Positions 1-64,000 of a DNA stretch of 64,000 nt are shown here, piece after piece; within the stretch, counting starts at the first letter, position 1, and each line of letters opens with the position of its first letter. The stretch covers positions 96,001 through 160,000 of the forward strand of contig JAHPZE010000003.1 of assembly GCA_019058365.1 (NCBI GenBank). Reading direction: 5' to 3'. The translations under genes were made by a program, and so were the position numbers. This stretch comes from Promethearchaeota archaeon (GTDB taxonomy: Archaea > Asgardarchaeota > Lokiarchaeia > Sigyniarchaeales > SOKP01). The notes below the pieces were generated by a model that saw nothing but the letters and a program-made list of their open reading frames with translations, searched no databases and was not told the DNA's origin.

Positions 1-2210
1 CGTTGGACCATTCATGCACGTCTGAACTTACCAGACAAGGCATTTGGCTACCTTAAGAGAGTTATAGTTACTCCCGGCGTTTAGCAGGACTTACTCGGGT
101 TGTAACCCGGATTTATCAGACTGCCACTGGCCAGGTTTCAGCCACTGTAAACAAGTTTTCACTCTATCAGTGACCTATGTTTTTATTAAACAGTCGTCCC
201 CCCCTAGTTATTGCAACTTGTGATCCCCCGCACACTGCCGAAGCTGCGTGTAGAAGATCGCAAGCAAGCCTTATCCCAAAGTTACGGCTCTAGTTTGTCG
301 ATTTCCCTAGCCTCCTTTACACGAATACGCCTTAGGCTACTCACCTAGGGGCACCTGTGTCGGTTCTGGGTACGATCACGGCATTTCTTACTTGTGCTTT
401 TTTAATAGGTCCTGGGATTGGCGGAACCTTCCACAATTGGATGGCTATTCATGATTTAAGCTGGGTCTAAGTATTACACTATTCACCAGCCTTATGCATT
501 TAAATAGGGAAATATTCGACAGCCCTATTCCACCTACCCTGAACCGTCGGCACAAAGTCATGCGTTACCGCTATTTGTAGTGCCGTGGTACAGGAATATA
601 AACCTGTTTCCCTTTCGCGTATACCAGTTAAGGGTACGCTTAGGATCGACTAACTCTTCGCTGACGACGCATTGCAAAGAAACCCTTGCCCTTTCGGCGG
701 ATGGGATTCTAACCCATCTATGCTTTTACTATTACCAGGATTTTCACTACGAGCAGATCTACAGGAACTCACGCCCCTGCTTCTTCTCTACCCGCACGCT
801 CCCCTACCAGATCACGGGGTTCTTCCGCCCGTGCTCTTGGGTCTCGGTGGCAGATTTGAGCCCCGTCCATTTTCGGGGCTATATTTCTCGGCAAATGAGT
901 TGTTACACACTCGTTAGGGAATGGCTACTTCTATACCTATCCTTTTGCTGTTTTAGAAATATAACGCCCTTTAGTTTAACACTTAACCTGCACTTAGGGA
1001 CCTTAACCCAAGTCTAGGTTGTTCCCTTCTCGGCGATGGACTTTACGCCCACCAACCCGTTTCCCAGAGTCTACAGTGCCAGCAGTTTCGGAGTTTAAGA
1101 GTAAAGTGAGGAATTTCTTCCCCATGCTCCGCAATTAGTGCTCTACACCACTGGCTGCCTCGTCTGAGACTTGGCTGATACCAACTTCGGGGAGAACCAG
1201 CTATCACCGATCTAGATTAGCCTTTTGCTCCTATTCCCAGTTCATCCAAGCGAATTGCACGTCAACACTGGTGCAGACCTCCATCGCCCTTTCGAGCGAC
1301 TTCATCTTGACCAGGAATAGATCGACCGGCTTCGGGTATTATAGCAGAGACTTTTGGCCCTTTAAGACCATTCTTCTGGCTTAATTCCTTAGAAGGATTC
1401 GCTAAACGTTTTCAGAATGGCAGAACCACTCTTAAACGAATAGGTCTTCCTAATGTGATAATTAAGTTGCAAGAATATTGGTTTCCCTATGCCTACGCGC
1501 CGTAAGACGCTTAAGCTTGCCACTACTATAAACTCCCTGGCCAATGATTCCAGACTGATGATGCGACCCTAGTCCTCTGTATTCTGACATTCTGTCACCA
1601 GAACTCATTCATGCAGAATCTGTCCTTTCAGGCTGCATCCTTAATAAGCTATTTGGTTTCAAGCACTTTTCAACGCCCTTCCGGGTTACTTTTCATCTTT
1701 CGCTCACGCTACTATTTCGCTATCGGTCTTGGGACATATTTAGATTTACCAGCGTGTATCTGGCATTTTCATACGAGAAAACCATCCCGCATTACTCGGG
1801 GACTCTCGCAGCAACCTTCTAGATTATGATTACGCGGCTGTCACGCTCTATGGCTCAACATTCCAGGGGTATTCATCTTCTCTAGGGAGGTCGTACAAGG
1901 CCCACACACCACATTTCCCATAGGTTTCCCTAGGGATTCAGTTTGATCTAATCCGCTTTCGCTCGCTGTTACTCACGGAATCACTATTGTTTTCTTTTCC
2001 TCCTGGTACTAAAATGTTTTACTTCCCAGGGTTCCCCTTCCCTCACCTTTCGGTTATGGGAATCTTGTGGATTATTGGGCCACAAGAGGATGTCCTATTC
2101 GAGAATCTTGGGGTCTACGTCTACATGCGACTAACCCAAGCTTATCGCAGCTTGTCACGCTCTTCATCGGTGCCCAAGCCAAGATATCCACCAAATAGCG
2201 GAGGCGTATT
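1..2210 (-). rRNA. rrl: 23S rRNA, 5' portion (domains I-IV; continues beyond the left edge of the window)
   Basis: Reverse complement has conserved LSU motifs (TAACTATAACTCTCTTAAGGTAGCC near 47-71; GGTGGATATCTTGGCTTGGGCACCGATGAAG near the 5' end). 5' end is approximate. Confidence 0.97.
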
Positions 2211-2870
2211 GGCGTCTAATTAAGGAAAGATTCAGATTGCTTGTATAAGGGTATGCGTATTCGGAGACAATAAGTCAATTGAGTATTCTTTAGAGATTAC
2301 TCAAAATCATTAATGACGATTTGAGACGATAATAAGAAGACATAAATTAATATTAATTAGGGAGTATGTTCTTATGAGCATGATTTTCCATGCTTGGCTC
2401 CGGTTTCCTCAAACCAACAAAAGTGCTTGTCGGTTTAAGCACTCACTTCCTGTAGTACCAATTTCAAGACAAAAGTCTTTATTGGTATACTTCAGTGAGG
2501 CCTATGCCAATTATCGGTCATATATCATCAGTAATAGATGAGATATTTTTGTAACCGATAACTTGTCGATGACATATAGGGTGTTTTTTATTCGACTCAA
2601 TTAATACCATCGACAAAATATTAGAATAAATCCTTGATTAAAAATTTTATGGTCTAATTTCAAAAATTTAAAAGGAGATGACAAATAGTTTGAGGTTTAT
2701 TAATTAAATGCTTAATAAAGAGCTAAAGCAAAAAAAAGGTGAATTAACGGAGAGTACAAATTAGAAAATATAGTAACTTTTATAGTTTAATTATGAATAC
2801 CTTAAATTATTATTAATGGACCTTTAAGATTTCGAAGGAAAGATGTAAAGCCTAATACGAATAGAGAGTA

Positions 2871-3743
2871 ATGACTGATAGAAAAATATTTGTGGGTACT
2901 TCAGGCTGGGGTTATGATGAATGGGTTGGTCCTTTTTACCCAAGAAATTTACGGAAAGAAGATTATTTGATGTATTATTCGGAGATTTTTTACACGAATG
3001 AGATAAATACTACTTTTTATAATATACCATCTCGATGGGTTGTAGAAAACTGGGTTAATAAAACACCACAAAACTTCTTATTCTCGGCAAAAATTCCTCA
3101 ATCAGTGACACATGAGCATAAATTAGATTCAAGAAATTGCTTAGATGATTTAGATAATTTCTTAAGGGCAATGGATCCATTAATTGAATCTAAAAAGTTA
3201 ATTGCTTTCTTAATTCAATTACCTCCCTCTTTTATAAAAAAGGAGCATTTCAATAGTTTAAAGGAATTTATTGATAACTGGCCCGGTGACCCTAAAAGCG
3301 AGAATTATCATTTAGTAATTGAGTTTAGGGATAAATCATGGATGGATGATGAAGTATTTAGGTTTTTAGAACAGAAATCATTAACATATTGTGCTGTGAT
3401 TGAGCCATTATTGCCTCCAAGGATGGATATTACGAATCCAGCTTTCGCATATGTTAGATTTCATGGTTATGGTAAAGAGATTTGGTTTGATTATTGTTTT
3501 ACTGAAGAGGAAATTAAAAAGTGGGCACACTCGCTTAAAGAGATAATTCCAAAAGTGGATAAAATTGGAATTTATTTTAACAATCATTTTTCAGGGTATG
3601 CTGCTAAAAACTCTCTGATGTTAATGAAGGAATTAGATGTTCAACCAAAAAAATCGCCAGAAGAGATCAATATTTTAGAAATTAAGAAAAAGACAGGAGA
3701 ATTTTCAAAAGGGCAAATAGGTCTAGATAAATTTTTAAAATAA
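2871..3743 (+). CDS. DUF72 (YecE-like) TIM-barrel protein with C-terminal PIP-box-like motif
   Basis: GTSGW, EINTTFY, LIQLPPSF, EFRDKSW, YVRFHG and YFNN motifs typical of DUF72. Confidence 0.9.
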   Translation: MTDRKIFVGTSGWGYDEWVGPFYPRNLRKEDYLMYYSEIFYTNEINTTFYNIPSRWVVENWVNKTPQNFLFSAKIPQSVTHEHKLDSRNCLDDLDNFLRAMDPLIESKKLIAFLIQLPPSFIKKEHFNSLKEFIDNWPGDPKSENYHLVIEFRDKSWMDDEVFRFLEQKSLTYCAVIEPLLPPRMDITNPAFAYVRFHGYGKEIWFDYCFTEEEIKKWAHSLKEIIPKVDKIGIYFNNHFSGYAAKNSLMLMKELDVQPKKSPEEINILEIKKKTGEFSKGQIGLDKFLK

Positions 3744-3744
3744 A

Positions 3745-4773
3745 TTGGATGGGATACAACAGCTTTTGAATGAAAGAAGATTAAGAATTGGGTTTATTGG
3801 AGCTGGTTCAATAGGAAGTTTATTTGGTGGATATTTAGCAGACATTAAATCTAATATTTATTCAATAGAAATAATTTTTTTTTGTATGAAAGAGCATGCT
3901 AATGTGGTTAATAAGAAAGGGTTAAATGTATATAGAAATCAAAAGATCAACGTAATTAAAAACATCAAAGCTTATGAAAACGAAAAATCTATTGAGGAAA
4001 AGTTAGAAAGAGATTTGAATTTTGAATTTGATTTTGTTTTTCTTACAACAAAAGCATATGACATTAAAACAGCAATTCATCAATATAATAGAATCATTAA
4101 AGCGAGTAAATATTTAGTGATTTTACAGAATGGAATTGGCAATGAAGATATTGTGATTGAATATTGGAATAAGGCAAAGATTATTAGAGCGGTGACAACG
4201 AATGGAGCTTTATTGGAGAAACCAGGTCACTTAATTCATACAGGACGAGGTATAACTAAAATAGGATTTCCATTTCTTAGGGAACTTAATTTAGAAGAAA
4301 GTGAATTAGATCAAGCAAACTCGTATTTACTGTTATTGAGAGATATTTTAACTTTAGCTGATTTGGAAACTATTATAGTAGAAGATATAATCAAGGAAAG
4401 TTGGGAAAAAGCGTTGGTTAACATTGGGATCAACGCAATTGGGGCTTTAACTCGTTTAACTAATGGAGAGCTATTGGAAATTGAGGGATTAAAGTATTTC
4501 ATAGAGCAAGCAATTAGTGAAGCAATAAAAGTGGCGGAGATGAAAAACATTATACTTTCCAAAAAAGATTATTTATCAATAACCTATGATGTTCTTAATA
4601 AAACAGCAAATAATAAGAATTCAATGTTACAAGATATCTTAAATAGAAAGCCGACTGAAATTAATTTCTTAAATGGAAGAATCTTGAGGAACGCTGAGAA
4701 CTTAGGTATTAAAGTGCCCTATAATGAGCTTTTAACTTATTTAATAAGAGGTTTGGAAGACTCAGTTATTTAG
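3745..4773 (+). CDS. panE: 2-dehydropantoate 2-reductase (ketopantoate reductase)
   Basis: GAGSIG Rossmann motif, TKAYD, LQNGIG, WEK..N..IN, SMLQD..TEI..LNG. Confidence 0.9.
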   Translation: MDGIQQLLNERRLRIGFIGAGSIGSLFGGYLADIKSNIYSIEIIFFCMKEHANVVNKKGLNVYRNQKINVIKNIKAYENEKSIEEKLERDLNFEFDFVFLTTKAYDIKTAIHQYNRIIKASKYLVILQNGIGNEDIVIEYWNKAKIIRAVTTNGALLEKPGHLIHTGRGITKIGFPFLRELNLEESELDQANSYLLLLRDILTLADLETIIVEDIIKESWEKALVNIGINAIGALTRLTNGELLEIEGLKYFIEQAISEAIKVAEMKNIILSKKDYLSITYDVLNKTANNKNSMLQDILNRKPTEINFLNGRILRNAENLGIKVPYNELLTYLIRGLEDSVI

Positions 4774-5303
4774 TAATCATTTACATCTAAAGTCATAAAA
4801 TACGCATTTTCCCCGTCTCGATAATAGTTTTTTTTGATACTTTCAATTTTATAATTAAATTTTTCATATAATCTAATTGCGGTATAGTTCGACACTCTAA
4901 CTTCTAGAACGTATTCATGAATTTTGTATTTTTTTATTGCGGTCATACTATTTGCCAATAGTGATTTAGCAACTCCTTTTCTTCGATAACCTTCAGAGAC
5001 AGCGATAGAAACGAGATGTGCTTTATTTATATATTTTAGACTATTGGCAGAAGGAGCTTTTTCAACTCTCCACATAATATAGGCTATTATTTTTCCATGT
5101 TTATTTTGAGCTACTAAGAAGCATTCTGGAAAATCATCAAGTATACTTTTATAAAAGAAGTATGGATAATCTTCAGGTAATTCTTTTTCATTTACTTCAA
5201 TAACTTCATCTAAATCCTCAGAACTACATGTTCTAATAAAGAATTCTGAGGGATCATTGGTATTATTGAAAATATTTGTCTTGGTTTCCTTATTAGTTGT
5301 CAT
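4770..5303 (-). CDS. ard1: N-terminal acetyltransferase, Ard1/RimI family (GNAT)
   Basis: LPEDY, HLVSIAV..YRRKGVA, LEVRVSN..AI.LY, YYRDGENA motifs. Confidence 0.9.
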   Translation of the reverse strand: MTTNKETKTNIFNNTNDPSEFFIRTCSSEDLDEVIEVNEKELPEDYPYFFYKSILDDFPECFLVAQNKHGKIIAYIMWRVEKAPSANSLKYINKAHLVSIAVSEGYRRKGVAKSLLANSMTAIKKYKIHEYVLEVRVSNYTAIRLYEKFNYKIESIKKNYYRDGENAYFMTLDVNDY

Positions 5304-5409
5304 TGGTATTTATGCTAAAGAATTTTTAAATATAAAATAGCCATAATAGTATATGGATTATAAAAATAAAAGCTTTTAAGTTTTTATGAATCAAAAACTA
5401 CAGATAATA

Positions 5410-6207
5410 TCAAATTTTTACTGCATCAAATGCTTTTTCTTTTTGTTTTTCAATATAATCAAGAATAAGATTCAGAGTATTTTGAATATTAAGTTTATTA
5501 TTAAAGTTTTTGACAATTTTTTCTAAATATGAGGGATTTAATTCTTTTAATTTCTTTGCGACGTTTATCATTTCTGGTATAGTTCTTACGATATTATCAA
5601 CAATAGTGATATCTGCCCATAAAGCTGTTCTGCTAAGAGGATTTAAGTCAACTGCGATAACTGTTTTATTTAATTTTTTCAAAGCTTCAGTTCTATCTCC
5701 GTCTTCTAAAGGAACCATGACTAAATCAGCATTTGCTATTAATTCTACATTTTTTCGATTGCTTTCAAGACCCTCAAGTTTGATCATTTTTTTGGGGTCA
5801 GTTCCATATATTATCGAAGCTCCTGCTTTTTGTAAAACATTTTTAATTGCTTGAATTCTACCTTTTTTTTGGTAAAATAAATTGATTTCAAGTGGAGCAT
5901 TCAAAATGTTCGATAATATTACGAGTTCATCTGGAACTAATGCGGCAACATTTCCATTTACACTTATGATAGGTCTATCGGCTAATAATATAGAAGCTAC
6001 AGCTGCTTCAATTGCTTTTTTGGCCACATCAGTAGTTTTTTCTCCTAAAATATAATCAAAACATTCTCCTCTTCCATGTGCAATTAACCCTGCCTCTGCA
6101 ACCACTAAATTTTTCATACCTTCGATTATTTTATGACGGTATTTTAGACTTTCATAACGGGGGTGAGACTTAGGAACTAGATGATCTTGGTTTTCGTTCG
6201 AAGTCAT
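5410..6207 (-). CDS. Phosphopantothenate synthetase (4-phosphopantoate--beta-alanine ligase)
   Basis: HPRYESL, GLIAHGRGECFDY, SVNGN, VPLEDGDR, DLNPLSRT motifs of archaeal PPS. Confidence 0.92.
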   Translation of the reverse strand: MTSNENQDHLVPKSHPRYESLKYRHKIIEGMKNLVVAEAGLIAHGRGECFDYILGEKTTDVAKKAIEAAVASILLADRPIISVNGNVAALVPDELVILSNILNAPLEINLFYQKKGRIQAIKNVLQKAGASIIYGTDPKKMIKLEGLESNRKNVELIANADLVMVPLEDGDRTEALKKLNKTVIAVDLNPLSRTALWADITIVDNIVRTIPEMINVAKKLKELNPSYLEKIVKNFNNKLNIQNTLNLILDYIEKQKEKAFDAVKI

Positions 6208-6295
6208 GAGATTTTAAAAATATTACTATTGTTCTTTATATAGATTGATATAAAGAAAAACTATTAATCTTTTGTATAATTTTAAAATTTTGTAG

Positions 6296-7576
6296 ATGAA
6301 TATGAGTTCATTAGCGAAAAAAAAGCCTAATGATTTGCGGATCTATAAAACAAAAAAACTATTAGACGATCTTAAAAAGAAAAAGGGCTTTCATACGGAA
6401 TTAATTACAGTATATATTCCTCATGATAGAAAAATTTCAGATGTAACAAATCATCTAAAAAATGAAATAAGTGAAAGTCAAAATATTAAATCAAAATTAA
6501 CACGAAAAAATGTATTAGATAGTATTTCTAGTCTTTTAGGGCAATTGAAAAACATAAATGATATTCCTGAAAATGGATTAGTTATGTTCTCTGGGGCTAT
6601 TCCCCAGAGTAATACACCAGGAACAGAGAGAAATGAAATGTATATTCTAGAACCTCCAGATAGAGTGGTGACTTTTAGATATCATTGCGCTAGCGAGTTC
6701 CTATTATGGCCTTTAGAGGAAATGTTAACTCCTAGTGATACATATGGCTTATTGGTTATAGGGAGAGCGGAATCTGCAATAGGTTATATTAAAGGTAATA
6801 AGGTTGAAGTAGTTAGAGAATTTACTTCAGGCATCCATGGGAAACATAGAGCTGGAGGTCAATCTCAAAAAAGATTTGAAAGGTTAATTGAAGAGGGAGA
6901 AAAACAATTTTACCGTAGAATTTCAGATTCGGTAAATGAACTTTTCTTAACCATGGAGAATTTAAAAGGTATATTTATTGGTGGCCCAGGCCAATCCAAA
7001 GAAAAATTTGTTAATGACGAGAGTTTAGACTACAGATTAAGAGAAAAAATTTTAGATGTAGTTGATCTTGGTTATGGGGGTTCCGAAGGGATTCGAGCAT
7101 TAATAGAAAAAGTGAAAGACAAAATTGAAGATGTGAAATATATTCAGGAAAAGCAAATTATGCAACGATTTATGAAAGAGATTTCAATTGATTCGGGTTT
7201 AGCATCCTACGGATTGGAAGAAATAAAAAGAGCATTAAATTATGGTGCTGTTGACACTTTAATGCTTTCAGAAAGATTAAATCTATACAAGATTAAATTA
7301 GAATGTTCTAATTGTGAATTTAGTGAATATAGAAATATTAAAGAAAATGAACTTGAAAAAATTAAGGGAGACATTCAAGGAGAAATTTGTCCTAATTGCT
7401 CATCAAATACATTCAATATCACTGAAAATAAATCAATCATAGAAGAACTAGGGGAAATTGCCGAATCAACTGGAACAGATGTAATTATCTTATCAACAGA
7501 AACTGAAGAAGGTGAAATGTTACAAAGTACTTTTGGAGGAATTGCGGCAATCCTTCGTTATAAAATTGATTATTAA
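6296..7576 (+). CDS. prf1: Peptide chain release factor aRF1
   Basis: NIKS, YxCxxxF and GGQ motifs; C-terminal FGGIAAILRY; CxxC..CxxC insert. Confidence 0.97.
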   Translation: MNMSSLAKKKPNDLRIYKTKKLLDDLKKKKGFHTELITVYIPHDRKISDVTNHLKNEISESQNIKSKLTRKNVLDSISSLLGQLKNINDIPENGLVMFSGAIPQSNTPGTERNEMYILEPPDRVVTFRYHCASEFLLWPLEEMLTPSDTYGLLVIGRAESAIGYIKGNKVEVVREFTSGIHGKHRAGGQSQKRFERLIEEGEKQFYRRISDSVNELFLTMENLKGIFIGGPGQSKEKFVNDESLDYRLREKILDVVDLGYGGSEGIRALIEKVKDKIEDVKYIQEKQIMQRFMKEISIDSGLASYGLEEIKRALNYGAVDTLMLSERLNLYKIKLECSNCEFSEYRNIKENELEKIKGDIQGEICPNCSSNTFNITENKSIIEELGEIAESTGTDVIILSTETEEGEMLQSTFGGIAAILRYKIDY

Positions 7577-7631
7577 ATGAAATAAATACTCTAATTTGCA
7601 GGATAATTAAAATAAGGGTTTAGAATTCAAT

Positions 7632-8615
7632 ATGGAACTAAAAGATCAATTACTTACTTTAAAAATCATAATGTTTGGGGGGAAAGGTGGAGTTGGAAAA
7701 ACAAGTTGTGCTGCAAGTTCGGCAATATGGGCTGCAGAACATGGAAGAAATACATTAATTATTAGTACTGATCCCGCTCATTCTTTAGGCGATAGTTTAG
7801 GGGTTGATTTACCCCCTGGGATCCCTACTCCAATTGAAGATATTGAGAATTTAACAGCATTAGAAATTAATCCTAAAGCGAATATGGCTGAATTCAGGGG
7901 ATTAACAGATATGAACCCCTTAGAAGAAATGGGAATGGGAGATATGATGGGAGGGATGCCATTACTAGGTGATCTAGAAGACTTAGCTTCAATGAATCCT
8001 CCTGGAATTGATGAAGCTTTAGCTTTTGGTAAAATTTTAGAATTTATTGAGACCGAACATGATTATGATTTAGTTATCTTTGATACAGCCCCTACAGGAC
8101 ATACATTAAGATTCTTAAGTCTCCCAGAAACGCTATCTGGGTGGATAGGTAAGCTCATAAAAATGAGAATGAAATTAGGCAGCATGTTTGGGGCTTTAAA
8201 AAGGTTGTTTACACGTGAAGAAAAGAAAACAGATAATTCTTTGGATGTTTTAGAAAAGTTAAATCAATCAATAATAAACGCAAAAGATGATCTTACAAAT
8301 CCGATAAAGAATTCTTTTGTTATAGTAATGATTCCCGAAGAAATGGCTATATTAGAAACTGGACGATTACTTAATGAATTGGTTAAATATGAGATTCCCG
8401 TTTCTAATATTGTAGTGAATCAATTATACCAAGATATGACTGAATTATGTGATTTTTGTAAATCTAGACGAGAAATGCAACAAAAAAACCTTAGTAAGAT
8501 AAGGGAAATCTTTAAGAATAAATTAAATAAAATTTTAATTGAAGTTCCATTATTCAAGGAAGAAATAAGAGAATATGAGAAATTAAAAGAAATGGGAAAA
8601 TTTTTAATAAGATAA
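7632..8615 (+). CDS. GET3/TRC40 (ArsA family) ATPase
   Basis: GKGGVGKT, STDPAH, DTAPTGHT, Met-rich insert, CxxC (CDFC). Confidence 0.9.
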   Translation: MELKDQLLTLKIIMFGGKGGVGKTSCAASSAIWAAEHGRNTLIISTDPAHSLGDSLGVDLPPGIPTPIEDIENLTALEINPKANMAEFRGLTDMNPLEEMGMGDMMGGMPLLGDLEDLASMNPPGIDEALAFGKILEFIETEHDYDLVIFDTAPTGHTLRFLSLPETLSGWIGKLIKMRMKLGSMFGALKRLFTREEKKTDNSLDVLEKLNQSIINAKDDLTNPIKNSFVIVMIPEEMAILETGRLLNELVKYEIPVSNIVVNQLYQDMTELCDFCKSRREMQQKNLSKIREIFKNKLNKILIEVPLFKEEIREYEKLKEMGKFLIR

Positions 8616-8620
8616 AATTA

Positions 8621-9595
8621 TTAAGGTAATTCTTGTAAAAAGCTACAATAAGTGCAAATTTTCCCACTTCCACATGGATAACCACATATTTGACATGAAT
8701 TGTATTCTTTTTTTTCTCTGTGATAATAAAGTGTTTCTGATAATTCTAAAAAACCGCTTAGCAAATTAAATTCTATTTCCGGACTATATTTTTTGCATTC
8801 TTGAATAAAATCTAATACTCTTTTTCTTATGATTGGGTCTTTTTCTCTATAAGGGCAATGAGAGGGGTAATAACTGAATTTTTTAATATTTGAATATAAA
8901 AAGATTTCTTCTTCAGGGATTCTTATTAAAGGTGTAATTTTCTTAATAAAATAGTGATTTATCTTATTATACTCTTTCTTAAATAAATATTGATTTGCGA
9001 TTATATCCAAACGTTTATAGAGAATATTCATAAGATAAGTTTCTGCGAAATCAGTAAGGTTATGTCCCATCGCTAAGACAGTACCGCCTAATTCTTTAGC
9101 ACCATCATTCAGTAACCTTCTTCTCCCTGTTGCACAATAATTACAAGCATATTTGTAATCTGAAGATTCTTTTTTTAACTTAATGATCTCATCTAAAGTA
9201 TATCCAATTTTTTCTTTAAAGGAAATAATCTTATGTTCAATATCATGTTCCTTGCAAAATTCTCTTGCTTTTTTAATACTATGTTCTCTATATTCCTTAA
9301 TTCCTTCATCAATTGTTAAGGCTATAATTGATTTAGATTGATGTGTTCTATTTTGAATGTTATTCAAATTATATAGAAGCGAAATTGAATCTTTCCCTCC
9401 TGATAAAGCAACTACAATTCTATCTTCGGGGTCTAGCATTTGATATTTAGAAATTGTTTTATAAATTATTTTCTCAATATTTTTTTGAAAGCATTCTGGA
9501 CAAAGATTTTCTCCAGAGTATTTTCTTTGTATTATAACAGTATTACTGCAGTGTGAACATTTCCCCTTTCTCAAAAAAATATTATAATTACTCAT
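8621..9595 (-). CDS. tRNA 2-thiolation protein, TtuA/Ncs6 (Ctu1) family
   Basis: N- and C-terminal Zn fingers, SGGKDS PP-loop, CxxC, GHNxxD. Confidence 0.88.
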   Translation of the reverse strand: MSNYNIFLRKGKCSHCSNTVIIQRKYSGENLCPECFQKNIEKIIYKTISKYQMLDPEDRIVVALSGGKDSISLLYNLNNIQNRTHQSKSIIALTIDEGIKEYREHSIKKAREFCKEHDIEHKIISFKEKIGYTLDEIIKLKKESSDYKYACNYCATGRRRLLNDGAKELGGTVLAMGHNLTDFAETYLMNILYKRLDIIANQYLFKKEYNKINHYFIKKITPLIRIPEEEIFLYSNIKKFSYYPSHCPYREKDPIIRKRVLDFIQECKKYSPEIEFNLLSGFLELSETLYYHREKKEYNSCQICGYPCGSGKICTYCSFLQELP

Positions 9596-9625
9596 TAAAG
9601 TTATATAAAAAAAGATAGTTAAAAA

Positions 9626-11440
9626 TTAAATCCAAAATAGAAGTCCACCGAATCTAGTAAAAGATAAGATAAAATTACCAACAATGATAAACAATGTAAT
9701 TACTCGTATAATATTTAGAAGTGTTTTTTTGATTTTTCGTTTTTCATCATGCCAATATTCATAAGAGATCTCAATAAGTGAACCATCTTCTAATTTTGTT
9801 TGTTCAGGAAGGTTTAAAGAAACAGTATCTTTAAATCCATCACCAATTTTATCGATTAAACTATATTTTTCTTCAGCTAAAATTATTTCGCTCTGTTTTC
9901 TAGCATCGATTTGATTCTCTATTACAATTTTGACAGAATCTATTTTTTCTACTCTATATTCTGATAAATTGAGATCTTTCTCATCTTTTTTAAATTTGAC
10001 TTTATCAGTTTTTTTCTTAGTAGTTTTGAAATCTTCTCCAAAACCCCAATTAATTAATTCTTTAACCATTCTATCACCATCGAATACTGGCAAAGGAAGC
10101 ATATTAAAGAGAGTTATGCTGAACGCAATAATGAATAACCATGCTATTTCCCTATACCAAAATTCTGGCCAAAAAGATGTGAAGAATTTTGCGAAATCAT
10201 TTTTATACATAAAGTATGAAATACTATAAATGCCAATTTTTACCCCTATTTTCTCAACATCTAGGATATACGTATCAGAAGCAGTACTAAGATTAATAGT
10301 GTTTAGATTAAATTCCGTTAATGCTTGCTCTAATGTATCTCCGCTAGTTCGATTTATTGAAATATTATTTATCTTGGTAATAGTTAATCCAACAGTTAAA
10401 TTTTTATTATAGTTATTCCCTCCTTCACTTGCTGAATATATCTTAGTTATTTGCAATTCAGTGTTTGAGATATAATCATAAAGGATTCCTATATTGTATC
10501 GAGGTCCTAACGTTATATTTTTCTCTGAATAACTATCTGCAGAGGGACTATAAATTCTGAATGTTAAATTATCCCCTATAGAACATTGTAAGCTAGTTTT
10601 ATTGTTTAATATATTATTAAGAGTTCTTCCCGCATAGTTATCAAGATAGATATATTGATTGTCTTCAGTCCCCTTCTTTTTAATAGCTAAAATTACATCA
10701 CCATTTGCTATATTTCCAAAATTAAATCCTCCATCTGCTTCTGTTACTACACTGTTCACTTGAGCGACTTGAGAATAAAAGGGAGTGATGATAAGTGGAA
10801 AACTTAATAATAGTAAGAATGCAACTCCAGCTGTCATTCCATTTACATATGTCCCCGCAGCTGCAATTCGTAACCTTGTATTTCTATGAAATTTTCTAGA
10901 ACTTAATGCTCTCTCATCAACTTCAACAAAAGCACCAAAACCTATAATAAAAAAAATCCCTGCTCCGAGAATACCAGTAGATTTTATATCCACTCCATCA
11001 GCGCCAGCTGAAATCCCATGAGCAAATTCATGTGTAGTTAAAATAAATAATAATGGAAGGATTAAATACATCATGACGGGTAAGTTGATAGTCACACCTG
11101 GAATAAGAGGAACTATCGCTTGTTCAACCCTAGGATTAAAAATCAGGTTAACAAAGTTTGTAAAGAAGAAATATAGAGCATATATTGTAAAGCTAAATGA
11201 TACAAATATGCCTATGGTCCAAAAAATTTTCCAGAATTTGGGAGCTTTTTTTGATATTTTCGCTATGAAATTATTTAATTTTCTCGTTCTAAACATTGCT
11301 AGCATTGGAAACCAGAGATAATATGCCTCCTTTTTATTTCTTAAAACACGAATTAAAAGTAAAACTACAACCCAAAATATTAAAGATAAAATGAACCATG
11401 GATTTAAAATAAAATCTAATATAATATCAAGTACAGACAT
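9626..11440 (-). CDS. Site-2 protease (M50) with PDZ-like inserts
   Basis: HEFAH in a TM segment, GAFVE, FNMLPLPVFDG. Confidence 0.9.
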   Translation of the reverse strand: MSVLDIILDFILNPWFILSLIFWVVVLLLIRVLRNKKEAYYLWFPMLAMFRTRKLNNFIAKISKKAPKFWKIFWTIGIFVSFSFTIYALYFFFTNFVNLIFNPRVEQAIVPLIPGVTINLPVMMYLILPLLFILTTHEFAHGISAGADGVDIKSTGILGAGIFFIIGFGAFVEVDERALSSRKFHRNTRLRIAAAGTYVNGMTAGVAFLLLLSFPLIITPFYSQVAQVNSVVTEADGGFNFGNIANGDVILAIKKKGTEDNQYIYLDNYAGRTLNNILNNKTSLQCSIGDNLTFRIYSPSADSYSEKNITLGPRYNIGILYDYISNTELQITKIYSASEGGNNYNKNLTVGLTITKINNISINRTSGDTLEQALTEFNLNTINLSTASDTYILDVEKIGVKIGIYSISYFMYKNDFAKFFTSFWPEFWYREIAWLFIIAFSITLFNMLPLPVFDGDRMVKELINWGFGEDFKTTKKKTDKVKFKKDEKDLNLSEYRVEKIDSVKIVIENQIDARKQSEIILAEEKYSLIDKIGDGFKDTVSLNLPEQTKLEDGSLIEISYEYWHDEKRKIKKTLLNIIRVITLFIIVGNFILSFTRFGGLLFWI

Positions 11441-11636
11441 AAGCTTCCATTATACCATTTTCTTTTTATTATCTAATTTACATAATAAATTAAAGTTATT
11501 GGTTATAATATTGATATTTTGACATTAGAGGTATAAATAGCCTTATAAAATAGAAAAAGATTAAATTATTAGTTTATAATGTTATATATATAATTATTTT
11601 ATATTGCATAGGAATCAAACCCATAGATACTTTCAT

Positions 11637-11744
11637 AGCGGGGTGGGCTAGCCTGGTTTATGCCGCAGGGCTCATAAGTTGCAGAAATTATTTCCATCTC
11701 ATTGGGAAACCCTGAGATCGTTCGTTCAAATCGAACCCCCGCTA
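11637..11744 (+). tRNA. tRNA-Met initiator (CAT), 32-nt intron at 37/38 (11677-11708)
   Basis: A1-U72 pair, GGG/CCC in anticodon stem, BHB central helix CTCA/TGGG. Confidence 0.93.
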
Positions 11745-11894
11745 CTATTTTCTATATATTTTTCTAGGGTGTTAGTAATTAACCTATACAAATATTTTAA
11801 GAAAAAGTGCCCTTAAATATTCTTAGCTTAATAATTACTTCTATATTAAAAAAAGATTTATTTTTAAAATATTAAAATAGGAGAAAGGTTTGAG

Positions 11895-12641
11895 ATGAAT
11901 GAAATAATAAAGTTCAAGAGAAATCCTGCAGTTCAATGCTGGATAAAACATCTTTTAGAGGGGCAATATGATGAAACCGAGAAATTCTTCTATACAATTT
12001 TTGGGCATGTTAAACGTATTCGTATAATTGCCACAATTATTGAAAAAAGAGAGAATTTAATAGAATTAAATGAAGCAGACATGGGAATAGAAGAGAAAAT
12101 GGATTCAAATACAAGATTTGATTTTGATTTAGATGATAGCACGGGAATGATCAGGGCAATTATTAGGAATGTAAATCCAGACAAGTTCACAACTTTTAAT
12201 AAAGGTGATATTGTGGAAGTGTCGGGCCGCGTAAGTAAATTTAAAGATTTTATATCTTTATGGATAGAAATTCTAAGAAAAGTGGAAGAACCTAATCTTA
12301 TTTTGCTAAGAAATGCTGAAATAATTAATAGAATAACGCATGGAGAAATTCAAGAGATACCAGAATTTTCTAATGTAAGCGATAATATTGAAGAGTTTTC
12401 AGATGAATTAGATGTTACGACCTTATTTGAAAGTGAAAATGATTCTGGTAAGCACGACGCGATAAAGGAAAAAATTTATTTAAAAGTTGAAGAGTATTCT
12501 ACAAGAGGAAATGGAATAAATTTTGAAAAATTACAGCAAGAAGTTGGAATTCCTGATAGTGATTTGAGAATCTATCTTAATGACTTAATTTTAGAATCAC
12601 GTATTTACGAATCTGACAATGATAATTTTGAAGCATTTTAA
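11895..12641 (+). CDS. RPA32-like OB-fold ssDNA-binding subunit with C-terminal winged helix
   Basis: LDDSTG OB-fold motif, acidic linker, C-terminal wH-like L..L...RIYE. Confidence 0.75.
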   Translation: MNEIIKFKRNPAVQCWIKHLLEGQYDETEKFFYTIFGHVKRIRIIATIIEKRENLIELNEADMGIEEKMDSNTRFDFDLDDSTGMIRAIIRNVNPDKFTTFNKGDIVEVSGRVSKFKDFISLWIEILRKVEEPNLILLRNAEIINRITHGEIQEIPEFSNVSDNIEEFSDELDVTTLFESENDSGKHDAIKEKIYLKVEEYSTRGNGINFEKLQQEVGIPDSDLRIYLNDLILESRIYESDNDNFEAF

Positions 12642-12742
12642 TTTAAACCTCTACATCTAATTTTTTCACTTATAATGGAAAATTATTTTTCTTATGGTTG
12701 ATTTCATAATATATATTAACTATTTAAATTAAGAATAGAATT

Positions 12743-13156
12743 ATGGATATAAATAACTACAACGAATTATTAGATAAGGCTTATGAAAAGATACCAGAAA
12801 ATGTGAAAAGATCCTCAAGATTTGAAATACCAAAAGTTGAACTTCGTATTGAAAGTAGGAATACATTTATTATCAATTTTAACAAAATAATTTATACTCT
12901 CAATAGAGATAAGAAACATTTTACTGGGATATTTTTAAAAAAAGCAGGGACGATGGGGGAGATTAGGGGACAACAATTATTTTTAAAAGGGCAATATAAG
13001 GAACAAGTACTAAATAAATTGATCGAAAATTATACGAAAACCTACGTTTTATGTAGCATTTGCAATAAACCAGATACTCAAATTCAAAGAGAAGGTAAAA
13101 AACTTTATCTAAAATGTACTGCTTGTGGAGCAAGAGAAGAAATTAAAGAAAAATAA
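12743..13156 (+). CDS. eif2b: Translation initiation factor aIF2 beta
   Basis: Y.ELLDKAY, RFEIP, YVLCSICNKPDT..CTACGA Zn ribbon. Confidence 0.95.
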   Translation: MDINNYNELLDKAYEKIPENVKRSSRFEIPKVELRIESRNTFIINFNKIIYTLNRDKKHFTGIFLKKAGTMGEIRGQQLFLKGQYKEQVLNKLIENYTKTYVLCSICNKPDTQIQREGKKLYLKCTACGAREEIKEK

Positions 13157-13181
13157 GGTAAAGATTGAAATTGCAAAATTA

Positions 13182-13478
13182 ATGATGGTATATCTAAAAG
13201 TTCATATTAGGGACGATTTTGAAACAATAGCATGTTGTGATGAAGAACTACTTAATCAAGTTTTTAAAGAAGGAAATTTAAGAATTGAAATTTCTAACCA
13301 ATTTTTTGGGGGTAGACTAATAAATCTCGAAGAAGCAATTTCTATTTTGAAAAGTGCATCATTTTTCAATATAGTAGGAGAAAAGATAATTAATAAAGCG
13401 ATTGATTGTAAGATTCTTCCTAAAGAAGGAGTTAGATTTATTAATGGAGTGCCTATGGCTTTAAAGATGATGTTTTAA
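13182..13478 (+). CDS. DUF424 family protein
   Basis: ACCDEELL, FFGG, NIVG motifs; usual neighbour of aIF2-beta. ATG at 13182 preferred to the upstream GTG. Confidence 0.85.
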   Translation: MMVYLKVHIRDDFETIACCDEELLNQVFKEGNLRIEISNQFFGGRLINLEEAISILKSASFFNIVGEKIINKAIDCKILPKEGVRFINGVPMALKMMF

Positions 13479-14392
13479 TGCCTAATCGATTTTGTGCGAT
13501 ATGTGGAAAAAAATTAGTGCAAGATGATCCACATTTTGGAATGTGTCTCAAGTGTTTTTTAAAAGAACATCCATTATTTAAATTACCAGATCGTTTATCA
13601 ATTAATATCTGTCTTGATTGTGGGAGTTATTCGAAAAAGGATATATGGATTGAACCCTTAGATAACGAGTTATTTTCAATTATCAAAGAAGCGGTTCAAA
13701 AATTCCTATTAAAATCGTTTTTAAAAAAAAATAATATTGATTTTTCATTCGCTGTAAATGAAAATAGTTTTATTTTTTCATCGAAAGATTTATTAGTTTC
13801 ACTTGAAGTTGAAATTATCGGTGTTTTAAAAGAGGATTCAAATATAAAACACAAGCAAATAATATCAATAAATCTAAATCATATACTATGTAAAAATTGT
13901 TCTAATTTAAGAGGGGGAACTTACTTTATAGCAATTATTCAATTAAGAGTCAAAGATGAAGAACAATTTGGTTTAATAAAGGAAGTTTTAGACGAAGTAA
14001 ACGACTATGTAGAGAACCTTTTTGAAAAAAACCATAAACAATATATCTCAAAAATAGAAAATCAAAAATTTGGGGTAGATTTATATCTTAGTACAAATGA
14101 ATTAATGAATTACCTTATCAAGTTCTTAAAGTCAAAATATTTCTTTCTATTAAAAAGAACAAAAAAGTTAGTGGGAAGGGATACACAAAAAGGGAGAAAC
14201 CTTTATAGATTAAAAGCGTTAATAAAATTTTTACCGGTGAAGATCAAGGACATAGTTTTTATTGGAGATCAAAATTTTTCTGTAGAAAACATTACCAAAA
14301 ACAAAGTTATTCTCAGAGGTGAAAATGCCACTAAGTTGATAAAAGACTATACTTATTTCTTTAATGAAAAAATAATTAAAAAAAACCTATAG
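13478..14392 (+). CDS. nmd3: NMD3 family 60S/50S biogenesis protein
   Basis: Four CxxC pairs, C..C....GG.Y.A.IQLR, KKLVG.D...G...YR. Confidence 0.9.
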   Translation: MPNRFCAICGKKLVQDDPHFGMCLKCFLKEHPLFKLPDRLSINICLDCGSYSKKDIWIEPLDNELFSIIKEAVQKFLLKSFLKKNNIDFSFAVNENSFIFSSKDLLVSLEVEIIGVLKEDSNIKHKQIISINLNHILCKNCSNLRGGTYFIAIIQLRVKDEEQFGLIKEVLDEVNDYVENLFEKNHKQYISKIENQKFGVDLYLSTNELMNYLIKFLKSKYFFLLKRTKKLVGRDTQKGRNLYRLKALIKFLPVKIKDIVFIGDQNFSVENITKNKVILRGENATKLIKDYTYFFNEKIIKKNL

Positions 14393-15252
14393 TGGAAAAG
14401 CTTTTGGAAGAAAATAACAAGATTGCTGACGAAGAGTCTGAAGAATTGATAGAAAGTGAGAAAGATAAAAAGTTTGATTTGATAATAGATGAGTTACAAA
14501 AAAGAAAAATCGATATTAAACGAATAAAGAAGATAGATCAATCAAAAAAAAGAGCAACAATAGATTCGGTTTTTGATGAAAGAACTATTTTTACTTTGAA
14601 TAAATTATTAGTAAATGGCCCATTAGAAAGAATAGAAGGCACAATTTCAGCGGGAAAAGAAGCAAATGTGTATCTAGCATATGATTTAACTGGAAAAGAG
14701 GTCGCTATCAAAATCTATAAGATTGATAGTAATACTTCAAAATGGATGAGAAATTATATCATTGGTGATCCTAGATTCAAGAAGATCCCTCGTAATATTT
14801 CAAAGATTATATATTTATGGGCGAGTAAAGAATATAAAAATCTTAAACGAGCATATAAAGTAGGTTTAAGTGTTCCAAATCCTATATTTATTAAAAATAA
14901 TATCTTGATCATGGAATACATAGGATTTGAATCTATTCCTGCTCCAATTTTAAAAGATATTAAAACCCCTAAAAATATTTTTAACCTAATGAATGAGGTA
15001 TTAACATTTATAAAAGAATTATATCAAAAGGCTAATTTAGTTCATGGAGATCTTAGTGAATTTAATATCTTATATCATAATCAAAAACCCGTTGTAATTG
15101 ATATGTCTCAAGCTGTATCTATTTATCATCCAAAAGCAGAAGTATATTTAGCAAGAGATATAAGTAATATTTTTAAATATTTTGAGAAATTAGGAACAAA
15201 CACACCTAATCCTAAAGATTTTTATTATGAGGTTATAGATATAAATATATGA
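14392..15252 (+). CDS. rio1: RIO1 atypical Ser/Thr kinase
   Basis: ISAGKEANVY, YIIGDPRF, WASKEY.NL, LVHGDLSEFN, IDMSQAV. Confidence 0.95.
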   Translation: MEKLLEENNKIADEESEELIESEKDKKFDLIIDELQKRKIDIKRIKKIDQSKKRATIDSVFDERTIFTLNKLLVNGPLERIEGTISAGKEANVYLAYDLTGKEVAIKIYKIDSNTSKWMRNYIIGDPRFKKIPRNISKIIYLWASKEYKNLKRAYKVGLSVPNPIFIKNNILIMEYIGFESIPAPILKDIKTPKNIFNLMNEVLTFIKELYQKANLVHGDLSEFNILYHNQKPVVIDMSQAVSIYHPKAEVYLARDISNIFKYFEKLGTNTPNPKDFYYEVIDINI

Positions 15253-15295
15253 GAAATTGATAGAAACGAAAAATTATTAATAATGAAATTATGCC

Positions 15296-15853
15296 ATGAA
15301 AATTGGAAAAAATCGTATTGCTGTCCTGATTGGTAAAGATGGTAAAACAAAAATAGAGATTGAAGAGAAGTTAGGAGTTAAAATTAATTTAGATAGTAAA
15401 TTGGGAAATTGTGAGATTTTACCTCAACCAAAAAATCCAAATTATATGCCTTTAAATGTGTTTACAGCCCAGAAAGTTGTTAATGCAATCAATAGAGGTT
15501 TTAATCCAACCAAAGCTATGAAATTATTAGAAGAGAATTTTGACCTTGAGATCTTTAATTTATTGAAAATCATCGGAAAATCTGACAAAAGAATTACACG
15601 TGTAAAGGGAAGAGTAATCGGGAGAAATGGGGAAATGCGAAGGGGACTTGAAAAATTTGCTGAAAGCTTTATCTCTGTTTATGGAAAAACAATTTCTATT
15701 ATTGCAGATTATGATAATTTACAAATTGCTAGAAAAGCAGTAAGTATGTTAATTAATGGAATGCCTCATCATGTTGTTTTAAAATTTTTAGAAGATAAAT
15801 ACAATTTAAAGAAAAAAGAACAATTTAAACAGATGTATAAGCCTGAATTTTAA
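15296..15853 (+). CDS. KH-domain rRNA processing protein Dim2/Pno1
   Basis: LIGKDG and GRVIGRNG KH motifs, AINRGF, G.PH..V; follows rio1. Confidence 0.9.
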   Translation: MKIGKNRIAVLIGKDGKTKIEIEEKLGVKINLDSKLGNCEILPQPKNPNYMPLNVFTAQKVVNAINRGFNPTKAMKLLEENFDLEIFNLLKIIGKSDKRITRVKGRVIGRNGEMRRGLEKFAESFISVYGKTISIIADYDNLQIARKAVSMLINGMPHHVVLKFLEDKYNLKKKEQFKQMYKPEF

Positions 15854-15856
15854 TGA

Positions 15857-16264
15857 TTACTTTAAAAGTGAATTATGATAAATTTTTGAGGCATTTTTCA
15901 CTAAATCCTTTCCATATATAACAGCATTTAATTCCTCTAACAAGGTATTTATATTTGAAATATTGTTAATGAAATATAATTCCTTAAATTCTTCCTTGTT
16001 AAAATTTTTGAGATGAACTTCGAAACTTTTAATTGAATACGTATTTGTACAATAAGATTTAAATATTGTAATGTAACGAGGAAAAATATTTCTCTCTCTT
16101 AAAAAGATCGCCCAACCATCAAAATAAAATTCGATACTAATATCAAAATAATTTTTCCATTTCTCAATTTTAGCTATAATTTCATTTATTTCTGTTTGAA
16201 TATCTGGTGAAAATTTATCATTCATATAGCAATGTCTAAAAAGGATTATAAAAAGGGGGATCAA
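15857..16264 (-). CDS. Hypothetical protein
   Basis: ORF fills the gap between convergent genes; likely start at MNDKF. Confidence 0.6.
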   Translation of the reverse strand: MIPLFIILFRHCYMNDKFSPDIQTEINEIIAKIEKWKNYFDISIEFYFDGWAIFLRERNIFPRYITIFKSYCTNTYSIKSFEVHLKNFNKEEFKELYFINNISNINTLLEELNAVIYGKDLVKNASKIYHNSLLK

Positions 16265-16272
16265 AAAATTTC

Positions 16273-17391
16273 TTAATCAAAAGCAATTTCGCCTATGTTA
16301 AAAATATCGTCAGATAATCCTAGTTTTGAAGTCTTTTTAATGTTGGAATTATATGTAGCATTATTAACAGAATAACCGCTACCAAAAATCTGAGGAGACT
16401 TAATACCTGTTATTAAGAGCATAACTCTTAAAAGTCCATCATATTCATCTGAAACTCGAGCACCCCAAATTACCATTGAATCATTTACATCCATTTTTTC
16501 TGATATCTTCTTAGCTACTGAATTAGCCTCTGCTAATGTCATATCATTTCCTCCACAGATATGAATTAGAGCACCTTTAGCACCATCAATACTAACGTCT
16601 AATAAAGGAGTATTAAGTGCATCGTTAATAGCATCTTCAACTCGATGATCCTTCCCACTAGATTCACCAACACCTACAATAGCAACTCCTCCAGTGCTTA
16701 AAATAGTTCTTACATCAGCAAAATCCAAATTAATTAAAGATGGCAAAGAGATTGTTTCTGTTATACCTTTAACCATAGTAGCTAAAACTTCATCTGCCAC
16801 GCTGAAAGCTTCTATAATAGGTAGATTAGGAGCTATTTCTAGTAATCGATTGTTATCGATTACTACTAATGTGTCGACATAACGTTTCAATAGATTTAAA
16901 CCCATTTTTGCTTTATCAATCCGGCCTATTTCAGTATTAAAAGGTAATGTTACTACTCCAACTACAATTGCACCCTCCAATTTTGCGATTTCTGCAATAA
17001 TAGGAGCACTTCCAGTCCCTGTTCCTCCACCTTCTCCACATGTAATAAAAACTAAATTTGATTCTCTTAAAATTTTAGTTAGATCTTCACGAGATTCTTC
17101 AGCTGCGGCTCTACCTATCTCAGGGTTTCCTCCAGCACCAAGTCCTTTCGTTAAATTCTTCCCAATCAATATTTTTATATGAGATTCAATACTATCTAAA
17201 TGTTGGCAATCTGTATTTACACCTACACATTTAGCACCCCTTATACCTATTTTCATTAATCTATTAATTGTATTATTACCAGCTCCACCACATCCAATGA
17301 TTTTTATATTAGCATACCCAAAGTTCTCAATCTGAGGTCGAATTATTTCTCTTTCACGCGCGTTTTTTATGAATGATTCCATATTTATCAA
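16273..17391 (-). CDS. ftsZ: Cell division protein FtsZ
   Basis: GGAGNN, GLGAGG, GGGTGTG signature, INLDFADV. Confidence 0.97.
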   Translation of the reverse strand: MINMESFIKNAREREIIRPQIENFGYANIKIIGCGGAGNNTINRLMKIGIRGAKCVGVNTDCQHLDSIESHIKILIGKNLTKGLGAGGNPEIGRAAAEESREDLTKILRESNLVFITCGEGGGTGTGSAPIIAEIAKLEGAIVVGVVTLPFNTEIGRIDKAKMGLNLLKRYVDTLVVIDNNRLLEIAPNLPIIEAFSVADEVLATMVKGITETISLPSLINLDFADVRTILSTGGVAIVGVGESSGKDHRVEDAINDALNTPLLDVSIDGAKGALIHICGGNDMTLAEANSVAKKISEKMDVNDSMVIWGARVSDEYDGLLRVMLLITGIKSPQIFGSGYSVNNATYNSNIKKTSKLGLSDDIFNIGEIAFD

Positions 17392-17489
17392 ATTTTAATT
17401 TAATTTGTACAAAGAATTAATATGAAAAAATTAGAATTAATGTGATATCAGAATATTACATAATCAAACTGTTTAGAATTAAACATGAT

Positions 17490-18710
17490 TCAATTTAATG
17501 AAATATCTTTATCAAATTCAGAATCAAAAATTTGTCTAATATTAGTATCATTAATAAGAAGGATTTTTGGCAATGAATATGGAAATCTATTTGAAAATGT
17601 AAGACAATAAGCGCCTGTATTAGTAACAAGAACTTTTTCCCCTTGTAACAAATTTTCTGTAAAAAAGTAGTCTTTTGCTAATATGTCTTGATCCGTAGGA
17701 ATAATACCTGCAATTGATGTTTTATATTTATGTGGTTCATTAATCTGAGAGGCATTATAAAACCTTAAAGAACACCGTGCAAATTTTGGGCAAATGTGAT
17801 TACCTAAATTTAAAATTACCCATCTATCTTCACAAACTTTTACAATTTTTGAAATAAATAAACCAGCGTCTCCTATAAAATACCTTCCTGGTTCGAAATA
17901 AATATTTCTGTAATTCACTTCAAATTCCCTTAAAGCCCTTTTAATCTCCTTAGCGATATGTTTCAATTGATCTTGGGGCATAACAGTAGCTTCTGGAAAC
18001 CCACCTCCAAGATTTATATCTTTAATAACTATACCATGATCTGATAAAAATGTTAAGTTAGATGCTACAGCCCTAATATTTTTTCTAAATTGCCTAAAAT
18101 CATTCATTTGAGTACTAAAATGAGACAGAATGGATGTTATTTTTATATTTTGATAATCTTTAATTATGTTTTTGAATAGAGCTAATTTTCTTTCATTAAA
18201 TTTTATACCTAATTTACTAGCATATTTCTGTGAATTAACTCGAATACAAATAGATTGAATAATATCAAATTTCTTAGCGATAGAATTAATTTTTTTCAAA
18301 ACATCCAAATCATAAATTATTATTTCTTTTACATGGTTTTTGATACTTAATTCTATCAGTTCTTTTGATAAATAAGGCCCTCCAATAATGATCTTATTAG
18401 AAGAAAATCCAAGCTTAAGGGCTAACTTCAATTCCGGTAATCCTACAATTTCTGCCCCAATTCCCTCTGAAAGGACAATTTTGCAAATTTCTGAGAGAAA
18501 ATTAGCTTTGAATGAATAAAAACATTGGAAATTTTCAAATTCAGAGCTAAAAACATTAATAAAACTTTTTATATTTTCTCTAATTCTATTTTCCAAGAAT
18601 ATTAGCAATGGTGTTTTAAATCGCTTAACAATTTCATTAAAAGCCACTGAATCAATAAAAATACCATCATTACCATTAGTTAAAAATGGATTTCCGGAAA
18701 TATTTTTCAT
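17490..18710 (-). CDS. Fold-type III PLP decarboxylase (LysA/ODC-like)
   Basis: YSFKAN (PLP lysine), NLGGGF, EPGRY, GAY motifs; substrate uncertain. Confidence 0.85.
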   Translation of the reverse strand: MKNISGNPFLTNGNDGIFIDSVAFNEIVKRFKTPLLIFLENRIRENIKSFINVFSSEFENFQCFYSFKANFLSEICKIVLSEGIGAEIVGLPELKLALKLGFSSNKIIIGGPYLSKELIELSIKNHVKEIIIYDLDVLKKINSIAKKFDIIQSICIRVNSQKYASKLGIKFNERKLALFKNIIKDYQNIKITSILSHFSTQMNDFRQFRKNIRAVASNLTFLSDHGIVIKDINLGGGFPEATVMPQDQLKHIAKEIKRALREFEVNYRNIYFEPGRYFIGDAGLFISKIVKVCEDRWVILNLGNHICPKFARCSLRFYNASQINEPHKYKTSIAGIIPTDQDILAKDYFFTENLLQGEKVLVTNTGAYCLTFSNRFPYSLPKILLINDTNIRQIFDSEFDKDISLN

Positions 18711-18717
18711 AATCTAA

Positions 18718-20019
18718 TCACTTATAGTTATTTATTAAATTTTTATATGTAGAATGTGTTTCATTACTAATTAGATCCCATGTATATTTTTGGGATACTT
18801 TTAATTGTCCTGCTAAGCCAAATTTTTTTCTTAGTCTCTTATTTTTTAATAAGTTGATAACTTTTTGGGCGATATCTTCAGGGTTATCAAATTCAACTAA
18901 TAATCCATCGACATTTTCTCTAATTACTTCTGGAGTTGCTCCGATCCTAGCTCCAATGACAGGTTTTCCAGCAGACCAAGCCTCAAGAAAAGATATCCCA
19001 AATGCGTCGCTCCGACTAGGCATTAAGTAAATATCAGCTTCTTTAAATGCTGTCATTTTTTTTTTATCGAAATAACCAGTTAAATTATCGGGAGTGAAAT
19101 TAAGAATTCTAGCATTTTCAAGTTTATGTATTTTCGATAATTCTTGATTAAAAGCGAGCGTTGATGGCCCAATAAAAACAAAATAGACTTTTTTTATCTT
19201 ATTAATAATATAAGGTATTGATTTCAGAATAGATAATGCTCCTTTTTCATAATTTTTATAACCACAAAATAGAATTAGTTTGTATTTTTGTTCTCTTTTA
19301 ATAAAAAAATTATGCTTAAAATAATTAAATTCTAAGGGAGATTTATTAACACTTTTAAACTTTTCATAATCCACACCCATTGGAATAACTTGTATTTTTT
19401 CTGGTTGAATTTTACATTTTTCGATTAAGAATTTTTTCTCTAGATTTGTGCACGCAATTAATAAATCAAATTTTTTTAAAACCTCAATTATTCTTAAATC
19501 CATATATCGAGGATTGGAAAAATGAAAAAATGGAGTGCATATAACTGGTTTATTAATAGAAATTCCAATTATTAAACTTATGATACAGTTAAAGTATGGG
19601 AAAAAAGTAGTGTGAATTAAATCATAGTTTAAATCTGGTTTTTTTAATAAATTTTCTAATAAATCTCCTAAATAAGGTCCATTTGCAATAAAGGCTTTTA
19701 ATACTTCATCTTTTAATATAAGAGTATTTAGCGCGGGAATAGTTTTCAATTTATTTAAAATTTCATTTTGAGAGAGATTATAATTCACCTGAAATCGATT
19801 TATCTTCAAATTGTTAACTTTATCATAATATTTATTATCTTTAAAGAGCCTTTTTCCATTAGAATCTCTTAAAGCTTTAAAATCTATAGCGTTTGAAGTA
19901 TAAATATCTATGCTATATTTATATTTTGTTGTTAAGATCTCTGCCATTCGCTGAAAATAGAATTCAGCACCTGATATTGAAGGAAAATATCTTGTTGGAA
20001 GATATAAAATTTTATTCAA
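18718..20019 (-). CDS. Glycosyltransferase family 4
   Basis: SGAE N-terminal motif, PSRSDAFGISFLEAW..GKPVI. Confidence 0.9.
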   Translation of the reverse strand: MNKILYLPTRYFPSISGAEFYFQRMAEILTTKYKYSIDIYTSNAIDFKALRDSNGKRLFKDNKYYDKVNNLKINRFQVNYNLSQNEILNKLKTIPALNTLILKDEVLKAFIANGPYLGDLLENLLKKPDLNYDLIHTTFFPYFNCIISLIIGISINKPVICTPFFHFSNPRYMDLRIIEVLKKFDLLIACTNLEKKFLIEKCKIQPEKIQVIPMGVDYEKFKSVNKSPLEFNYFKHNFFIKREQKYKLILFCGYKNYEKGALSILKSIPYIINKIKKVYFVFIGPSTLAFNQELSKIHKLENARILNFTPDNLTGYFDKKKMTAFKEADIYLMPSRSDAFGISFLEAWSAGKPVIGARIGATPEVIRENVDGLLVEFDNPEDIAQKVINLLKNKRLRKKFGLAGQLKVSQKYTWDLISNETHSTYKNLINNYK

Positions 20020-20070
20020 TGAAAGAATGATCCTTTTTATTTATTAAATATAATAGGTATATATATACAA

Positions 20071-20463
20071 ATGTCAAAAGATTTATTATTTCAGGTTTTT
20101 AGAGAAGCCAAGAAAAAACAGATAATTGATGAAAAATTCATTTCTTTCTTAGATAACATTTTTCCTGATAAATCCACTAATGTTATTGATGTATTAAAAA
20201 GTGGGATTATACAATACACATATAAACCTTCCAATAGAATCGTTTGGACCGCTCAAGGTGAAAATCAAGAGCATTTAATTTACCCAAAATTGTTTTGTTC
20301 ATGTCAAGATTTCTACAAGAATGTCGTTATTAAAAAAAAGCGTTCATTTTGTAAGCACATATTAGCTCAAATAATTAGTGAAGCTTTAGATAAATTTAAA
20401 ACTGTTACTTTAGAGGATAACAAATTTAAAGAATTGGTTAGAGAATTAAAGCTTAAAATTTAA
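20071..20463 (+). CDS. SWIM zinc finger protein (Sws1-like)
   Basis: CSCQDF...CKH SWIM motif. Confidence 0.8.
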   Translation: MSKDLLFQVFREAKKKQIIDEKFISFLDNIFPDKSTNVIDVLKSGIIQYTYKPSNRIVWTAQGENQEHLIYPKLFCSCQDFYKNVVIKKKRSFCKHILAQIISEALDKFKTVTLEDNKFKELVRELKLKI

Positions 20464-20476
20464 CAATTTCTTCAAC

Positions 20477-21073
20477 TTATTTAACAGAAATTTCTTCTCT
20501 CTCCCAACTTTGTAAGTATCTATTAAATTCTTCCAAACTTATCTGACGTGGTATTTCAATTTGCTTTTTTGCTTCTAATTTCCTTATTTTAAAAATTAAT
20601 TTCTTATTTTTTCGGTAAAATTTCTCTGCTTTTGGATATTCTTCTTTAAAAATTTCTTTCAATTTTTCAATATCTAAATTCTCTAATTCACAATATTTTT
20701 CAATAACAAAATTACATAGAGGATCTATCGATATCTCAAAATTAAAAGCATCTACGCGTTTCAATGCTAAAGGGTATGCTTGACAAGCTAAAGGTTTAGT
20801 ATCATGTACCGTACACCCATGTGATTTTAAATAATACGGGCATCCTTTATTTTCATTATCTAACTTTATTCGGTAAGTCAAAACCAATACCTTTTTATTT
20901 TTTATATCTGGAAACACTAAATCTTCGATAATTTTAAAATCAATATTGCGTTCCTTCGCAATCTCGATTAATCTATCTGCTTCATCTGGATATATTGGAA
21001 TTCTTTTTACATAATCACCAGGAACCTCATGACAACATGTACCGCACATTCTACATTCATATTTAATTGACAT
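20477..21073 (-). CDS. YkgJ-family cysteine cluster protein
   Basis: CxxCGxCC...CP....C..H..KP..C..YP. Confidence 0.85.
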   Translation of the reverse strand: MSIKYECRMCGTCCHEVPGDYVKRIPIYPDEADRLIEIAKERNIDFKIIEDLVFPDIKNKKVLVLTYRIKLDNENKGCPYYLKSHGCTVHDTKPLACQAYPLALKRVDAFNFEISIDPLCNFVIEKYCELENLDIEKLKEIFKEEYPKAEKFYRKNKKLIFKIRKLEAKKQIEIPRQISLEEFNRYLQSWEREEISVK

Positions 21074-21249
21074 CTTCTAAATTGATATTTTTTAACTATA
21101 ATTATAAGAGTTATATCTAAAATTAATTTTCAGTAATATGATTATATTACTTTTACAATAAATCTTGTGTCTACTAGGATAATACATCGTTTTTAAATTG
21201 ATAAAATCACCCTATTATTAGGGATGTATTTAATAAAAGGGAAAAAGTT

Positions 21250-22059
21250 ATGGAAGGAATAAGAATTATAAAACATAATAATATAACTGAAGAAGATTTT
21301 ATAAGACCTCTTTGTATTTTAGGAATGCCAGGAATTGCAGATGTTGGCAAATTTGCTTTAGATTCTCTTATCGGTCAGCTTGACGCTCAAAATTTAATTG
21401 ATATTATTTTTGATGATTATCCTGCTGGGGCAATTGTTGATGATAGTTTATTATCTGCTCCTAAAGCTGAAATTCTATATTGGAAAGACCCAAATGAATT
21501 AAGAGATCTTATCTTAATAACTGCTGACGCCCAAAGTCTCACTCCAAAAGGCATATATAAAATATCGAATTTTCTAAGTGAACTTATTCATCAGTACGGA
21601 ATAAAATTAATAGTGGCCTTAGGAGCATACCCAGTTAATACCAGAAAAATCACTTCTAACCTCCCAAGAATTTATCTTAGTTCAACAAATCAAGAGTTAT
21701 TAGACCATTATTTATTAGAAAATAATTGCCAAAAGATTCAAAAAGGAGTAATTATTGGTGCGAATGGTTTGATTCCGACATTAGCAAAAGCACGATTTAA
21801 TATTGATGGACTGGTTTTTCTTGCAGAAACTGATAATATTGCCATGATAAATGAAGATATTACAGATTTGAAAGCATCAATAACTCTTTTAGAAATGCTT
21901 AAAAAATCCTTCACATTACCGATTAAAAAGAAATACTCCTTGGAAAATATAGAAGAAATAACAAAGAATCTTCAAATTAAAAGAGATCAGTTAGAAAAAG
22001 ATCTCGATTCAATCCAACTTGTTGATACTGAAGATAAACGAAAATCATTATACATCTAA
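21250..22059 (+). CDS. PAC2-family proteasome assembly chaperone
   Basis: GMPGIADVGK, LGAY, I.GANGL; C-terminal HbYX (LYI). Confidence 0.85.
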   Translation: MEGIRIIKHNNITEEDFIRPLCILGMPGIADVGKFALDSLIGQLDAQNLIDIIFDDYPAGAIVDDSLLSAPKAEILYWKDPNELRDLILITADAQSLTPKGIYKISNFLSELIHQYGIKLIVALGAYPVNTRKITSNLPRIYLSSTNQELLDHYLLENNCQKIQKGVIIGANGLIPTLAKARFNIDGLVFLAETDNIAMINEDITDLKASITLLEMLKKSFTLPIKKKYSLENIEEITKNLQIKRDQLEKDLDSIQLVDTEDKRKSLYI

Positions 22060-22157
22060 GGGCACTTTTTTTTGATAATCTCTTCTTGCTTGTAAATTAT
22101 TTTTTCTTAAAGGAATTAAGCAAAAAGTATTTTAATCATTGAGAATTTAATATAAGT

Positions 22158-22307
22158 ATGAAATATGTGTGTGCTCGGAAAAGTTGTGGGAAGGAAGTTA
22201 GCAAAAAAGAATTAAGTGCTCTTCCAGGTATTAAATGTTCTCACTGTGGATTTCGTATCTTATATAAGAAGCGCCCAGATGTTATAAAGCGAATTAAAGT
22301 TCGTTAG
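22158..22307 (+). CDS. rpoP: RNA polymerase subunit Rpo12 (RpoP), 49 aa; not in ORF track
   Basis: Translated by hand: MKYVCARKSCGKEVSKKELSALPGIKCSHCGFRILYKKRPDVIKRIKVR; C..CG.RILYK.R signature. Confidence 0.93.
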   Translation: MKYVCARKSCGKEVSKKELSALPGIKCSHCGFRILYKKRPDVIKRIKVR

Positions 22308-22376
22308 GTCTTATTCTTTTTATTAAATGTATATTATATCTCAATATTTCTTAAAATTGAAAAGAAGAGAATTTTG

Positions 22377-23315
22377 TTAAATTTTTATTTCAAATTTCAA
22401 ATGATTAACTAGTTCCTTATATCGATTTCGGATAGTTGCTTCAGTAACTCCCGCTGCAATTGAGATTTCTTTCTGAGTACGCCTTTCTCCTTCTTGAATC
22501 GCAGCAACGTATAATGCGGCTCCTGCTAAACCTGTTGGAGCTTTTCCTGCTGTGATGCGATATTTGTTTGCAAGTTTTAAAATAGAAGCAGCTCTATTTT
22601 GAGTTTTTCCTGATAAGTTTAATTCGGCGCAAAACCGTGGAATAAAAAATATGGGAGAGGATACTTGTATGTTTAATCTAAGCTCATTTAAAATTAATCT
22701 ATAACATCGAGCAACTTTCTTTTTATCTACTGAAGCAAATTCTATGAAATCATCTAGAGTTTTTGGTATACTATTTAATCTACAAGACAAGTAAATTGAT
22801 GCAATTAACATTGCTTCAATTGATCTCCCTCTAATCAAATTTTTATTTGCCATTTTCCTATAAATATGTGCGGCAGATTCTTTTAAATCTTTAGAAAGGT
22901 TCAATTGAGAAGAAAATCTATCTAATTCATTCATTGCATATGCTAAATTTCTATCAATCGATTTATTAGTACGTGTTCTGACATGCCATTTCCTTAACCG
23001 ATAAACTTCAGCTTTCATTTTAGGACTTAAAGTCTTTCCAAATGCATCTTTATTCTTCCAACCTATCATAGTGCTTAATCCTTTATCGTGAAGTGTAAGT
23101 GTTGCAGGGGCACCTACTCTTACTTTTTTATTTGCCTCTTCTGATGTGAAAGCTCGCCATTCGGGACCTGCATCTATAGTTCTTTGACTTAATACTAAAC
23201 CACACACACCGCAAACTATCTCACCACGAGAATCATCTGAGATTAAATTTTCATTACCACATTCTGGGCATAAATTAAAAGTTTTTTGAGGGAATGAAAG
23301 ATCCAATAACGCCAA
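22377..23315 (-). CDS. tfb: Transcription initiation factor B
   Basis: CPECG Zn ribbon, GPEWRAF, two cyclin repeats, VTEATIRNRYKEL. Confidence 0.96.
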   Translation of the reverse strand: MALLDLSFPQKTFNLCPECGNENLISDDSRGEIVCGVCGLVLSQRTIDAGPEWRAFTSEEANKKVRVGAPATLTLHDKGLSTMIGWKNKDAFGKTLSPKMKAEVYRLRKWHVRTRTNKSIDRNLAYAMNELDRFSSQLNLSKDLKESAAHIYRKMANKNLIRGRSIEAMLIASIYLSCRLNSIPKTLDDFIEFASVDKKKVARCYRLILNELRLNIQVSSPIFFIPRFCAELNLSGKTQNRAASILKLANKYRITAGKAPTGLAGAALYVAAIQEGERRTQKEISIAAGVTEATIRNRYKELVNHLKFEIKI

Positions 23316-23474
23316 CCCTTTAAAAATTCTCTTCTTTAATTTTCATAATTAATCTAGCACATTTAAATGTTTGCGTTTTGAGGATTTATCCATTAATAAG
23401 AAACTTAATTTTTCATTTTTGAATTTTCGATTAGATCGAAAAATTTTAATAAGTTCATTGTTTCACTTAATATA

Positions 23475-23948
23475 ATGCGACATTATTATAAAGCACATGG
23501 AAAGCATTGCTATCTTCGCTCTTTTCAATCAAAATGTCCAAAGTGTAATGCTGATGTTTTATATTGGGAATGTACTCATGGATGTAAAGTCTTTTTTGAA
23601 TATCCCCCTTATGGAAAATTGGTGAGACATTTTTGTCGGTATCATAAGGGTTCACTTAATGTAAAGAAAAAATTTCATGTTATTGTTAAAAAATCAAAAG
23701 GACTGCTAGAAAATCAATCTCCAAGTTGTCCCATATGTGGGAAGTTATTTAGAAATAGTATTAGTTTAGAAAATCATTTGGAAAATTTAAAAAAAAATGA
23801 TATTAATCATAAACTTTTTTTTGAGAATAGAATTTCCTTTGAAAATGAACATAAAGTAAGTATTAAAAAAGATTTGGAGCACATTAAATCTCGTGATCAA
23901 TCGTGTTTTGGTAAAATTAATTTAAAAAAAGAGAAAAAAATTGGTTAA
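23475..23948 (+). CDS. Zinc-finger hypothetical protein
   Basis: CPKC, CxHG, CPICG...H motifs. Confidence 0.6.
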   Translation: MRHYYKAHGKHCYLRSFQSKCPKCNADVLYWECTHGCKVFFEYPPYGKLVRHFCRYHKGSLNVKKKFHVIVKKSKGLLENQSPSCPICGKLFRNSISLENHLENLKKNDINHKLFFENRISFENEHKVSIKKDLEHIKSRDQSCFGKINLKKEKKIG

Positions 23949-24060
23949 AATTATCTATAGATAAATTTTTAATAAATTAGTATATAATTATTTTATAATA
24001 AAACTTAATGATTTTAGACATTATTTTATTTTAAAATTCCCAAAAGAAAGAGGAAAAAAA

Positions 24061-24696
24061 ATGCCAGTAGATCCCGCAACCGCAGTTTACAATTTGATGC
24101 ATTCAGATCCTAATATTATCGCAGCTGTAGTAATTAAAGGAAGAGATGTTATTTATACAACAGATAATTGGGATATTAGCGGAGATGTTGATAGAGTAGT
24201 ATCAAGTTGGACTGGCCAAAATGCTCAATTCATAATAGTTTCTGGAGTAAAATATTCAGTATTGCAAATGGAGACTGAACGTTTAGTTGCTATATCTTTA
24301 AAAGGTGAAGGAAGTATATGTGCAGCAAAAGATGAAGAGCATAAACTTATATGCTATCTTCAACCAGATGGAGATGCCCGTGGAGCTATAATGGATGTTC
24401 AAAGAGCAGTAGGGACTATGCGCACACAAGGACCATATATGGATGTTGGCACTCAAATGGGGGAAACAACGGTTCAGATGAGTGGTATTGCTTCTACGGA
24501 GGTCATAGCTTCAGCAGGGACTGTTTCCAGTGTAGATCTTCAATTGAAAGGTGAAATACAATCGTTTTTAGACTGGATTAAAGATACTGAAGGTTTAGCG
24601 GGTTATATAAATTATTATCTTCAACAAAACAATACTCAAATAATTTCTGAGTTATCAAGAATTTATAATAACCTAAGACAGATTTTTGGTGTTTAA
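24061..24696 (+). CDS. Profilin-like protein with C-terminal extension
   Basis: First ~120 aa resemble Loki profilins (T.NWDI, G.KY.V....ER......G.G, Y..P.G). Confidence 0.72.
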   Translation: MPVDPATAVYNLMHSDPNIIAAVVIKGRDVIYTTDNWDISGDVDRVVSSWTGQNAQFIIVSGVKYSVLQMETERLVAISLKGEGSICAAKDEEHKLICYLQPDGDARGAIMDVQRAVGTMRTQGPYMDVGTQMGETTVQMSGIASTEVIASAGTVSSVDLQLKGEIQSFLDWIKDTEGLAGYINYYLQQNNTQIISELSRIYNNLRQIFGV

Positions 24697-24887
24697 GTAA
24701 AACATTAATCAAGAATAGTTCTTCTAACAATTGTTATTTATCGATATATTCGATACTTAGTTTATACTTAAATTTTTATCCGGATTTTTATAATTACAAA
24801 TAGAAATCATATTTTCAATTTCAAAAGATATAAATTTTTTAATATTATAGGTGATCTTAATAATTAGACAACTCAAAATTTCAACAA

Positions 24888-25391
24888 GTGAGATTTTTGG
24901 CTAAAAAGAAAATAATTAAGGAGAATAAACCGACTATTTTAAAAAAACCAAAGAGTAAGAGTACGCGGGAAGAAATGAAAAAGAAAAAACTCGCTAAAAA
25001 ACCATTAAAAAAAGAAGAAGAATTAAAAACTGAATATTCATCAAACCTTGAGCTTGAATTAGATATCCCAATTGTTCCTGAAGCACCTAAGAAAAAAGAG
25101 AAGTTAACATTAGCTACTTCTAATTTATCTACTGATGTATTAGCAAGAATGAAAAAAATTGAATCGCCTGATATTAAAGTAGTATTAGTAAATTGTGAGA
25201 GATGTAAAGCTGTTATCCCCATTCCTATTCCAAAAAAAACAATATTACAATCAGAATTACCCGTAGTTCCTATAAGTTATGTTCATAAAAATTTGCAGAA
25301 AGAAGATCAACATTGTTTAACAGTCCATCTTGATCATGATTTTGATATTCGAAGACAGAGAATATCTGATGTAGTTATATCTTCAGATTAA
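24888..25391 (+). CDS. Hypothetical protein, Lys-rich N-terminus and C-terminal CxxC/His domain
   Basis: CERC..H..H..HLD.DF.IRR; true start may lie downstream. Confidence 0.6.
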   Translation: MRFLAKKKIIKENKPTILKKPKSKSTREEMKKKKLAKKPLKKEEELKTEYSSNLELELDIPIVPEAPKKKEKLTLATSNLSTDVLARMKKIESPDIKVVLVNCERCKAVIPIPIPKKTILQSELPVVPISYVHKNLQKEDQHCLTVHLDHDFDIRRQRISDVVISSD

Positions 25392-25405
25392 AACTTAATA
25401 AAATC

Positions 25406-25633
25406 TCATAAGATAAAAATAATTAAGAAAGCAATTAAAACAGGAATAACACATAAACAGCATAAAAATCCATACCAACTCTTTTTCCAATCAATATATG
25501 TATTAGGGTTCAAGATTACTTGACAATTAGGACAATATTTTTGTTTTTGATCTACAATTTGTACTCCACAATTATAACAAATATTTATTCCGCTATTGAA
25601 TTTTTTATAGTTTTTACCCTCGATTTTTAACAC
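25406..25633 (-). CDS. Small zinc-ribbon membrane protein
   Basis: CYNCG..CPNC followed by one C-terminal TM helix. Confidence 0.6.
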   Translation of the reverse strand: MLKIEGKNYKKFNSGINICYNCGVQIVDQKQKYCPNCQVILNPNTYIDWKKSWYGFLCCLCVIPVLIAFLIIFIL

Positions 25634-25793
25634 TTTAGACTTTCTTTAGAATTCAATTATTGAGATAATAACATATTATTATTTGCTATTTAAATATAAT
25701 TTTTAAATATAATTAAATAATATAAGCATTGTTGTACTACAGTATCTATTTTTATTGTATAATTAAAATCTAAAAGCACAATTATTTATAAAA

Positions 25794-26159
25794 ATGAAAT
25801 CCATAGCTGAAGACAATATAGAAATTGATGAAATTACAATATACTTAAACCTTTTTAAATTACATAAGAGTTTTCTATTATTAATTTCTGATCAACCAAA
25901 TATGGGGATCGGGAATATAACTTTAGGAAGTCCTCCAGCAATTAAAGGATTAAAATCATTAACAGCTTCTTATAATTTATTTGGTGTGGATAAAAAATTG
26001 ATGAGTACTATTATAGCTGAAAGAGCTGCAAATATACTTAAGGCACCAGTACTTCTTCTTTTATTTTTAAAGAGTAAAAAGAGTGATGATGAAATATTAA
26101 AACCTTTAGTGAATTTTCTAAATAATACTTTAAAAAAAGTACTTGAAAATTTGGAATAA
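25794..26159 (+). CDS. Hypothetical protein, possibly PAC4-like proteasome chaperone
   Basis: Size and beta-rich pattern (LLLISD..G.G.I.L..P) reminiscent of PAC4; weak. Confidence 0.45.
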   Translation: MKSIAEDNIEIDEITIYLNLFKLHKSFLLLISDQPNMGIGNITLGSPPAIKGLKSLTASYNLFGVDKKLMSTIIAERAANILKAPVLLLLFLKSKKSDDEILKPLVNFLNNTLKKVLENLE

Positions 26160-26321
26160 TGCAGGGAGTGGGATTCGAACCCACGAAGAGCTATCTCACC
26201 GGATATCTCATTAGTTATTATGTTAATCAACGGATAATATAATAATCAGATCTTGAGTCCGGTTATTGAGGATTATTTTCCAAAAAAGTCCGGCACCGTT
26301 GACCAACTTGGTTATCCCTGC
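26160..26321 (-). tRNA. tRNA-Leu (CAA) with two introns: 32/33 (26257-26287) and 37/38 (26205-26251)
   Basis: Spliced form folds as class II tRNA (GCAGGGA/TCCCTGC, CCGGA-CTCAAGA-TCCGG); BHB helices CCGG/CCGG and CTCA/TGAG. Confidence 0.9.
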
Positions 26322-26435
26322 TTGAAGAAATATTCATTATTTTATATATTCATTAAATAAAATTATTATTTTAATTTTTATCAAAATTATCAAAATCCAA
26401 AAAAAGTACTAATAAGTGCTAAGTTCACATCAAAT

Positions 26436-26672
26436 TTAAGCAAAAAATCCCGGTATTATCATTATTAACATCATTACAACTAACATCACTATTAAAAAAA
26501 CGCATTGTAATCTTCCTTTTTTCTTCTGTTTTCTTTCTTTGTTAAGATAATTATCCCGACAAGCTTGACTACAAAATTTCTTATCAGTAGGCATTGCTTT
26601 GCCACATATTGGACAATGACTATGGGGTCCCCATTTTTTTTTTATTTGATCTTTCCATGAAGATTGAGACAT
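26436..26672 (-). CDS. DUF2116-family Zn-ribbon membrane protein
   Basis: HSHCPICG..P....FCS..C, basic stretch, C-terminal TM. Confidence 0.8.
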   Translation of the reverse strand: MSQSSWKDQIKKKWGPHSHCPICGKAMPTDKKFCSQACRDNYLNKERKQKKKGRLQCVFLIVMLVVMMLIMIIPGFFA

Positions 26673-26746
26673 TTTTTCACTCGAGCTTAAGAGGGTTAAT
26701 ATAGGATAATAAAAATTAGAAGATTAAAATAATTTATCAAAGATTT

Positions 26747-27472
26747 TCATTCAGTTATAGTGGTACAAGTTATATTTTCGTCACCATTCCAATATTTTTC
26801 AAATTCTTTTAGATCTTTACCAGACATAACTCTAATATGAAGTTTACTTCTTTTTAAAATTTGTAAAGATACTGCATCAAAAATGCGATATTCCCCGGCT
26901 GCTGCTTGCTTATCATCGTGTAGATTTAATATAATTTCTTGTAAATCAGCATAAGTTAAGTGTTTCAACAATTTAGCATCATTAAATTTCTTTGGATCTT
27001 TATCATAAATACCTTCCACATCAGTAAGAACCACTAACTCTTCAGCTGTTATAAATTCAGCTACTTCGAGAGCAACCGAGGTTGTAGATTGCCCAGGTTG
27101 TAATCCTCCCATTATAATAATTTTTCCAAAAAGCAATGCTGTAGAGAGTTCTTCTATTGATTTTGGGACTAAAGGATAAGCGATATCTTGAAACGCAGAT
27201 ATGAGTAATTTAGCATTTATTCGAGACAGATCAATTCCAAATGTGTCACACAATGCTTCATTCCCTTGAAAATATCTTACTATATTTATATATTCTCTTG
27301 CAATTTCTCCACCACCGCAAACAATAACATGATATCCGGAGTATTTCTTTTTTTTTAAGATTCGACAGAAATTTTGAATTTTTTCCTTATTAAGTTCTTT
27401 ATCTTCAGTAAATAATAATGACCCCCCGATTTTTATGACAGTATTTCTATCTTTCATAATATTTTCATTCAA
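26747..27472 (-). CDS. pyrH: Uridylate kinase
   Basis: KIGGS, GGG..AR.YI, GGLQPGQST, TDVEGIYDKDP. Confidence 0.93.
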   Translation of the reverse strand: MNENIMKDRNTVIKIGGSLLFTEDKELNKEKIQNFCRILKKKKYSGYHVIVCGGGEIAREYINIVRYFQGNEALCDTFGIDLSRINAKLLISAFQDIAYPLVPKSIEELSTALLFGKIIIMGGLQPGQSTTSVALEVAEFITAEELVVLTDVEGIYDKDPKKFNDAKLLKHLTYADLQEIILNLHDDKQAAAGEYRIFDAVSLQILKRSKLHIRVMSGKDLKEFEKYWNGDENITCTTITE

Positions 27473-27523
27473 ATTTTCTTTGTATTAATATATAGTTAAT
27501 TTGGTAATTTAAGTTACTTTAGA

Positions 27524-28489
27524 ATGAAATTTAATAAATTTAAAAAAATTATAGTCGAAGTTCCTCACAGAATATCTGGATTTTTTGAAATAGTTGATCA
27601 AATTAACGGTGTAAAAATCAAGGATCCCGTGAGGATTGGATCTCGAGGTGCAGGGTTTTGTGTCAATGCAATAGGTAAAACGGAGATTAAAGCTCAAGTT
27701 ATTGGTAATAATAATGATAATGAGATTGAGATTTATATTAATGACGAAAAAGTAAACCAGAAGGCAGAAACGACATACTTTATTATCGATTATTTAAAAA
27801 ATTATATTAAAAAATCACATAAAATAAGAATTAATCACTCTTTTGAACTACCTGTTGGATGTGGTTACGGAGCTAGTGGTTCTGGGGCACTGGGAACCAT
27901 ATTTGGTTTAGATTATTTGTTTAATTTAAAATTAACATATTTAGAAAAGGGAAAGATAGCACATATTGCCGAGGTTGTAAAAAGAACGGGTTTAGGAACT
28001 GTTTGTGGGCAATTAAATGGAGGAATGGGAATCTTGATAGAACCGGGATTCCCATGTGTCTATGAGAGGATCCAAGTACCACAAAATTTAAAAATTATAT
28101 GTGGATCATTTGGAGTTATTCATACAAAATCAATATTGACAAATCCAATTTTAAATATAAAAATTAAAGAAGCGGGTAATGAAGCCCTGAAGAGATTAAA
28201 AATAGATCCAAATATTAAAACATTTATCGAAACATCCATAGAGTTCGTGAAGCAGACTGAAATTCTTGATATTCTAGATTTATCAAAAATAAAAGAATTA
28301 ATTGAAAATTTGAACAAATTAAACATAATTGGTGCTAGTATGAATCAGTTGGGTCGTTCAGTTTATGCAATATGTAGAAAAGAAGGAGAAAAGGAGGTTT
28401 TAAGTTTATTGGAATCGTATAAACCTGAAATTAACATCTTTATCACATCTATTCATGAAAATTCATCAATTAAGTTGAAGAATAAATAA
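27524..28489 (+). CDS. Pantoate kinase (GHMP family)
   Basis: VP.RISGFF, GSRGAG, LPVGCGYGASG, AHIAEV...TGLG.V, ASM.QLG. Confidence 0.9.
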   Translation: MKFNKFKKIIVEVPHRISGFFEIVDQINGVKIKDPVRIGSRGAGFCVNAIGKTEIKAQVIGNNNDNEIEIYINDEKVNQKAETTYFIIDYLKNYIKKSHKIRINHSFELPVGCGYGASGSGALGTIFGLDYLFNLKLTYLEKGKIAHIAEVVKRTGLGTVCGQLNGGMGILIEPGFPCVYERIQVPQNLKIICGSFGVIHTKSILTNPILNIKIKEAGNEALKRLKIDPNIKTFIETSIEFVKQTEILDILDLSKIKELIENLNKLNIIGASMNQLGRSVYAICRKEGEKEVLSLLESYKPEINIFITSIHENSSIKLKNK

Positions 28490-28576
28490 AATTTTTTTAT
28501 TTACATATTCTTACAGTGAATCGGAAATATTTCAATTAAGATTTTTTAATTATTTTAAAGAATGAAATAAATTTTC

Positions 28577-29311
28577 CTATTTTTTGTATAATTCTGTTTT
28601 TAACTCCTCAATAAGATGTGCTTTAATTACTCCATCATTTCTATCATAACCTTCACACACTACAGTTCTTACTCCGATAATATCTGGTGAAATATCATTT
28701 ATTAAAGGAATATCTTTCTTCCTTAAATTCCCCGCTAATGCAACTTCAAGATCATATTCTTTCGCTTTATCTTTAAATTGAATTAATTGATCAAAATTCA
28801 GAAAATCAAATATTCCTTTTCCATCTTTAATGTAAGTATCAAGCATGGCAATATCAGATCTGGATTCTGATGCGATAGTAGGAATACTCATAAATTCTGG
28901 TGAGGATTCCATTCGTATACGATCTGCATATCCCGCTGCAACAATTTTAATATTTTCATTATATTCTCTTACTGCTTTAACAACCTTTTTCATTAAGTAT
29001 ATAGCATCTTTTTCGTTTTTAGGCCCTTTTAATCCAATTTTTATTATATCTGCGCCAGATACTGCTGCTCCTAAAGCGGCTAATGATGCTGAACCGGGTA
29101 GATTCGGAAAATCTCCAATTGTAGCACTTAATAATTGAAAACTCCGGTTGGGAATTAAAAACTTCATTTCTTTAATAATCCAAGGAAAATTTGCTCCTAA
29201 TGACCCCTCCGCTGGATTTTTACAATCAATATAATCTACTTGACTAGCAATAACAATTTTTGCTTCTTCAATCGTTTTAGGACTAATTAAAAGTTTGATA
29301 TTATGGGGCAT
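28577..29311 (-). CDS. mfnB: (5-formylfuran-3-yl)methyl phosphate synthase (methanofuran biosynthesis)
   Basis: LLISP, D.KNP.EGSLGANFPW, SATIGD, MLDT..KDG, ALAG.L, PDIIGVR. Confidence 0.92.
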   Translation of the reverse strand: MPHNIKLLISPKTIEEAKIVIASQVDYIDCKNPAEGSLGANFPWIIKEMKFLIPNRSFQLLSATIGDFPNLPGSASLAALGAAVSGADIIKIGLKGPKNEKDAIYLMKKVVKAVREYNENIKIVAAGYADRIRMESSPEFMSIPTIASESRSDIAMLDTYIKDGKGIFDFLNFDQLIQFKDKAKEYDLEVALAGNLRKKDIPLINDISPDIIGVRTVVCEGYDRNDGVIKAHLIEELKTELYKK

Positions 29312-29573
29312 TTTGTATCTAATTATAATGTAAAAATATTAAAAAATTTAATTAGGATTGAAATTTAGAAAGTTGGTTCATTTTAAAAAATTGACAAGTT
29401 TACTACTATTGTTCATAGTTATTCTTTATACTGTTTAAGGAGAAAAATATTACTTAAATTTATGATTTATAAAAGGAATAATAAAATCCAAAACATTTAT
29501 TTTTGTATAATTTTATATAAAAATTTATATTAAATCATTTTTATTAAATACAAAAAACAATTTCGAATTTATT

Positions 29574-30101
29574 ATGTCACCTAAAGAAATTACAAAAGTG
29601 GATATAACTAATGAAGTTTTTAAAGAACCAATAGAAGTAATTAATCAATTATCTTCAAACTTAGGGTTAAATTACACTAAAGTTATACAAACTTATGTTA
29701 TGGAAGATCGACGACTAAACTTAACGTTGGAGGATCAAGGTAATAGTTATTTCAAAGGCAAAGTTGTATGGATTGGAAATAAGAAGGATGATACAGAAGG
29801 ATCTATATTTTGTGTCGATACAAGAGAAGAATTGAAACAAATTAGTCCTACTGCAGAGAACACTGAAAGTGTAATATTAGATATTAAAAAAGAATTAATA
29901 AAAGTGTCTACTGCATCAAAAACCAAATGTTCTGTTTGTGGAAAAAATATAGAGATTTTTGATGAGGTTACTGGCTGTCCTATTTGCGAAGCAAAAGCAC
30001 ATCGAGAGCATTTAACAGATTGGGTTAGAATGAAACATACATGTCCAATTTGTAAGAAATCCTTAAACGTTTCGAGTACTGGTGTTATTTTTATCGATTG
30101 A
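29574..30101 (+). CDS. RING-finger-like protein (candidate E3 ligase)
   Basis: C-terminal CSVC-x11-CPIC-x4-H-x2-H-x3-W-x6-CPIC. Confidence 0.7.
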   Translation: MSPKEITKVDITNEVFKEPIEVINQLSSNLGLNYTKVIQTYVMEDRRLNLTLEDQGNSYFKGKVVWIGNKKDDTEGSIFCVDTREELKQISPTAENTESVILDIKKELIKVSTASKTKCSVCGKNIEIFDEVTGCPICEAKAHREHLTDWVRMKHTCPICKKSLNVSSTGVIFID

Positions 30102-30111
30102 TTCCAAAAAA

Positions 30112-30858
30112 CTAATGGAAAGGTCTTAATTTTTCAATATCTATTGTTCCATCATATAAAGCAGTTGCGATTAATATACCCGAGAAGTTTTGTTCTTTAT
30201 AATCTAAAATATCCCTATAATTTTTGATCCCTCCACCAACGAAGATATTTCCAGTAAAATTATGTAATAGATCTAAATAGAGTTGTGGAATTCCTCCAAT
30301 TTTCTGACCAACTCTAAATAAATCTAATAGAATGATATTTTTAATACCTAGAGATTCAATTCTTTTTATGAGGTTAAACGGATTTTGAGTTTTTATATCC
30401 TTTGCACTTGATAAGATCTGTCCATTATACATATCAATACTTATTATTATTTTATTACGATCTAAGATTTGTAAACTTTGATTAATAAGTTTAAAACTTT
30501 TAATAGTTTCTAATCCTAAAATTAGACTTTTAATTTTAAATCTTGAGAAAAGATAAATATCTTCAAGATTAACAATTCCAGGATCCAGTATTATATTCAT
30601 ATCTGAAATATCTAAAATTTGTTTTAAAATTGGATAATTTGGGGTTTTATTTATTATAGAATCTAAATCTGCGATATAAAATTCATTAAAATCATACTTT
30701 TTTTTAAATAGTTGAATAATCTCAACTGGGTTAGATGACTGAAATAAATTTGATTTTAAAGGATTGTATTTAGTTCTTTCCCCCTTTATGGCATGAACTG
30801 CCTTAGAATTTAAAATATCTATAACGGGTATGATTTTAAATCTTGTCATTTGCACCAT
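30112..30858 (-). CDS. HisA/HisF-related TIM-barrel protein (C1/methanopterin-associated type)
   Basis: IIPVIDI, VHA..G.R..Y.P, YIADLDSI, LDL.RVG, VGGGI. Confidence 0.8.
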   Translation of the reverse strand: MVQMTRFKIIPVIDILNSKAVHAIKGERTKYNPLKSNLFQSSNPVEIIQLFKKKYDFNEFYIADLDSIINKTPNYPILKQILDISDMNIILDPGIVNLEDIYLFSRFKIKSLILGLETIKSFKLINQSLQILDRNKIIISIDMYNGQILSSAKDIKTQNPFNLIKRIESLGIKNIILLDLFRVGQKIGGIPQLYLDLLHNFTGNIFVGGGIKNYRDILDYKEQNFSGILIATALYDGTIDIEKLRPFH

Positions 30859-31060
30859 TAAAACTTAATTAATAGAAATCTTAGAGAATATAAGATTATC
30901 AATTATCTCCTTGTAATTACCCCAATAAAATAACTTTGAAAAATTACCTTTATTTAATACTCTTTAATTTTAAAAGAATATCTTTTTTTAATTACAATTA
31001 AATAATTTTTTTTTTAAATAATCTCTACTAGAATATTTTTAATACAAGAGTAATTTTTTT

Positions 31061-32785
31061 GTGATTGAAATGAAAACTGAGATTTATGTAAATAAAATTA
31101 TAGAGAATACGGGTTTAGCAAGAAAGGAGATCCAAAATTTAGTTGAAGATAAGAAAAATGAATTAAAGGGATTGATTTCTGATGAAGGCGCTTTATTTAT
31201 CATAGCTAAAGAGTTGGGAGTCGACATTAAAAATGAAGATAAAGATCTGTTAAAAGAAATTGAAATTTATATTTCTGATATTACTCAAAATATGAAAAAC
31301 ATAACATTATTCGGTAGAATCAAGGATATCTATAATGTTAATAGTTTTAATAAGAATGATGGAAGCAAGGGTTTTGTTGGCTCTTTTCTACTACATGATA
31401 CTACGGGAGATGCTCGAATCGTACTCTGGGATGATCAAGTAAAAGTTTTTAACGAATCTAATTTTGAAAAAAATGAACTTGTTAAAATTGTTAATGGAAA
31501 CGCAAAAAAAGGAAAATTTGGAGATATTGAAATACATGTAGGAAGTTATGGAAAAGTTATTTTATCTCCTGAAGATGTCGACTATAATAAATATCCCAAA
31601 ATAACATTTAAATCTATTAATATAAAAGATATTAATTTAAATCTTAGATCTTTATCCATAGAAGGAAAAATAATTCAAATTTCACCAATAAGAGAATTTA
31701 CTCGAAAGGATGGCGAATTTGGAAGAGTTGGATCGTTAACATTATTAGATACTACGGGATCAATTAAAATTACCTTTTGGAATGAAGACACAGAAAAATT
31801 AAATAAATTAGAAATTAGTGATATTGTATTGGTAACTAATTTAAATCCTCGATTAAGCACACTGGATTCGAAAACAATTGATTTAAATGCAAGTAAAAAT
31901 ACAAAAATTACTAAAAAAAATAAAGATCTCAATATTGAAGGAGAAGTTATTAAAAATATAAAAGCGCTGCAGAATAGTAAAGGAGTTGTTACATTTAAGG
32001 GTATTATCACTTCAGTGGATAATATTAAAACTATATCTTTAAAATCGGGGGAAAATGTTTCTTTATTAGGTTTTATTGTTAGTGATAATACTGATGGAAT
32101 TAGAGTTACTCTATGGCGTGAAAAAGCAGATGAATATTCAAAACTCTTAACTACAGGACAGGGATTATTGTTGGAAAATGTTTTAGTAAAATATAGCAAC
32201 TTTTCGAATAGAAATGAAATCTCTTTAATTAATGAATCAAAATTAGAGCTAAAAGATCTCGAAATAAAAAATCTTAAAAGCCTTAATTTAGAAAAAAAAG
32301 AGAAAGGAGCTAATTTTTCTGGTGATTACGCAAAGATAGACACCATTGAAGCTCCTGGTACGATCGAATTAAAAGGATTTATTGCCAAAGATCTTAATAA
32401 TATTACGGTTTATGAAGCATGTAAAAATTGTTTTAAGAAAGTTGAAAATTGTACTTGTGGCAAAGGAGATGAGACTGAATTCCGGATGATCATTAATCTT
32501 ATTATAGATGATGGAACAGGAACAATAAGAACTACTTTTATAGGAGATCAAGCAGAAAAGTTAATGGGTGTAGAGACTACTAAAATTCTACAACTAAAAG
32601 AAACACCCGAATTTGAGAAATTTCTAGAAAAAAAGTCATCGGAGTTTCTAGGAAAAGATATTATTGTAAAAGGTAGAGCTAAATTTAGTGATTATTCTAA
32701 TCAATACGAGATATCAGTTTATGATTTTAAAGATATTAATATTGATGAAGAATTAGAGAGAGTTATGAAACAGATTGAAACTTGA
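31061..32785 (+). CDS. rpa: Replication protein A, large multi-OB-fold subunit with Zn finger
   Basis: Repeated D.TG....LW OB folds, C..C.KK Zn finger, DDGTG. Confidence 0.9.
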   Translation: MIEMKTEIYVNKIIENTGLARKEIQNLVEDKKNELKGLISDEGALFIIAKELGVDIKNEDKDLLKEIEIYISDITQNMKNITLFGRIKDIYNVNSFNKNDGSKGFVGSFLLHDTTGDARIVLWDDQVKVFNESNFEKNELVKIVNGNAKKGKFGDIEIHVGSYGKVILSPEDVDYNKYPKITFKSINIKDINLNLRSLSIEGKIIQISPIREFTRKDGEFGRVGSLTLLDTTGSIKITFWNEDTEKLNKLEISDIVLVTNLNPRLSTLDSKTIDLNASKNTKITKKNKDLNIEGEVIKNIKALQNSKGVVTFKGIITSVDNIKTISLKSGENVSLLGFIVSDNTDGIRVTLWREKADEYSKLLTTGQGLLLENVLVKYSNFSNRNEISLINESKLELKDLEIKNLKSLNLEKKEKGANFSGDYAKIDTIEAPGTIELKGFIAKDLNNITVYEACKNCFKKVENCTCGKGDETEFRMIINLIIDDGTGTIRTTFIGDQAEKLMGVETTKILQLKETPEFEKFLEKKSSEFLGKDIIVKGRAKFSDYSNQYEISVYDFKDINIDEELERVMKQIET

Positions 32786-32867
32786 GTTTTATACTTTTTA
32801 ATATCCCTCTTATTTATTTGACTATTGTTTAAATTTCTTATGTAATTTAATAACTGAGAATATTAAA

Positions 32868-33806
32868 ATGGGCAAAATAGATATTATTGGACTAGGAGAG
32901 GTTGTTGTTGATTGGGTGGCTGAAATCCCCCATTTTCCTGAACCAGATGAAAAGATTGATGCTATTGCCGAGAATTATTTCTCTGGTGGTGTAACGGCAA
33001 ATTTTCTGGTAGCCGTGGCACGTCTTGGGATTTCTTGTGGATTTATTGGTGCCGTTGGAGACGATTCATATGGAGATTTTTTGATTAAAGAATTTAAAAG
33101 AGAAAGAGTAGATACTAAACTTACAGTCATAAAAAAAGGAAAGCAAACTCCAGTAAATTTTATTTTTGTTGTTAAAGGTGAAAAGACGATAATTCAATCT
33201 CCTCATATGTTAACTACGAAATTAGAACTTAAGGATTTGGAGGAATATTATTTATCGGAAGCTAAAGTTTTGCATACAACATTAATTCACCCAGAAATAT
33301 CAGAAAAAGTGATTAATTTAGCAAAGAAATTTGATGTAAAAATTAGTATTGATTTAGAATCTCAAATAGCTCAACGAGGTTGGAAAAAATTAAAAAAATT
33401 GTTACTAATGGCAGATATTTTAATTCCTAATAAAGAAGGGGCTAAGATGATAACAAAATGTAATACACCAGAAGACGCTGCTAAAACCTTAATTGAAAAA
33501 GGGATCCCCCTCGTAATTATAACATTAGGGAATAGGGGTGCATTGGTTTTAACTAAAGAATTTCAAAATGAAATTCCCACTTATAATATAAAAAATATTG
33601 TAGATACTACGGGTGCAGGTGACGCGTTTAACGGAGCATTTTCGGTTGCTTATTGGATTAAGGGATGGAGTTTAGAAAAATCAATCAAATACGCAAATGC
33701 TGCTGCATCCTTAAAAATCCAGAAGTTAGGTGCCAGAACAGGGATGCCTTATGATTTAGAGTTGAGAAAATTTTTGAAAGAAAATGAGAGAGATTTGTTT
33801 ACTTAA
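32868..33806 (+). CDS. PfkB-family carbohydrate kinase
   Basis: GG..AN, G.VGDD..G, DTTGAGDAF. Confidence 0.9.
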   Translation: MGKIDIIGLGEVVVDWVAEIPHFPEPDEKIDAIAENYFSGGVTANFLVAVARLGISCGFIGAVGDDSYGDFLIKEFKRERVDTKLTVIKKGKQTPVNFIFVVKGEKTIIQSPHMLTTKLELKDLEEYYLSEAKVLHTTLIHPEISEKVINLAKKFDVKISIDLESQIAQRGWKKLKKLLLMADILIPNKEGAKMITKCNTPEDAAKTLIEKGIPLVIITLGNRGALVLTKEFQNEIPTYNIKNIVDTTGAGDAFNGAFSVAYWIKGWSLEKSIKYANAAASLKIQKLGARTGMPYDLELRKFLKENERDLFT

Positions 33807-33825
33807 ATGTATGCTTAATAATAAG

Positions 33826-34266
33826 TTATTGAGATATTAAACAAATACTACTATAATTATTCGGATGCTGTATCATATCATTGTAGGTTTCTAATATTTT
33901 CTCTTCTGATAAATCTTTAAGATCTATATTGAAAGGCCAGATACCCATGATAATATCTCCTAAATTTTTCACATTTCCAATTAAATATCCTGCTTTCTTC
34001 TCATTTGATTTATTTGTATATAAAATAACAAGATAATAATTATATGTATGATTAAATGTAGGATTTCCAATTATGAGAACTTCTTCAATATTTTGAAAAC
34101 TAATTATATGTTGATGTATTTCACTTATTTTTTTTAATTCTAAGGTAAATTTAGCGGGAATTGATATAAGCTTTTTAAATTCTAGACTTTTAAAACTTAG
34201 AGTAAGGTTTTTATGTTCAAATTGCTCGTGTGCCGTAAAGATTACTTTATATATAATAGAATCCAT
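33826..34266 (-). CDS. Hypothetical protein
   Basis: 146-aa ORF just downstream of aIF1 on the same strand. Confidence 0.6.
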   Translation of the reverse strand: MDSIIYKVIFTAHEQFEHKNLTLSFKSLEFKKLISIPAKFTLELKKISEIHQHIISFQNIEEVLIIGNPTFNHTYNYYLVILYTNKSNEKKAGYLIGNVKNLGDIIMGIWPFNIDLKDLSEEKILETYNDMIQHPNNYSSICLISQ

Positions 34267-34366
34267 TGAAATTATGTTAATCCGATTTATTCAATAATTT
34301 TTTTAATACTTAAGTCTTCCAGCTTTTTATAGATTGTATAATGTGGTGATTTTTCATTTTCAACAA

Positions 34367-34684
34367 TTATTCTTGAATAACAATATTTTCTTCAGGAAAT
34401 CCAAGATCAATCAAGAATTTTTTCAATTTAAACCGATGATCTCCTTGGAGTTCGACTTCATTATCTCTTACAGTTCCACCAGAAGCGCATTTTTTTTTTG
34501 CTTTTGTTAGAATATTCTTAAGATTTACTTCGAAATTTCCAACGAACGTGATTACAGTAACAACCCTCCCCCATTTCCTCCTAGCGTTAGAAATTATTAT
34601 TTGTTGTTCATCGGCGCTTAAACTATCACATATACATAGTTCTTTTGGAAAACTACATATAGGACAAATCTCGTCGTCTTTAAT
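34367..34684 (-). CDS. sui1: Translation initiation factor aIF1 (SUI1), 105 aa, apparent ATT start; not in ORF track
   Basis: Translated by hand: (M)KDDEICPICSFPKELCICD...RRKWGRVVT...KKKCASGGTV...ELQGDHR...LGF; GTGAT SD-like motif 8 nt upstream of ATT. Confidence 0.93.
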   Translation of the reverse strand: MKDDEICPICSFPKELCICDSLSADEQQIIISNARRKWGRVVTVITFVGNFEVNLKNILTKAKKKCASGGTVRDNEVELQGDHRFKLKKFLIDLGFPEENIVIQE

Positions 34685-35057
34685 GCTGTCTTATCACAAC
34701 CTTTATTGTTAAAACTTTTTAAAATTTAGTTCTAAAAAATAATAGAACAAAATCTTATAAAAATCTTTTTTATTTTGGAAAGAAACTTTTATAAAAACAA
34801 TACTTATTTAATTTGTTAGTTTTTTCACTGCAAATTTTTAGGATTTCAAAATTTTAAATTAAGTGTTACAGAAATTTAATGAGATAAATGAAAGTAACTA
34901 TTAATTACTAATTTCTCTCTAAATTAATTCAGTTTTCAACCTAAATTTTCTAAAATTTAGAATTGACCTTCCTAAGCAAAAAATATTTAAAGAAAAATTT
35001 TTATTATTTATCAATAAGCTTATTCTTAAAGTTAGAATATTAATGTGATAAATTAAA

Positions 35058-35585
35058 ATGCAGAGCTCATGGATTTTTAAAGTAATTGTTGCGGGTGCAG
35101 GGGGCGTTGGAAAAACAGCGATGATTACAAGGTATTGTACAGGAAAATTCGAGGAGGGATATAAAATGACAATAGGAGCAGGATTTCATACGAAAGCCGA
35201 AATGCTCGACACTGGAGAAGCCGTTAAAATGCAGTTATGGGATTTTGCCGGTGAAAAACGGTTCCGTGAACTCTTACCTGATTATTGCAAAGGTGCAAGT
35301 GGAGCATTTATATGTTTTGATATAAGTGATTATGATACTTTCAGAGAAATACCTGAATGGTTAAGGATAATTCGTCAAAAAGCCGGGTTTGTTCCCATAA
35401 TTCTTTTGGGAATGAAATGGGATCTTCCAGGACATGAAGTAGATTATGAAATTGCGAATGATTATGCTATTAAAGCGAAATGTAATCAATGCGTATTCTG
35501 TTCCTCAAAAGATAATATAAATATTAATGAATCTTTTCAAGCTATGGCAAAATGGCTGATCTATTACGCAGCCCAAGCAGATTGA
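35058..35585 (+). CDS. Rab/Ras-like small GTPase
   Basis: GAGGVGKT, TIG, WDFAGE, MKWD (G4 variant), SSK. Confidence 0.9.
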   Translation: MQSSWIFKVIVAGAGGVGKTAMITRYCTGKFEEGYKMTIGAGFHTKAEMLDTGEAVKMQLWDFAGEKRFRELLPDYCKGASGAFICFDISDYDTFREIPEWLRIIRQKAGFVPIILLGMKWDLPGHEVDYEIANDYAIKAKCNQCVFCSSKDNININESFQAMAKWLIYYAAQAD

Positions 35586-35589
35586 TTCT
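35557..35589 (+). repeat. 33-bp direct repeat, copy 1 (3' end of GTPase gene)
   Basis: TGATCTATTACGCAGCCCAAGCAGATTGATTCT; 31/33 identical to 37445-37477. Confidence 0.85.
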
Positions 35590-35693
35590 CAAATCTTCAG
35601 ATACCGTAAAATTAACTAATCCAAGCGTATTCCTAATATCACTGCCTATACTAATTTTAATAAGATGAGTAAGGAATATTGTTTTTAATAGTG

Positions 35694-36227
35694 TTAGCCA
35701 ATATTATATCTATTTAGAATCATTCTTGTTATTGTATTATACATCTCCTCCACATTTTCTCCCGGTTTTAAAGAAATCTTTATCGATGAGGATATATTAT
35801 AATCTTCTTTAAATTTCACTATTTGCTCTTCGAATACGTCTCGATTCTCCTCTAAATCCAATTTAATTCCTACTAATAGATTTGGAGTTCCCTCTGTTTT
35901 ACGTTCTTTTATCAATTTACTCCATTCAGTTAATTTATTTAGAGTTTCAGTATTAGTAATATCATAAATTAATAATACTCCATTAGCACCCCCAATAGCT
36001 AATTCAAAAACTTTTTTAAATTGATCTTCCAAACTCCATCCCCATACCATTAGTCTTATAAATTTTCCTTCAATCTCTACATCTTTAGTATAAAAATTAA
36101 TACCTATTGTCGATTTAGTATCATCATCAATTAAAGATCTAGTAAATTTACTTGTTACTAATTTTTCTACTTTATTATCAGCAAACATAAAAACTTTAAA
36201 TATAAGATCAGGTTTCTCAAAATCCAT
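35694..36227 (-). CDS. Degenerate Rab-like GTPase (P-loop lost)
   Basis: FKV, STIG..F..K, GANG.LL.YDIT and KLDL retained; G1 reads ADNKVEK, G3 reads WGWSLE. Confidence 0.75.
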   Translation of the reverse strand: MDFEKPDLIFKVFMFADNKVEKLVTSKFTRSLIDDDTKSTIGINFYTKDVEIEGKFIRLMVWGWSLEDQFKKVFELAIGGANGVLLIYDITNTETLNKLTEWSKLIKERKTEGTPNLLVGIKLDLEENRDVFEEQIVKFKEDYNISSSIKISLKPGENVEEMYNTITRMILNRYNIG

Positions 36228-36516
36228 TTTCTTTTTTCCTCTAATAATATATTCTTATATGTTCAATTTCCAATATCGTTGTAAAAGAATCATTAGATAT
36301 TTGTTCTTATTTTGTTTTTAAAGAAGTATATTCTTTGATGATAATATAAATTTAGGTGTTTAATTGTATATATCAGAATTTCAATTGTTAATCGAATTTT
36401 AAAAGGAGAGATGGTTCTGAAGCGATATGAAATGAGTAAAAGAACCGAGCACCCTCTGAAAACGAGCGGTCGGAAGCAGCAGAAATGGTTTCGTAAAATT
36501 AAACTATATCCAAGGA

Positions 36517-36747
36517 CTACCCTCTAATACGTTCGCTACGATCCCAACGATATTCTGAAAACCTTAATATAGTATCGCAAGAGGGACAAGACCACATCTT
36601 TACACTATGACAATCACTCACTTGAATGACCTCTCATTTAAAATTATACCTTTAAAATTATAAATTTCTCTCAGTAGGTGTAAGGGTATTAATCTTGAAA
36701 AAATCTTGAAGATGACCCTCTTTATTACAATATGGACACTTTCCCAT
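36517..36747 (-). pseudogene. Decayed small double-CxxC zinc-ribbon gene
   Basis: One frame reads MGKCPYCNKE...*F*RYNFK*...KMWSCPSCDTILRFSEY... with three internal stops. Confidence 0.65.
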
Positions 36748-36919
36748 AACAAATACTAAGAACCTCTAATATATATAGTTTACAACGTTCAAGAAAAGTG
36801 AAGAAATTTATATGATAAGTAAAAAAGAACTTTAACTATAAAACCGTGTAAAGAATTAAATATTTTAATTATTAAATTACATTAGATTATCCTCAGATTT
36901 TATTATTATGGTGCCCTAC

Positions 36920-37231
36920 CTATACTTTTTTAGGAAATGTCCTCAATCTTAGAATAGTTTCATCCCCATTAGCCCAATTCTTCAGATTAGCCAATCTTTC
37001 ACCATGATCACCATGTTCAGGATGATCAAATGCTTGTTGAAGCTCCGTACAAGGTAAATCTGGGCAAAAACCACAATGAAGATATCCTTTATCATAACAG
37101 CACTTTGCTACACCGCATTCTCCATAGAACATCTTTCCTTTACATATTTGGCATCCCAAGCAGTTAGTTTTCTCTTTCCATTCGCATATCCCACAATATG
37201 CTCCACACATACCTATTTGTTCTTTATCCAT
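36920..37231 (-). CDS. DUF3795-like Cys-rich protein
   Basis: CG.YC..C, C.GC, C....CC, HCG.C...PC. Confidence 0.8.
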   Translation of the reverse strand: MDKEQIGMCGAYCGICEWKEKTNCLGCQICKGKMFYGECGVAKCCYDKGYLHCGFCPDLPCTELQQAFDHPEHGDHGERLANLKNWANGDETILRLRTFPKKV

Positions 37232-37444
37232 TAGTCAATAACACTTCTTTCAGTTCTTATTGGATAATATTTACTTATATAATTATAGTATAGAATTTTT
37301 CTTTTATTTTTTTACAATAATTTATAGTTTCTTTATCCAATCGTACCCCCCTTTCTAATCATTTGAATATAAGTGATATAAAATAAGCAATAGAACTGTA
37401 AAAAATTAAATTGACCGCAATTTCATAATGTGAAATGCTATAAA

Positions 37445-37477
37445 TGATCTATTACCCACCCCAAGCAGATTGATTCT
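37445..37477 (+). repeat. 33-bp direct repeat, copy 2
   Basis: TGATCTATTACCCACCCCAAGCAGATTGATTCT. Confidence 0.85.
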
Positions 37478-37587
37478 AAAACTGTTGGTCAATTTTTATG
37501 TTTTATTTAAATACCACTTATTTAATAGAGAAAAAGCTAAATAGTATAGTTAATAAAATAATATATCAATAAAAGTATTAAAAAAGC

Positions 37588-37788
37588 GCCTCCGTAGCTC
37601 AGCTAGAAAAACTACCGCTTTTCGGTGTGCTTGGCAAAGTAGAGCACCCGGCTTAGGTATTTGGCATTATTAAATACCTCCGGAAGTTAACCGGGCGGTC
37701 GCATGTTCGATCCATTCTAAGCAAGATTTCCTTGCTGCGGGAAATATTTGCGGGATATGTTCCGCAATTCCTACAGCCGGGGGCGCCA
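37588..37788 (+). tRNA. tRNA-Asn (GTT) with three inserts: D-loop (~37607-37638), 33/34 (37654-37685), 63/64 (37716-37775); CCA encoded
   Basis: Spliced form GCCTCCG TA GCTC AGCTAGGTA GAGC A CCCGG CTGTTAA CCGGG CGGTC GCATG TTCGATC CATGC CGGGGGC G CCA is a complete cloverleaf. Confidence 0.85.
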
Positions 37789-37815
37789 TTTATTTCTTTT
37801 ATGAATTTTTTTTCT

Positions 37816-38247
37816 TTAATGGATGCTTTTTTTTATTTGAAGTTTATTCCGCCAATAATTTATTGTAGTTTGAGATGTATTGGTTAATCGCGCTATCTTT
37901 TTGTCAGATAACCCCCATTCATAATAAACATATTCAAGCCAAGCTTTATGTTTGTAGAGTGGATTGCTTCGGGAGGATTCTTTTGTGGGATTTAGTAGGT
38001 CCCCTGTTGGGAGATTCCAATTTTGAGAAATTTCATTCCAATTAGATGATTTAATTTCTTCTCTAATTCGTTCTTTATCATGTGTAAGTTCATAGGATTT
38101 TGGCTTCCATCCAATCTCAATTTTTTCGGTTTTGATGAATGGATATTGCTTAACAATATTCGCGGAGAATTTAAAATTTTTAATATTTTTCTATGTTATT
38201 TTATAATACTGCTTTATTTGATCCCAATATTCTGACTCAGCAAGATA
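37816..38247 (-). pseudogene. Gene fragment ending in an HTH-like domain
   Basis: Frame reads ...NPLYKHKAWLEYVYYEWGLSDKKIARLTNTSQTTINYWRNKLQI; no start codon and one internal TAG. Confidence 0.6.
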
Positions 38248-38248
38248 G

Positions 38249-41200
38249 TTACAACTTATCTTTAGATATTAAATTTGGATATATTGGTTCAAATTTCGAT
38301 GTGAATACCTTTGGTTTTTTCCAACACTTTTTTTTTTCATTCCATTTAAGATTTTTCAAGGGATTATAGAATTTTAGTAAATCTTCATCTGCATAAATCG
38401 ATTTAATTAGTTCATTACCATCAACTAAATCATTTAATATCAGATAGTCTTTAACCTCTAAATATTCGAATAATAAGTCAAATAATCGTTCAAATTCACT
38501 AATTTCGCATTTAGGAAAATAAATTTTAATCATTAGCCCCGTTGGGAATCTTTTTTCTTGATCAAATCCATAAATGAAATATTCTCCCGTAATTTCAGAG
38601 ATATGTACTAAATTAAAAAAACTAAAAACTTTTACAAGTGATTTAATCATTTCTTTTTTCAAATTCGGTACAATAATGTAAACTTTATTATGAAGGTCTA
38701 AATTCTTTAAAGACAAATAGGGGAAAATTAAATTTTTTCTTAATAGACTAGTGATGTGGCTTATTGTCAACACTTTTTTTGTGATTAAATAGGATTTGAT
38801 ATCTATTGATTGTCTATTATAAATTTGAGAAAGAGATTCAAATTCAGGAGATTCAGGACCAAAATAAGAAGAAATTGATTTGTTGCCGACTTCATATTCC
38901 TTAATAAATAAATTTTCTATTTGATATTTTGGATTGAAAAGTATAGTTTGCATGTGCATTTTAAATCTGTCTTTGTCATAATTCCAACCTTCTAGGGTAA
39001 GGTTATTATCAAATTGAATAATATTATAAACTTTTTTTATAAAAAATCCACAGTATTCTCGTATTATATTTTTCGATCTTGCTAACCAGTGGATATAACT
39101 TAGTTGAGGTGAATCATAAGGCATAATATAATTTATGAAAAGAGAATTAGAATTATCTATCGAGGTGGGATAGTTAATTTTTTGAAAAGTATTAAGGAGG
39201 AGAAGTTTAAAATCGATCTCGTTCATATCTGTTGGATAAAGAAATAAATAATATTGTCCCAGTCCAAAATATTCAAAAGCAGGAATAAATCTTATAGATT
39301 TAATAAAATTTGTGAAAAAATATTCTTCCTTAGCATTTTTAAATTTCTCAATATTTATTAGATACTCTTTAAGGTTTAAATGAAAATCTAACAACCGGTT
39401 TAAATTTTTGTCATTGTAATCACAATTTTCACTCATACCACGGTCGTTAACTTTTTTCACTAAATCTAAGATGTTTTCTTCATTCGACCAAAAATTTTTT
39501 TGATTTCTATTAATCTCTTCTTCACGATATTCTAACCCACTCCTAAAAATACTTTTTACATATAGAAAATATTGTTCATAGAGATCTTTCGTATAAAAGA
39601 AGGTTTTACTATCAAAATCATATAAGTGTTTGCTAGATAATGCTTTAATCCTACCAGTCCATAAAAAAAACTTTCCATAGAGTAAATTTTCTTTAAAAAT
39701 GTTATAAAGAATTGAGAATAATTGTCTCTTTTCTTTTTTAGTCAAATAAGGAGTTGAAATCTCTACATATATTAGATTTTTATCAGAAATTATCTCTTTA
39801 CTATGATCTATAGTGATTCTAGGGAAAAATCTTTTCATTTTAATAAGAAAATTTTGAGTTTCTTGAGAATTGATTAAGATTAATTGGAGAAAGTCATTTA
39901 CATATTCTTCGATGTTAATTGTGTTAATTAAAAGCGGATTGATTATTGGGGGTTCATTCTCCAATAATTTATCTAATATACTAGTTACTTCTTGGCTGGT
40001 TATTTGATAAAGTTTGAATTTTTCATAGAATTTTTCTAATTTTTCCAATTTTATTTGGTAAATATTATCTACTACTGTTTTATCGATAAATGTCTTTTTA
40101 ATCGTACTTAGGTTGAATAATTTCAAATTATAAAAAATGTTAATTAAGTCATGGAAATTTATGTAATTCTCAACCATCATTTTAAAATCCTCTTGAGACT
40201 TAAAGTAAGCTGAAATAAGATCGCTAGAATCAAGATTTTTTAAGTGACTGCTGTTAAATATGATATTATCTTCAATTAAATGAGAATGATATTGATTATC
40301 CAAAATGTCATGAAATTCAATAAGTGTTTTAACTTGAGGGTAGCGGGTTATAATTTTTTTTATAAAATCCAAAACTTGTAAATACTCCTCTAACTTCTTT
40401 TTTATATAGAAAAATCCAAATTTTTTATTTTCATTTAGAAATTCGAGAAATTTTAACTGTAGATCTTTTGAATCATAAAATTTATTTAATTTATCTTTTA
40501 AATCTATAATTAGAGTACGTTGAGTAATAATCTCATCAACCAAATCTGATTTTAAAGTCGCTAATGTTTCAGTCCTTTTTTCAAATCCAAAACCAAAAAC
40601 AGAAATAAAGCGAATTCTATCAATTATTAAAAATTGAAGAAGAGAAAGTTCAGGATTAGAAAAATCAGAACTAAAGTCAATTTGAAATTCGATCTCAAAT
40701 TTCTTATCATAACTACGATGATTAGGGTTTATTATTTTGTATTTTTGTGAATATTCTCTTAAATAATTTAAATTGAGTAGATGATTTTCAAATGTACGAA
40801 GCAAACAATAGCTCTTAGTTATAAAATTAGAACTTTTCAATCTCTTGATAAATTTAATAAAATCATCTAAGTAAGGTCTTGGGAGGATCACATAACCACT
40901 AAGTTCAACCGAAAAACTATTAAGTGAAGTCTTAGTTGCAATAAAGAATGGAGACCCTTCAATAATACTAAATATCTTAGATTTTTTTAATATTGGATTA
41001 AATCGTAGAAATACTGCTATAACACATACATTTATTGCATTCCAATTCAATTGATAAGAAGGTGCGATAAAACTGTACTTTTTGATCCAATCCATGTTTT
41101 TGATAAATTTCCTCAAACTTAAATCAGATTCGAGCTCTTGATTCTCTTTAAATTTCTGAAAATATTTTTTATAGCTTGATAGATCCTTATAATTCTTCAC

Positions 41201-41899
41201 TCGATAAAATATTCTTATTAAACATCTAATTGTTTCAATGATCTCATCATTAGTTATCGATTTTGAAATATAGTTAGCAAATTCTTGAAGGAGGATCTCA
41301 TAGAAATCATCCATTTTATTGGTAATTAATGATTCATTTTTTAATAGATAATGAAAAAAGAATCGTTTAGGAGGGAGGAAAGTATCTTTTTCTTGTTGTA
41401 GAAAAAATTTTTCCAAACGATCAAATATAATTAATCGATTGAATCCCCCTGATAAGAGATCATATTGCTCAAGTTTTCCTCTAATCAACTTTCTCCATTC
41501 ATTCAGCGCAATAGAGTTTGAAAGATCAGTTAATATTATTTGGTTGAGAACAAGTTGAATTGATTCATATTCTTTTAAACTATCTGAAATAAAACAGTTA
41601 TATATTTCACGGAGAATAATAAAGGAGATGAACTTTAGATAATCTTTATGCATTTCTATAATTAAATTTTTATTTTGAGTATACCTTTTTACTCCAATAT
41701 TAAAAATATCTTCAGTTCTTAATTGTTTTGAAATTTTTTTTTTATTAATTATTATTTTCACATTTTTTTGAAATGGTTCCATTTCTAAGGATAATTTAGT
41801 CTCATTAAGAAGACGTTGGAATAGTGAATTCAGATCTTTCTCATTGATTTTCTCTAAAGATTTTTCTAATACTCTAAGATCTAGCTTAAATATTTTCAT
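38249..41899 (-). CDS. Large 1216-aa protein, putative multi-module Lrp/AsnC-like regulator
   Basis: Long intact ORF; four loosely repeated segments like the Lrp HTH-to-RAM junction (e.g. IRFIPAFEYFGLGQYYLF, NLIFPYLSLKNLDL). The CDS is certain; the function is inferred. Confidence 0.55.
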   Translation of the reverse strand: MKIFKLDLRVLEKSLEKINEKDLNSLFQRLLNETKLSLEMEPFQKNVKIIINKKKISKQLRTEDIFNIGVKRYTQNKNLIIEMHKDYLKFISFIILREIYNCFISDSLKEYESIQLVLNQIILTDLSNSIALNEWRKLIRGKLEQYDLLSGGFNRLIIFDRLEKFFLQQEKDTFLPPKRFFFHYLLKNESLITNKMDDFYEILLQEFANYISKSITNDEIIETIRCLIRIFYRVKNYKDLSSYKKYFQKFKENQELESDLSLRKFIKNMDWIKKYSFIAPSYQLNWNAINVCVIAVFLRFNPILKKSKIFSIIEGSPFFIATKTSLNSFSVELSGYVILPRPYLDDFIKFIKRLKSSNFITKSYCLLRTFENHLLNLNYLREYSQKYKIINPNHRSYDKKFEIEFQIDFSSDFSNPELSLLQFLIIDRIRFISVFGFGFEKRTETLATLKSDLVDEIITQRTLIIDLKDKLNKFYDSKDLQLKFLEFLNENKKFGFFYIKKKLEEYLQVLDFIKKIITRYPQVKTLIEFHDILDNQYHSHLIEDNIIFNSSHLKNLDSSDLISAYFKSQEDFKMMVENYINFHDLINIFYNLKLFNLSTIKKTFIDKTVVDNIYQIKLEKLEKFYEKFKLYQITSQEVTSILDKLLENEPPIINPLLINTINIEEYVNDFLQLILINSQETQNFLIKMKRFFPRITIDHSKEIISDKNLIYVEISTPYLTKKEKRQLFSILYNIFKENLLYGKFFLWTGRIKALSSKHLYDFDSKTFFYTKDLYEQYFLYVKSIFRSGLEYREEEINRNQKNFWSNEENILDLVKKVNDRGMSENCDYNDKNLNRLLDFHLNLKEYLINIEKFKNAKEEYFFTNFIKSIRFIPAFEYFGLGQYYLFLYPTDMNEIDFKLLLLNTFQKINYPTSIDNSNSLFINYIMPYDSPQLSYIHWLARSKNIIREYCGFFIKKVYNIIQFDNNLTLEGWNYDKDRFKMHMQTILFNPKYQIENLFIKEYEVGNKSISSYFGPESPEFESLSQIYNRQSIDIKSYLITKKVLTISHITSLLRKNLIFPYLSLKNLDLHNKVYIIVPNLKKEMIKSLVKVFSFFNLVHISEITGEYFIYGFDQEKRFPTGLMIKIYFPKCEISEFERLFDLLFEYLEVKDYLILNDLVDGNELIKSIYADEDLLKFYNPLKNLKWNEKKKCWKKPKVFTSKFEPIYPNLISKDKL

Positions 41900-41988
41900 T
41901 ATGCGTATATAAGATTAGTCAAATAAATTTTAAGAGATTAATATTTAATTTTTTTCATTTTAATATTTAATAATCTTTTTTCTGGGAA

Positions 41989-41996
41989 TTTATATA
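41989..41996 (+). promoter_or_regulatory. TATA-like box upstream of peptide gene 1
   Basis: GGAATTTATATA, conserved at the same offset in the paralogous unit (44058-44065). Confidence 0.5.
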
Positions 41997-42047
41997 TTTA
42001 AATTTTAAAAAATTCTTAAGAAAATTTAGTTTTCTTGGTGTATTCAT

Positions 42048-42158
42048 TTGAAAATTAGAAATAAAAATTCAATATTATTAGCTTTATTGACCAGTATTTC
42101 AGCTTTTTTTCATATGTCCATCGGGTATGCATGGTCTGGTGGATATGGGACGCCTTAA
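42048..42158 (+). CDS. 36-aa putative precursor peptide 1 (MKIRNKNSILLALLTSISAFFHMSIGYAWSGGYGTP); not in ORF track
   Basis: TTG start with GGTG SD 7 nt upstream; paralogous to 44116-44230; just upstream of the radical SAM gene. Confidence 0.75.
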   Translation: MKIRNKNSILLALLTSISAFFHMSIGYAWSGGYGTP

Positions 42159-42371
42159 ATATGTTTAAGCTAAAAAATGCTATAAAGCTAACATATATTT
42201 TTATTTTTTTATAGTAATTTAAGAGGAAATGCACCTTTACTTAGAGTAATTATTTCATGTTTAGTCTATTACAGATTATTTTTCAATTATTTCTTTTATA
42301 CTAGAAAAAGAATTCATTTGGTTTATAAATCTAAACTTTCATAATAATACATCCACAGATTTAGCATAAAT

Positions 42372-43952
42372 ATGAAAGCTCAAAATTTTAAAATTCTTTA
42401 TATTCATCCTGAAGAATCCAAAAATCGACCTTATTTCCTTTCAGGTATATTACGAATCTCAAATTATTTAAATTCAAGAAAACACTCACTAAATTATAAT
42501 ATTGAAGAAGAATATTTAGACTTAAGATTTGAACGATTACCTTCATTCTCATTCAAAAATATTCATAATTATAGAAAAAAACTAAAAAAATTATTATTTA
42601 AAACATACGATGATTTCAACTTTAATTTAGTAGCAATATCTTGCTATAGTTCATTTTATTACCTTAACACCTTAGAAATTGCTTTCATTATAAAATATTC
42701 AATTAATCCTGATTGTATAATAGTTGTTGGTGGACCTCACCCATCAATCATTCCAAATGATTTCAATCCTATCAATATTCCAAAATTCTTTTATGAGTTC
42801 TACCCTGATAATATAATCCCATTTAATTATATCATAAGAGAAGAAGCTGAAATTGGTTTTTTTAAATTAATTTGTAGTTTATTGAAGAATAATTCAGTGG
42901 AAAGGTCATCTTCAACGCATAAATTTAGAACCCTTACATCAGATTTAATAATAGACTTAGACAAAATTCCTGTAATAGATTTTTCTCTTTATGAAAAATA
43001 TAAAGAAAAAATTAATAAATTAGGTTTTATTAATATTGATTTCTGTAGGGGTTGTATGTTTCATTGTTCATTTTGCATAAATTCAACAGATTTTATGAAT
43101 TGTTATAAAAAAGTTAGATTAAAAAATATCAATTTATGCATAGAAGAAATAAAAGTTGTTAATGATACTAAATGGTTATCTATAAATGATATTCATATAA
43201 TGGATCCAATATTTTTTCCTAATAGAAGTTACAGAAATAAATTTTACTTAAAACTAAAACAATTTAAACACGAAACTGATGGTTTTCCAGATAAGATTCG
43301 TGTTTTTGATCGGATAGATTTATGTTCAGAAAAAGATTTAGAAAATTACAAAGATTTAAACATTATTCCAGAAATTGGTCTTGAATCAATTTCTAAAACC
43401 ACCTTAACTAATATGAATAAATTAAAAACTCTAGATGATAAAAGTATTATTAATTATACTAATAAAGTAAGAAAAATTATTGAGATTTCTAATAATTTAA
43501 AGCATGAAGTTAATTTTAATTACATATTTGGTTTTCCAGGATCATTGAAAGATGAATATAATGATTTTGATAATTTCTTCTTTAAGAATAATCAAAGAAT
43601 TCACTCATTAATGGAGAATTTTAATATAAATATAGTTTGGACCTTATATGCAGCTATACCAAGATCTAAAATCTATAATGAATGCGAATCTAAATTTGGA
43701 GCAAAAATTTTTTATAAGAATTGGTGGAGAATGCCGAAAGATAATCAAAGGGAGCTATGTAAATTAATAAAACCCAGTTCTAATTTAACTTTTGCTGAAA
43801 CAATTAATTTAGCAGAAAAATATTTTAAAAAAATATATTTTTTTCAACAAAAAAGAGGAAACAGATTTTATTCTAAGAACTATTACTCATTTTATAAAAG
43901 TCACCTTAAGCAATTAAGAGATGAATATTCAGATATTCTCTTCACTCAATAG
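42372..43952 (+). CDS. Cobalamin-binding (class B-type) radical SAM enzyme
   Basis: N-terminal B12-binding-like domain (LVAISC.SS..., IVVGGPHPS), RGCMFHCSFC (CxxxCxxC), IGLES, IFGFPG. Confidence 0.9.
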   Translation: MKAQNFKILYIHPEESKNRPYFLSGILRISNYLNSRKHSLNYNIEEEYLDLRFERLPSFSFKNIHNYRKKLKKLLFKTYDDFNFNLVAISCYSSFYYLNTLEIAFIIKYSINPDCIIVVGGPHPSIIPNDFNPINIPKFFYEFYPDNIIPFNYIIREEAEIGFFKLICSLLKNNSVERSSSTHKFRTLTSDLIIDLDKIPVIDFSLYEKYKEKINKLGFINIDFCRGCMFHCSFCINSTDFMNCYKKVRLKNINLCIEEIKVVNDTKWLSINDIHIMDPIFFPNRSYRNKFYLKLKQFKHETDGFPDKIRVFDRIDLCSEKDLENYKDLNIIPEIGLESISKTTLTNMNKLKTLDDKSIINYTNKVRKIIEISNNLKHEVNFNYIFGFPGSLKDEYNDFDNFFFKNNQRIHSLMENFNINIVWTLYAAIPRSKIYNECESKFGAKIFYKNWWRMPKDNQRELCKLIKPSSNLTFAETINLAEKYFKKIYFFQQKRGNRFYSKNYYSFYKSHLKQLRDEYSDILFTQ

Positions 43953-44115
43953 AACTAACAAAAATTTCGATTGCCTTTTAAATTAGTGATTTTTATAGGA
44001 AGAGATTCAAATTATTTCAAGATCTATCAATCTTAGTTGCTTCTCTTTTTCTTGGAATTTATATAATTAAGTTTTGAAAAAAATTAAAGAAAATTTAATA
44101 TTTAGGTGTTTTTAT

Positions 44116-44230
44116 ATGAAAATTCGTTATTAAATTTTCAATTTTATTAGCTTTATTGACAGCGATTTCAGTTTGGCTTCGAATGGTGATATTAGGATTT
44201 GCAGTTAATGCTGGTGAAGAAGGTCTATAA
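44116..44230 (+). pseudogene. Putative precursor peptide 2 with +1 frameshift (corrected: MKIRYKFSILLALLTAISVWLRMVILGFAVNAGEEGL, 37 aa)
   Basis: ATG with AGGTG SD; one extra base near 44127-44131 gives an early TAA; remainder aligns with peptide 1. Confidence 0.7.
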
Positions 44231-44612
44231 ATAAATTTGTATTAAGATAAAGCTAATAATTAATTTCCATTTCTATATTTTTTACTTTAAAAAATACTTA
44301 TTCCTTATTTATACTATTGAAAAATAGTAATATAATTAAACCTTTTTTAAAAAAGAGTGCACAAATTCTTTCCCTCAATTTAATCTAATTTAAATTTAGA
44401 TTGATTATGTATTTACTCAAATTTAAAGCACACAAAATTTCAAGGGGTGCTGTGCAAAATGAAAAATTCTGTTAAAATATGTACATTTATGTCAAATGCA
44501 ATCTTTAATATGCCTTTAGAAGCCTCCCTCTCTTCACTTAAATTTTCACACAAACATTTATAAGGAAAACTCCTTCACCTCTGATCTTAAAATTAAATAA
44601 AAGTGATATTAT

Positions 44613-44804
44613 ATGAAAAATGAAATGATTAAATATAAATGTCCTAGATGCCATGAAAAAAAAATAATCGACTATGGGAAAATAATTGAATGTGTTAAAT
44701 GTCAATTAGAGTTCTATAAAAGAGATATTGAAACTCTAAATAGAAGTAATATCTTAGCAATTTCAGAATTAAATGATTTTATAAGGATTTTAATAGAAAG
44801 TTAA
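44613..44804 (+). CDS. Small zinc-ribbon protein
   Basis: CPRC...CVKC; GTGAT SD-like motif upstream. Confidence 0.65.
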   Translation: MKNEMIKYKCPRCHEKKIIDYGKIIECVKCQLEFYKRDIETLNRSNILAISELNDFIRILIES

Positions 44805-44872
44805 AAAATTTTATATATCGATTAGCTATTATGAACTACAATTGAGGATATTTACGATTTCTAAGGATAAAT

Positions 44873-44977
44873 TGGTGCTCCCGCCGGGATTTGAACCCGG
44901 GTCACCAGGGTGAAGGCCTAGCATTCAAGTATTTATTCAAGTATAATTATTGCTTGGCCGGACTACACTACGGGAGC
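44873..44977 (-). tRNA. tRNA-Glu (TTC), 27-nt intron at 24/25 (44924-44950); C at position 33; CCA encoded
   Basis: GCTCCCG/CGGGAGC acceptor, CTAGG-CCTTCAC-CCTGG anticodon arm, BHB helix CAAG/CTTG. Confidence 0.9.
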
Positions 44978-45102
44978 AAATTATTATTAAAACAATATAG
45001 GTATATTAATCTTTTAAAATCTTTGATTTGAAAGCTTTTAACTAATTATTAATGTTGTAATTAATTTTGGGTTAAAAATTTTATGAATCATAGTCTTAAT
45101 AA

Positions 45103-45220
45103 TGCGGGAAGGGAGATTTGAACTCCCGAACTCCTACGAGAATGGATTCTAAGTCCACCGCCTATGGTCAGCCATCGATCAAGCGCCTTACAGCCTTTGA
45201 CCAGACTTGGCAATTCCCGC
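45103..45220 (-). tRNA. tRNA-Leu (TAG), 33-nt intron at 21/22 (45164-45196)
   Basis: Class II cloverleaf, GTGGA-CTTAGAA-TCCAT, BHB helix GGTC/GACC. Confidence 0.92.
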
Positions 45221-45396
45221 AAGTTGATATGTTAAAATTGTATTAATAATTAATTAAAAGACTAAGAAATAAAAAAAATTTTTTATAAGAGATTTAAAAA
45301 TTAAATACGATTGAATTAAAAGATAAAAATTTATTATTATACATAATACTAGAAATATAATATCAAGACTTAGCACAAAAAAACCTGATTTCTCTA

Positions 45397-46395
45397 ATGA
45401 GTGTAAGAGAGTCCTTAATAAAACATTTAACATCTATTCTCCGAGCATCAGAAGGTACATTTTTAGTTGTGTTATGTGATCAGAATGGTCTTTCAATAGC
45501 AAAAATAGGGAGAAAGAGTGAGATCGACTTAAACCCAAATCAAATCACAAGTTTAGCTTCAGCAGCTTTTTCTGCTAGCGAAGAAAATTGGGAAGATTTA
45601 AATATTAAAGACCAAGTTATTTCATTTTCATACTTTGATAAAGTTTGTTTAATAACAATTAGAATTAATGAAACACTTCTAACTATAGTGCATGATTACC
45701 ATAAAGATTGGCCTCTAGATGCAGATAATTTAGCCACCGCCATGTATTATTTGAAACAAAAATTAGGTGAATTTTTTGGAAGTGGAGATCAATCAGAGAG
45801 AGATGTTGAAATTTTTTGCGATAAAGTTCGTAGTGCGATTTATCTTTTTGGAATGGGTTCTGAAGTTCCCTTCGTATCTTATAAGCCCGAAAAATTTGAA
45901 CAATCATATTTGTTACCTTCAATAAGTACAATTTTAGATTCCATTCAGAATCCCATTTTTATAAGATATGCTCTAGTTAACCCTTCTGGTTTAACTTTGG
46001 ATGCTAGAGAAGTAAGTGGCCAAAATTTACCTATAACTATTGAGGCTTTCTCTGCAAATGCGAATGCAGCTTTTCAAAAAATGAAAGAGGAATCTCGGGG
46101 AAGTTCTATAGGAGATTTATTATGCTATATTACAATTTCTGGGGAGAATACTGAAAGTTTCTATGGGCTTATTACTTGCCCGTCAGCAAAAATAAAATTC
46201 TCCACAATGGATAAAACATCAAATATAGAAGATATTTCTTTTATTGGTTTATTTACATTAACATATGGGGGAATACCAGTTATCTGTGAATCAAGAAACA
46301 TAATAAGTTCAATTATGCAAATATTTGGTGAAGAACACATAACTATGAACTTTATAAAATCTGTAAATGTTCTTACAAGTTTTAAGTATGAATAG
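45397..46395 (+). CDS. Tandem roadblock/LC7-domain protein
   Basis: Two repeats of the pattern ..D.NGL.I.... and AS.A...F (CDQNGLSIA; VNPSGLTLD). Confidence 0.7.
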   Translation: MSVRESLIKHLTSILRASEGTFLVVLCDQNGLSIAKIGRKSEIDLNPNQITSLASAAFSASEENWEDLNIKDQVISFSYFDKVCLITIRINETLLTIVHDYHKDWPLDADNLATAMYYLKQKLGEFFGSGDQSERDVEIFCDKVRSAIYLFGMGSEVPFVSYKPEKFEQSYLLPSISTILDSIQNPIFIRYALVNPSGLTLDAREVSGQNLPITIEAFSANANAAFQKMKEESRGSSIGDLLCYITISGENTESFYGLITCPSAKIKFSTMDKTSNIEDISFIGLFTLTYGGIPVICESRNIISSIMQIFGEEHITMNFIKSVNVLTSFKYE

Positions 46396-46425
46396 GAAAG
46401 GAACAAAATTGTTAATTTTAATAAT

Positions 46426-46914
46426 TTGGTGATTGTTTTTAATAATTCAATAATGACTATCTTCGATCCAATAAAAGAAATACCTAAAGTATTTTGTCTT
46501 AATTATGGAGAATGTGATCCGAAGAAATGTACTGCAAATAAACTAAAAAAACTTAATCTTTTAAAATCTATAAATAACATTAAAAGTCCATTAAATAATT
46601 CCATTATTTTAGATCCATTTGCCAGACAAGAGTTATCTGATCTTGATAGAAATATTGTTCTTAGATATGGTTTAATTGTAATTGACTGTTCTTGGAATAA
46701 TATTTTGAATTTAAAGAAATTGACATTTAAAAACGCTCGTAAATTGCCTCCTTTAATTGCTGCTAATCCAACAAATTATGGTAAATGGGAAAAATTAAGC
46801 TCAGCAGAAGCCCTAGTGGCAGCATTATTTATAACAAAATTTATTGAATATGGGAATCTGATTCTCTCAAAATTTTCTTGGGGTATTCAATTTAAAGAAT
46901 TAAACAAATTTTAA
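46426..46914 (+). CDS. tsr3: rRNA aminocarboxypropyltransferase Tsr3
   Basis: ECDPKKCT, IDCSW, RKLP.L.AANPTNYG...LS.AEA, F.WG..F. Confidence 0.93.
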   Translation: MVIVFNNSIMTIFDPIKEIPKVFCLNYGECDPKKCTANKLKKLNLLKSINNIKSPLNNSIILDPFARQELSDLDRNIVLRYGLIVIDCSWNNILNLKKLTFKNARKLPPLIAANPTNYGKWEKLSSAEALVAALFITKFIEYGNLILSKFSWGIQFKELNKF

Positions 46915-46949
46915 AAAAAAAATTAGAAAAATAAAAATCATCAAATATA

Positions 46950-48551
46950 TTAATCCGCGGACCCTTTTGAAAGCCCAGAAGCTGCTATGACGTCATCTAT
47001 CTTAAGGATCATCGCAGAAACTTCCGTTGCAGATTGAATTGCTTGAGTTAGGACAGATAAAGGCTCTAGAACCCCCAGCTTTACCATATCGTCTGTTTTT
47101 CCTGTGTCGATGTTAATACCTTTAGACTTCCCTTCTTCAGTTTCATGTTGTGATCTTAATTCTACTATTAAATCTACTGGATTATATCCCGCATTTTCAA
47201 CTAAAGTCTTAGGAATTATTTCTAAGGCATTAGCATACACTTCGATCGCTAACTGTTCTCTTCCTCCGATTGATCTCGCATATAATTTAAGCCTCTTTGC
47301 AAGTTCTATTTCTGAAGCGCCACCACCAGGTAAGATAAAAGGCAATTCTATAGCTGCTTTGACAACCGATAAAGCATCGTGAAGCATTCTTTCTGCTTCG
47401 TCCACGACATGTTCAATTCCCGCTCTAATTAATATACTCACTGCTTTTGGATCAGCACATTCAGAAACGATTATCATGTTGTCATCTCCTATTTTCTTCT
47501 CTTCCACTTTTCCAGCTTCTCCTAAATCTTTTTCACTAATTTCAAATATATTATTGATAATTTTTGCATTAGTTGCTCGAGCTAATTTCTCCATATCTGA
47601 TCTTTTTACTCTTCGGACTGTTATAATATCTTCTTTTGCTAGATAGTTTTGTGCTTTATCATCAACACCTTTTTGACAAAAAACAACATTCGCACCAATC
47701 TCTTTTAATTTTGCAACACGATTTTTTAACATATTTGCTTCTTCTTCAAGAAATTTATTGATTTGATCAGGGGTTTGAACTCGTATTTCAGCATCGAATT
47801 CTGTTTTTTCTACTTCTAAAGAAGCGCTGATTAACGCAATCCTTGCATTTTTAATTGATTTTGGCATCATAGGATGAACCACTTCTTTATCAACAATAAT
47901 CCCATCTATGATATTAGTGTCTAAAAGGCTCTTTCCTTCTTTTTTGATAATTTGAATTTGATCTAAATCTATTATAACATGACTTCCACGTTGTTCTTTA
48001 ACTTGGCTTACTGCTTTAACAGCAATATCTGCAAAATGACTTTTTACAGTAATTAATTTACTGTTCATTGAAGTTTCTGCAACTTTCATTAAAGTAGCTT
48101 TATCGTTAATCTCTATTTTTGTTGCTAATTCTTTCAAAATCTCTTTACTTTTTAATAACGCTTTTCGATAACCCCTAAAGATAATAGTAGGGTGTACTCC
48201 CTGTTCCATTAACTCTTCTGCAAGATTTAACAATTCTCCTGAAATAATAACACTTGTAGTAGTTCCATCTCCTACTTTATCGTCTTGAGTCTTAGCTACT
48301 TCTACTATCATTTTGGCTGCAGGATGCTCGACATCAATCTTGTCTAAAATCGTTGCTCCATCATTTGTAATCGTAACATCTCCTAGCGAATCAACAAGCA
48401 TTTTATCCATACCTTTTGGACCTAACGTTGTTCTTACAGCTTCAGCAACAGCTTTAGCAGCAGCAATGTTGTTCTTTTGGGCATCTTTCCCTTGTTTTCT
48501 TTCTGCTCCTTCTCTTAATATAAGGATTGGAACACCCGATAATTGTGCCAT
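46950..48551 (-). CDS. ths: Thermosome (group II chaperonin) subunit
   Basis: [22 protein letters not shown] motifs. Confidence 0.97.
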
Positions 48552-48672
48552 CTCTTATTCACTTTTTCAATTGTTAATATAAATTTTTATTTATATAGAT
48601 CTCTAAGTCATAAAATTAAAAAAGTTTACGAAAAATAATTAAAAGCTTTGTTTCTGGGTTTTTTAAAATTTA

Positions 48673-50496
48673 GTGGTGTTTTTAAAATTGAAGAGTAATA
48701 AAGAGTCAAAATATTCAATTATGATATCCATTACTTTTTTTTCTGGCTTAAGTCTGATATCTCTTTGTGTAAATATTATATTCTATATATATAAAAAGAA
48801 AAAATATTATTTAAGCCGAATTAAAGTGTTGATATTTGGAATTTTAATATGTACTACAATATCTCTTATTGCTAATATACCATTTTTTATCATTAATAGT
48901 GCTGAGCCATTTTTAGAAAAAAAACAAGGATATATTATTCCAACAGTCTTATTCAATTTAGCAAATATACAATATAGCTTTTCGGTTATTCTTTTTTTAC
49001 TAAGTTTTTTACAGGGAGATGAGAACATCATAAATCTTGAAATCCCAACAAAGTTGAGTAATAAAAAAGGGAATATTCCTATTGGAAGAATTTTAAAAGG
49101 AAAAGCTAAAAAAAAAAAGTTTAATTTAGCCTTAAAAGATCTTGAGAAGCATATGTTTATATGTGGAGCAACAGGGACGGGAAAAAGTAACTTTTTACAA
49201 AATTTCTTAATTAATTTTAAAAAAGTGCATGATATTCCTTTCTTTCTTGTTGAATTTAAAGGAGAATATCATTTTCTTCAAAAAAATATACAAGATGTTC
49301 TCATATTATGGCCGGGTCAAAATTTTTCTATAAATATTTTTAATCCAGAAAATGTAAGCCCTATTATTCATGCTGAAAGAATATTTGATATTTTGAAAAG
49401 TGGGAAGTTATTAGATGAGAGTTCTGAGTTTTCTCCACAAATGGAGAAGGTTTTAGTTGAAATTTTAGTAAAAGTCTGTGGAAATAAAGACTATCGAAGT
49501 TGGAAAGGGTTTGAGCACTGGTGCAACGAGTATCTAAAAAATAATAAGAATATCATACCAATGTTGAGCCAAACACTAATAAGTATTAAGAACCGAATCA
49601 GAAGGTTTTCAGTAGGACCATTAAAGGCTTTATTTGAAAAGAAGAATGAAATCAACATATATTATTTATTTAAAAAGAATGTTATCATTGATCTAAGTTC
49701 GATTATCCGTTTAGGTGGTGAGAAAGAGGATGCTCTATTCTTTCTAAATATGATTCTAAAATATTTATGGGATATAAATTTGACAAAAGGTTCATATAAT
49801 TTCAATGGAATCCAGCATATCACTATTATTGAAGATGCCCAATATTTCGCTCCACAAGATTTAATGAAAAAGAGTAAATTAACAACATATTTAGAAGATA
49901 TTGCGTTATTGCAAAGAGGAACGGGAGAGTGCTTAATAACTTTAGCAACACGTCCAGATATAAGTAAAGAAATCTTAGCAAACAATGGTGTTGTAGTAAC
50001 GTTTAAAAATCATATGGAAAAGGACATTATGTGCGAATTGCTAAATATTGACATTGAAGATAAGAATTATCTATCAATTTTAGAGGAGGGTCAATGTATT
50101 ATAAGAGTAAACTCAATTAAAGAATCTTTTTTGTTGAAGATCCCCTTAATAAAGCACAATTCAATATTAATTTCAGATATTAAAAAAAACAATAAAATAA
50201 TCTTATATAAAACTAAAAATAGTTTAAAATCGAATTCTAACTCGAAAATTAATATTCTGGGGGATTACATTCAAGAAATAGTGATTAAAAATAAGAAACC
50301 TCATCCTGATAATTCTGAAAATGTAATTCAAATTTTAGATGAATCTAAAAAAGGTAAGTCTCAAAATTCCTCATCAATTATACAAAATACTGAAAGAAAA
50401 AATATAGTAACACAATATATTTCTAATCTAGATACTTATAGTGAGTTAGAAGCATATATTAATCACCTTTACAAGTTGCATAGAAAAAAGGAATAA
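48673..50496 (+). CDS. HerA/FtsK-like (DUF87) ATPase with N-terminal TM segments
   Basis: KHMFICGATGTGKS Walker A, EFKGEY, IIEDAQ Walker B variant. Confidence 0.75.
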   Translation: MVFLKLKSNKESKYSIMISITFFSGLSLISLCVNIIFYIYKKKKYYLSRIKVLIFGILICTTISLIANIPFFIINSAEPFLEKKQGYIIPTVLFNLANIQYSFSVILFLLSFLQGDENIINLEIPTKLSNKKGNIPIGRILKGKAKKKKFNLALKDLEKHMFICGATGTGKSNFLQNFLINFKKVHDIPFFLVEFKGEYHFLQKNIQDVLILWPGQNFSINIFNPENVSPIIHAERIFDILKSGKLLDESSEFSPQMEKVLVEILVKVCGNKDYRSWKGFEHWCNEYLKNNKNIIPMLSQTLISIKNRIRRFSVGPLKALFEKKNEINIYYLFKKNVIIDLSSIIRLGGEKEDALFFLNMILKYLWDINLTKGSYNFNGIQHITIIEDAQYFAPQDLMKKSKLTTYLEDIALLQRGTGECLITLATRPDISKEILANNGVVVTFKNHMEKDIMCELLNIDIEDKNYLSILEEGQCIIRVNSIKESFLLKIPLIKHNSILISDIKKNNKIILYKTKNSLKSNSNSKINILGDYIQEIVIKNKKPHPDNSENVIQILDESKKGKSQNSSSIIQNTERKNIVTQYISNLDTYSELEAYINHLYKLHRKKE

Positions 50497-50524
50497 TTTT
50501 AAGATATCATAATTCAATATACAT

Positions 50525-51742
50525 ATGACCTTAACAATAGGTATTATTGGGAAACCTAGCAGTGGGAAGACAACATTTTTGAATGCCGCTTGTTTAACAC
50601 ATGCGAAGGTTAGTGAAATACCATTTACTACGATAGAGCCTAATAAGGGAGTAGCTTATGTAAAAAACAAATGTGTCTGTAAAGAATTAAATGTCACCGA
50701 TAATCCTCAAAATTCTATATGTATTGATGGAACTCGTTTTATACCAATTAATTTAATTGATGTTGCGGGGTTAGTTCCAGATGCGCATAAGGGAAAGGGT
50801 TTAGGTAATAGATTTTTAAATGACTTGATCAAAGCAGATGTTCTTCTCCATATAGTAGATATCACTGGATCCCTCGATAAATCTGGAAAATTAGTATCTA
50901 TGGGAGAAAACGATCCCTACGATGATATAATATTTCTAGAAGAGGAAATAAATTTATGGTTCAAAGAAATACTTGAAAGAGAAGATTGGACAAAATTCAC
51001 TAAAACCATAACAACAGAGAAGAGAAAAGTTGTGGAGGCATTATATGATAGGCTTTCAGGTGTAAAAATTACTAAACAACAGATAATCCTTTCATTAAAA
51101 GATTCAAATTTAGAAGGTAAAAATCCAACCACATGGTCAGATATTGAGCTTTTAGAGTTTGTAAAAACTTTAAGACGAAAATCTAAACCTATTTTAATAT
51201 TGGCAAATAAAATTGATAAGGAGATTAGCGATAATAATTTAATAGCGTTAAAAAAGAAATATGCGGATCCAATTATCCCTTGTAGTGCGTTAGCAGAGCA
51301 TTTTTTAAGGAAATATCATGAAGAAAACGTGATTAATTATTTACCGGGATCAAATGATTTCAAAATTACTAACGAAAACAAATTGAAGTCAGAAGTACTA
51401 GAGATGCTGAAAAAGATTAAAGAGAAAATTTTAAAAAAATATGGAGGTACAGGAATTCAAAATGCATTAGATTTTGCTTCATTTATCATAGCAAATCAAA
51501 TTTGTGTTTATCCAGTATCAGATATTAATTCATATTCAGATAACAAAAACAATGTTTTACCAGATGCATTTCTAGTAAAAAAAGGGACTTTATTAAGAGA
51601 TTTTGTAAGAGAAAAAATTCACAGTGAGTTAGCTGAAAATTTTATGTTTGGTATTGATGCTAGGACAAAAAAAAGGTTAGGAGAAAATTACGAATTAAAA
51701 GATAAAGATATTATAAGAATTGTAACATCAAAAAATAGGTAA
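50525..51742 (+). CDS. ychF: YchF-related OBG-family GTPase with TGS domain
   Basis: GKPSSGKT, PFTTIEPN, DVAGLV, GLGN.FL, NKID, C-terminal TGS. Confidence 0.9.
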   Translation: MTLTIGIIGKPSSGKTTFLNAACLTHAKVSEIPFTTIEPNKGVAYVKNKCVCKELNVTDNPQNSICIDGTRFIPINLIDVAGLVPDAHKGKGLGNRFLNDLIKADVLLHIVDITGSLDKSGKLVSMGENDPYDDIIFLEEEINLWFKEILEREDWTKFTKTITTEKRKVVEALYDRLSGVKITKQQIILSLKDSNLEGKNPTTWSDIELLEFVKTLRRKSKPILILANKIDKEISDNNLIALKKKYADPIIPCSALAEHFLRKYHEENVINYLPGSNDFKITNENKLKSEVLEMLKKIKEKILKKYGGTGIQNALDFASFIIANQICVYPVSDINSYSDNKNNVLPDAFLVKKGTLLRDFVREKIHSELAENFMFGIDARTKKRLGENYELKDKDIIRIVTSKNR

Positions 51743-51749
51743 TTTCAAA

Positions 51750-51905
51750 CTAATCTTGTTTTGATGTTAAGAGAATGTAAATTAGAATAATAACTAATAA
51801 AATGATACCAAAAAAAACTAAGATGAAATTATACATTTCAACACTACTAGTTGTAGTTTGAAATATAAAAAGAATAATTAGCAATAATATTCCATAAACC
51901 TTCAT
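51750..51905 (-). CDS. 51-aa small membrane protein; not in ORF track
   Basis: MKVYGILLLIILFIFQTTTSSVEMYNFILVFFGIILLVIILIYILLTSKQD, two hydrophobic stretches. Confidence 0.5.
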   Translation of the reverse strand: MKVYGILLLIILFIFQTTTSSVEMYNFILVFFGIILLVIILIYILLTSKQD

Positions 51906-52078
51906 ACTTATAATGAATATTTAATGAATAATTAAAAAATTTCTTATTTTTATTAGAAGTGAAAAGTGAATCCTCAGCTAAAATATAATAACTCTTAATA
52001 ATCCTCAATATTTTAATTTTTTTTTAAGTTCTAATAATTATTTTTTCAGTTTGTCTTATTTCATTTAAAAAAGAAGAA

Positions 52079-52180
52079 TGGACCTGACGGGAATTGAACC
52101 CGTGACCTCTTGAATGCAAGTCAAGCGTTGAAGGTTGGTATTAAATAGAACCTTACAATCTTCCACTGATCTACAGGCCC
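52079..52180 (-). tRNA. tRNA-Ala (TGC), 30-nt intron at 24/25 (52128-52157)
   Basis: G3-U70 pair, CTTGA-CTTGCAT-TCAAG, BHB helix GAAG/CTTC; directly downstream of 16S. Confidence 0.93.
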
Positions 52181-52363
52181 AGGTTTTTTACAATTATTAT
52201 TTGTATTAAAAACATTAATAATTAAAATCTTTTACTTTTTTAAAGTCAATACTTTGTATATTTCAAATGAATTTGTTTAATTATAAAATATGAATATAAA
52301 AATGAGGTAAAAGTTAATCAAGAACTTACCTAAGAAAAGATTCATTTCTAAATTATATATAAA

Positions 52364-53857
<1,494 letters not shown>

Positions 53858-54202
53858 AATTCTTATGAAATTTTTAGCTAAAACTTTAATTATTAATTGG
53901 AATTGAAATGTCGCTATTCTTAGGGGTTCTTAATTTAACTTTCTTCAGTTATATTTATCAAATATATAACTACATTTTTTATACCGCATCTATGATTGAA
54001 CTCTTCATATAACGGAGGTTTACCGTAATCCAAGCTTACACCGGTTAAGATGCGATTTGCTAATATATTATAAAGGTACAATGTATTTTAAATTTTTTTG
54101 TTTTTCTATGAAGGCGTAAGCTTTCTAAATAAATTTTCGTAGTTTAAAAATCTCTATTAAAATTAAAGAATATCATTTCAAAAAGAGAAATTATGGTTTA
54201 AA

Positions 54203-55204
54203 ATGCATCTAAAAGATAAAATTGGAATTCACTTGGATCAAATAAAACAACTCAAAGGGGTAGAAAATGCAGTATTAACTCAGCGAGATGGGAATCCCAT
54301 TCAATCAACTGGAGTATGGTTTTCTAAAGATGAAATTTTTAATGTAAGTTCAGCAACTAGTGCAATATTCAATGTGGGAATCCACTTACATCCAGAGGAT
54401 TTAAAATATATCCTAATAGAAGGGAAGAAAGCAAAAATTTTAATTGCTCCATTGAATAGTCCATTACATACTTCACTAAATAAAATATTAGAAACACAGG
54501 GTATTTTAGATAGTGATCACGAATTTTTTATCGCAATAACAGCACAACCAAACATAAATTTGGGTGGTATCTTCTTACAAACCAGTGAATGTTTAAAAAA
54601 AATTAAAACAACCCTAATAACATCAGGAGAATCTTTTAAACCACCATTAATTCAGTTTAATAATCAGAAGATCCAGAGTATTATCGAAGGATTCAATCTT
54701 AAAGATACTGAAGATTTAGATTTAATATTATCTTCTTTTTCCTTAAGCTTTTCAGAAGCTATATCCTTAGAATTAAGAAAAGTCTTGAAGAATATTTCTG
54801 TAACTATTCCAGATCTAAATTATGCTTTTATAACAATCGAGGGAGGATTTATCGCTTCTAAAATCTTGAAGAAAATTGATATAGATACTGAAAAGCTAGA
54901 TAAGATCTCAGCAATGAGTTATTCACTATTCCAAACAGCTAATAGATGTGCTTGGTTATTAAAAAAAATGCAAGCAGAAAGAATTCTACTTGACTGTCAA
55001 AATTCATTTCAATTCATTGATGGATTAGGTAAAGCAATTTTTAGCACTGAAATAGGAAAACAGAGACAAAAATTAGGTTTGATACGACTAATACTCCCTC
55101 AATTTTCTAAGAAAATCGATAGTCTTGTTAAAAAAGCCTCAGAAATTAAAGATCATAGAACATTTGATATTAAGAGAATGCTGGGGGAATTAATAATAAA
55201 GTGA
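54203..55204 (+). CDS. Tandem roadblock/LC7 (MglB-like) protein
   Basis: GVENAVLTQRDG.PI and AFITIEGGFIAS....ISAMS roadblock patterns. Confidence 0.8.
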   Translation: MHLKDKIGIHLDQIKQLKGVENAVLTQRDGNPIQSTGVWFSKDEIFNVSSATSAIFNVGIHLHPEDLKYILIEGKKAKILIAPLNSPLHTSLNKILETQGILDSDHEFFIAITAQPNINLGGIFLQTSECLKKIKTTLITSGESFKPPLIQFNNQKIQSIIEGFNLKDTEDLDLILSSFSLSFSEAISLELRKVLKNISVTIPDLNYAFITIEGGFIASKILKKIDIDTEKLDKISAMSYSLFQTANRCAWLLKKMQAERILLDCQNSFQFIDGLGKAIFSTEIGKQRQKLGLIRLILPQFSKKIDSLVKKASEIKDHRTFDIKRMLGELIIK

Positions 55205-55216
55205 TATGGTGAGTTA

Positions 55217-56113
55217 ATGAATTTTTTTACCTTTTTAGATAAATTAAAACGGAATTATAATTCTATAATTTTATATTGTTTATTAGATAGAATTCCGATA
55301 ATAGTTTTAGGGGAAGACTCAGATAAGATTGATAACTTTTTGATTGAACTTTCGGAACTTGTCGATTTTCGAAAAGACTATGTATTTTATACCGATTTTA
55401 TCTCAATAAATGATTATGAAAATCTTATATCAAATGAAAATATTGATTATAATTCTCAACGTGCCCATATCAGGTGCCCTTGTAGTGTTTCAATTAAAGC
55501 TTTAAATCAATTTGATAATATAGATTCATGGCTTATTGGATTAATAATTCCTGAAAAAAAAGATGAAGTAGTTTTTATCAAAAATTTAATTAAAGAAAAA
55601 GCAAAAGATTTACTGTTTATTACAATTTCATCTGATACCATTTCAATAAAGCTTGAAGGAATTAATTTAAAATTAATAGATTTAGCACTTGAACAAAATA
55701 CATTTAAAAAAATATCTCAAGATACTGAAAAATCCATAGCAAAAATGAAGAGAGTGCTATCAGATAAAATAACAACAAATCAACTTGATAAAGATTTATT
55801 AAAAACGTTATTAGACTTTGAAGAAGAAAAAAATGAGTTAAAAAAAAATATATTCAAAAGAGAAGTCCAAAATTTTTATTCGGGTTCAAAGAGAGCTTTT
55901 TTTATCTTATCTAGATTAAATCTGCTTAATGATATAGGAATTCAAACTCGGATTGGCAGTAAAACTCTTTTAGAAACAATAGATTATGAAGAAGCACCAA
56001 TCGAAAGAATCCTTTCCTTTATTGATAAAGAATGGGGAGAAAATTTTTCGCCCTTAATCGAGGATGGTAAAAAGGCTTTTATGGGTGATAAAATAGTTTC
56101 ACTTTGGGGTTAG
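55217..56113 (+). CDS. Hypothetical protein, possibly DENN-core-like
   Basis: LYCLLDRIPIIVLGED.......L.EL..L resembles the cDENN first helix-strand-helix; helical C-terminus. Confidence 0.45.
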   Translation: MNFFTFLDKLKRNYNSIILYCLLDRIPIIVLGEDSDKIDNFLIELSELVDFRKDYVFYTDFISINDYENLISNENIDYNSQRAHIRCPCSVSIKALNQFDNIDSWLIGLIIPEKKDEVVFIKNLIKEKAKDLLFITISSDTISIKLEGINLKLIDLALEQNTFKKISQDTEKSIAKMKRVLSDKITTNQLDKDLLKTLLDFEEEKNELKKNIFKREVQNFYSGSKRAFFILSRLNLLNDIGIQTRIGSKTLLETIDYEEAPIERILSFIDKEWGENFSPLIEDGKKAFMGDKIVSLWG

Positions 56114-56715
56114 ATAATATTATGATTTTTAATTATGATAATAAAACTTTACAAGTTAAAATAGTGTATTATGGCCCTGCAATGTCAGGTAAAACAACTT
56201 CAATAAAATCTCTTTTCTCTTTTTTTAATAAGGAACATACTGTCAAATCAATTGATAGTTCGGTAGGACGTACCTTATTTTTCGATTTTGGGGTATTGCA
56301 TTTTGAAGGCGCTGAATGGGGGCTAAAATTTTTAATTTATTCTGCAACAGGTCAAGATTTTTATGCAAGTACTAGGCCTGCTACTTTAAATGGTGTAGAT
56401 GGATTAATTTTTGTAGTTGATCCTCAAATTGAATGTTTAGAATATAATAGAAGGTCTTGGAATGAACTAAAAACGTTGTTTGGATCTAATTTTTATAATA
56501 TTCCCATCGTAATTTCATTGAATAAATGTGATATTTTTGAGAAAAAAAATTTAGAGATAGATGATTTTTTATCTTACATAGATTATCATAGGTTTAGACA
56601 TATTTCTTTGAAAAAAACAATAGCAATAAATGGAAAGGGAGTATTAGATTCCTTTAATGAATTAATTAGATTTATCTTTCCACAATTGAACATCAATCTT
56701 AGTATTAATAACTAA
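56104..56715 (+). CDS. MglA-like small GTPase
   Basis: KIVYYGPAMSGKTT, RTLFFDF, ATGQ.FY, GVDG..FV.D, NKCD. Confidence 0.88.
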   Translation: MGLDNIMIFNYDNKTLQVKIVYYGPAMSGKTTSIKSLFSFFNKEHTVKSIDSSVGRTLFFDFGVLHFEGAEWGLKFLIYSATGQDFYASTRPATLNGVDGLIFVVDPQIECLEYNRRSWNELKTLFGSNFYNIPIVISLNKCDIFEKKNLEIDDFLSYIDYHRFRHISLKKTIAINGKGVLDSFNELIRFIFPQLNINLSINN

Positions 56716-56918
56716 TTCTTATTTTTATTCTCGCTTTCAGTCTTTAAGTACATATTTTTAGATAATCTTCTTATATAACCTTGTAGATAGAATTGTTTTA
56801 ATAAATTTCTCACTTTACGTACTTCTACAGCGTCAATTCCTAAAAGACTCATTATTTGAAAAATTGAAAATTGTTTTGGTAAATTTTCCTTAATATTATT
56901 ATATAATCCCGTTTTTAA
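56712..56918 (-). CDS. Small winged-helix-like protein, start uncertain; not in ORF track
   Basis: Open frame LKTGLYNNIKENLPKQFSIFQIMSLLGIDAVEVRKVRNLLKQFYLQGYIRRLSKNMYLK. Confidence 0.55.
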   Translation of the reverse strand, partial: LKTGLYNNIKENLPKQFSIFQIMSLLGIDAVEVRKVRNLLKQFYLQGYIRRLSKNMYLKTESENKNKN

Positions 56919-57210
56919 TCACATCAATTTTTTAAATCTACAAGAATTAAATGAAGAAAGCTTTTTATACTTTATTTAAATTACAGATAACAATTTAAAT
57001 GGCGTTTAGGTTTTTATAATCCTCAAAGTAACTATAATTTATCATTCCTACTTATCGTAGATCATTTTTGTTTAGTTCTTTTCATTGAATTTTTACAACC
57101 TTAATTAATTCCCAATAATCTTTTAGATCATTATTAATTTTTTTTTTAGATTAAGAAAAATAGGAAATTAATATATTTTTCCTGTGTTAATTCTAATAAG
57201 TTTTAAAAGT

Positions 57211-57897
57211 TCAAATATCACGGAATTCTTTAAAATTGTCTCCGATTGGAGCCTCTCCATCACCATATATCTGGTATAACCCTGTTCTTCTAGCACATTC
57301 AATAAAACTACGATATACATTTTTTCTTTGCTCATACAAAGCACAAGAATTATAAATTATAGGATTCCAAATATATAATTTATGATCAGGCTCATACCAT
57401 AATTTTTCATCTTTTAAAACCTGTTTAAAATCTTCTTCGCCAATTACCTCTGTGAGATCTTGTTTATTGAGCATAACTATAAGAGGAATTTCTTTAATTA
57501 ATTTCCCTCTTGTAACATTTTTCAGTTCTTTTAACGATTCTATATTATCTTCAAAAAAGTGGGTTTGTGAGTCAACGGTGAAGATGACTCCATCGGTCCC
57601 CTTAAATATTTTTTTTCTTAAAGGTGAGAATCTTCTCTGGCCAGCAACAGTATATACATGATAAAAAACTTTTCCTCGACTCTTTTGCTTTGTTGATTGA
57701 AAAATACCTCTATCAAAATATAATGTTGATCCACTTGCCATTGAGATTTTTGTTAAATTTCCAGTAGGTTCAATATCTATTTCATTTTCTTTAGTATATC
57801 TATAAAGTGTATCTACGATTGTTGTTTTTCCTGATCCTGCCATCCCCCAATATAAAAGTTTTATATATACTTTATGATCTGCTGTAAATCTAACCAT
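57211..57897 (-). CDS. MglA-like small GTPase
   Basis: KLLYWGMAGSGKTT, TLYFD, YTVAGQ, GTDG..F.VDS, NKQD. Confidence 0.88.
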   Translation of the reverse strand: MVRFTADHKVYIKLLYWGMAGSGKTTIVDTLYRYTKENEIDIEPTGNLTKISMASGSTLYFDRGIFQSTKQKSRGKVFYHVYTVAGQRRFSPLRKKIFKGTDGVIFTVDSQTHFFEDNIESLKELKNVTRGKLIKEIPLIVMLNKQDLTEVIGEEDFKQVLKDEKLWYEPDHKLYIWNPIIYNSCALYEQRKNVYRSFIECARRTGLYQIYGDGEAPIGDNFKEFRDI

Positions 57898-58122
57898 TGA
57901 AAATCATACCTTAATTAATAAATTTTAATGTAAAATATTGCTCCTTCCAACATATTTCATAAAAAGAGCATCTTGTTGATGAAATATTCTAGTAATTTTT
58001 ATTTAAATATATTAATACGTATTATTATAATTTAGTATTTATAATTGCTTTGTGATATTTTAAATTTTTTTTTAACAAGATATTTAAATGTAGAACTCAA
58101 CTTTACTAAAAAACGTGAGAAT

Positions 58123-58362
58123 TCATTCAAACTCTACAAATATTTTTCCTAGTCTAATTTTATAATTGCACCATAAAATTAATAGGTTATAATTTTTTCC
58201 TATATAACCTTCTCTAATAATTAGATTTATAATATCTGAGTACATAATCTCTCTTTTCCCTTTAATAATTTGCTTAAGCTTATTTATAATATTTTCCAAT
58301 ATTTCACAATTATTAATTGAAATTTTCTTGATTTTTCCTAGGTTATTAACGTTCTGATGCAT
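58123..58362 (-). CDS. Small hypothetical protein
   Basis: 79-aa ORF, no recognised motif. Confidence 0.45.
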   Translation of the reverse strand: MHQNVNNLGKIKKISINNCEILENIINKLKQIIKGKREIMYSDIINLIIREGYIGKNYNLLILWCNYKIRLGKIFVEFE

Positions 58363-58596
58363 TTTAATTCAAATCATTTTATTAACTAATTTTATCATCA
58401 CTAGTTCAGGTTTTTGATTAACAATATTCTAAATATAACATTTTAAATTCATACTTTTTTACTTTCAATCTTCTCTCTCTTTCCCTATAGAATTTTATTT
58501 CATTTCATAGGAACATCAATATCATTAACGATACCGTTGTTCTACAAAATAAAATTAATATTGACATTAAATCTTAAACTTAAAATATAAATTAAC

Positions 58597-59631
58597 GTGA
58601 TCAAGATTAGCTATATTAAAAATTGTAGTGAAGATACTGAAAATTGCCCGGAATGTGGAGGCAATATAATTATAAATAGTTATGAAAAAATCTGTCAAGA
58701 ATGTGGATTAGTAATTAATAAATTCTTTAGAGAAACGGCTTTTATTTCTAATGATTTAAAAAGCAAAAGTAATTTAAACAAACAATATGTAGCATTAGGA
58801 GAACGAACTGATTTCATAGGCGGATTAGGTTCGTTTATTGATTATGAAAAATCTAAATATTTAAAAGATAAAAGTGGAAAACTTCTACCTCCTAGTGAAC
58901 AGAAATTATTTCGAAGATTAAAAAAAAACTATGCTCAATTTCTAAGAATCAAAAATCATGAAACTGAATATAGAGTTTTTAATATTTTAAACAAAATTTC
59001 GCTATATCTCAACCTAAGCAGAAATATCCGAAATAATGCTGCTTATTATTATAAAAAAATTATTAAAACTGAAGAAAAAGTAATTAATAACATCTCACTT
59101 ATAGCATTTTGTATTTTTTTTGCAGCACGAAAAGAATACCATAATGCTCCAATAACGATTAATGAAATCTCTAAAGCATTTCAAAATTTTGGTCATCGTG
59201 TAAATCCAAGGTTAATTTTAAGAGATGGTATAAGATATAAGCATCTTTTGAATAATGAATCATCACCTCATAAAAGTGAAGATTATCTCATTAGACTTAT
59301 AGATGAAGTTATAAAACATAAAGACTTAAAATCGAGATTAGTAAAAAAAGGAATTTTTTGGTCTGTTGCTGAATTTCAAAATAAATTACTAGCGAAGTGT
59401 CGTGAGATTTTAAAAGAATTACCATTGTGGAATAGAGGTGGGAGAAATCCCTTTATTTTGACAGGAGCAGTTATATATCTCGCAGATAAATTATTGGGTA
59501 AAGAATATAATCAAAAAGCAATTTTAACTCAAAAAATCATATCTCAAGCCACACACATTGCTGAGTATTCTATTAGAGATCATTATGTAAACCTTTTAAA
59601 GCCATTCTTTATAATTAATCATCCAATTTGA
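58597..59631 (+). CDS. Divergent TFB paralogue
   Basis: CPECGG..CQECG Zn ribbon, cyclin-like repeats, GRNP..L....IY, TQK.I......EYSIRDHY. Confidence 0.8.
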   Translation: MIKISYIKNCSEDTENCPECGGNIIINSYEKICQECGLVINKFFRETAFISNDLKSKSNLNKQYVALGERTDFIGGLGSFIDYEKSKYLKDKSGKLLPPSEQKLFRRLKKNYAQFLRIKNHETEYRVFNILNKISLYLNLSRNIRNNAAYYYKKIIKTEEKVINNISLIAFCIFFAARKEYHNAPITINEISKAFQNFGHRVNPRLILRDGIRYKHLLNNESSPHKSEDYLIRLIDEVIKHKDLKSRLVKKGIFWSVAEFQNKLLAKCREILKELPLWNRGGRNPFILTGAVIYLADKLLGKEYNQKAILTQKIISQATHIAEYSIRDHYVNLLKPFFIINHPI

Positions 59632-59795
59632 AATTTATAATTAAAATTGTATAATTTTTAAATAATCCTATATTAGTGTATATTTAATAATTCACTAATG
59701 TGGATTAGGTCGAATTTAGGTCATATTAAATTTTTTAAATTATCTAAATTTATTTATTATAACATTTTTGAATTCATAAAAGATACAAAATTTCT

Positions 59796-59907
59796 GCTTC
59801 TGTAGTGTAGTCCGGTCAATCTAACTTAGTTATCAATATACTATGATTAGGATTAAGCATACGAGGCTCTCACCCTCGGAACCCGGGTTCGAATCCCGGC
59901 AGAAGCA
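59796..59907 (+). tRNA. tRNA-Glu (CTC), 37-nt intron at 21/22 (59820-59856)
   Basis: GCTTCTG/CAGAAGC acceptor, CGAGG-CTCTCAC-CCTCG, BHB helix GGTC/GATT. Confidence 0.92.
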
Positions 59908-59987
59908 TTAATCTATACATATTTTTCTTTTTCTTAACTTAAAGGATAAGTTATCTAAATTTTGAATTAGAGGAATAACTTATTTGC

Positions 59988-60386
59988 CTAAATTTTATCT
60001 CTCTTAATAGATATTTTATTAAGAAGATCGAGAAAATTTAATAACATCTTAGTGTATGTTTCTATCAACTGTAAATGAGTCTCATTTTTTAATTTATTAG
60101 TTACTATTTCTAATTTTTCAAATAGTACATCTTGTAATAAAGACAATACCTCAATCTGTCTGTTTTGATTATTAGTTCCTGGCACTTTATTATTGTATAT
60201 CTCAGTTCTTTTATTGGTATGATTTTGATTGTTTGTAATTAAAACTTTTCTATTACATGTTGGACAGAAAATAGTTCCGTTTTTATTTCGAAAGATTGGG
60301 TTATTACAAATAGGACAAGCCATGTTTAGCATAGTACTTCCAGATCTAAGAAGATCTGCCATTTTTTTTATATTTTCATTAACCAT
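59988..60386 (-). CDS. UPF0148 / autoantigen p27 Zn-ribbon protein
   Basis: MADLLRSG.TML..ACP.C..P.F...G...CP.C. Confidence 0.88.
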   Translation of the reverse strand: MVNENIKKMADLLRSGSTMLNMACPICNNPIFRNKNGTIFCPTCNRKVLITNNQNHTNKRTEIYNNKVPGTNNQNRQIEVLSLLQDVLFEKLEIVTNKLKNETHLQLIETYTKMLLNFLDLLNKISIKRDKI

Positions 60387-60452
60387 TATCTATAAAATCT
60401 TTAAAATTAGTTAAATTTTAATAATAAAAGGTACAAATTTGAGTTGGAAAAT

Positions 60453-60647
60453 TTATTCTTTTTCCCTTATTTTTAATAAATTTACAATATATCCTGAGAT
60501 TCTATTTCTTAAATGTTTTGAATCAACTTCAAGATATTTATCCAATAATTTTTTATTTTTTTCAAAATCGGTGGTAAACACATTTGGGTATTTGTTTATT
60601 AATTCTTTTGAAACATTTTTTATTAAAATTGATCGTACTTTTCCCAT
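60453..60647 (-). CDS. rps17e: 30S ribosomal protein eS17
   Basis: MGKVR, FTTDFE.NK, SK.LRNRI.GY. Confidence 0.96.
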   Translation of the reverse strand: MGKVRSILIKNVSKELINKYPNVFTTDFEKNKKLLDKYLEVDSKHLRNRISGYIVNLLKIREKE

Positions 60648-60709
60648 TTCGATTACATTTATTTATCATTTCTTATTTTGAAATTAAATATTTAGTAAAA
60701 TAAATTTTT

Positions 60710-61978
60710 TTGGAATTATTTGGGTTTTTATACTTTAAATTAGAAAAATATAGTGTGAAAAAAAAATATGGTATGATACTTCCAATTCTATTAATAGTAG
60801 AATTTTTAACTGTAATCAATCCTGTTAATGCTTTTAATTGTAATTTAAATACTTTGGATACAAATCAAACTGAATATTATATAAATGAAGATATTAATAT
60901 ATTTGCATCTTGGGAATTATATTTTAATCCTGCTAACGAAATCGCATACATTCAAATCCATATATTAGATGACTCCGATCAAATTATATGGAATTCTTCA
61001 AAAAATAATCAGATTGGAACTCATGAACAGAATTGGACTGTAAATATTGAAGAATTTATATTAGATCCTAGAAATAACTCATATATACTCTTTATAAAGT
61101 TTTTTATCTTTTATTTTCAAATTGATACGACAAATACTATGTATACTTATTTAGATACAATAGAAATTAAAGCCATAAAAAGAAATGTCGCATGTGAATT
61201 AATTAGATATAAAGATCATATAAAAATAGGTGAAAAAGTATCTCTTATCGCAAAATTTTATACTGAATCATCAGAAAGTGTTTTCAATTTAACTAATGAA
61301 ACAATACAATTTATGACATCTTTTAATAATACAACAATATATTATTCTAATTACACAACAGATACAAGAGGGATTATTAGCTTCCAAATATCCTCCCTCA
61401 CACATTTAAAATTAGGACAAAATTTTTTAATATTTTTTATTACAAATAACAGAATCTTTAATGATTCAAAATTCGTTTATGAAATATTCGTTGAGAAAAA
61501 TCCCATACTTATTGACATTAATAAATTTAGTGAAACTCTTAAAAAAAATGAAGAATTGGAAATAAATTTGCGATTTTACTATTATTTTAATCAATCCTTA
61601 AAACCTCTTGCTAATTATAACATTTTTTTGAAGATTATCGATAATAAAACACCAGTATTTATCAAAGAATATGAAACTGATAAGTTTGGAAATTTAACAA
61701 TTAATATCTCTCAAGAACTTTTTAATTTTAACCAAAAAAGCCAAAAACTCATAGTTAATATTTATTTTAATGGAACTTATTTTTTAGATAATAAAACTTT
61801 ATCTTTAGATTTAAAATTAAATCAGGATGTATATTCTGAAATAAATAATTCCTTTCAAATTAACTTCTTTTCTTTTATTTCCATTTTGGTGATAATATTA
61901 ATACTTTTTTCTTATATACTAACTAATAAGAGAAGTAAAAGTGAAAAGTTACTAACAGATCTAATTATTAGATATTGA
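60710..61978 (+). CDS. Secreted, C-terminally anchored beta-rich (Ig-like) surface protein
   Basis: Signal-like segment, repeated TD..G motifs, C-terminal TM. Confidence 0.6.
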   Translation: MELFGFLYFKLEKYSVKKKYGMILPILLIVEFLTVINPVNAFNCNLNTLDTNQTEYYINEDINIFASWELYFNPANEIAYIQIHILDDSDQIIWNSSKNNQIGTHEQNWTVNIEEFILDPRNNSYILFIKFFIFYFQIDTTNTMYTYLDTIEIKAIKRNVACELIRYKDHIKIGEKVSLIAKFYTESSESVFNLTNETIQFMTSFNNTTIYYSNYTTDTRGIISFQISSLTHLKLGQNFLIFFITNNRIFNDSKFVYEIFVEKNPILIDINKFSETLKKNEELEINLRFYYYFNQSLKPLANYNIFLKIIDNKTPVFIKEYETDKFGNLTINISQELFNFNQKSQKLIVNIYFNGTYFLDNKTLSLDLKLNQDVYSEINNSFQINFFSFISILVIILILFSYILTNKRSKSEKLLTDLIIRY

Positions 61979-62251
61979 ATTAAAAATATACGGTTTTTAA
62001 ATAATTTAAAGATTTATTAAAATTATATTAATAAAAGGTTAACCTTCCAGACGCGACATAAATCTGAGACTCTTCTTTTATTGAGTAATAGCTAAGTTAT
62101 GTTTTGAAAGATTCTAGCGTGATTTTTAGAAAGAAAAGGGTATAAATTCAAGATAAATATTTAAAATTCTGAGTTAAAAAATTAATACTCCGTCCTTTAT
62201 TATAAACGATTATTTTCTTAAATCACCATAAAGTCTCATTTAATAAATCAT

Positions 62252-63457
62252 TTGATTATGGAGTATTTTGAAGAGTTACTAAGGAGACCGTCAATATTTA
62301 AGGATGAGAGTAAACTTGATATTAATTTCATCCCAGATAAATTGCCACATAGAGATAAAGAAATTTCCTTATTATCTCAACTTTTTCTTGGATTAATTAC
62401 TAATCCAAATTCAATATCAAGAAAAATCTTAATAACTGGAAAAACAGGAATTGGAAAAACTGCTACTGTAAAATTATTTGGATTCTTACTAGAAAAAGCC
62501 TCAAAAAAACGAGATATAAATATAAAATATGTTCATGTTAATTGCAGGAAAGAAAGAACAAGTTATAAAGTGTTAATCAAGTTAATCCAATTAATAGATA
62601 ATAAATTTCCGAAACGGGGATATTCTTCACAAGATCTATTAGATATTCTGATTGAATTTCTATATCGCCATGATTTACATTTATTAATTGGATTAGATGA
62701 ATTAAGTTATCTTATAAATAAACATGAAGATTTAATATATTCATTAACCCGGATTAACGATGACACCTTAAAAGGGGATCAACGATTGTCAATTATTGGA
62801 ATTGTAAGAGATATTTCATGTTTAAATAATTTAGATAACAGTACGATGAGTACACTGCAAAGAAATATAATTAATTTTAAGAATTATTCAAAAGACCAAA
62901 TTTATGATATCTTAAAATATAGAGCAGATATAAGTCTTAAAAAAAATGTGCTACCTAATAAAATGCTTGAAACTATATCTGAGATTACATTTAGTTCTGG
63001 TGATGTTAGAACCGGATTAAACATTCTGTGGAGATCATGTAAAATTGCTGAAAGTAAGAATCTGAAATACGTAAATGCTGAATGTATTAGGCAGGGAAAT
63101 CAAGATTTACTTCCCTTTTCTGCATTGGATATTTTAGAATATATGAATTCTCAAAAAAGAATATTCTTGCTTGCTATTATCAAAGCTTTAAATAATAGTG
63201 AGCAAATTGAAATTTCGTTTAATGACGCTTTAAAAAGTTATAATGTGGTATGTGAAAATTTAGGTTTAAAACCTAAATCTCATTCGCAAGTATGGAATTA
63301 TCTCCAAGAATTTAAAAGAGAAAATATCATAGAAACTAATGTCATTAGCGAAAAGATAAAAGGTAGGCATGCAGTTATCAAAATTACTGATTTAAGTTTA
63401 CCTAATTTAGAAAAAAATACAATAGAAATATTAAACTCTAAAGGTTTTAAAATTTGA
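62252..63457 (+). CDS. cdc6: Orc1/Cdc6 replication initiator
   Basis: IP..LPHR, GKTGIGKT, VNC, LDE, Y...Q..DIL..R, GD.R, C-terminal wH with GR. Confidence 0.93.
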   Translation: MIMEYFEELLRRPSIFKDESKLDINFIPDKLPHRDKEISLLSQLFLGLITNPNSISRKILITGKTGIGKTATVKLFGFLLEKASKKRDINIKYVHVNCRKERTSYKVLIKLIQLIDNKFPKRGYSSQDLLDILIEFLYRHDLHLLIGLDELSYLINKHEDLIYSLTRINDDTLKGDQRLSIIGIVRDISCLNNLDNSTMSTLQRNIINFKNYSKDQIYDILKYRADISLKKNVLPNKMLETISEITFSSGDVRTGLNILWRSCKIAESKNLKYVNAECIRQGNQDLLPFSALDILEYMNSQKRIFLLAIIKALNNSEQIEISFNDALKSYNVVCENLGLKPKSHSQVWNYLQEFKRENIIETNVISEKIKGRHAVIKITDLSLPNLEKNTIEILNSKGFKI

Positions 63458-63747
63458 TTGTCAATAGATTGGAAAAAAAAAATTTAATAGAAGATTTATT
63501 AGGATCACGAGCTAGAGTTAAAATTCTAAAAACTTTAGCAATAAATGAAGAATTAACAATCTCTTTAATTATTAGTAAAACAAGATTAAATTATTCTTGT
63601 GTTTTACGGCACTTGAATTACCTAAAGAAGCTTAATTTAATCCAAGAAAAAAATTTTGGAAGAATAAAAATATTTAGATATAAAATAGAAAATGTGAAAG
63701 CAAGGAGTTTAAGAAATTTAATAGAAATTTGGGAAGGAGCTTTTTAA
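63454..63747 (+). CDS. ArsR-like winged-helix protein
   Basis: GSRARVKIL, HL..L....LI.E..FGRIKI. Confidence 0.8.
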   Translation: MIVNRLEKKNLIEDLLGSRARVKILKTLAINEELTISLIISKTRLNYSCVLRHLNYLKKLNLIQEKNFGRIKIFRYKIENVKARSLRNLIEIWEGAF

Positions 63748-63751
63748 TAAT

Positions 63752-64000
63752 ATGATCTCTATAGTCATTCTAACAACTGTATTTTTTTTCACTATTACTT
63801 TTTCAATTGTATTATATTTAGATTTAAAATTTCGTAGAATTCCAAATAATCTTTTAAAGTTCGCTTTTACTGTTAGTTTTATTCTTAATATAGGTGAAAG
63901 TATTTCATATTTCGACAATTATGTGATATTTTTATTTGGTAAATTTTTTTTTTTTTATTAGCTTTTCTTCCTTCATTTCTATTGTTTAATCTAAAAGTAA
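63752..64000 (+). CDS. A24 prepilin-peptidase-like membrane protein, N-terminal part; frameshifted at a T13 run and cut by the window edge
   Basis: YLDLKFRRIPN motif; hydrophobic frame continues after the T run in a shifted frame. Confidence 0.65.

Follow-up and report, generated by a model that had tools for sequence, protein, structure and literature searches.

The window, that is, the whole 64,000-nucleotide stretch that was analysed, carries on its minus strand a complete frame for the archaeal initiation factor aIF1 (SUI1), which runs from an ATT at 34684-34682 to a TAA at 34369-34367 and spans 105 codons plus the stop (Table 1). The gene is divergent from a gene for a small Ras-family GTPase, with a gene for a 146-residue protein on its other side, and some 50 related genomes have the same two neighbours. 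The same window holds a 23S and a 16S rRNA gene. Downstream of the 16S gene lies a tRNA-like match (52079-52180), found by Rfam and not by ARAGORN.

The identity of the product was established by profile and sequence searches. It matches the Pfam SUI1 family PF01253 (E 2.5e-18, 66.7 bits against a cut-off of 25.5) and the NCBIfam model PRK00939 (113.5 against a cut-off of 98, model positions 2-101), and phmmer aligns residues 5-103 with the solved aIF1 4MO0 (E 3.3e-26). In Pfam and NCBIfam, SUI1 families alone were matched, and no IF3 domain was found. The zinc knuckle and basic loop 1 of archaeal aIF1 are both intact; the four knuckle cysteines (Cys7, 10, 17 and 19) and Arg36 are invariant in an alignment of 20 Asgard sequences (alignment A1). 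The orthologue of a further Promethearchaeota genome (Loki_b32) shares 92% identity as well as the upstream motif, and this puts the genome analysed here among the Asgard archaea of Loki type. A SUI1 profile search of the whole genome (4.74 Mb) returned a single match, the gene at 34684-34367. Second, divergent aIF1 copies (about 63% identity) occur in two other genomes of the genus (L037 in G025 and L038 in G007), one of them with internal stops and a damaged knuckle; these may be contamination or decayed paralogues.

Existing annotations disagree on where this protein begins. NCBI records of relatives start at the ATT, write the first residue as M, give 105 residues and name the product YciH. 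The JGI calls for a near-identical strain use a downstream TTG, which yields 84 residues and loses the zinc knuckle. That TTG codon is TTA here, so a caller confined to canonical starts is left with 19 codons in the window. Many aIF1 truncations of 70-90 residues are present in the protein collection. The preliminary description had predicted that gene callers would miss the gene; this holds for canonical-start callers, which truncate or miss it, but not for the NCBI records of relatives. Callers that accept only ATG, GTG and TTG truncate or drop the core gene for aIF1 and, probably, some per cent of the genes of this lineage.

Table 1. Features of the aIF1 locus, with the rRNA genes of the window and two near-cognate-started ribosomal protein genes of the same genome.
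Feature	Position	Strand	Basis or remark
aIF1 (SUI1) CDS	34367..34684	-	SUI1 profile matches; genome's sole copy
Inferred start codon ATT	34682..34684	-	conservation; NCBI records of relatives begin here
Two in-frame stops, TGA (34696-34694) and TAA (34693-34691)	34691..34696	-	sequence; frame closed 5'
First canonical in-frame start, TTG, codon 87 of 105	34424..34426	-	would leave 19 residues
N-terminal zinc knuckle, Cys7/Cys10/Cys17/Cys19	34628..34666	-	aligned to 4MO0 N-terminus
SD-like motif AGGTTGTGAT, -18 to -9	34693..34702	-	pairs with own anti-SD
Anti-SD, 3' end of 16S rRNA gene	52365..52375	-	16S end in window
AT-rich TATA-like element, putative promoter (-30 to -23 from ATT)	34707..34714	-	conservation
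Out-of-frame 5-codon mini-ORF, GTG to TAA	34680..34697	-	stop overlaps ATT
146-residue gene 3' of aIF1	33826-34266	minus	no Pfam or NCBIfam match
23S rRNA gene	1-2215	minus	about 50 kb from the 16S gene
16S rRNA gene	52365-53856	minus	
eL21, ATA start (L180)	G000 C2:20092-20421	minus	near-cognate start
uL16/L10e, ATC start (L181)	G000 C16:472852-473490	minus	near-cognate start

The start codon and its leader

The zinc knuckle must be translated, so the start codon has to lie above it. The frame is closed by the two stops three and four codons above the ATT, with two sense codons between the TAA and the ATT, and no ATG occurs in any frame of the same strand within 373 nt upstream. The preliminary description had proposed that aIF1 starts at AUU, from an in-frame TAA three codons above the ATT and a frame lacking ATG, GTG and TTG until near its C-terminus. 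Both observations proved accurate, the first such codon being TTG at codon 87.

The proposal was borne out by comparison with relatives. Every one of the 33 unmasked genus genomes has the ATT, while none of the gene's ten other Ile columns is constant (best 30/33). Among 63 orthologues of the family, drawn from 12 genera and reaching down to about 57% identity, the homologous codon is ATT in 58, ATC in three and ATA in two (collectively ATH), with the first Cys following six or seven codons later. A look for ATG at this codon in close relatives, which would have contradicted the AUU start, found it in none of the 63. The upstream TGA is kept in 33/33 genus genomes, and an in-frame stop lies at most five codons upstream in 57/63 family orthologues. 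Five of the 63 have an in-frame GTG four codons higher, within the SD word, and retain the ATH. In related families the homologous codon is ATG, TTG, GTG or ATA, and the ATT is also present in three JGI metagenome contigs from the near-identical strain.

The SD is conserved as well. Eight nucleotides ahead of the ATT is a GTGAT (34697-34693) that is complementary to the window's own 16S 3' end, as had been noted from the letters alone; the motif turned out to be longer, AGGTTGTGAT, and its duplex with the 16S 3' end is worth -10 kcal/mol, a strength that only about 5% of ATG-started genes reach. Positions -17 to -10 are invariant in the 33 genus genomes. An SD of -5 kcal/mol or lower precedes the start ATH in 92% of family orthologues and the next Ile codon in 2%. 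In other lineages the SD words differ (AGGAG, for example) while their distance to the aIF1 start is unchanged. With its GTGA core at -13, the motif of aIF1 is spaced about 3 nt more widely than is usual in this genome (mode -10). The regions before starts in this genome are clearly enriched in SD motifs and show no TATA peak; reviews describe SD motifs as rare in Lokiarchaea. The TATA-like element upstream of aIF1 is 61-100% conserved per position, not clearly above its AT-rich flanks, and position -1 is always a pyrimidine in the genus genomes.

Several other elements near the start were considered and set aside. A second ATT at 34669, the Ile before the first Cys, was rejected as a start since it has an SD of -5 kcal/mol or lower in only 2% of orthologues and its codon varies. 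The out-of-frame mini-ORF is present in 48 of the 63 family orthologues and absent in 15, and its GTG is part of the SD; most likely it arises incidentally from the SD together with the first two codons. Like an in-frame TTG-TGA start-stop, which also lies within the SD motif, it was treated as a by-product. RNA structure near the start was not significant (z -0.83).

Taken together, the conservation, the positional homology with the ATG, TTG and GTG starts of relatives and the SD strongly support initiation at AUU, and it is very likely on these comparative grounds that translation of aIF1 begins there.

Near-cognate starts in the genome and across archaea

A near-cognate start is not peculiar to aIF1 in this genome. 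Using a codon-model scan, 115 of 3980 genes were found to have a coding signal starting well above the first canonical start. In 83 of these candidates (72%) an SD of -5 kcal/mol or lower precedes an ATT, ATA or ATC (rarely CTG or ACG), as against 27% of ATG genes; the stronger SDs of the ATH-started candidates suggest compensation. Of 19 candidates picked by hand, 15, among them eL21, uL16, an actin, a ThiF and an SDR protein, have a Pfam domain whose start lies ahead of the first canonical codon. Fitting a mixture to count the ATH genes gave an invalid result (a fraction above 1) because the SDs of the candidates are stronger than those of ATG genes, and the total is therefore given as a bound: at least about 70 of the 115 candidates are real, with a detection probability of 0.46. 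Roughly 150-250 genes (4-6% of the genome) would then begin at ATT, ATA or ATC. Since so many genes share this property, the ATT of aIF1 taken by itself is no evidence of autoregulation.

Two ribosomal proteins show by direct comparison that ATH codons act as starts in this lineage. In uL16 (L10e; ATC in 2/20 family genomes) and eL21 (ATA in 9/22), ATG, TTG, GTG, ATA and ATC interchange at codon 1 among relatives, at the same position. Other genes of the genome show similar arrangements. An actin paralogue (G000 C34:311881-313023, minus; L189, L465) has an ATT behind a strong SD, with its first canonical codon about 48 codons in and the same ATT in G024; the other member of the pair, 84% identical, starts at ATG. 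A TFB (TFIIB) gene (G000 C20:4138-5082, plus; L187) probably also starts at ATT; its first 97 codons include no canonical start. The ARAGORN listing of the genome (30 tRNAs) contains no Met or Ile tRNA gene.

The 5' regions of aIF1 genes were then compared across Asgard archaea, a check put forward with the original proposal, using one start-calling rule, lenient to canonical starts, for aIF1 and for control genes in overlapping sets of genomes. Among the 25 Asgard families scored, nine have aIF1 starts that can only be near-cognate, and four different codons are used in this way. Such starts were seen in 3/69 S27e and 2/32 Nop10 control genes; L44e has ATG in 70/87 and no near-cognate-only start by rule (one ATT by eye, L208), and aIF2-beta (n=28) has 25 ATG, three TTG and no near-cognate start. 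In a family that includes a Thorarchaeota genome (f31, Thorarchaeia-like), aIF1 starts at ATG in 0/29, with 16 GTG, 12 CTG and one ATT. ATG is avoided on aIF1 not only in f31 but also in f5, f7, f10 and f11, where the controls are mostly ATG.

Compared family by family in 19 Asgard families, the aIF1 start is weaker than those of the controls in 13, equal in three and stronger in three (sign test p 0.011, a value that overstates the significance as the families are kin), although the ribosomal-protein controls are highly expressed and therefore biased to ATG. Because the controls of the same lineages are mostly ATG, it seems to be aIF1 in particular that is selected for a weak start. Different lineages keep the weakness with different codons, as would be expected if selection acts on weakness and not on a particular sequence. 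Within the family, too, the weak start of aIF1 is conserved beyond the background of other genes (63/63 ATH, as against the labile uL16 and eL21), with the proviso that kin are not independent.

The pattern has clear limits. Plain ATG is found on aIF1 in several Asgard families (f9, f16, f18-f21), and in 53/59 of the non-Asgard archaea sampled, a biased sample of limited size, so that any loop built on the start codon is not universal. In two Hadarchaeota (L382 and L387, CTG) and one Aenigmatarchaeota (L377, ATA), a near-cognate codon behind an SD is the sole available aIF1 start.

Proposed feedback on aIF1 synthesis and competing accounts

The conserved weak starts point to, without proving, a self-limiting feedback like that of IF3 and eIF1. 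The aIF1 mRNA would be led by its SD, not leaderless, and would start at AUU in vivo. The strong SD would load the 30S subunit efficiently, so that output would be limited by acceptance of the mismatched pair between AUU and the initiator tRNA in the P site, the very step that aIF1 itself is expected to police. At high aIF1 levels, initiation on its own mRNA would be rejected; at low levels it would be let through. Such a loop would hold start-codon stringency at a set point, which would also govern the other AUU-, AUA- and AUC-started genes of the lineage.

Feedback would follow from this arrangement if the Loki protein behaves like its Sulfolobus counterpart, since a strong SD combined with AUU makes the step policed by aIF1 rate-limiting. 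In Sulfolobus, as summarised in a review, the 30S complex binds AUG and AUU mRNAs without aIF1 and AUG mRNAs only with it (PMC4705826). In Pyrococcus, aIF1 blocks full accommodation of the initiator tRNA until a proper codon is paired (PMC6237735). Binding to 30S and rejection of non-AUG codons are thus reported for the Sulfolobus and Pyrococcus factors (PMC4705826, PMC6237735) and not for the Loki protein. Both the paired controls and the report that Sulfolobus aIF1 rejects AUU strengthen the inference, and we consider negative feedback by aIF1 on its own AUU-started mRNA reasonably likely from the comparative sequence evidence.

A broader reading, in which Asgard archaea repeatedly use a near-cognate aIF1 start as a thermostat of stringency and the Loki loop sets the output of an ATH-started regulon, is offered tentatively as a possibility. 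The regulon would comprise one to a few hundred AUU-, AUA- and AUC-started genes, including those for ribosomal proteins and for an actin paralogue. GTG and TTG starts are tolerated by archaeal initiation, and aIF1 genes that begin with them may be insensitive to aIF1.

The strongest competitor of the feedback reading, though in our judgement an unlikely one, is that AUU simply keeps aIF1 low, excess being harmful, and that its weak initiation is insensitive to the aIF1 level in vivo. Fixed damping of this kind would account for both the conservation and the enrichment over controls, and the sensitivity to aIF1 has been shown in vitro only, in Sulfolobus (PMC4705826). A weak promoter or SD could, however, lower output as well, yet this gene has an SD within the top 5%, and it is consistently the codon that is weak, with four different near-cognate codons employed. 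Moreover, a Loki aIF1 that rejects AUU as the Sulfolobus factor does would produce feedback mechanically.

Less probable still is a neutral origin, in which stringency is relaxed, ATH behind a strong SD is nearly equivalent to ATG, and aIF1 is one of hundreds of genes in which such a codon became fixed by inheritance. The 115 candidates with their excess of strong SDs, the 15 of 19 with Pfam domains above the first canonical start, and the free swapping of start codons in uL16 and eL21 all fit this account. Drift, however, predicts reversions to ATG like those in the two ribosomal proteins, and aIF1 has none in 63 orthologues; the account was already weakened by the paired controls, given the avoidance of ATG in f31, f5, f7, f10 and f11.

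It is very improbable that the AUU stands on a leaderless or very short-leader transcript, with the upstream motif a promoter element or only partly an SD. The TATA-like element at -30 to -23, the constant pyrimidine at -1 and the distant GTGA core would suit such a transcript, but the bases that never vary are the ones pairing with the anti-SD, starts in this genome are preceded by enriched SD motifs and not by a TATA peak, and other lineages carry different SD words at the same distance. Finally, a sequencing error hiding a true ATG, a pseudogene, or frameshifting (discussed for Sulfolobus aIF1 in PMC8211752), splicing or editing from an upstream start can be dismissed almost entirely: a near-cognate ATH, never ATG, in 63 independent genomes makes an assembly error very unlikely, the ATT recurs in the metagenome contigs, the gene is the sole copy with its motifs intact, and no ATG occurs in any frame over the 373 nt upstream.

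Comparison with known systems

In a literature search of incomplete coverage, no report of a near-cognate start or of autoregulation was found for any archaeal aIF1. A 2020 review of archaeal initiation mentions neither autoregulation nor AUU, and in a 2026 Asgard review aIF1 appears solely as the homologue of the eukaryotic factor. Feedback on stringency is established in bacteria (IF3) and in eukaryotes (eIF1), and an archaeal case would fill the third domain.

Among archaea, the full-length aIF1 orthologues of Methanocaldococcus, Pyrococcus and Sulfolobus (4MO0, 5ZCY; PMC6237735) have the same zinc knuckle and basic loop as the protein described here, and Sulfolobus aIF1 discriminates against AUU in vitro. 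The non-Asgard archaeal aIF1 genes sampled mostly start at ATG, unlike the ATT seen here.

The closest parallel in gene design is bacterial infC, which encodes IF3 and has an AUU start with translational autocontrol (Butler et al. 1987, as described in PMC4705826). In both cases the mRNA of a start-fidelity factor itself begins with AUU, and the corresponding feedback is predicted for aIF1. The autocontrol operates in vivo for infC, whereas for aIF1 we infer it. IF3 is unrelated to the SUI1 fold (PMC4705826): the product described here is a member of the eIF1/SUI1 family and not an IF3, although in the proposed loop it works like infC. The start of infC is AUU, while aIF1 in other Asgard lineages also uses AUA, AUC or CUG.

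In eukaryotes, eIF1 (SUI1) is autoregulated through a poor AUG context (Ivanov et al. 2010, as cited in PMC6237735 and PMC4705826). Eukaryotic eIF1 and aIF1 belong to one orthologous family (PF01253) and the proposed logic is the same, but eIF1 keeps its AUG and relies on a poor Kozak context during scanning, whereas aIF1 here would use a near-cognate codon positioned by an SD. If the loop is real, an eIF1 orthologue in the closest archaeal kin of eukaryotes is regulated through an IF3-type AUU codon, which would bear on whether eIF1 autoregulation is ancestral. Should the tentative thermostat reading also hold, it would represent an archaeal counterpart, and possibly a precursor, of the eIF1-dependent control of non-AUG initiation in eukaryotes.

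Follow-up and report, generated by a model that had tools for sequence, protein, structure and literature searches.

A tRNA-Asn gene of a Lokiarchaeia-type archaeon with four predicted introns, one probably nested within another

A tRNA-Asn gene interrupted at three sites

The DNA analysed here is a stretch of 64,000 nucleotides (the window) from the assembly of a Promethearchaeota archaeon that comprises 4.74 Mb in 54 contigs with 29.5% G+C, and that is rated 100% complete from its marker genes. On the forward strand of the window, positions 37588-37788 carry a tRNA-Asn(GTT) gene with an encoded CCA. The gene is interrupted by inserts at 37607-37638 (32 nt, between tRNA positions 18 and 19), 37654-37685 (32 nt, 33/34) and 37716-37775 (60 nt, 63/64). 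When the three inserts are taken out, 74 nt plus the CCA remain, which ARAGORN calls as tRNA-Asn(GTT). An uninterrupted tRNA-Asn gene is present in two species of the genus (G007 and G008), and the predicted spliced product shows no mismatch to the one of G007 (L019), which itself scores 64.9 bits against RF00005 over the full model at a cut-off of 29. This bears out a preliminary description of the locus, which had proposed a tRNA-Asn with three inserts of 32, 32 and 60 nt.

The exons are distributed as follows. Exon 1 (37588-37606), identical to the intron-less L019, contains tRNA positions 1-18, i.e. the 5' strands of the acceptor stem and the D-stem and the D-loop up to G18. Exon 2 (37639-37653) contains positions 19-33, as seen from the spliced alignment with the intron-less orthologue. 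Exon 3 (37686-37715) covers positions 34-63 with the anticodon GTT, the variable loop, the 5' strand of the T-stem, the T-loop and the CAT of the 3' strand of the T-stem, according to ARAGORN and the spliced alignment. The sequence, ARAGORN and the spliced alignment agree on exon 4 (37776-37788), with positions 64-73 (the GC of the T-stem, the 3' strand of the acceptor stem and the discriminator G73) and the CCA. The gene is preceded by an AT-rich block at 37533-37570 (AAAGCTAAATAGTATAGTTAATAAAATAATATATC), which occurs once in the genome and is a probable BRE/TATA promoter; near-identical blocks lie before the gene in most relatives. A T-rich tract at 37789-37800 (TTTATTTCTTTT) follows it and is probably a transcription terminator. 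T-rich tracts are found after the gene in relatives too.

With default settings ARAGORN called no tRNA in the whole 64-kb window, and Rfam gave no tRNA match at 37588-37788 at E<=10. Standard finders thus miss the gene, so that on their evidence the genome would seem to lack an essential tRNA.

Similar observations were made for other genes of this organism. Just 25 tRNAs lie above the Rfam cut-off in an assembly with so high a completeness rating; standard finders arrive at about 25-30, and ARAGORN sees tRNAs only in its intron mode. On inspection by eye, non-canonical positions are occupied by inserts of about 30 nt, from one to several per gene, in most tRNA genes of the genome. The tRNA genes in the window surveyed in this way are located at 11637-11745, 26160-26321, 44873-44977, 45090-45200, 52079-52180 and 59795-59908. 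Outside the window, on the minus strand of another contig (G000:C34:25470-25700), lies a tRNA gene with the acceptor GGGCCAT..ATGGCCC and TAT or CAT as apparent anticodon. It contains an insert in the D-arm (about 51 nt) and one behind the anticodon (about 47 nt), either of which is long enough for a composite intron. The rRNA genes in the window are unlinked, the 23S gene (1-2215) and the 16S gene (52365-53856) lying on the same strand 50 kb apart, and the intron-containing tRNA gene at 52079-52180 adjoins the latter.

The locus is apparently the functional tRNA-Asn(GUU) gene, and the sole one, of this Lokiarchaeia-type (Promethearchaeota, Asgard) archaeon. We take it as functional and essential because its exons are unmatched elsewhere in the assembly, and because the upstream block is conserved among orthologues and unique in the genome. 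A search of the 54 contigs for a second tRNA-Asn matched the exons nowhere else, and the sole other GTT-bearing stem-loop of the assembly lies outside any tRNA context. The additional tRNA-Asn gene that the preliminary description had regarded, in combination with a lack of mature transcript, as fatal to its reading was therefore not found in the assembled DNA. A decaying pseudogene, with asparagine decoded by a copy that is absent from the assembly, is scarcely credible: such a copy might be sought in the fragmentation into 54 contigs and in the mere 25-30 tRNAs that standard finders see, but once spliced the gene has all four stems, G18G19, the T-loop TTCGATC, G73 and the CCA intact. Moreover, its exons are identical to those of orthologues across the genus, its promoter block is conserved, no other Asn exon is present in the assembly, and the form with the 60-nt insert has been kept in six species genomes and eight metagenome contigs.

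The two 32-nt inserts could be assigned to introns of the BHB type. The mature D-loop of the intron-less orthologues reads AGCTAGGTA, which places intron 1 (37607-37638) between G18 and G19. Its boundaries had at first been called ambiguous, since those that restore G18-G19 seemed to clash with the best helix, GCTA/TGGC. This helix was rejected, as it would leave the D-loop without G18G19; the orthologous loop points to the register AGCT/GGCA, a relaxed BHB with bulges AG|A and AA|G, which does restore G18G19 and is paired across alleles. Among 16 distinct alleles, position 16 of this central helix (H) is C-G, T.G or T-A and position 17 is T.G or A-T, with 4/4 pairs in five alleles and 3/4 in the window. 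As pairing is kept through these changes, we consider the helix to be real and its register to be the one that restores G18G19. Intron 2 (37654-37685, 32 nt, between U33 and G34) was found by a BHB scan. It has an H of 4/4 pairs (CCGG/CCGG), 3-nt bulges (CT|T and AA|G) and an inner hairpin of 10 bp, and is devoid of an outer helix (HBh' type). Its site and its H recur unchanged in 15 distinct alleles, the hairpins of which differ.

When L005, L006, L011-L013 and L037 were compared with the window (37607-37638), D-arm introns with the core ACCGCnnnnnGGTGTGCC were seen at 22/23 in some species and at 18/19 in others. A related intron is thus found at two sites separated by 4-5 nt, with a separate BHB at each, which looks like intron sliding or re-insertion.

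Two-step geometry of the insert at 63/64

The ends of the complete 60-nt insert give 0/4 central-helix pairs. The same was found in 12 of 12 alleles that carry an insert of this length, in agreement with the preliminary description, according to which these ends do not form a BHB. With a solver that lists every removal of the insert in one or two BHB steps, no one-step solution was obtained (H 0/4) and exactly one two-step solution, in which the inner intron is 37745-37774. A two-step solution of any kind was present in only 3 of 4000 dinucleotide shuffles of the insert, and shuffling of the inner 30 nt retained a BHB at the same sites in 16 of 4000 cases.

In the inner BHB, the outer helix (h) consists of 2 bp between GC (37737-38) and GC (37776-77), and H of four pairs, including one G.U, between GGGA (37739-42) and TCCT (37769-72). 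The two bulges are of 3 nt, AA|T and AC|A, and h' is 8. The motif gc-GGGA-aa|t...TCCT-ac|a-gc, as it had been described before, is therefore present; to call it strict was slightly generous, because the hairpin joins H via a small irregularity. The 30-nt inner, or nested, intron contains the hairpin TTGCGG/CCGCAA. The segment 37716-37744 makes up the first 29 of the 30 nt of the outer intron, with the hairpin AGCAAG/CTTGCT, and its last nucleotide is A37775. The inner intron is thus situated one base ahead of the 3' end of the outer intron.

With 37745-37774 taken out, ATCC-AT|T and GGAA-AA|G face each other at the outer site, which then has 3/4 pairs and a hairpin of 6 bp. The earlier proposal that removal of the inner intron creates GGAA-aa|g, able to pair 3/4 with ATCC-at|t, is confirmed by this computation, with the hairpin in addition. 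The outer BHB is weak: H contains an A.A mismatch, the outer helix is a single base pair, and a 2x2 internal loop precedes the hairpin. In relatives, the plain 30-nt introns at the same site, which must be spliced, similarly combine a 3/4 central helix with an outer helix of 1 bp. All four introns of the gene are relaxed BHB forms, none of them a textbook hBHBh'. The G-run of the outer intron serves twice, first (GGGA) as the H5 strand of the inner BHB and subsequently (GGAA) as the H3 strand of the outer BHB.

Three other registers of the inner intron were considered and rejected. Excision of 37746-37773, derived from the MFE helix GGGAA/TTCCT, yields neither an outer BHB nor the 3' end found in relatives, and the same is true of 37746-37775. 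A shorter inner BHB that makes use of a second GGGA (17 nt, 37758-37774) leaves no usable outer motif upon removal. Unconstrained MFE folding does not produce clean BHBs and favours a 5-bp GGGAA/TTCCT helix with a 4-nt bulge; the exact cut sites are consequently deduced from the BHB rule and from agreement with relatives. When the acceptor stem was enforced, the conformer with the inner BHB was 2.8 kcal/mol more stable than a competitor with ATCC/GGGA paired, and it is within 2.2 kcal/mol of the unconstrained optimum.

That the 60 nt are released in one step seems unlikely. EndA would have to read each splice site as a half-site (bulge plus helix) and cut at 37715|16 and 37775|76, the inner piece being a mere expansion. 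It is true that relaxed motifs, for instance BHL and HBh', are cleaved by (alpha-beta)2 enzymes that possess the specificity loop (PMC3241643; PMC5829648), and in the unspliced RNA the 5' site can lie in a bulge beside ATCC/GGGA, but no helix puts 37775|76 in a bulge, and a one-step excision was rejected on account of its central helix of 0/4 in every allele. The inner piece, moreover, is fixed at 30 nt and has a conserved BHB while its interior drifts, neither of which a passive expansion would need, and A37775 is invariant, as expected for a bulge base of a later motif.

It is very unlikely that the insert consists of two introns side by side, a 29-nt one (37716-37744) removed first via ATCC/GGGA and a 31-nt one (37745-37775) thereafter, or that its three sites are cut in any order. 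The ATCC/GGGA helix has 3/4 pairs, equal to the final outer helix, and would direct cuts at 37715|16 and 37744|45, the latter being the very bond of the inner 5' site. Yet the remaining 31 nt would be without a BHB to the exon (ATCC against CCTA, 0/4), and if all three sites were cut and the ends then joined, the T-stem would retain a surplus A. The lower stability of the ATCC/GGGA conformer (by the 2.8 kcal/mol given above) and the length of the plain introns of relatives, 30 and not 29 nt, also argue against it. The ATCC/GGGA route would end in a useless product, so that the present reading presupposes faithful splicing.

Orthologues and the proposed order of splicing

Orthologues were collected by BLAST of the 201 nt against 60 relatives and subsequently against all 54 genomes of the genus, and by pattern scans of metagenome contigs. 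From the species genomes of the genus and the metagenome contigs, 37 distinct tRNA-Asn alleles were compared by spliced alignment. Their intron content is very different. Besides the uninterrupted genes, alleles with an insert at 63/64 were found. Only two lengths of this insert occur, 30 nt in 5 alleles and 60 nt in 12. The nested 60-nt form, present in six species of the genus and eight metagenome contigs, amounts to 12 distinct genes.

The plain 30-nt intron at 63/64 was seen in L011, L012, L014, L015, L018 and L022. It has a hairpin of 6-7 bp, a loop like GATTTCC and the 3' end GGGxAAA|G (for example ACATTGCTCGATTTCCAAGCAATGGGGAAA in L014, and ...GGGAAAA in L011 and L012), and its H pairs 3/4 or 4/4 with bases 58-61 of the T-loop and T-stem. 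Positions 37716-37744 together with 37775 give 30 nt of precisely this build, ending in GGGAAA+A, at the same site and of the same length. Taking out the inner intron restores GGGAAAA|G, the 3' end that the plain introns have in L011 and L012.

The 12 nested alleles all have an inner piece of exactly 30 nt with 4/4 pairs in H (GGGA with TCCT or TCTT) and 2/2 in h, and the final A of the insert is invariant among them. The same unique two-step solution, with the inner intron at insert positions 30-59, was obtained for 10 of the 12; the other two have kept H (4/4) and h (2/2), and their hairpin is interrupted. Over 11 nested alleles the inner intron is variable at 19 of its 30 columns, and its stems differ yet pair (TTGCGG/CCGCAA, TCGTG/CACGA, TTCGCA/TGCGGA and TTCGT/ACGGA). 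Such variation fits an RNA that is selected for its shape and not for its sequence. The outer intron is variable at 3 of 30 columns in the six species found by BLAST, all three in the loop. This low variation fits a double constraint, as its G-run would serve two motifs in turn.

An allele with only the outer intron, or a partly spliced intermediate, was looked for by pattern scans with the present outer-intron sequence in the species genomes and metagenome contigs; all 13 matches were the 74-nt nested form. A weak match in another family (G052) was discarded, as it is not a tRNA.

The comparison suggests that the gene contains four BHB introns at three sites, the inner one of which is probably, and by necessity, removed before the outer one. 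The preliminary description had arrived at the same picture of an intron within an intron, with ordered splicing and four excisions, and it now gains support from the plain 30-nt introns of the orthologues at 63/64 and from the conserved inner BHB. We infer the cleavage sites and the order of the cuts from this geometry as follows. The primary transcript, if the gene is expressed as its surroundings lead us to expect, would span the region from the conserved AT-rich promoter to the T-tract. In this transcript the GGGA of the outer intron would pair with the TCCT of the inner intron, and G64-C65 of the exon with the GC at 37737-38. EndA could then cut three introns directly, i.e. intron 1 (18/19), intron 2 (33/34) and the inner intron (37745-37774). 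Because the inner intron splits the 3' bulge and the H3 strand of the outer intron, the bond 37775|76 would be without a motif until A37744 is joined to A37775, a reaction expected of RtcB.

The resulting intermediate would read ...GCGGGAAA-AGCCGGGGG. After joining, the G-run (as GGAA) would pair with A58-C61 of the T-loop and T-stem, so that AU|U and AA|G come to lie in 3-nt bulges; only at this stage would A37775 enter the outer 3' bulge (AA|G), as its second base. Finally, the outer intron of 30 nt would be cut out and U63 joined to G64, with GATCCAT-GCCGGGGG as the mature junction. The total would be four excisions, with the inner one ahead of the outer 3' cut. This order predicts that two introns of 30 nt are excised (often circular in archaea) instead of one of 60 nt, that a single intermediate junction (A37744-A37775) occurs, and that the outer cut is strictly dependent on the inner one. 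A census that compares such genes with compact ones counts the 60-nt insert as one intervening sequence, and consequently arrives at too low a number.

Some alleles would require five excisions (L003/L038, L044, L045, L049 and L050, from G022 and metagenome contigs). In these, the outer 63/64 intron has its H5 strand divided by an intron of 31 nt at 59/60. As the nested intron interrupts it as well, the outer intron would have to wait for two others. Alleles of this kind would be good substrates for studying the limits of multi-step RNA processing by the (alpha-beta)2 endonuclease and RtcB.

Splicing enzymes, known systems and turnover of the introns

Two EndA paralogues are present in the genome, both of which match PF01974 and PF02778. 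The alpha paralogue (198 aa, C26) aligns end to end without gaps to the alpha subunit of Aeropyrum pernix (3p1z_B), and it has kept the Tyr/His/Lys triad and the equivalents of the Crenarchaea-specific loop residues K44 and R46. In the A. pernix enzyme this loop confers a broad substrate range (PMC3241643). The beta paralogue (206 aa; G000:C12:101662-101910, L032) has retained the Tyr and the Lys and has a Ser at the position of the catalytic His, as expected of what would be a structural beta subunit. It is closer to the M. jannaschii enzyme than to crenarchaeal beta subunits. RtcB is encoded as well (567.6 bits). The genome therefore has the genes for RtcB and for what appears to be an EndA of the broad-specificity (alpha-beta)2 type, predicted to be able to cut relaxed motifs at non-canonical positions. 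An (alpha-beta)2 EndA with an L1 loop has been assigned to Asgard archaea (PMC5829648).

Nested introns and sequential splicing have been described for the multiple-intron pre-tRNAs of Crenarchaeota (Thermoproteales) (Sugahara 2007, RNA 13:671; Sugahara 2008; Tocchini-Valentini 2009, PNAS 106:20246; all as cited in PMC3728597 and PMC3978253). As related in these citing papers, the introns are BHB or BHB-like and lie at non-canonical positions, the endonuclease is an (alpha-beta)2 enzyme and the last BHB forms only once the other introns are gone and the RNA has been rejoined, much as proposed here. The present case differs in its host, a Lokiarchaeia-type Asgard archaeon, and in that both nested introns are uniform mini-introns of 30 nt. 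It differs further in the position of the inner intron, which lies inside the 3' bulge of the outer intron and re-uses the outer H3 strand as its own H5, and in the orthologue series within one genus (0, 30 and 60 nt) that documents the two layers. The locus is thus a well-supported further case of a mechanism that was already established (Crenarchaeota, 2007-2009), in a new lineage and with unusually good comparative support; with nested and ordered BHB splicing already on record, the idea is less novel than the preliminary description implied. What the locus offers is a clean candidate, documented by comparison, for an intron in an intron in protein-based tRNA splicing, in the archaeal group that is closest to eukaryotes.

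The tRNA genes of Asgard archaea are known to be heavily interrupted (Valentin-Alvarado 2024, PMC11291895; Goswami 2026, bioRxiv 10.64898/2026.10.13.758758). As in the present genome, tRNA genes with many BHB introns (up to five) at non-canonical positions, and with D-arm introns that standard finders overlook, were encountered in these studies. Repeated gains are reported in them, and here intron content differs between close relatives. Their focus, on the other hand, is on Freyr-, Jord- and Atabeyarchaeia, and other Asgard families are rated as less interrupted. None of the terms 'nested', 'sequential' and 'ordered' is used in bioRxiv 10.64898/2026.10.13.758758, and 'nested' is absent from PMC11291895 as well.

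In the nuclear pre-tRNAs of Cyanidioschyzon merolae the removal of several BHB introns is ordered, as demonstrated by RT-PCR of intermediates, and the order follows the stability of the BHBs (Soma 2013, PMC3728597). There, each BHB can form on its own, and nesting of the introns is explicitly denied by the authors, whereas in the present gene the outer motif is absent until the inner intron is gone. In Euglena chloroplasts, group II and group III introns occur within introns as twintrons, the inner one being spliced before the outer one. Twintrons are self-splicing ribozyme introns, in contrast to the 30-nt BHB introns considered here, which are spliced by proteins; the likeness is one of logic and not of ancestry. 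The term twintron occurs in PMC8393795.

The distribution of the introns within the genus was compared with an RtcB tree computed by maximum likelihood for 30 genomes. In this tree the nested alleles are not united in a single group, and strongly supported branches force at least three changes. The genome of the window groups with G027 and G031 (99% SH-aLRT), both of which have the 59/60 intron instead. The relatives to which it is closest in RtcB (96-97% identity) and in flanking DNA lack an insert at 63/64 and have an intron at 59/60: the DNA around the gene is most similar (84-91% identity) to that of G027 (L016), G031 (L010) and G005 (L027), all in the 59/60 state. The nested allele is common to more distant species, and intron sets are patchy on the tree. 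The set of introns in tRNA-Asn is therefore subject to turnover among close relatives, while the position of the gene is unchanged. The outer intron hardly differs between any of the nested alleles, and for this reason we regard it as more likely that the form arose once and alleles were exchanged thereafter than that it was invented repeatedly, although one gene tree cannot prove this.

BLAST of each of the four introns against the whole genome gave only chance matches of 12-18 nt. It is conceivable, albeit doubtful, that the 30-nt mini-introns of this Lokiarchaeia genus are mobile and favour BHB-type bulges, including those of existing introns, so that the nested pair would be the footprint of an insertion, and that tRNA alleles or intron sets are exchanged between species by recombination. 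The scattering of the nested allele on the RtcB tree and the 59/60 intron of G027 and G031 at the same syntenic locus are consistent with this. The lack of a copy of any of the four introns elsewhere in the genome speaks against it, and a tree of a single gene is weak evidence for transfer.

A different gene arrangement was observed in L014, L015, L022 and L028. Here, tRNA-Asn is located about 10-15 nt downstream of another tRNA gene, the 3' end of which reads ...GGTTCAAATCCCGGTAGGAGCA, and it is without the AT-rich promoter block. In these loci tRNA-Asn is probably co-transcribed with the upstream tRNA.

Follow-up and report, generated by a model that had tools for sequence, protein, structure and literature searches.

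The stretch of DNA analysed here, a window of 64,000 nucleotides, carries a locus which we read, with a probability of about 0.5, as a secreted micro-peptide signal cassette provided with an optional RiPP-type C-methylase. Such a cassette would be family-wide in Promethearchaeota of the Loki type and would comprise a giant Lrp-like protein and between one and four micro-peptide genes, each self-contained, that would yield a short Gly-rich core ending in Pro. The core would leave the cell by means of a cleavable Sec-type signal, as is predicted for the locus in the window, or, in the case of leaderless or shortened precursors, through a linked MFS protein, and would most likely be the signal that the giant protein reads.

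A duplicated micro-peptide unit and its relatives

A unit of about 230-240 nt is present in two copies, one on either side of a gene encoding a radical SAM enzyme, the copies being 2,069 nt apart and 79% identical over 130 nt (E 2e-23), in agreement with the duplication proposed by a sequence-only reading of the same DNA. The elements that this reading assigned to each copy were all located: a BRE/TATA-like box, located some 59 nt ahead of the start codon, is followed by a GGTG Shine-Dalgarno motif, a short ORF and a 9-nt motif with a T-tract. Judging from this layout, each copy as built is a self-contained small transcription unit.

All features of both copies lie on the plus strand. In copy 1, sequence inspection places the 12-nt BRE/TATA-like element at 41985-41996, and the Shine-Dalgarno-like GGTG, which is retained in relatives, occupies 42037-42040. 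The intact precursor gene 1 (42048-42158) has a TTG start and 36 codons, and its 36-aa translation, identical to the one given earlier, consists of a basic n-region, a hydrophobic h-region, a Gly-x-Ala site and an 8-residue core. With the cleavage site positioned by the (-3,-1) rule, the predicted mature core (42132-42155) is an octapeptide with Trp first, rich in Gly and with Pro last. The 9-nt motif (42183-42191) and the T-tract downstream (together 42183-42215) resemble a terminator, which is their putative function. The closest relative, genome G027, holds a core identical to core 1, encoded by DNA that differs by synonymous changes.

The corresponding elements of copy 2, also from sequence inspection, are the BRE/TATA-like element at 44054-44065, the GGTG at 44105 and the 9-nt motif at 44248-44256. 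Precursor gene 2 (44116-44230) runs into a TAA stop at 44131-44133 after 5 codons, and deletion of any single base of 44119-44131 restores a 37-aa frame, as anticipated by the sequence-only reading, which had considered this ORF to be one base off. The surplus base is nevertheless genuine and not to be corrected, given that it is found, with no gaps, in contigs from two runs of one study (one run possibly being the source itself), by which an assembly slip was ruled out. Since, in addition, the last codon of the core-coding part (44204-44227) is Leu where relatives have Pro, copy 2 is a true +1 frameshift pseudogene. At the same position G027 possesses an intact 38-aa ortholog (L039).

Inspection of genome hits brought no third copy of the unit to light, and a precursor-family search of the 4.7-Mb genome returned copies 1 and 2 only. 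An Rfam search of the duplicated unit was negative for structured RNA, no Pfam or NCBIfam model matches the precursor peptides, and a sigma-70 promoter scan, the model of which is unsuited to archaea, remained at chance level. Among the sequencing runs listed as containing this DNA there was no RNA run. As a separate observation, the 16S rRNA gene within the window is archaeal.

Among relatives, orthologous loci carry two to four precursor copies in tandem, more than 40 intact signal-type precursors were gathered, and a TATA-like box is found 40-70 nt upstream in 40 of 43 family precursors. When 30 of these precursors are aligned, the core Gly is the sole invariant column and the terminal Pro is at least 90% conserved; therefore, the tails, previously taken for two unrelated sequences, belong by their alignment to one family, characterized by an aromatic or hydrophobic first residue, a Gly-rich composition and a Pro at the end. 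Across the family this Gly-rich, Pro-ending core is kept while the leader may be full, shortened or absent.

Differences among 14 close precursors fall mostly on the third codon position (1109, 899 and 1706 at positions 1, 2 and 3, respectively), and the single-base differences comprise 713 synonymous and 421 non-synonymous changes, where the neutral synonymous share would be 0.25. The bias peaks in the last six codons (196 synonymous versus 38 not), and homologues of the precursors likewise display coding-type substitutions and in-frame gaps. On this substitution pattern the precursors are real genes under purifying selection, so that coding-type conservation, the absence of which had been named in advance as fatal to the proposal, is in fact present, and one hallmark of RiPP systems, a short ribosomal precursor gene under selection, is found here. 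The frameshift of copy 2 and the AT-rich DNA might suggest chance ORFs within a duplicated promoter region, an explanation already refuted by the substitution pattern and the in-frame gaps of the intact homologues, and which can practically be discarded.

The signal-type precursors show, by inspection and hydropathy, the anatomy expected of Sec/SPase I substrates, that is, a basic n-region, a hydrophobic h-region and small residues at -3 and -1, which bears out the small-X-Ala site recognized earlier. Their hydrophobic stretch of about 19 residues, with a peak 12-residue hydropathy of 2.0-3.3, could also belong to an uncleaved single-pass membrane micro-protein, the tail of which would be a short exposed end only. 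Nevertheless, small residues are retained at -3/-1, selection is strongest on the last six codons, and 58 loci keep the core with no hydrophobic leader, all of which makes a membrane micro-protein highly improbable. At these 58 signal-less loci the core is either alone or preceded by a short non-hydrophobic leader, and an MFS gene accompanies 46 of them versus 2 of the 28 signal-type loci (86 classified loci). The rarity of MFS genes at signal-type loci agrees with the Sec-type export, free of a dedicated transporter, that was put forward for the locus in the window. On the tree, about five independent signal/MFS pairs follow the expected direction or tie, with the opposite direction in 1 of 200 pairings (p about 0.25; kin share these traits, and a sign test with about five pairs cannot reach significance). 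Sec-type and MFS-type export thus described appear, from the gene content, to alternate between loci.

The giant divergent gene

On the minus strand, divergent from precursor gene 1 and 148 nt apart from it, lies the gene of a giant protein of 1216 aa ('BIG'; 38249-41899), which was missed when the locus was first described as an island centred on the radical SAM enzyme. The object singled out was the right one, but it is the giant gene, not the radical SAM gene, that constitutes the constant cis partner of the peptide genes. Of the 135 genomes of the family, 109 have it, and it is absent from all 26 genomes that represent other families of the class. Micro-ORFs with a Gly/Pro tail, a criterion drawn from the same data, occupy 76 of 124 gaps beside the giant gene (61%) versus 9 of 102 other gaps and 72 of 1019 genome-wide (7-9%). 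A peptide was not found at 24 of 110 giant-gene loci, some of them cut by contig ends.

The giant protein has no Pfam or NCBIfam match. Its structure model (pLDDT 88) presents an N-terminal zincin/M1-aminopeptidase-like domain, a winged helix and Lrp/AsnC-like ferredoxin-fold domains. The best fold match is NirDL (Z 13.0, rmsd 5.1, 299 aligned, residues about 218-783), which provides the Lrp/AsnC layout of a winged helix followed by a ferredoxin-like domain, DNA binding being predicted; the zincin and winged-helix matches are weak (Z 5-7), as is the Atlas lead, HTH_AsnC (score 0.80). No TPR protein is among the matches listed for the giant protein, in which the second half is barely covered. 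The HExxH ligands that define a zincin metallopeptidase are intact in 0 of 78 giant proteins, both zinc-binding His being absent in all 78, and Arg97-Glu98 is conserved among them. Based on these models, we hypothesize that the giant protein is a candidate peptide receptor and regulator, combining a peptide-binding pseudo-peptidase with a DNA-binding Lrp part: the zinc-less peptidase-like domain would bind the core and the winged-helix/Lrp part would act on DNA. A complex prediction for its first 955 residues and precursor 1, run without controls, scored 0.00 and counts neither way.

The same folds could be accommodated in a biosynthetic cluster for an effector, such as an antimicrobial, metal-binding or cofactor-like peptide, with the giant protein acting as a processing enzyme or scaffold and not as a receptor. 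NirDL is itself an Lrp-like enzyme, the N-terminal domain is aminopeptidase-like with its Arg-Glu pair kept, and the MccB-like ThiF, MFS and methyltransferase genes of sister loci are reminiscent of microcin C clusters; moreover, bufferins are Sec-exported RiPP metallophores, in which the signal peptide is dispensable for modification (PMC11626156). However, the loss of both zinc ligands in every giant protein, the head-to-head layout, which fits a regulator, and the absence of a tailoring enzyme from most loci argue otherwise, and neither an immunity gene nor, in the unmodified Gly-rich octapeptide, an evident toxic or chelating group was seen. We consequently regard an effector cluster as quite unlikely.

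The radical SAM enzyme, an optional component

The gene between the two copies (42372-43952, plus strand), preceded by a TATA-like box at 42322-42329 that is probably its own promoter, encodes a 526-aa enzyme whose assignment as a cobalamin-dependent (class B) radical SAM protein, made earlier by eye, stands. The B12-binding and Radical_SAM hits in a Pfam scan are weak and under the cut-off; on the other hand, the CxxxCxxC motif is intact (Cys228/232/235, at 43053-43076), none of its three cluster cysteines varies among 50 homologues, and the structure model (pLDDT 92.7) has the class-B fold, in which an N-terminal B12-binding domain is joined to a radical SAM barrel. A Foldseek search returned MgmA/QCMT and TsrM at the top, and also TokK and OxsB, at 13-15% identity, a range in which such matches do not name the substrate. 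The sequence search against solved structures gave no match, and the scores with NCBIfam models fall short of the cut-offs (41.8 bits versus 750 for ApyD, the best model, and 19.4 versus 360 for MgmA). Neither a cut-off nor clear sequence kinship makes this protein an ortholog of ApyD, TsrM or MgmA/QCMT, and by sequence and model it belongs to the class B radical SAM enzymes but to no named family among them. No RRE is present in its structure model or in the Pfam scan. Its named homologues are from Promethearchaeota/Lokiarchaeota, and a metagenome scan with the alignment of the enzyme recovered mostly distant B12-radical SAM proteins and two useful loci.

Within the family this enzyme is found at 9 of 108 giant-gene loci (all such loci fetched from GTDB genomes), and 25 of 27 signal-type loci, sampled via the giant gene, are devoid of it. 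At the same chromosomal site, genome G111 (99% complete) bears three homologous precursors, one of which has exactly the core of a G027 precursor; an ortholog of the enzyme is absent from the whole of that genome. Therefore, the radical SAM gene is an optional part of the cassette. In one peptide-rich genus, none of the 42 genomes yielded it, and the G027 copy lacks one base, at a place close to the end of a contig where this may be an error, beside four intact precursors. The linkage on which the sequence-only reading had staked its proposal is borne out in part: most precursor loci lack the enzyme, but 23 of 25 genomes with the radical SAM clade contain a module peptide in cis or in trans, and in the home genus all 8 of 8 have it in cis. 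Furthermore, the clade meets the giant gene in several separate branches, and a peptide lies beside the enzyme with no giant gene at L042, L049, L204 and L336. An adjacent peptide for every clade member was ruled out, as about half of the clade has none.

Some of the stand-alone enzymes in other genera may act in trans. A second precursor subfamily, strongly conserved and with a 12-residue core containing Cys/Glu, is found outside the home genus in 15 of 17 genomes with the radical SAM clade versus 13 of 64 without it (p 0.07 in a strict set minus the genus lacking both, kin not being independent), and in cis with the enzyme at L035, L204, L049, L337 and L261. By this co-occurrence, the second subfamily is likely a candidate trans substrate of the clade.

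At other loci of the family, most of which hold no enzyme, the slot is taken by a YcaO, an MccB/PaaA-like ThiF, for which the best solved relatives are MccB and PaaA, or a SAM methyltransferase. The genome under study has itself a second locus (C35:181616-188857), with a three-cassette precursor, a YcaO and an MFS, and YcaO adjoins precursors in two other genera too. All of these are typical RiPP tailoring classes. The fold of the radical SAM enzyme, nearest to MgmA and TsrM, gives substance to the earlier suggestion of a likeness to peptide C-methylases.

It is conceivable, if rather unlikely, that the peptides signal to the giant regulator in unmodified form, in the manner of Phr, PapR or SHP, and that the radical SAM enzyme is regulated cargo methylating another protein, a separate peptide, a lipid or a cofactor. 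In fact, Rgg/SHP pairs of streptococci regulate an operon in which the radical SAM enzyme acts on a different peptide (PMC8092268), and in the present case the enzyme has a TATA box of its own, many clade members stand alone, and near-identical cores occur at the same site of G111 where the enzyme is absent. Against mere cargo, the slot is occupied by several unrelated peptide-tailoring classes, pairs of enzyme and peptide exist where the giant gene is missing, the second subfamily co-occurs in trans, and no other conserved candidate substrate is present at the loci. Taking sequence and models together, we consider that the radical SAM enzyme probably acts on these peptides.

How the substrate would be recognized differs from the initial proposal, in which a conserved leader served the enzyme and the core varied. 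The closest radical SAM ortholog with flanks (L031, 77%) neighbours three 20-residue precursors devoid of a hydrophobic stretch, with an MFS gene downstream, and orthologs at about 42% are located beside leaderless 8-10-residue ORFs and an MFS. Since orthologs are thus found next to precursors with full, shortened or no leader, the leader is, on comparative grounds, a putative export device and not a fixed handle for the enzyme, and the recruitment by conserved leader and RRE typical of RiPP clusters is not seen at the radical SAM loci. Leaderless RiPPs exist, and so the missing leader logic lowers only the classic RiPP form.

A precursor of 36 residues would be finished in the cytoplasm before export, owing to SRP length limits, and therefore a cytoplasmic enzyme could reach it. 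Bufferins show that a precursor can be both modified and exported via Sec (PMC11626156). We hypothesize that the B12-radical SAM enzyme would tailor the core in the cytoplasm, prior to export, most likely by placing a methyl group onto an unactivated carbon. Among the signal-type cores, those that have the enzyme at their locus resemble those that do not, which speaks against such tailoring. The only residues common to all ten intact signal-type cores at radical SAM loci are Gly and Pro; for this reason, a first guess would be C-alpha methylation of Gly to D-Ala (+14 Da). By analogy this would also be the first reaction to seek, because the closest fold, MgmA/QCMT, methylates the C-alpha of short peptides, turning Gly into D-Ala, and a six-residue aromatic-Gly-Gly motif is all that it requires (PMC13469106).

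Comparison with known systems

Taken as a whole, the cassette could represent a form of peptide communication in Asgard archaea, which we advance tentatively: a non-TPR intracellular receptor, made of dead peptidase and Lrp domains, would read an octapeptide, and a 'dialect' would arise from core changes and swapped RiPP enzymes (B12-radical SAM methylation, e.g. Gly to D-Ala, YcaO, MccB-like adenylation, SAM methylation), while Sec and MFS could replace each other in export. If true, this would put names to ligands and supply a possible receptor whose architecture is new, as well as four putative tailoring chemistries, all in the prokaryotes most closely related to eukaryotes. Archaeal peptide quorum sensing would become testable with synthetic octapeptides and purified proteins, no culture being needed, and a methylase accepting leaderless octapeptides would be a useful biocatalyst. 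The precursor genes are too short for gene callers and therefore the family is invisible in annotations. In line with what had been supposed at the outset, our literature search found no description of the cassette, of peptide-based signalling or of a B12-radical SAM RiPP in Asgard archaea; a survey mentions Asgard RiPP clusters in general terms only (PMC12144867).

The layout recalls the RRNPP systems of Bacillota (Rap/Phr, PlcR/PapR, AimR/AimP, Rgg/SHP), in which a tiny gene lies beside, and often divergent from, that of a cytoplasmic regulator, a signal-like leader precedes a C-terminal mature peptide of 8-10 residues (a likeness of anatomy in the present case), cores vary among relatives and a radical SAM gene can follow. 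In contrast, the partner found here is Lrp/AsnC-like and zincin-like, and the cassette is archaeal, includes leaderless forms with an MFS and would signal only by prediction; unlike in the Rgg/SHP RaS-RiPP operons, the substrate of the tailoring enzyme is apparently the signal-type peptide. With TsrM, PoyB/C, ApyD and MgmA/QCMT, the last an archaeal protein methylase, the enzyme shares the B12-binding and radical SAM fold, the CxxxCxxC motif and an adjacent short peptide gene, but it differs in its low identity, in the lack of an RRE, in a leader that is not conserved across orthologs and in being optional. Bufferins likewise have a RiPP precursor with a Sec signal peptide, export being predicted in our case, yet they are bacterial, with Cys cores of 60-70 residues and MNIO enzymes, as opposed to an 8-12-residue core and a B12-radical SAM enzyme. 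As in microcin C and pantocin A (MccA-MccB-MFS, PaaA), a leaderless ORF of 8-12 residues is accompanied at sister loci by an MccB/PaaA-like ThiF, an MFS or a methyltransferase, although the cores mostly end in Pro and not in Asn, a giant Lrp-like partner is present, and the locus in the window has no ThiF. Given that the matches listed include no TPR fold and that a conserved leader for recognition is lacking, the cassette is a strict member of neither the RRNPP nor the RiPP class; its layout is RRNPP-like and its optional enzymes are RiPP-like.

Precursor genes standing alone

Many precursor mini-genes occur as orphans (L233 on contig C84 of genome G014, and loci L236, L238-L241, L250 and L342-L369), with neither the giant gene nor an enzyme found within 1.5 kb, and one of them, L233, lies at the syntenic site of the window. 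The precursor mini-genes look mobile as self-contained units. Searches of G044 and G055, single-contig genomes of family f2, turned up no copy of the giant gene and no precursor of the second subfamily, the one with a Cys/Glu-containing 12-residue core.

Surroundings of the window cassette

Between precursor 1 and the rSAM gene, a six-codon ORF (42228-42248, +) follows a purine-rich, SD-like run. Its counterpart has about 11 codons in the closest relative, G027, and in the related rSAM locus L031, and no counterpart was found in L033; its retention may merely reflect DNA similarity. A 63-aa zinc-ribbon ORF (44613-44804, +) is retained at the corresponding position in L031, L033, L094 and the G027 locus, L039. 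Other small zinc-ribbon ORFs adjoin several MFS genes.

A short way downstream of the cassette lie two intron-containing tRNA-like genes, which by inspection appear to be Glu-like (44873-44977, -) and Leu-like (45107-45220, -). ARAGORN made no call for either gene, and Rfam returned weak matches, at the clan level only. Also near the cassette are a double-roadblock protein gene (45397-46395, +) and two Ras-like GTPase genes (35058-36227). In genus g22, the rSAM gene is directly flanked by tsr3 on one side and by the roadblock gene on the other.

Enzymes linked to other loci

The genome holding the window (G000) has a second locus with the giant gene, L051 (C35:181616-188857), which contains a 46-aa precursor with three cassettes, YcaO and MFS; a near-identical locus is present in G005. 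At L380 (G069:C52, 2005-9784), the giant gene is followed by a divergent signal-type precursor, a transposase-like insertion and then YcaO.

Within the clade of the window's rSAM, a 1080-aa protein at L208 (G155:C27) is a fused double B12-radical SAM, and adjacent rSAM pairs are found at L213 and L215. At L352 and L354, a second-subfamily precursor lies two genes away from the gene for a radical SAM enzyme that belongs to another clade. At L335, a gene for an M24 peptidase (Xaa-Pro type) sits between the rSAM and giant genes; many leaderless cores start with Met-Pro.
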